Assembly: GCA_964016885.1 (NCBI GenBank)
Contig: OZ024756.1
Location: 44,206,001-44,270,000 of the forward strand
Direction: 5' to 3'
Origin: Eledone cirrhosa
Taxonomy: Eukaryota
DNA: 64,000 nucleotides
Shown here: one piece after another, positions 1 through 64,000 of the stretch
How positions within the stretch are numbered: the first letter of the stretch is position 1
Layout of the letters: every line of letters starts with the position of its first letter
Position numbers and translations under genes: made by a program
The notes under the pieces: generated by a model
Told to the model about the DNA's origin: nothing
The model's input: only the letters and a program-made list of their open reading frames with translations
Database searches by the model: none

Positions 1-31658: not shown

Positions 31659-31826
31659 CACATATATATATATACATATATATATATACATATATATATA
31701 TACACATATATATATATACACATATATATATATACACATATATATATATATACACATATATATATATACACATATATATATACACACATATATATATATA
31801 CACATATATATATATATATATATATA
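30861..31826. repeat. Interrupted (TA)n/(CA) microsatellite with a short unique insert near 31432-31484
   Basis: Seen directly. Confidence 0.93.
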
Positions 31827-31962
31827 TTATTAAATGTCAATCGACTTTCGTTAAATCGGACCCAGGAAACAATGTTTCCGTTAGTTTTTCCAATTGCTAA
31901 TACTGTCTATCAGTCACAACTCCAGGTAGAAGGAGCAATGTGAAATAAAGTGTCTTGCTCAA

Positions 31963-32008
<46 letters not shown>

Positions 32009-32042
32009 ATATATGTGTGTGTGTGTGTTTATGTATTCATTT

Positions 32043-32215
32043 TATTGAGGCTAAATAGTCTTGTTACTCTGTAGTTTCACCTGTTTATGTCTGATTACCC
32101 TGTCATAAGCAGGTGAAACTCCACAGTAACAAGACTGTTTAGCCTCAATAATAGGAATATTAAAACTCTACTTCGGTATTGATTACTCTTTTATCTCGTC
32201 AACAACATACGCTAT
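32043..32215 (+). mobile_element. Collapsed foldback element: 108-bp imperfect hairpin (32043-32150) plus tail
   Basis: 47-bp arms with about 4 mismatches; retains GAAAC...GTA but no CTGANGA core. Confidence 0.55.
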
Positions 32216-33119
32216 ATCACATATATGTAAGGAAGACATTGGAAAATAGAACAAAGCACTAGATGGTGAAAAATAAACAGGAATAATGAAAAGAGACAAC
32301 AACAGTAACAACAACCACAAACTGCCATGAACACTGAAAGTTTTAATCTTCAACTATCAACAGGATATCTTTGTCATTTTGGCCTGTCACTTTCTTGTTA
32401 TTTTCTTATGTTTTGTGTTGTTTTTTTCTCCATTTTGCTGTCCATTTCCATCATCTCTGACCATTCTCCATCTAATTCCATCTAATATCGGCTTGTTTCT
32501 TCCGTACTTTTACATCTCTTATTTCTTATCTGTTCTTTGCCTTTCTCTTTCTCTGGCTTTCTTTCTGGAGTCTAGAAGAACTGTCACCCCCCACCCACCC
32601 CTCCAACGCACCTCATACACACATCTACACACATCATCATCACCATCATTATTGTCATTGTCTTTTTAACGTCCACTGTCCCTGCTAGCAAGGGTTGGAC
32701 AGGTCTACAAAGACCAAGCCAGTGCAGAAGTGAAGAGGTTACTCATCTCCAAGACAGGCCATCTAACCATAGAAAGACTTGCCAAACATAGAATTGAGAC
32801 TTCTGTTGTGTCAAGGGCACAACAACTTCTCTATTACCATTGACACAAAAAAATGCACCCAGTATACTCTGTAAAGTGTAGGAACATACATTAAGGAGAT
32901 GAAGCTCCAGTCCAACTTTAATTAAGTACTCACTTGGTTTGTGATAACAAAGCCATGCAGGCGGGGAAGATGGACGTTAAACGATGATGATGATGATATC
33001 TAATTTAGGTTAGCATGGGAAAGACAAATGTTAAACAATGATGATGATTATATATGTGTATGTGTGTGTATACACGTGTGGGTATGTGGCTGTGTGTGTG
33101 TGAGAGTGTGTATAAGACC

Positions 33120-33712
33120 TGTACACACTGTGTATGTGTGGTTGTGTGTGTGAGAGTGTGTGTAAGACCTTACATACTGTGTGTGTGTGGTTGTGTGTGA
33201 GAGTATGTGTGTGGTTGTGTATGTGATAGAGTGTGTAAGAGATGTACACACTGTGTGTGGTTGTGTGCGTGAGTGTGTGTAAGAGATGTACACACTGTGT
33301 GTGGTTGTGTGTGTGGTTGTGTGTGTGAGAGTGTGTGTGTGGTTGTGTGTGTGAGAGTGTGTGTGTGGTTGTGTGTGTGAGAGTGTGTGTGTGGTTGTGT
33401 GTGTGTGAGTGTGTGTGTGGTTGTATGTGTGAGAGAGTGTGTAAGAGATGTACACACTGTGTGTGTGAGAGTGTGTGTAAGAGATGTACACACTGTGTGG
33501 TTGTGTGTGAGAGTGTTTGTGTAGTTGTGTGTGTGAGAGTGTGTGTGTGGTTGTGTGTGTGGTTGTGTGTGTGAGAGAGTGTGTGTGTGGTTGTGTGTGT
33601 GAGAGTGTGTGTGTGTGTGGTTGTGTGTGTGAGAGTGTGTGTGTGGTTGTGTGTGTGAGAGTGTGTGTGTGGTTGTGTGTGTGAGAGAGCGTGTGTAAGA
33701 GGTGTACACACT
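33120..33712. repeat. GT-rich degenerate minisatellite
   Basis: Seen directly. Confidence 0.85.
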
Positions 33713-34450
33713 GTGGAGGTAGGAGGTGATGTACAGTAAAACCATCAGACCAGCTCTAATCCCACCAGACTTAATCTTCCCAACCTTCTAATCCGGGTTG
33801 TCATTATCACCATCACCAACATCACCACCATCACCACCATCACCACCATCATCACCACCATCACCACCATCACCACCATCATCATCATCACCACCATCAT
33901 CACCATCACCATCACCATCACCATCATCACCACCACCATCACCACCACCACATAATTCAATTCACTGAAATATTAAGAACACAGGGAGGTGGGGAGTGTT
34001 GTGTACCTGGAGAATGGGTCCTTCTCATTTACAATACCATCTTTTTAAGGGTATTTAGTCCTACATATCCCTGAGATTGTCACAAAATACTTTAACTTTC
34101 ACCATAAATCTGCCCCCAATTGCTGCTCTTGACCCCATCACCCCCAACCCAACCCCACCCTTAATTATTCCCAGGGGTGGGGTAATGTTCTGTCTCTGAT
34201 ATCGAAGGAGGGGACAGATCTGCCCACCTGTATCAGCAAATCGTCATTTACATATATTAATAAATTGTCTTTAATGAGTTTTATTAGTTAACTAATTGTC
34301 TGGTTTTAATTACTTTGTTGTTTGTGTTTGTATGTGTATGCCTTTGTATGTGTGTGTCTGTGTGATGTGCGTTTATGTGTGTACGTGTAAATGTGCGACC
34401 ACTCTTGTGTGGTGTTGTGAATATATATATATATACACATACATACATCC

Positions 34451-34483
<33 letters not shown>

Positions 34484-35001
34484 CATACATCTATATATAT
34501 ATATATAGACATCCACACACAAATAAGTGTGTTTGTGTGTCTGCATGGAAAAGTGGAGGTAAAAACGTAAAATATTTATATACAAATATATATATATATA
34601 CACACACAAATATATAAATATTATATGTGTATATATACACACAGATAAAATACGTGTGTGAATGTGAGAATTTGAGTGTGATTTTATATGACAGTTGCGA
34701 CTTACCAAATAATATTTAATAAAACAAGTGGAGGGGAGGAGACGAGGGGAGATTAATTCTGTCTCAAATCACATGACTAAGTTTGTGTGTTTTGGGTGTT
34801 TTTTCTGTATGGCTGATAGAGTAGTGTTCACTTTTTCATTTTTGTTTCTACGCTGAATAAATTCATTGATGGTGAGCTAATCAGCTTGTTTGGTTAGAGC
34901 TACGGTGATTCATTCAGAATAACAATATATTGTATATATATGTATAATATGTGTGTGTATGTATGTATATAATGTGTGTGTGTATATATAATGTGTGTGT
35001 G

Positions 35002-35032
<31 letters not shown>

Positions 35033-35171
35033 ATATATAATGTGTGTGTGTGTGTATATATATATGTGTGTGCGTGTATATATATATGTGTATGTGTAAT
35101 ATACATATATATATATCATCATTTTAATATCCGCTATCCCTACTACTAAGGGTTGTATATGTATGTGAGTG

Positions 35172-35207
<36 letters not shown>

Positions 35208-35548
35208 GGGAGGGAGAGAGAAAGACAGAGAGAGATAGGTAGATAGATAGTGAGAGAGAGAGGGAGAGAGATGGAGCAATATGTGCATTTATGTTTGATG
35301 TGTGTATGTGTCAGTGTCTATGTGTGAATATGTGTGTGTATATATGTATATATGTGTGTGTGTATATGTGTGTATGTGTGTGTATAAAATGATATCAGAC
35401 ATGAGAAGCATGAGTCGGAGTGGCTGCCAATTGCTCCATCTCAAAAATGATATTTAAATCAACTTCATTTTTTGCTACTTCATTTTAATAAACAATATTA
35501 TTTTCATCTCTACAAGATAATTAATCAATTAATTAGACTAGCAGAGAT

Positions 35549-35700
35549 GTGGTAAATTGTCAGAGTCGTTAGAACATTGGATAGAATGCTTTGTGGCATT
35601 CCTTCCAGCTCTGAGTTCAAATACTGCTGAGATCAACTTTGCCTTTCATCCTTTCAAACTCGATAAAAAAAAGTACTAGTCAAGTACTGGAGTTGATTCT
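35549..35700 (+). mobile_element. SINE, second family (diverged)
   Basis: GAGTTCAAATAC...CTTTGCCTTTCATCCTTTC...GATAAAA..AGTACTAG. Confidence 0.7.
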
Positions 35701-35754
35701 TTCTTTATATTACTTTCTCACTTCCTCTCTTGCACTCTTCGTCTTTATCATAAT

Positions 35755-36060
35755 CATTGTCATCACCGTTTAACGTTCATTTTTCCATGTTAGCATGGGT
35801 TAGACGAGTTGTCCTATTGCAGGAACTGCCAGGGCAGGTGACCATGTCTTGCTTATACAGAACTGATTTGGGCTTTGTTTCTACAGCTGAATGCCTATCC
35901 TAATGCCAACCACATTTACAGTGTGACTGGGTGCTTTTTGTCATGACACCTACATGACCACTTTACAGTGTGTACTGGGTACTTTTTGTTGTGACACCAA
36001 CACAACCACTTTACAGTGTGGGATGGGTGCTATTTGTTGTGACACCAACACAACCACCTC
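35755..36060 (-). mobile_element. RTE/SINE-type 3' UTR fragment
   Basis: Homologous to 2278-2540. Confidence 0.75.
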
Positions 36061-36753
36061 TAAAAGAAATCAGCTATGTTAAGACCTGGAAAGGTGATGG
36101 GCTCTGCCAGGTTTAATGAGCTAAGACATGCCATATACCCACACCATGTCCCTACCATTCTATCACAACTTACGAATCCCTACATATACAGTATAACAGA
36201 ATATATTGAAGTCCTTAGATACATATTGTGGTGGTGGTGGTGAGTTCATGGTGTGGATGGTGGTGTAGTAGTTGTTGATGGTGGTGATGACGGTGATGGT
36301 GGTGGTGGTGATGATGCTGATGGTAATGATGGTGGTGTAGTTGTTGTTGATGGTGATGATGTTGATGGTACAGGTGGAAGTTGGTCAGTGTGGGGGTGGT
36401 GGAAGTGGTGAGGTGATAGATGTTTAAGGGAGAGGTAAAGTGTAGAGGCTGTATGTAGAAATGGCAGTAGTGGGAGCAATGTTCTGCTGGTGGCAGCGAG
36501 GAGGAGAAAGGATTGATTAGTTTGTCAAGGTCAGATTGGTTCTTACTAATTCTCTTCAAAACAAGAATGTAACAAAGAAAGCAATCACTATTGGATGGAA
36601 ACCTGGTAGATTATGTGTATTGAAATGTGTGTACATATGTGTGTGTGTGTACATATCTCGATATGAATATATATATATATATATATACACACATAATCTA
36701 CACACACATCATACATTCATATATTTTCCCCCACATCAAACACACACAAATAG

Positions 36754-36792
<39 letters not shown>

Positions 36793-37090
36793 TACACACA
36801 TATATATATACATAAAGATGTAACCAAGATTGTCTGATGCTAATTCAGTAAAAGAAATAGTAAGGAAAACAAGTAAAAGACACAAAAGATTGGCCATCCT
36901 GTATTTCCTTCCCTCTTTTATTGAAGAGTTCTAGCTTTGAGGCAGAGCTGCATTTAGATTCAGACTGCATCCGACTGCACGTTGCAGCTGCTGTCTACAA
37001 CCTCTTTGTGTGTGTATATATATACATACATACGTATATATACAAATACATTTATATATATATATAAATGTATATGTAAATATATGTATG

Positions 37091-37134
<44 letters not shown>

Positions 37135-37513
37135 ACAGATGGGATGAATTAACAAACGAATCGACCTTCTTCTTCAGCCACCCTCTGGTGACTGCAATTT
37201 CGTGCATAAGAGTGATATTGCATAATACTGAGCCAAGGCTGCACAACAGCTTAGAACAAGCTGCTGGAAAGATACACATAAGACAACACAGTAACATAGA
37301 GAGCGGGAGAGAACAAGCGAAAATCTTTTAACAGGAAAATAGAGAGGACACAATGCAGATAAGTTGTGCAATTGGTCATATGAGAAGGAGGGAAATATAA
37401 ATAGACTTTTGTCAAAAAAGAAGAGGGAGAGAATGTGTTGTTGTTATGTGTGGTTGTTGTGAAGCTGTTTTTGTTATGTCTGGTGGTTGTGAAGTTGTAA
37501 TGTTTGGTGGATA

Positions 37514-37681
37514 TGGTAGAGGGTCAGACACGCTTTCCAGCGTAGTTACGTCCCTTTACGATCTGAGTTCAAATCCCGCTGAGGTTAACTTTGCTTTTCA
37601 TCCTTACGGGGTCGATAAAATAAAGTACCAGTAATGTACTGGGTAATTGCTGGCCTTGTGCCAAAAGTCGAAACAATTATA
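37514..37681 (+). mobile_element. SINE, second family
   Basis: B box GAGTTCAAATCC; core TTTCATCCTTACGGGGTCGATAAAATAAAGTACCAG. Confidence 0.82.
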
Positions 37682-37859
37682 TTATCATGCTGGTTGTCGT
37701 GGGATGTTGTTGTATATTCTCTGTAATGTGTCCTTTACAGTGTGTGTGTGGGGGGGGGGAGGTTTCAAAAATATAGACTGCTATTTCTAGCAGGTCAGAC
37801 AACTGTTTAAATAGTCTTTAGTCTGTTGTGATGGAGGTGGTTGATGTTGTTGTTGATTA

Positions 37860-38522
37860 TAATGATGATAACAGTAATGATGATGATGATGATGGTGATG
37901 GTGGTGATGGTGGTGATGGTGATGATGGTGATGGTGATGATGGTGATGGTGATGATGGTGATGATGGTGGTGATGATGATGGTGGTGATGATGGTGATGA
38001 TGGTGATGATGATGGTGAGGATGGTTGTGATGATGGTGAGGATGATGGTGATGGTGATGATAGTGGTGATGGTGATGATGATGGTGAGGTTGATGATGGT
38101 TGCGATGATGATAATGGTGGTGATGAAGGTGATGGTGAAGATGGTGATGATGATGGTAGTGGTGGTGGTGGTGGTGATAATGGAGGTGATGATGGTGATG
38201 GTGGTGATGGTGATGATGGTGATGATCGTGATGGTGGTGATGATGGTGATGGTGGTGATGGTGATGATGGTGATGATCGTGATGGTGGTGATGATGGTGA
38301 TGATGGTGATGATGGTGATGATGATGGTGTTGGTGAGGATGGTGATGATGATGATGATGATGATGGTGAAGATGGTGATGGTGATGATGGTGATGATGGT
38401 GATGATGATGGTGGTGGTGGTGGTGGTGATGATAGTGGTGATGGTGTTGGTAATGAGATAGTGGTGATGATGTTGGTGATGATGGAGGTCATGATGAGGG
38501 TGATGATGGTGATGGTGATGGT
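37860..38522. repeat. Degenerate (GAT/GGT)n tract
   Basis: Seen directly. Confidence 0.92.
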
Positions 38523-39097
38523 TGATAGATAATAAGAAGGCATTATCTATTTCATTGAACAGTGAAATATAGAGAGAGGAGAGAGAGAGAGCGGGGGGGG
38601 TGAGGAGAGAAAGAGAGGGGGGAGAGTGAGGCGAGAAAGAGAGGGGGGAGAGTGAGGAGAGAAAGAGAGGGAGTAGAGAGAGAGAGAAATGACTTGGCAG
38701 AATCTGATATGGTAGCCATAGTAATACTAACACAGACCACCATCACCACCAACACCACTACTACAACCACCACCTCCTCCCCTTCGATCCAGCTTCAAAC
38801 AGACTTTATCCCCCCTCCTTCTCCCTCTCTAAACTTAGTTGCTATGGTAATATAATTAACATACTGTGAGACTGGAATATTAAGTATTCTAGTACACACA
38901 CACACAGACACACACACACACAGACTCTTATACACATACTATCACAGACACACGCACAGACACACACATACGTGCACACACAGATGCAGACTCTTATACA
39001 CATACTATCACAGACACACGCACAGACACACACATACGTGCACACACAGATGCAGACTCTTATATACATACTATCACAGACACACATATACACTAGC

Positions 39098-39138
<41 letters not shown>

Positions 39139-39453
39139 TGGATAGATATATGATATTCATATACCACCATCATTATCATTGTTTTACAGCTTTATTGCCA
39201 TGCCAGCATGGGTCAAATGAGAAGTGATGGGGCAGGGATTTATGGTCAGCTACACCTCCTGATACCAACCCTTTTAGTCTCTTCATCCGACATTCAGGAA
39301 TATGGTCTCTCTATTCTTAAAACCAGCCCTGGTTTTCAGGATATATGTGTGACCACACACACACATACCACACACACATACCACACACACACACATACCA
39401 CACACACACACACATACCACACATAGACACTGACACACACACGCCTATATATA

Positions 39454-39554
39454 CTGGGTATCCCTCAAAAATGTATACACACTTCAACGCATTCTAATAA
39501 ATATTGCCTGCATAAATAATCAAAGCATGTATACATTTTTGGGGAGACACCCTA
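39454..39554. mobile_element. Tc1/mariner-type MITE (~100 bp) in TA context
   Basis: Imperfect TIRs CTGGGTATCCCTCAAAAATGTATAC / GTATACATTTTTGGGGAGACACCCTA with TA on both sides. Confidence 0.6.
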
Positions 39555-39567
39555 TATATATATATAC

Positions 39568-39616
<49 letters not shown>

Positions 39617-39699
39617 TATATAGTACCTTGGCCAACCTTTCAGCCAACCCTCGTACTGCAATTATCCTGTGTGTATTATTTCCATACTTTAGTTAATTG

Positions 39700-39848
39700 G
39701 TGAATTGGCAGAGTCGATAGAGCATCGGATACAATACTTTGTGCTATTCATTCTGATTCTCTGCTCTCTGAGTTCATACCCACCCAGGTCAACTTTGCCT
39801 TTCAATGTTGATAAAACAAGTCCCAGTCAAGAACTGGGGTCAATTCAT
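39700..39848 (+). mobile_element. SINE, second family (diverged)
   Basis: TGGCAGAGTCGATAGAGCATCGG head, GAGTTCATACC, GTCAACTTTGCCTTTCA core. Confidence 0.65.
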
Positions 39849-40015
39849 CCTCTTCGACCCTTTCTCACTTCCATTCTCTCACCATCTCTATCCTTCTCTG
39901 GAAGAAATATGTTGTGTACTCGGGCCTGAAGATAGGCTCCACCAGGTTTTGAAATGGCCAAAGAAATACTTTATGTCAATATGGCACCTCTACGACTCCA
40001 TTAGGAGTTATGGGG

Positions 40016-40805
40016 CCATACCATACAATACCACACCATATCATACCATATTATACCATATTATACCATATCATACCATATCACACCACACCATACCATA
40101 CCCACCATATCATACCATACCATACCACACCATATCATACCATACCACACCATATCATACCATATCATACCACACCATATCATACCATATCATACCATAT
40201 CATATTATACCATATCACACCACACCATACCATATCATATCATACCATACCATATCACACCACACCATACCATATCATACCATATCACACCATACCACAC
40301 CATATCATACCATACCACACCATATCATACCATATCATACCATACCACACCATATCATATTATACCATATCACACCACACCATACCATATCATATCATAC
40401 CATATCACACCACACCATACCATATCATACCATACCATACCACACCATATCATATTATACCATATCACACCACACCATACCATATCATATCATACCATAC
40501 CATACCACACCATACCATATCATACCATACCATATCATACCATATCATACCATACCACACCACAACATACCATATCATATCACATACCATATCACACCAT
40601 ATCACACCATATCATATCATATATCATATCATATCATATCATATACCATACCATACCACACCATACCATATACCATACCATACCACACCATATTATATTA
40701 TATTATACCAATTCACACCACACCATACCATATTATACCATACCATACACACCATGCCCTACCATACAATGCCATACTATACCCTACTATACTATACCAT
40801 ACCAT
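40016..40805. repeat. Pentanucleotide (CATAC/CATAT/CACAC)n tract
   Basis: Seen directly. Confidence 0.93.
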
Positions 40806-40910
40806 TTTAGTTAAGTTTATTTATAGAGTGTAATTGTTGCTTGTGTCAAACATGGGGGGGGGGGGGGGGGCAGGATTCCTGCAGCTAAGACAAACTTTGA
40901 AATTATGACA

Positions 40911-41048
40911 ATATTAGTGAGGGTGGGTGGTTAGTTTTAATGACTATATTAGTGAGGGTGGGTGGTTAGTTTTAATGACTATATTAGTGAGGGTGGGTGC
41001 TTAGTTTTAAGGACTATATTAGTGAGGGTGGGTGCTTAGTTTTAAGGA
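40911..41048. repeat. 35-bp tandem repeat, ~4 copies
   Basis: ATATTAGTGAGGGTGGGTGGTTAGTTTTAATGACT repeated. Confidence 0.9.
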
Positions 41049-41616
41049 ATTTATGTGACAAAAACATTTGGAAAACTCTAAAGGAAAAGGTTCCAACTTT
41101 AGTTACAATTCTTTCAGTCTTTTCTGCATCTTATATGTCAAACCAATTAATTATTAATTAACAATATAGAGCTGACTTGGCATTCTGAAAGTAGTTAAAC
41201 AAAGGTAATTTATGTTAATTAATTCTAATTAATGATAATTAATGGTTTGGTTTTCATTGTTTCCAAACACAACAAAATGTTCCATGAATTGACTGCACAT
41301 TAACTTCCTAATAACATGGTAGACTGTGACATTTATCAACAGCATGGTATCTTGTGTGCCTTGAGGGGCAACAGAAATCTAGAACTCATATAATGTTTGT
41401 TGTTAATTATTTTAAAACCGAACACAAAATAAAAACTGAAATCAAGTCACAATTTCATGATCAGATTTTGCTTAGAAATTTCACTAACGAATGTGTTTCA
41501 GTTTAATTTAAAGGGATTTAGTAAAATAACTAACGTTTTTTATTTATTTATTGGTATATCATTACCAATCTACACACACACATATATATACATATAAATA
41601 AATATATATATACATG

Positions 41617-41654
<38 letters not shown>

Positions 41655-41693
41655 AAAGGTAAACAAAAAAGTACACAGGTAAACTGTACAGTA

Positions 41694-42026
41694 CATCATC
41701 ATCATTTTACGTCCACTTTTCCCTGCTAGCAAGGGTGGGACGGGAACTGATTCTGGCTTGATTTCTACACCTGGATGCCCTTCCTAACACCAACCTCTTT
41801 ACAGTGAGTGCTGGGTGCTTTTTTGCCGTGGCACCTCCACGACCACTTTACAGTGGAATGATATGGACCCCAGTCCCTATCATCTCATTTCTACAGGTGA
41901 GTAAACTGGAGCAATGTGAAATAAAGTGTCTTGCTCAAGGAAACAACACATCACCCGGTCTGAGAATTGAACTCACAACCTTTTGATTGCAAGGCCAATG
42001 CTCTAACCACTAAGCCATGTGCCTCC
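41694..42026 (-). mobile_element. tRNA-derived SINE with RTE-derived tail, near full length
   Basis: A box TGGCTTAGTGG and B box GAGTTCAATTC on the minus strand; (GAT)n tail. Confidence 0.9.
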
Positions 42027-42487
42027 AGTACAATGAAGATATATATTAGTTTAACACTTGATATAGTAAGGAAAAAGTCTTAACATGTTAGACGTTAGTC
42101 CTTCATCAGAACATATATGTATACCAAAGTCAATTGAGGTGTGCCTCCATAACCCAATCCTTCTTTTCCCACAGTCTTATGTCTTTCCCACCACTATTTC
42201 CTAGACATAAAATAGGGGAAGTGGCTTATATTCGAGTATCTGTGGTAGGTTGTCTTTTTCTCATAACCCCAACCCTAACCCTAACTCTAGGTTGTCTTTT
42301 TCTCCTAACCCTACCACAAACCCTAAACCCTAGATTGTCTTTTTCCATTAACCCTAAGCCTAACCCCAACTCCTTACCTTAACTCCAACCCTTCCCTAAC
42401 CCCAAACCTAGGCTGTCTTTTTCTCATGGTATGTTAAATTGAAATTAATTTTTAAATTGAAATTAATATTTTTGAATTCAATTCCAG

Positions 42488-42578
42488 ATGGACCCCGAAT
42501 TCCGCTATGACAGTGAACTTCAAGGAATGATATTGAGTTCGTTCTTCTACGGTTATATTGTTACTCAGCTACCTGGAG
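42488..42578 (+). CDS. SLC17A5-like: Exon of SLC17 sialin-like gene (TM2)
   Basis: TTCCAG acceptor, GTAAGT donor, 91 bp (phase 0 to 1). [30 protein letters not shown] matches the SLC17 signature QG.IL.SFFYGYI.TQ.PGG. Confidence 0.92.
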
Positions 42579-43108
42579 GTAAGTTACATTGAAATAATGA
42601 CAAGGTATGTGCCTGGGGTTTGTGAGTTCGATTCCCTTATGTATGTATGCAGGTGTGTGTGTGTATGTATATATATGCATGTATCTATATATGTATGTAT
42701 TGCCGTATCTTGATAATAATAGAAACCTATGTACACGTGCACACATATGTATATACACACATGTATATAAACATGTATGAGTAGTGCTATATATGTATAT
42801 ATATTTATATATGATATTAATGTGTGTGTTTATAGGTGTGTAAATTTGAATATATATATATGCATATATATATATTTGCATTTATATGTGTATATATATA
42901 TATACACACACATGCAATTTCCAAAGAAAAAAGCACATGAATTGTCTGTTTTCCAGTAAAAGGACTCAAGGAAATCTCTCCATCGTTAGACACTAGTTTT
43001 TAATTAAAATTCTACTTCAATTTCGACTTCAATATTTTTTCTTTGTCGATATATTTTTGAAAATTCTATGAAAAAATATCAAACTGTCTCTCATGTTCTC
43101 TTTCACAG

Positions 43109-43143
<35 letters not shown>

Positions 43144-46116
43144 ATCTATCTCTTTCACTCGATATATATATATATATATGTATATGAAACACGAGTAGTT
43201 AAGTACTCTATACTTATGAAAAGTAGAGTATAGATATTATGATTATAAGGATCTCTGTGAGATATATATATATATATTCACATACAAGTGTTTATGCTTC
43301 TATGCATATACATACAAGGCTCTTTTGTTAGAGGGAGCACAAATACCAAGTTTAAACAAAAGTCCCCTAAACAACCCAGATCATACAATATACAACAGAA
43401 ATACTGTTTTCTATACTTCAATTATTTTGATCACCATTTTTGTCAGTAGACGCTAGAATACTTCTGAGATTCTATGATGTATTGCTGTTCTGTTTAGTCA
43501 TGTTTCACCTGTTGACTCATCAGCCATGTCTTTATATGTCTGAAGATGTTGGATGAAGAACTCTCTAGAACTCGATGTAGTAGCAACAGTTGCCAAGATA
43601 TCAGCAATTCTGTCAAAGACTGGCAGTATTCCATGAAGATCATTCTTGTAAACAACTTCAACGATACCAACAACAGTTGGACATTGAAACTTGATATGTG
43701 TCGTCCACCCCACCCATGTTCCTCTCACTCTCCTCTATCTTTTTATTTCATTTTTGTTATTTCTCATTCTATTTTCTGATGAAGGACTAGTGTCCAAAAC
43801 GTAAAGTCACGCTTCCTACTATATCAAGTGTTAAACTAATTTCTTCCTTGTACTGTGTTGTTCCTGTTCAAGATGAAGCGAGAGGATTTAACTGTTTTAA
43901 TGGCCATTCCACTGATGAGTTTTCTCATGTTTATATACATATACTATGTGTGTGTGTATGTGTGTGTGTGTGTGTATGTGTGTGTGTAGATCCTGAGTGA
44001 AAGCAAGGCTAACCACAGGAATTAAAAATGATTTAAAAGTTATATATATAATGTTAGCTTGGAATTATTTATTAATCCCTATATTTTGGATGTACCATCC
44101 TTTATCCAAAGGAAAAATGAGGTAATATCACAGAGGGTCTTCCTGTGCCTACATGTGGCACGGAGTTAGGAATGATCTCCCTTGTTTCATATATTTCACT
44201 TTTAATTTGTTTACAGTTGTAGTCAAAGTATTGTATGGTGTATAATGTAATGTTATCAGTCTTGTTGTCCCTGTCACTAATAAGTCTCTTATTGTTGTTG
44301 TAATAGTTGTAATAGTTGTTGTAGTTGTAATAGCTGTCTGTTAACTGAGGATTAATGTTAATCCTAGAGATGGATTAAAATATGAAATAACTAAAAACAA
44401 CTCAGATCTCTTCCTCTCTCTCTCTCTTTCCCTCTCTTGTCTTTCATTCTCTCGTCTTTCTCTCTCTCACCCAATTCATGTCTTTCTTCCTCTTATTTCT
44501 GTATTCTCTCTCTCTCTCTCTCCCTCTCTTGTCTTTCATTCTCTCGTCTTTCTCTCTCTCTCTCACCCAATTCATGTCTTTCTTCCTCTTATTTCTGTAC
44601 TCTCTCAGAGAGAGAGAGAGAGAGAGAGATAAATATATATCTATCTCTTTCTGTTGTCTCTCTCTCTCTCTCTGAACACACTCCCTTTCTCATGTCTACC
44701 ATTCTTCCTTCATTCTCTCTCCATTGTTTGGTTTTGATGGTAGGGTTGATTGTAGGATTATGGTTGGAGCTTGTTGGTGTTTGTGGATAGCATGGGCTTC
44801 ATTCACATTTCTTTATCTTCTAGACGAGGCTTAGTTATATATATATATATATATATAGTTCAAGGAGACAACAAAACAGAGGTACAAAATGTTTTATTAG
44901 TTTCATGCTTTATATAGAAAGTGGGAAAGAAAGTTTGACATGTTGGGCTTTAGCCCTTCTTCAGGAGTACAAAAATAGAGACAGGATCACAAAGGATAGA
45001 TAGAGAAAATAAATGGTAATCTGTAGTGAAAAAGAACTGAAAATAATGAGAGTAAACAAGACATGATCATGATAATAATGGTGGTGGTAGTAGTGGTGAT
45101 GATGATGGTGATAAGCATTCTATAAGATCTGAAGAGTCAAATATGTATGTTTATGTCTAACAAAACCAATGGTAATGCACAGACAATTATAAGCCAAACT
45201 GTTAATATAAACATATATATCATCAATATATATATATGTATATATGTATATATGTATATTTAATTGGCTGTAGCACTAAGACAGTATTTAAACATAATAG
45301 AGCTGTATATGAAGACATATATGAACATATATATAATACATATATATATAATAAACATATATACAATACATATATATACAGCAAACATATATATGTATAC
45401 AATAAGCATATATACAATACATATATATAATACATATATATAAATACAATAAACATATATACAATACATATATATAATACATATATATAAATACAATAAA
45501 CATATATACAATACATATATATATATACAGTAAACATATTTAATACATATATATATACAATAAACATACATATTATTCATGTATATATACAGTAAACATA
45601 TATATAATACATATATATATACAATAAACATACATATAATACATGTATATATACAATAAACATATATTTAATACACATATATATACAGTAAACATACATA
45701 TAATACATGTATATATAAAATACATATATATATACAATAAACATATAACCTCACTGTTGAATAACAATATTTTTTCCTAATGAAACGAAAACAAAAGGAA
45801 ATGAAAAATTTCATATATATTTTTTTTCATTTGGTTATGTTTTCGTTTCACTACGAAAAATATTTATCTTTGGCAGTGAAGTTATACGTTTATTGTATAT
45901 ATGTGTATTATATATATGTCTTTATATACACCTCTATTATATATAGACACATATCATTATCATCATCATGCTGGTATGGGTTGGATGACATGTTTTGTGG
46001 CAGCGTTTTACAGCAGGATGCTCTTTCTCGTGGCAACTTTTTTAGTCACCTCTTATGACCTGTGAAAATACCTATTCTAAAACCCAGGACACAAACGCCA
46101 TTTATATATATATAGT

Positions 46117-46505
46117 GAAGGCGCATGGCTTAGTGGTTAGAGCATTGGGCTTGCAATCGAAAGGTTGTGAGTTCAATTCTCAGACCGGGTGATGTGTTGT
46201 TTCCTTGAGCAAGACACTTTATTTCACATTGCTCCAGTTTACTCAGCTGTAGAAATGAGATGATAGGGACTGGGGTCCATATCATTCCACTGCAAAGTGG
46301 TCGTGGAGGTGCCACGGCAAAAAAGCTCCCAGCACTCACTGTAAATGAGGTTGGTGTTAGGAAGGGCATCCAGCTGGAGAAATCAAGCCAGAATCAGTTC
46401 CCATATGAGCAAGACAAAGTCAGCCGACTGGACACTGCCCACAACAAGACAACCCGTCTAACCCATGCTAGCGTGGAAGAACGGACGTAAGATGATGATG
46501 ATGAT
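46117..46505 (+). mobile_element. Full-length tRNA-derived SINE: tRNA head, CORE-like centre, RTE-derived 3' part
   Basis: A box TGGCTTAGTGG; B box GAGTTCAATTC; CCTTGAGCAAGACACTTTATTTCACATTGCTCCAGTTTACTCAGCTGTAGAAATG; 3' ~200 bp matches the RTE 3' UTR at 2278-2530. Confidence 0.92.
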
Positions 46506-46615
46506 ATATATATATATATAGATAGATATATATATATATATATAGATATTTATCTTACTCTTTCTGTCTTTCTCATTCTACCCTTTCTGTTTTACTTTTC
46601 AATTTCTCATTACAG

Positions 46616-46655
<40 letters not shown>

Positions 46656-47702
46656 TGTGTATATATAATTATATCGTTATATCATCTCTTTGCTTTTTTT
46701 ATGTGTTTTTTTCCATTATCTAGTTTTGAATCTTATTTTTCTCTTCATTTTAATCCTTTCTACAAAACTTCTCAAATATATAAATATATTCTGAACTGAA
46801 ATGAAATTTAAAAGAAAAAAAATAATAAACCAAATAAAACAATTTAAATAAATAAATATATAAATATTAAAACAAAATAATAAATGTTAAATATAAAAAT
46901 CTGGCTATTAAGTTATTATTATTTTTATATTTCAATGAAAAATGAAATATGATTTAACAGTACGTAAGGGAGAATTATATTTCTATGGTGTGCTTTTATC
47001 GTTTATTTTGATTTTATTTTTTTAAATTTTGTTTCTGATAATTTAATTTTTCATTGTTTTTGATTTTTCAATTGTTTCAGATTTTTCGTTTTTTTTTAAA
47101 TTTTATATTTATTTTTTATTGTTATTATTATTATTATTTTTATTTTTTTTCTTCATTTTACAACAATTCTTGATTCTACTTTCTACTTCTAAACCAAACA
47201 AAAAGACAACAAAAGACAACAGATTGTGCTGGATTATGTGTTCCACCACAATCTGTTTAGGAATTTTTCTGTTTCTCTGCTGCTTTTATAATATAATATT
47301 GGATAAATAAATAAGCACATCGGTGGCACACACACACATATGTATACACACACATATGTATATACACACACATATGTATACACACACACATATGTATACA
47401 CACACACACATATATATATATATATATGAGCTGCTGCCAATCTTATATATCACAGTATCAATTGTCATCTTCATCACCATCATCACCATCTTCATCACCA
47501 TAATCACCATCTCCATCATCATCATCATCATCACCATCATCATCATATTCGGTATCATCCACCATTTTCATCACCATCACCATCATAACCATCATCATCA
47601 TATTCGGTATCATCCACCATTTTCATCTTCAATATCTTACTCCTCATTTTCCTCCTCCTCCCCCTCTTCCTCTGATCATCATCATCATCAAAGGGCAATG
47701 TA

Positions 47703-48115
47703 CTGGCAGTAATCGGTAGAGTGTCAGACAAAATGCGTCATGTCATTTGTTCTGAGTCTTTATGTTCCGAGTTCAAATCCCAGGGAGGTAAAATTTGTCA
47801 TTTTTACCTTTTGTCCTTCCGAGGTTGATAAAATATAATACCAGTCATGTACTGGGGAGGTCGATATAATCAACTTTATCCTTTTCCACCAAAATTACTG
47901 GCACAAAGCCAACATTGTGGGAGGTGTGAGGGGAGGGGGGTGTAAAAGTCAATTATAGTCCCTCCCCTCCATATTTTACTGGTAATTTAATTTAATCAAT
48001 CTCAGAAAGATGGAAGCAAACATTGACCTCAACAAGATTTCAACTAACAATGGAAGAAGTCCTAACTACATACCACAAAATATTTGTATTTTGTCTAATG
48101 TTCTACCAGTACTGC
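47703..48115. mobile_element. Two diverged SINEs of the second family, tail to tail (+ ~47703-47910, - ~47960-48115)
   Basis: GAGTTCAAATCC...GAGGTTGATAAAATATAATACCAG on +; the reverse core on -. Confidence 0.65.
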
Positions 48116-48330
48116 ACACCCACCGCCGGGGCCTATGAGGGGGGGGGGGGGTCCAGCTGGTACTTTGTTCCGGGGCCCAAGAGCTAAGAAGGCCTCACAG
48201 CAACCATGTAACATCCATTTTGAGAAAAATCTTTGCTTGCTTCTGGCCCCAAAGGGGCCTTGTACTGCAAAATTTCTCTTTGGGTCCCTGTCCCGACCCC
48301 GAGTTATGTTGCTAAATTAGAAATCATTAT

Positions 48331-48509
48331 TGGCAGTATCAGAAGAGAGTTGGACGCCATGCTTTCTATCATAGTTACGTCCCTTTACAGTCTGAGTTCA
48401 AATCCTGCCAAGGTTAACTTTGCCTTTCATCCTTACGGGGTCGATAAAATAAAGTACCAGTAATGTACTGGATAATTGCTGGCCTTGTGCCTAAAGTAGA
48501 AACAATTAT
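48331..48509 (+). mobile_element. SINE, second family
   Basis: Near-identical to 37514-37681. Confidence 0.82.
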
Positions 48510-48720
48510 TAGTATTATTATGATTTTTATTAAGGTTTTTTGCTGCTGTTGTTTTTTTTATGATGTTGTTATGAAACATGATCTAATGTTATTCAACAAC
48601 ACTACCAGATTATCTAATACACAGATCTGTGTCTCAATTTGTACATCTTTTGCTGAACGCACTGCCAACTTCACCAGATTATCTAACACACACACATATC
48701 TGTTTGTTCATCTCTTGCAG

Positions 48721-48866
48721 GATTCATTGCCAACCGATTTGGTGGTAAATATGTCTTTGGTGGAGGTATTTTCATAACAGCTGTGTTGAATCTCTTTACA
48801 CCGCTCTGTATACATTGGAACTTGATGTCCCTCGTCATTCTCAGGATATTTGAAGGTCTTTTTGAG
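48721..48866 (+). CDS. SLC17A5-like: Exon of SLC17 sialin-like gene (MFS motif A, TM3-TM4)
   Basis: CTCTTGCAG acceptor, GTAAGT donor, 146 bp (phase 1 to 0). GFIANRFGGKYVFGGGIFITAVLNLFTPLCIHWNLMSLVILRIFEGLFE. Confidence 0.92.
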
Positions 48867-48995
48867 GTAAGTTGTTGACACATTTTAAGGATTTACAGCT
48901 AAAGAGAGTCCTCACCTCTCCCTCTCAATGTCATATTTATATTCTTTTAGGGAGAAGACATATTTATGTTTTTTTTATTATTATACTCCTTAGAA

Positions 48996-49355
48996 CGGCA
49001 GTAGAGCATTGAACAAGATGCTTTGTGGCATGTAGTTATGGCTCTTTACATTCTGAGTTCAAATGCTGCTGAAGTTAGCTTTGCCATTCATCCTTATAGA
49101 GTCGATAAAATAAAGTACCAGTAATACACTGACGTCGATTTAATTGACTTTCCCCTCCCCTTCAAATTGCTGGCCTTGTGTCTAAATCAGGAACCATTAT
49201 TGTTTTATGGTTTCAATCCCACCAAGGTGAGCTTTGCCTTTCATTTTCCAGGGCTTAATAAAATAAAGTACCAGTAATACACTGGGGTTGATTTAATCCC
49301 CCCCCTCCCTCCCCTGAAATTGTTAGCTTTGTGCCTAAATAAGAAACCATTATTA
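48996..49355 (+). mobile_element. Two tandem SINEs of the second family
   Basis: Core TTTGCC.TTCAT...ATAAAATAAAGTACCAGTAATACACTG occurs twice. Confidence 0.72.
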
Positions 49356-49361
49356 TTTTCT

Positions 49362-49610
49362 CCAATGTGTAATGAACTCGGCATCATACGTGGAGTGAGA
49401 GGAAAAGTTGATATAAGAAGAATCTGATGAAGCAGTCAAGAGAAAAGAATGTGTTGGACATGTCTATTGAAGATGACAGCTGCATAAAGACAGAGATATT
49501 TCAATGGATGGGATTCATGGAAAGGACAGAGCAAGGAAGATAATGAAGGACGACCTTCAAGATGGAGATGACAAATGATTGGCGACGGAATCAAGAAGAC
49601 TCACCTACCA
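49362..49610 (+). pseudogene. Highly decayed RTE C-terminal fragment
   Basis: Residual similarity to 20847-21100 (GAAGATGACAGCTGCATAAAG). Confidence 0.5.
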
Positions 49611-50460
49611 ACATAAAATGGGATCTGATCCCTCCATATGTCTGTCTGTGTGTGCATGTGTATGTGAGAGTATGTGTGTATGTGTGTGTGTGTGTATGTG
49701 TATCTGAGAGAGTGTGTGTATGTGTTTGTATGTGTGTGCATGTATATGTGTGTGTGTATGTGTTTGTATGTGTGTGCATGTATATGTGTGTATGTGTGTT
49801 GCTATTAGTTATGCTAATGAGATTTGTTGTTTTTGTATTTGGGAAGTTAATTGAAATGTTTTTAATTGTTCCACACACAGCAACATATATACTTACACGT
49901 GTATACATATACATATACATACATACTTACATGTGTCTATACACACATATACATACATACTTACACGTGTACACACATACATATACATACATACTTACAC
50001 ACACAGCAACATACACATGTATATATATACACACACAGCAACATACACATATATACACACACACAAAGTCCATTGAAAAACAAATTGTAATTAACATCAA
50101 CAACACAGCATACACACACACATACATATACATATATACATACACATACATATACACATATATATATACATACACATACATATATAAACAGACATCCATA
50201 TACACATATATATATATACATACACACTTGTGCATACAAATATTTGTATACATACACACACACATATATATATACACTCACACACACAACCAAACAAGGA
50301 CCACTCCCAGTAAACGAATTTCAATTAAAATTTCAAAATCTAAAACAAACGTAAACGAAGTGTATTGATGACTACATTATCAATAAGACAGGTAAATTGA
50401 GAGGCTAGTTAATTAATGATAGGTGAGAAGGGCTGGACAGTGGGAGCAATGTAAAAATAT

Positions 50461-50585
50461 ATGATTTCTAATTTAGGCACAGGGACAGCAACTGGGGGAG
50501 GGTTGTGTCGATTAGATCGACCCCAGTGCATTACTGGTAATTTATTTTATCAGCCCTGTCAGAGTGAGAGGCAATGTTAACTGCG
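50461..50585 (-). mobile_element. SINE second-family 3' fragment
   Basis: Reverse of GATAAAATAAATTACCAGTAATGCACTGGGGTCGAT. Confidence 0.6.
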
Positions 50586-51471
50586 AATTTTCAAATGTTA
50601 AGAGATAATACTGTAAATTTTCCCAACAATCTGTCCATTAGCAAAGATACTATAAACATTTGAATTAACAAACTTGTTTTTAGATATTTTTGTTCAAATT
50701 ATTCAAGGATGTTAAGAATTAAAGAAGTTATAACTTTAGAAGCAATTCTTCCCAATTGTTCTTTTTCCCACTGGTATTCATTGAAATGTTCGCAGTGTTT
50801 GGACAGCTGACCTCCACAGAATTACAGGGTTTTTATATTCTGTTGAACGCAACAGATGTCGGCCATCTTGTTATTGTATTTGACATCTGTTAAAATGTGT
50901 TAGGTTAAAAAGGTGTGAATGTACTACATAATGGCACCAGTTGCATATACATGTGTGTCTGTGACTGTGTGTGTGTGTGTCAGTGTATGTGTCTGTGTGT
51001 GTGTGTATGTATATGTTGATATGTAAGTGCATATGGATGTATGTTTGTATGTGTTTATATATATGAACACATATGTGCCTATGTATATATGCCTATGTAT
51101 ATATATATGTGTGTATATAGACATGTATGTATGTACATATATATGTGTATATATACACATGTATGTATGTACATCTATATGTGTATATATAGACATGTAT
51201 GTACATATATATGTGAGTATATAGACATGTATGTATGTACATATGTATGTGTATATATAGACATGTATGTGTGTACATATATATGTGTATATATAGACAT
51301 GTATGTATGTACATATATATGTGTATATATAGACATGTATGTATGTACATATGTATGTGTATATATAGACATGTATGTGTGTACATATATATGTGAGTAT
51401 ATAGACATGTATGTATGTACATATGTATGTGTGTATGTAGGTATGTATGTATGTATACATATATACAGGTG

Positions 51472-51671
51472 NNNNNNNNNNNNNNNNNNNNNNNNNNNNN
51501 NNNNNNNNNNNNNNNNNNNNNNNNNNNNNNNNNNNNNNNNNNNNNNNNNNNNNNNNNNNNNNNNNNNNNNNNNNNNNNNNNNNNNNNNNNNNNNNNNNNN
51601 NNNNNNNNNNNNNNNNNNNNNNNNNNNNNNNNNNNNNNNNNNNNNNNNNNNNNNNNNNNNNNNNNNNNNNN
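51472..51671. other. Assembly gap (200 N)
   Basis: Seen directly. Confidence 1.
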
Positions 51672-51718
51672 ATTTACAATATTAAATAAATGGAAAACTA
51701 TATTTATAAAACCATATT

Positions 51719-51784
51719 TATTTCATTATATATATTTCGGGGATATCATATTAACAATATGCTATGCCTTCATCAGACAAAATA
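51719..51784 (-). ncRNA. Type I hammerhead motif in the PLE 3' pseudo-LTR
   Basis: Reverse complement of 55391-55456; same sense as the ORF. Confidence 0.8.
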
Positions 51785-52153
51785 CAATATAAACAGTTTT
51801 ATAGATAAATATATTCGACATACCGTAATAAACATCAACTTCATTTGAAGAGGTTCACTCTAGCAGTGAAAATACAGAGAGAAAGAAAGAGAGAGAGAAA
51901 AGAGGGAAATAAGAAAGAAAGAAAGACAAAACGAAGAAAAGGAAGAAAAAGAAGAAAAAGAAGAAATGCATGGGACAAAATAGAGAGATGGAAAAATAGA
52001 TAAAGCGAAGAGCTTCATGTAAAGAGACCGAAAGAGATATATATATATATATAGAGAGAGAGAGAGGAAATAGAGATAGATACATATATAAATATAGATA
52101 TAGAAAAATTAGGTAGTGGGAGGTCATTTTGAGTAAGTGTATCAATGATGCAT

Positions 52154-52184
<31 letters not shown>

Positions 52185-53318
52185 GCTCAAGTATTAATGT
52201 AAGGGAGATATATAGAGAGATATAGAGAGATATATAGAGAGAAAAATTTAAAAATATTTAAAAATAGCCAGACATATTCGAGGCGTAGAAAACCCTATGT
52301 TTTAATGTATTAGTATTTATAAAACTTACACTATATTGTAAATATCAGTATTCCTGAATGAAACAAGTATTCACAATGCGTGAAAATTCATTATCTTATG
52401 TTTAGTTTTTTTTAAAAAATTCATATGTCTATGTGAATCCAACTGATTCACTCCGCAAATTCAAAGTTACCGGAAAACATTCTCAATGTGGTATAAAAAT
52501 TTGAGCGTATTATTATTCTCTACAAGATTATCTATCAAGCAGAAATAGAGAGCAGATTTCAATATACTAATCGAAAATATATATTATATTATAAGCAGAG
52601 ATAACAATAATAATGATAATAAGTAAAAATATATAAAAATATAAAAATATAGAATAGAAAACTAAAAAAGAATATTACGAAAGAATATTACATAATAAAA
52701 ATATTGCATATTAAAAATACTACGTATTAAAAATATTACGTATTAAAACTTTACATATAAAAATATTAAAAATAAACTTACATATAAAAATATTAAAAAT
52801 AAAAATAAAATAAAATAAAAAATAAAAATATAAAAATATTATAGAATACTACAATACTAAAAGAATAAAAATAAAAGTAAACCACAAAGAACAACCCTTC
52901 AAGGTTAATTGACAATATATTGCCAAGTTCACTACAAGACAAAGCCAAAAATTATCTATCAAATCACATCTAGCAAGGAATATCGCAAAAAAGATTATGA
53001 TGTCCAATAATGTCTACATATGTTCCTATATTTAATATATAAGTTTATCAAGTGTAAGGTTAATTCAGAAAATTTGGAGCATCGGCTTTTAGGGTAGCTT
53101 AATTTTTCATGAGGAATGTTTAGATAAAAATAAAAATAAAAATAAAAATAAAAATAAAAATAAAAATAAAAATAAAAATAAAAATAAAAATAAAAATAAA
53201 AATAAAAATAAATAAAATAAAATAAACAATAAAAAAAGTAAAAAGAGGGAATCAAAGATTTAGGAATCAAAAGATTTATCGGCTAGTTCTCATATAAATA
53301 TAAATCAAACTAAATATA

Positions 53319-55193
53319 CTACATTTTAAATTTAAATTTATATTTAAACGTTGAGTTTAATCTATGTTTGCAACAACTGAATAAATTTGTCCGTAGGTTA
53401 AGGGAATTTTTAGATTTTAGTATAAAGAATATCTCCTCTGCGCAGAGGTCACATGTCTCAGAGGATGAATTAAAAGGAATCCCTCTTGAGACTATATTCC
53501 AAGCCGTCGAATATCTAACGTTATCTAGCTTAAGTTGCCAGAGTACACCTGATAGTGCCGTTGAAGATTTTTTATTTGGATCTGTGAAAGAATTCTTGTG
53601 GTTATTATAGCGAAGTTTAAATTCCGTCGATGTGGAACCGACGTAGTTAAAAGAATTAGAGTCAGTATTAACATTACAATTGTATACTATATTTTTAACT
53701 AAGCAGTTGTTATTTAACGGACATTTAGATCTATCTCTACATTTACATTTGTTAACTTGTATATTATTTATGCTATTATCAGTAGGTTTTAAGTTCCTAT
53801 TATTTATTCTATTAATATTTTGTGCTAAATTTTTGGTGGATGAGTAGGTTAATTTAATTGTATGCCTATTGAAGATTGAGTGGTACCTATGTGTTCTAGG
53901 GAAGCGATTATCAAGAGCTTTGAAAAATAATTTAGCGATGTGGGTTTTAATGTTTAGTGAGAAAGGGGGGGCAAACCAAATTATGTTCCTAGTTCTATTT
54001 CTTTTTTGTCCTTTGGAATTATTGTAATGCTTTCTATTATAGTTGTTAATGTTGTTGCCATAATTAAAAAAGTTGTTCCTTTGTTTAGTATGTTTATCAT
54101 TATCTATGTACACAATCTTATCAGCATACCCTGCCCTAGCTAGTGCATCATTATAGTATTGGGCCTTTTCGTCAAAAATCTTTCTATTCGACGAGATCCT
54201 AGAGATACGTTTTTGGACTGAGTTTACTATAGTGTTTTTGACAGATCTGGGGTGGTTAGAGTTAAAGTTGACATAGTTTAAGTTTTCATTCAACTTGTGA
54301 AAAGGATAGTGGAGACATGTGTTGAGATTTAATGTTATATCTAGGAAATTGACTATTCTATGGTTGTTCTCAATTTCTATTTTAAGGTTAAAGTAATTAA
54401 AAAATTTTGTAATTTGTTTACATTTTCTATTTAGTTCAGGGTTATTATTATTAATAAGTAAAAGCATGTCATCCCTATATAAACCTCCGGTAGTACCAGG
54501 TATTTTCCTATGTAGCGAATTGATTAAAAATAAGCCCACAAGGTCAGTTACTTGAGCTGAGTCGGAAGATCCCATAGTTATGTCAAAATTGCTATCTCTA
54601 TCTGCTCTGGTCCATAATTTGTCATCAAATTCTATCAAAGTTTTCCTAGCCGATAATATAATATGCATTTCTTTGCTAGTTAGGTCCGTATGTTTGAATG
54701 CGTAATTTAGTGCCTTATTTAGTAGACTAGGGGTAATAGAAGAATAATAGTTAGCTATATCAAGTTGAATAAACCTATTATTATTGTCATATTTAATTTG
54801 CCTAAACCACTCAACAACCTCTCCAGTTCCCTTCCACAAGCTCAGGTTAGATACATAATCCAAGTTCTTAATTTGCAGTATCACCCTGTCAAGAATGTTT
54901 TTGCTTAATTTGCCCAGGTCCGATTTTGAAGGTGCGATCAATTTAACTGGCAGGTCAATCTCAAAATTCCTCTTGTGGTCCTTCATATTGATCTTCGGTT
55001 TCCTGGGCACGAAAGGTTGTGTTCTGTTCTCAATTTCCAACTGATGCATTATACAAGATGCTTCAACATTCATTTTCACAAGTTCGGTCTTATCTGCTAC
55101 CTTGTATTTTTTCCTCAGCTCTTTCAGTATGAGGCCATTATACATGTCTTTCTGCACTCCATAGAGGTTGTTGGTCTTGTCAGATTTCACCAA
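53319..55193 (-). CDS. PLE reverse transcriptase + C-terminal GIY-YIG endonuclease; frame stays open to ~55250, true N-terminus truncated
   Basis: SDKT; RT motifs LDIANYYSSI, ITMGSSDS, LYRDDML, VNFLDITL; Cys linker CKCRDRSKCPLNNNC; IVY...YVGST..FKLRYNNH; CDLC..E; no stops in 624 codons. Confidence 0.93.
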   Translation of the reverse strand: MVKSDKTNNLYGVQKDMYNGLILKELRKKYKVADKTELVKMNVEASCIMHQLEIENRTQPFVPRKPKINMKDHKRNFEIDLPVKLIAPSKSDLGKLSKNILDRVILQIKNLDYVSNLSLWKGTGEVVEWFRQIKYDNNNRFIQLDIANYYSSITPSLLNKALNYAFKHTDLTSKEMHIILSARKTLIEFDDKLWTRADRDSNFDITMGSSDSAQVTDLVGLFLINSLHRKIPGTTGGLYRDDMLLLINNNNPELNRKCKQITKFFNYFNLKIEIENNHRIVNFLDITLNLNTCLHYPFHKLNENLNYVNFNSNHPRSVKNTIVNSVQKRISRISSNRKIFDEKAQYYNDALARAGYADKIVYIDNDKHTKQRNNFFNYGNNINNYNRKHYNNSKGQKRNRTRNIIWFAPPFSLNIKTHIAKLFFKALDNRFPRTHRYHSIFNRHTIKLTYSSTKNLAQNINRINNRNLKPTDNSINNIQVNKCKCRDRSKCPLNNNCLVKNIVYNCNVNTDSNSFNYVGSTSTEFKLRYNNHKNSFTDPNKKSSTALSGVLWQLKLDNVRYSTAWNIVSRGIPFNSSSETCDLCAEEIFFILKSKNSLNLRTNLFSCCKHRLNSTFKYKFKFKM

Positions 55194-55390
55194 GATCTTC
55201 TCAGTTTTCTCTAAGCTCTCAATGTTATCCTTAATGCCTTTCAGATATTCCTTTCAGATATTCCGATTACCTCTTTTCTCTCTCTCTTTCTTTCTCTCTG
55301 TATTTTCACTGCTAGAGTGAACCTCTTCAAATGAAGTTGATGTTTATTACGGTATGTCGAATATATTTATCTATAAAACTGTTTATATTG

Positions 55391-55456
55391 TATTTTGTCT
55401 GATGAAGGCATAGCATATTGTTAATATGATATCCCCGAAATATATATAATGAAATA
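55391..55456 (+). ncRNA. Type I hammerhead motif in the inverted PLE pseudo-LTR
   Basis: Stem I TATTTTGT/ATGAAATA (2 GU pairs); CTGATGA; stem II CATATT/AATATG; GAAA; stem III ATATATAT; triplet AUA. Confidence 0.8.
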
Positions 55457-55500
55457 AATATGGTTTTATAAATATAGTTTTCCATTTATTTAATATTGTA

Positions 55501-57169
<1,669 letters not shown>

Positions 57170-57326
57170 ATTGGAATAAATGCTCTGAAATAGCGATATA
57201 TATGTGAATATAGACATAGAATATTCGAAAATATTCTGTATGTTTATAATAAACATTTTGAAGACCTAATCGCTATAGAATAATACGTCACGTATTACAA
57301 TTAGATTCTCGATAAAAGCAAGGGAA

Positions 57327-57369
57327 GTAATCTACGCGTTTCATTCTTGTTAGAAATCATCAGGACTAC
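57327..57369 (-). ncRNA. Type I hammerhead motif (308-bp family, inverted copy)
   Basis: Reverse complement of 57501-57543. Confidence 0.85.
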
Positions 57370-57500
57370 ATATCCAGTGCTTTTATCGAGAATGACACAG
57401 CTAGAGACTTATAGAATACTTAGCTGTGTACAGGAACTGGTATTCTATAAGTATTCTATAAGTCTCTAGCTGTGTCATTCTCGATAAAAGCACTGGATAT

Positions 57501-57543
57501 GTAGTCCTGATGATTTCTAACAAGAATGAAACGCGTAGATTAC
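57501..57543 (+). ncRNA. Type I hammerhead motif (308-bp family; further copies start at 57809, 58117, 58425, 58733, 59041)
   Basis: Stem I GTAGTC/GATTAC, extended by 16-bp ATTCTCGATAAAAGCA/TGCTTTTATCGAGAAT; CTGATGA; stem II TTCT/AGAA; GAAA; palindromic stem III ACGCGT; triplet GUA. Confidence 0.88.
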
Positions 57544-59219
57544 TTCCCTTGCTTTTATCGAGAATCTAATTGTAATACGTGACGTATTATTCTATAGCGA
57601 TTAGGTCTTCAAAATGTTTATTATAAACATACAGAATATTTTCGAATATTCTATGTCTATATTCACATATATATCGCTATTTCAGAGCATTTATTCCAAT
57701 TTCTAATTTCTGCCGGACCGGCAACCGCTCTTTCAAACCAGTTCCTGTACACAGCTAAGTATTCTATAAGTCTCTAGCTGTGTCATTCTCGATAAAAGCA
57801 CTGGATATGTAGTCCTGATGATTTCTAACAAGAATGAAACGCGTAGATTACTTCCCTTGCTTTTATCGAGAATCTAATTGTAATACGTGACGTATTATTC
57901 TATAGCGATTAGGTCTTCAAAATGTTTATTATAAACATACAGAATATTTTCGAATATTCTATGTCTATATTCACATATATATCGCTATTTCAGAGCATTT
58001 ATTCCAATTTCTAATTTCTGCCGGACCGGCAACCGCTCTTTCAAACCAGTTCCTGTACACAGCTAAGTATTCTATAAGTCTCTAGCTGTGTCATTCTCGA
58101 TAAAAGCACTGGATATGTAGTCCTGATGATTTCTAACAAGAATGAAACGCGTAGATTACTTCCCTTGCTTTTATCGAGAATCTAATTGTAATACGTGACG
58201 TATTATTCTATAGCGATTAGGTCTTCAAAATGTTTATTATAAACATACAGAATATTTTCGAATATTCTATGTCTATATTCACATATATATCGCTATTTCA
58301 GAGCATTTATTCCAATTTCTAATTTCTGCCGGACCGGCAACCGCTCTTTCAAACCAGTTCCTGTACACAGCTAAGTATTCTATAAGTCTCTAGCTGTGTC
58401 ATTCTCGATAAAAGCACTGGATATGTAGTCCTGATGATTTCTAACAAGAATGAAACGCGTAGATTACTTCCCTTGCTTTTATCGAGAATCTAATTGTAAT
58501 ACGTGACGTATTATTCTATAGCGATTAGGTCTTCAAAATGTTTATTATAAACATACAGAATATTTTCGAATATTCTATGTCTATATTCACATATATATCG
58601 CTATTTCAGAGCATTTATTCCAATTTCTAATTTCTGCCGGACCGGCAACCGCTCTTTCAAACCAGTTCCTGTACACAGCTAAGTATTCTATAAGTCTCTA
58701 GCTGTGTCATTCTCGATAAAAGCACTGGATATGTAGTCCTGATGATTTCTAACAAGAATGAAACGCGTAGATTACTTCCCTTGCTTTTATCGAGAATCTA
58801 ATTGTAATACGTGACGTATTATTCTATAGCGATTAGGTCTTCAAAATGTTTATTATAAACATACAGAATATTTTCGAATATTCTATGTCTATATTCACAT
58901 ATATATCGCTATTTCAGAGCATTTATTCCAATTTCTAATTTCTGCCGGACCGGCAACCGCTCTTTCAAACCAGTTCCTGTACACAGCTAAGTATTCTATA
59001 AGTCTCTAGCTGTGTCATTCTCGATAAAAGCACTGGATATGTAGTCCTGATGATTTCTAACAAGAATGAAACGCGTAGATTACTTCCCTTGCTTTTATCG
59101 AGAATCTAATTGTAATACGTGACGTATTATTCTATAGCGATTAGGTCTTCAAAATGTTTATTATAAACATACAGAATATTTTCGAATATTCTATGTCTAT
59201 ATTCATATATATATATATA

Positions 59220-59251
<32 letters not shown>

Positions 59252-59329
59252 AATATATATATATATAAATATATATATATAAATATATATAAATATATAT
59301 ATATATAAATATATATAAATATATATATA

Positions 59330-59361
<32 letters not shown>

Positions 59362-59362
59362 A

Positions 59363-59397
<35 letters not shown>

Positions 59398-59536
59398 CAA
59401 ATAAATATATATATATATACAAATAAATATATATATATATATATATAAATATACGTTATTCCGGGTTGAATCGGAGGTAACCACAGTAAGTAAGGTACTC
59501 AATACATAGCAGAGTATAACAGTTTTAATATAGATG

Positions 59537-59587
59537 AGATTCTACAGGACTAGAACTGTTTCATTCATTAGAAATCATCAGGAATCT
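59537..59587 (-). ncRNA. Type I hammerhead motif (family C, left arm)
   Basis: Reverse complement of 60104-60154. Confidence 0.8.
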
Positions 59588-60103
59588 GGGTATCGAAAAA
59601 TAAATATGGTATTTATAGGTCTCTACAAGTGGTAGGAGAGGGTGGGGAGTTGGATGGGTGCAGGTCATTGGTTGATAGAAAAGGGAATTCATTAAAAGCT
59701 AATTCTACAAAGCTATAGTTAATTTTTATTTTTATTTATATTTATTTATGTTTTTAGAGTAACAAAGGCAGACAAAATTCTATAAACAGGTTCCGGATGG
59801 CATACCATTCCTTGTCAATAAGTTTCTCTTAAGCTAACAGATGTCTATAAAATCAGTGGGGGGTCAGTCAAGCTCGATAGAATTAAAGAAGGGGGAGATT
59901 CTTTAAAAGCTAAAGTTGTCTGCCTTTGTTACTCTAAAAACATAAATAAATATAAATAAAAATAAAAATTAACTATAGCTTTGTAGAATTAGCTTTTAAT
60001 GAATTCCCTTTTCTATCAACCAATGACCTGCACCCATCCAACTCCCCACCCTCTCCTACCACTTGTAGAGACCTATAAATACCATATTTATTTTTCGATA
60101 CCC

Positions 60104-60154
60104 AGATTCCTGATGATTTCTAATGAATGAAACAGTTCTAGTCCTGTAGAATCT
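60104..60154 (+). ncRNA. Type I hammerhead motif (family C, right arm)
   Basis: Stem I AGATTC/GAATCT; CTGATGA; short stem II TTC/GAA; GAAA; stem III ACAG..CTGT; triplet GUA. Confidence 0.8.
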
Positions 60155-60170
60155 CATCTATATTAAAACT

Positions 60171-61043
<873 letters not shown>

Positions 61044-61563
61044 ATAACTGTCTTTATCCCATTGCAGAAACTAATTAGTTGGAGTGAAAATTTAAGTAAG
61101 AAAAAAATTTTTTTTAAATTTTTTTAAAAAAAAAATATTTTCTTATTTTACGTCCTTTATATTATTGTTCTGCATTCTCCTGCATTGAACCACCTAGGTA
61201 CTATGACATAACCTGTGTATTTGCTGGCATGGGCGTGCATCTGTGCGCTTATGTTAGTTGATATATTAAATTATCTATATTTATCTCCAAATCACTGATT
61301 TGTCGAGCAAACTTGTCAAAACCACTTCTAAAAAAATTTTTTTTGGGGTGTTAGTAGGCGTCAGTCATCTTACCATCCCATTCCTTCTAACTAGCCTCTG
61401 TGTCACGTGATTGATTCTTTAGAATCGGCCATTTGACTTGAAGCAGTGAGAATTTCGGTACATAGAATCCAGTCCTCGCAAGCTGTTCGATCTACCGAAT
61501 TATTATTATTTTTATATGAGCCGCCAGTGTCCGCGCATTGCCTGGAGACTTAACTGAGAATAG

Positions 61564-61645
61564 ACTTCCTGATGACGCAATGAATTCTCGACAGTTGGAT
61601 TACATAACTGTCTTTATCCCATTGCAGAAACTAATTAGTTGGAGT
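61564..61645 (+). ncRNA. Type I hammerhead motif with long stem II (560-bp family)
   Basis: Stem I ACTTC/GGAGT; CTGATGA; stem II GCAATG/CATTGC plus GACAGTT/AACTGTC; GAAA; palindromic stem III ACTAATTAGT; triplet GUU. Confidence 0.82.
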
Positions 61646-62123
61646 GAAAATTTAAGTAAGAAAAAAATTTTTTTTTAAATTTTTTTTAAAAAAAATATTT
61701 TCTTATTTTACGTCCTTTATATTATTGTTCTGCATTCTCCTGCATTGAACCACCTAGGTACTATGACATAACCTGTGTATTTGCTGGCATGGGCGTGCAT
61801 CTGTGCGCTTATGTTAGTTGATATATTAAATTATCTATATTTATCTCCAAATCACTGATTTGTCGAGCAAACTTGTCAAAACCACTTCTAAAAAAATTTT
61901 TTTTGGGGTGTTAGTAGGCGTCAGTCATCTTACCATCCCATTCCTTCTAACTAGCCTCTGTGTCACGTGATTGATTCTTTAGAATCGGCCATTTGACTTG
62001 AAGCAGTGAGAATTTCGGTACATAGAATCCAGTCCTCGCAAGCTGTTCGATCTACCGAATTATTATTATTTTTATATGAGCCGCCAGTGTCCGCGCATTG
62101 CCTGGAGACTTAACTGAGAATAG

Positions 62124-62205
62124 ACTTCCTGATGACGCAATGAATTCTCGACAGTTGGATTACATAACTGTCTTTATCCCATTGCAGAAACTAATTAGTT
62201 GGAGT
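62124..62205 (+). ncRNA. Type I hammerhead motif, second copy (560-bp family)
   Basis: Identical to 61564-61645. Confidence 0.82.
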
Positions 62206-62304
62206 GAAAATTTAAGTAAGAAAAAAATTTTTTTTAAATTTTTTTTAAAAAAATATTTTCTTATTTTACGTCCTTTATATATAAATATATATATATATAT
62301 AAAT

Positions 62305-62355
<51 letters not shown>

Positions 62356-62392
62356 AATATATATACATATATATATAAAAATATATATATAT

Positions 62393-62469
<77 letters not shown>

Positions 62470-62512
62470 TATATATATAGATATAAATATATATATATAG
62501 ATATAAATATAT

Positions 62513-62543
<31 letters not shown>

Positions 62544-62588
62544 AATAAATATATATATATATATAAATAAATATATATATATATATAA

Positions 62589-62745
<157 letters not shown>

Positions 62746-62764
62746 AATATATATAAATATATAT

Positions 62765-64000
62765 AATAAATAAATAACAAAGAACGCTTATAGCATATGC
62801 ATATCTTTACTTGCTAACATTGTTTCATCCACACTATAAGTGGGACTCATCAGAGCATAAAGGTTAAATTACATACCATACAAGCAATAACAAATCCAAG
62901 ACATTGAAGAATGAAGGTAATAATAGACGATAGAGGATAAGAATAAAAAGTAAATAAAAATAAAAGTGAAAATAAAAATAAAAATAAAAATAAGGGGTGC
63001 TATCTGTCACAGTTGGGCGGTGTGCTGTCAACATATAGTTACATACAAGTGATGTAATGTATTTATGTAAAGCGTATACTGTGATTTAGGCTGCACTAGT
63101 AGAAATTTAGCCTGTAACTGTGGCGGACCCGAGCCATCCTGCCGTAAGCAGTGGATACGTGGCGCATATATGTGTTGCCCTCATATTCTGTGGTTCAAGA
63201 TCTACAGGCTGACCTCTGGGAACTCTTACCCGGGGTTGTAGTCTTTCTGGCACGATCGGCCTTCCTTATATTGACGGTCGTTTTTATGATCCCGAAAGTA
63301 ACGTTTTGGCCCCGATGGCCCTCCGTAGTTACTAACGGTCTGTGTACACTCGAATCGGTCAATGGCACGTGCAGACATGAATATCTCCGTAGGATTTCAA
63401 CTGTATTTTAATACATCTCATCGTATGTATTTGTTTGAATATATTACCTGTGGTGGTGGGTCTGGTCTAATGTGGTATTTCGGTGTTTAATATTTAATAT
63501 TGTATTTAATATCGTATTTAATATCGACTTTGACCCGGGTATCCTACGCTGTGTGTGTGTGCGTGTGTGCCCGTGTATACATTTATATGTGTATGGGTGT
63601 AGGTGGTTATATGTGTCTGTGTGTATATATATAAAAAAATATATATATATATATATATGTATACCGTCTCTGCATGTGCATGTGGTGTGTATACGTGCAT
63701 ATACGTACTGAACATATTGATGTGTACAATCTTGTGATGTCCCAATGCGGTGACTTAATGGCTTTTATATTTTGTATTTTGCATGCGCTACAACTGTACC
63801 TGCTTGCTTTAACCTAACGCTTGCATGTGAATTCTTCTAACTCCTTTGATGCACCTTTCTGACCATTTGACTCCTGCCCGTGTTGAACCGGTTTGTGATT
63901 ACCCCACCGCTCGAGTGATACTGGTGACTGTGACACTTAGCGCCTTCGTGGGCCCCTGATGTTCTCAAGAAATATATATTTTTAAAAAATTGGTGTGTGA
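62765..64000 (-). mobile_element. Probable PLE-related element 3' region, runs off the window end
   Basis: Hammerhead next to (TA)n; TAAAAA repeats as in the PLE 3' UTR; CpG-retaining unique sequence; no recognisable ORF. Confidence 0.5.
62812..62857 (-). ncRNA. Type I hammerhead motif near the 3' end of a further element
   Basis: Minus strand TGCT-CTGATGA-GTCC CACT tat AGTG t GGAT-GAAAC aat GTT-AGCA. Confidence 0.8.

What the first reader, a model, noticed from the sequence alone, without database searches (positions are those of the whole stretch)
61042..62280. 560-bp hammerhead repeat with long stem II, starting inside the ribozyme
A second, unrelated array of ~2.2 copies. It begins within the stem II loop, so the first hammerhead is half present, and ends at TTTATAT merging into TA. 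Predicted cuts after 61640 and 62200 give one 560-nt monomer. Stem II has two helices around a 7x7 internal loop, and the 10-nt palindromic stem III is the longest palindromic one in the window. Permuted ends fit a circular or multimeric RNA template (inference).
Basis: partly seen in the sequence, partly recalled or inferred. Interest (0 to 1): 0.75.

Follow-up and report, generated by a model that had tools for sequence, protein, structure and literature searches.

The report
Pseudoknotted-hammerhead retrozyme with Penelope footprint
This is one young copy of an abundant non-coding repeat carrying a predicted self-cutting RNA of unusual shape, and the fixed ends and mirror-image layout of its sister copies indicate that a Penelope-type jumping-gene enzyme likely pastes it into TA repeats by copying round a probably circular RNA.

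Summary
In detail: 2.21 copies of a 560-bp non-coding unit with a type I hammerhead, between (TA)n tracts. The subfamily has 4,343 exact ribozyme-motif matches in the genome, the wider superfamily 13,135. The ends are not freely permuted. Across 47 loci the 5' ends scatter, while the 3' ends fall at two sites 118 nt apart, and 34 of 34 inverted pairs join one end of each type. A coding Penelope-like element in the same window shows the same layout (8 of 9 pairs). 62 of 83 arms exceed one unit, 178 of 178 cut-site junctions are exact, and 39 of 43 inherited variants are fixed in all units: this fits copying round one RNA circle. No coding partner was found attached; cleavage and circles are untested. 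Verdict: a non-LTR retrozyme (non-autonomous Penelope-like element), new variant.

The parts
61042..62280 (+). Whole insertion: single arm of 2.21 units, 5'-truncated at monomer position 522, ending at family site A
   Evidence: L107
61042..61080 (+). Partial first unit: 3' half of a hammerhead (stem II 3' strand, GAAA, stem III, GUU)
61081..61640 (+). Monomer 1, cut site to cut site, 560 nt, 36% GC, no ORF over 55 codons in any frame
61641..62200 (+). Monomer 2, the unit released by the two predicted cuts
62201..62280 (+). Terminal piece ending at fixed site A (monomer position about 78-82, TATAT shared with the target)
   Evidence: 43 of 81 focal arms end at site A
61556..61645 (+). First complete type I hammerhead: stem I 61564-68/61641-45, core CTGATGA 61569-75, C61576 opposite A61626, stem IIa 61577-82/61620-25, 7x7 internal loop, stem IIb 61590-96/61606-12, GAAA 61627-30, stem III palindrome 61630-39, GUU cut after 61640
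61556..61589 (+). Predicted pseudoknot: GAGAAT (61556-61, 5' of stem I) pairs with ATTCTC (61584-89, 5' strand of the stem II internal loop)
   Evidence: compensated in two sister subfamilies
62116..62205 (+). Second complete hammerhead, identical to the first
61167..61190 (+). Bulged hairpin 5 nt downstream of site A; candidate reverse-transcriptase recognition element (inferred)
61276..61307 (+). Site B (monomer position about 198-200, not used as an end at this locus) and the bulged hairpin CTCCAA..TTTGTCGAG that follows it
60170..61041 (.). (TA)n-type target, 5' side
62281..62770 (.). (TA)n-type target, 3' side

Best explanation
This is a non-coding tandem element with a predicted self-cleaving hammerhead in each 560-nt unit (a non-LTR retrozyme), likely inserted into (TA)n by the reverse transcriptase and GIY-YIG endonuclease of a Penelope-like element that copies round a probably circular monomer RNA. 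Steps: (1) an array is transcribed (inferred); (2) the hammerhead, held by a loop-loop pseudoknot and able to pair its palindromic stem III with a neighbour, cuts after GUU to give monomers (predicted; structure shown by covariation, activity untested); (3) monomers are ligated to circles (inferred); (4) the enzyme nicks (TA)n and starts DNA synthesis at an internal site, A or B, 118 nt apart (fixed ends shown; enzyme inferred); (5) usually both target strands prime, one at A and one at B, each running a variable distance, often more than one lap, and the two cDNAs are joined at their variable ends, often at short homologies or palindromes (layout shown; order of events inferred). The window copy is a one-armed product: primed at A, stopped after 2.2 laps.
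For: Fixed 3' ends and scattered 5' ends at 47 of 47 loci; 34 of 34 inverted pairs are A+B; singles 9 A and 4 B. The same two sites, 117-121 nt apart, are kept in 11 of 11 subfamily representatives (ends seen). A coding Penelope-type element in this genome gives the same layout: ends 51 and about 141 nt after its own cut, into TA, in 8 of 9 pairs; the ninth ends in a site-A piece of this retrozyme superfamily. Two start sites, both strands extended and a tail at one end only are published Penelope traits (PMC11167929; PMC8557442). 62 of 83 arms exceed one unit (max 4,066 bp); 178 of 178 read-throughs of the cut site are exact; 39 of 43 variants shared between loci are fixed in all units of a locus, 23 of them in both arms; 3 private variants are fixed too, one in 5 of 5 units over both arms. 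Ribozyme: 92.7% of 586 cells paired, 9 of 31 pairs with two-sided changes, slid controls 35-54%. Pseudoknot: the loop change GAGAA to GAAAA goes with UUCUC to UUUUY in 19 of 20 and 19 of 20 loci of two subfamilies with 476 and 79 matches.
Against: No RNA evidence of transcription, cleavage or circles. GUU is a poor site: PMC1636495 says U is excluded at that position in natural hammerheads, and it is fixed here (4,343 against 7). In the monomer-alone fold, stem III loses to an alternative pairing (-14.0 against -18.6 kcal/mol, pseudoknot not counted). Li et al. saw cleavage in 1 of 9 retrozyme dimers, and Frangieh et al. found cleavage unnecessary for insertion in vitro. 4 of 43 inherited variants are not fixed and 2 private variants sit in only some units, so some templates were mixed or copies were altered later. 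Young homogeneous multimers would also give fixed variants. No coding partner is proven: the motif shared with the window's element is not significant against shuffles (152, 49 and 14 of 300), and the chimera is a single case. The pseudoknot compensation at the central pair may be one event, pair 6 is kept in only 8 of 19 rows, and some copies of the 523-nt subfamily keep only 4 pairs.
Confidence: 0.72

Rival explanations
1. Same element and same Penelope-type insertion, but the template is an uncleaved linear multimeric transcript of an existing array; the ribozyme is slow or works only occasionally.
For: GUU site and C-A opposition may slow cleavage; uncleaved RNA was the main substrate in vitro (PMC11167929); exact junctions fit equally; only 1 of 81 arm starts lies at the cut site, as chance predicts; 4 mosaic cases.
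Against: Every subfamily-marking variant arose in one unit yet fills all units of both arms (39 of 43), which needs repeated passage through a single unit followed by re-amplification; linear copying with 5' truncation can only shorten arrays; the ribozyme shows compensatory change over 70-89% identity.
Confidence: 0.18
2. Short copies were inserted by a Penelope-like element and later amplified in place as DNA by unequal crossover, the route suggested by Li et al. 2026.
For: Proposed in bioRxiv 10.64898/2026.07.22.740005; two adjacent units share a private variant in L074.
Against: Variants are shared by both opposed arms (23 cases, and one private variant in 5 of 5 units); arrays are very young (48 singleton differences in 78,548 compared bases); arm lengths are continuous, median 867 bp.
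Confidence: 0.05
3. The units are detached pseudo-LTRs (5'-truncated ends) of a coding Penelope-like element not yet found.
For: Penelope-type ribozyme features and ends; only about 170 of several thousand insertions were seen, most with 1.5 kb of flank.
Against: Units follow each other head to tail with no ORF. Upstream of 183 arm starts in sister-subfamily and unselected loci (overlapping loci counted more than once): 129 inverted arm, 29 TA, 3 edge, 22 other with no recurring element but one unrelated repeat. The whole unit is conserved collinearly across subfamilies with frame-breaking indels.
Confidence: 0.05

Closest known systems
Metazoan non-LTR retrozymes (Cervera and de la Pena 2020, PMC7229834; Li, Clavereau and Pollet 2026, bioRxiv 10.64898/2026.07.22.740005)
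   Same: Dispersed non-coding tandem repeats, one type I hammerhead per unit, GC under 50%, no LTRs, co-occurring with Penelope-like elements; a mismatch at the base of helix II is known (axolotl Amex2, U-U).
   Different: Unit of 560 nt (150-450 in the 2020 paper; within the 51-972 range of the 2026 preprint). Watson-Crick pseudoknot to an internal loop of a long stem II instead of the usual loop 1-loop 2 contacts; GUU site. Fixed A/B ends and two-armed layout are not described in the parts read. Circles not shown here.
EN+ Penelope-like elements, insertion layout (Craig et al. 2021, PMC8557442; Frangieh et al. 2024, PMC11167929)
   Same: 5' truncation, inverted 5'-joined second copy, tail at one end only, two start sites downstream of the ribozyme cut, microsatellite targets.
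   Different: No RT or endonuclease ORF; tail about 118 nt against 30-40; both ends carry TAT(AT) that matches the target, whereas the anole enzyme started at a site not homologous to the cut DNA; arms hold up to 7.3 units.
Minimal hammerheads of metazoan Penelope-like elements (Cervera and de la Pena 2014, PMC4209133)
   Same: Extra nucleotide between A9 and G10.1, G10.1-C11.1 pair, large helix II, 4-6 bp helix I, palindromic helix III suited to dimers.
   Different: A further unpaired A before G12, a 3-bp stem III that can also close as a monomer, a second helix on stem II, and a defined pseudoknot where those motifs have a poorly defined loop 1.
Pseudoknotted hammerheads (Perreault et al. 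2011, PMC3088659)
   Same: Base pairing between the stem I and stem II peripheries; about 40% of their representatives, all three types, human C10 included.
   Different: Here the partner is an internal loop inside a closed, extended stem II, in a repeat-borne type I ribozyme; I did not see their figures or alignments, which may hold a similar case.

Membership tests
Type I hammerhead ribozyme | Core CUGANGA, GAAA and UH around three helices, stem I open | tested here: met
   (core columns 165-180 of 165-180 units nearly invariant); H17 is U, and C-A sits between core and stem II
Type I hammerhead ribozyme | Helices supported by compensatory change | tested here: met
   stem I 100% and stem IIa 99% paired, four pair types at one stem IIa position; stem III never varies (and the sister rows were selected on it)
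Type I hammerhead ribozyme | [quoted passage not shown] | tested here: met
   predicted 5-6 bp pseudoknot, 85% paired, 2 pairs with two-sided change; not probed
Type I hammerhead ribozyme | Match to an Rfam hammerhead model | tested here: not met
   none up to E = 10; the long stem II probably defeats the models (inference)
Type I hammerhead ribozyme | Self-cleavage | not testable with these tools
   needs an assay
Non-LTR retrozyme | Tandem repeats with a type I hammerhead in at least two consecutive units | tested here: met
Non-LTR retrozyme | Non-coding, GC under 50%, no LTR layout | tested here: met
   primer-binding site and polypurine tract not searched separately
Non-LTR retrozyme | Dispersed, many copies | tested here: met
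Non-LTR retrozyme | Expressed as linear and circular monomer RNA | not testable with these tools
   no RNA run was available to lay
Non-LTR retrozyme | Target-site duplication | tested here: inconclusive
   both flanks are (TA)n, so none can be read
Penelope-like element, autonomous | ORF with RT and GIY-YIG endonuclease | tested here: not met
Penelope-like element, non-autonomous | 5' truncation, tandem and inverted copies, tail at one end only, microsatellite target | tested here: met
   positive control
Penelope-like element, non-autonomous | End similarity to an autonomous partner | tested here: inconclusive
   no BLAST match to the one coding family examined; short shared motif not significant and one chimera

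The most novel reading that the evidence does not exclude
The family records rolling-circle reverse transcription of one RNA circle from both nicked strands at once, each strand started at its own hairpin-marked site 118 nt apart, driven by the coding Penelope-like family in this same window; and its ribozyme is an active hammerhead architecture missed by Rfam, in which a pseudoknot into an internal loop of stem II makes a GUU site and a C-A mismatch workable.
Probability: 0.4. Interest if true: 0.72.

Novelty: new variant of a known kind. Interest (0 to 1): 0.5.

Why it matters
Copying of retrozyme circles by Penelope-like enzymes is proposed in the papers read (PMC4209133, PMC7229834, the 2026 preprint) but not shown there. 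This family gives a defined 560-nt template, two mapped start sites, candidate recognition hairpins and an intact, very young coding element in the same genome, so the step can be rebuilt in vitro. The ribozyme adds a naturally varied structure (11 subfamily representatives, compensated pseudoknot, fixed GUU) that the Rfam scan missed, so searches may undercount such elements. It is a variant of known biology, and the two-armed layout recurs in other families.

Tried and rejected
Rfam: only microsatellite-driven microRNA noise in the window's top 150 rows and no hammerhead hit at the locus. No RNA holder listed; this says nothing about expression. Contigs of 4 runs of unrecorded kind were laid on 481 nt of the monomer: one holds the family at great depth, three other organism labels show a few low-depth pieces; contigs cannot show circles, and the one 'goes back' joint is a tandem junction. 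A genome search with monomer 80-210 returned no candidates, probably because common words are skipped. Idea that C-A is a local CpG decay: rejected, A is in 180 of 180 and C in 171 of 172 units and in all subfamilies. Run-off at the cut site: 1 of 81 starts, 0.7 expected. A distal stem I helix (ACUUA/UAAGU) has no two-sided change and competes with an upstream hairpin: not claimed. Pfam and PDB sequence searches did not name the window's coding element. Paper searches for hammerhead+GUU+cleavage site+Penelope and Neptune+microsatellite+zinc finger gave nothing; hammerhead+octopus+Penelope gave no description of such a family in its listing. Dropped before counting: 6 arms that are separate older or sister-family insertions in L093, L100, L102 and L106, and homopolymer columns. 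Caveats on the 34 pairs: L086 has a deletion near A, L090 stops 2-4 nt short of B against non-TA sequence, the + arms of L076 and L084 are interrupted, and the L096 junction holds 235 foreign bases.

Full report
1. Observation. The array at 61042-62280 has period 560 and 2.21 units that differ only in A/T runs. It lies between (TA)n tracts. Numbering the monomer from the predicted cut (window 61081 = 1), it starts at 522, in the terminal loop of stem II, and ends at about 80. Two complete type I hammerheads (cores at 61569 and 62129) and one 3' half are present. Stem II is 6 bp, a 7x7 loop and 7-8 bp; stem III is the palindrome ACTAATTAGT. Rfam does not see the ribozyme. The monomer folds better than all 100 shuffles, is 36% GC and has no ORF over 55 codons.

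2. Family. The window lies on contig C17 of a 3.0-Gb genome. A 25-mer specific to this subfamily has 4,343 exact matches; the stem III motif of the superfamily has 13,135, control 0. I fetched 47 distinct loci with about 4 kb on each side, chosen as best matches of two searches, so they lean to young copies. Copies are very young: 48 singleton differences in 78,548 compared bases. Sister subfamilies of 511-557 nt are 70-89% identical over aligned columns and collinear over the whole unit.

3. Ends. All focal arms end at one of two sites, A (about 80, GTCCTTTATAT) or B (about 198, AATTATCTATAT), almost always running into (TA)n; their 5' ends take 71 different positions among 81 arms. 34 of 47 loci are inverted pairs joined at their 5' ends, and all 34 have one A and one B arm; the 13 single arms are 9 A (this locus included) and 4 B. 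At the joints 13 of 34 overlap by 2 nt or more and 6 by 4 or more (null 18% and 2.3%), the longest in self-complementary parts of the unit; 13 carry inserted bases. Both sites persist in the sister subfamilies, 117-121 nt apart. This is the Penelope signature: 5' truncation, an inverted 5' copy and a tail at one end only (PMC8557442, passages), the tail being the stretch between two start sites of an enzyme that cuts and extends both strands (PMC11167929, parts 1-2 of 4). [quoted passage not shown] In the ninth (L270) the expected B end is replaced by a 40-nt site-A piece of this retrozyme superfamily, joined at AGT, with the rest of the tail absent from the next 160 bases: one possible template switch, a lead only.

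4. Template. Synthesis starting at position 80 reaches position 1 after 80 nt and must cross the cut site to continue. 62 of 83 arm segments exceed one unit, 34 exceed two, the longest is 4,066 bp, and 178 of 178 crossings keep the junction 20-mer exact, which argues against jumping between loose linear monomers. Of 43 cases where a variant shared between loci is covered at least twice in a locus, 39 are fixed in all units, 23 in both arms; four are mosaic (unfiltered view). A variant that arose in one unit and now fills both arms implies passage through a single unit and re-amplification during insertion. A circle explains this most simply. A young homogeneous multimer cannot be excluded for any one insertion. 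Arm starts are not enriched at the cut site (1 of 81) and only mildly inside the ribozyme (18 of 81, p = 0.014).

5. Ribozyme. In 19 rows picked by hand from 110 distinct variants, 92.7% of cells pair, 9 of 31 pairs change on both sides, and slid controls reach 35-54% (rows are related, so this is not a probability). Stem IIa reads GCAAUG/CAUUGC, GUAAGG/CCUUAC, GAAAGG/CCUUUC or GGAAUG/CAUUCC; stem I is 5 or 6 bp with matched change on both strands; stem IIb keeps pairing with different sequence. GAGAAU just 5' of stem I is complementary to AUUCUC in the internal loop. Two subfamilies with GGAAAA (476 matches) and GAAAAG (79 matches) have UUUUY in the loop in 19 of 20 and 19 of 20 loci; matched strands give 5-6 Watson-Crick pairs, strands crossed between the two groups 3-4. 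Pseudoknots of this role are common in hammerheads and needed for speed (PMC3088659, passages). The extra C after A9, large helix II, short helix I and palindromic helix III are traits of Penelope hammerheads (PMC4209133, parts 1-2 of 4); the opposing A and the GUU site are fixed here, and U at that position is described as excluded (PMC1636495, passages). Cleavage may be slow or need a dimer (self-duplex -9 kcal/mol) or the protein, which would suit a circle that must survive (inference).

6. Recognition. Each start site is followed 4-8 nt later by a small hairpin with a 2-nt bulge on its 3' side: well predicted after A (8 of 11 representatives with the same fold), weak after B (2 of 11). The coding element has CTCCAA..TTTGTCGAG after its A site, like the retrozyme's B site, but the match is not significant against shuffles. 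The partner is therefore unproven; none is attached to the arrays examined.

7. What is known. It meets the sequence-level definition of a non-LTR retrozyme (PMC7229834, parts 2-4 of 6) and fits the view that these are non-autonomous Penelope derivatives (bioRxiv 10.64898/2026.07.22.740005, parts 1-3 of 5). My 8 paper searches listed no description of this family, of a roughly 118-nt tail or of this ribozyme shape; subscription papers and supplements were not seen. Earlier AI notes of this scan report the same two-armed layout for 310-, 422-, 467- and about 490-bp families; I had reached that reading before consulting them, and none matched this sequence or held the word pseudoknot together with the others.

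8. Verdict. Real, young and abundant; a new variant of a known kind. Shown: layout, ends, fixed variants, conserved structure. Inferred: cleavage, circle, enzyme. Interest 0.5.

Noticed in passing
window 51674-55499: Coding Penelope-type element: 644-aa frame at 53319-55253 (-), hammerheads at 51776 (-) and 55399 (+, inverted 5' copy); family has at least 150 copies at 98-100% protein identity, many with 738-codon open frames; tail about 90 nt. A cysteine-rich linker precedes the endonuclease; clade not established.
   Followed up: partly
L270 (G000:C7:90924000-90933900), + arm end near 9690: Chimera: coding element's tail joined at AGT to a 40-nt site-A end of the retrozyme superfamily, then TA repeat.
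   Followed up: partly
window 57173-59205: The 308-bp hammerhead array is itself an inverted pair whose two ends differ by about 35 nt, the classical tail length.
   Followed up: no
window 5137/5378, 12692/12827, 30697, 59581/60110, 62853: Further hammerhead-like motifs, mostly as opposed pairs; several have a mismatch or wobble at the base of stem II. 59500-60170 is a short foldback directly upstream of the TA tract that holds the finding.
   Followed up: no
monomer 322-329 (window 61402-61409) and 454-466: TGTCACGT and the CC..G..TGCCTGG hairpin region are conserved in all 11 subfamily representatives; possible promoter or structural elements.
   Followed up: no
window 61094-61148: In this subfamily the first hairpin after the cut has grown a long A/T arm and a second A7T8 hairpin at monomer 250-264, which accounts for most of the 560 versus 523 length; several arm joints fall in these palindromes.
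   Followed up: partly
L084, L129, L212, L213: An unrelated repeat ending in GTAGAAACA lies next to or inside four family copies.
   Followed up: no
L188:1280-1684: One array shows a 404-nt spacing with a TA stretch between ribozymes, probably two neighbouring insertions.
   Followed up: no
window 1-2098: 53-bp satellite, 40 copies at 96%.
   Followed up: no
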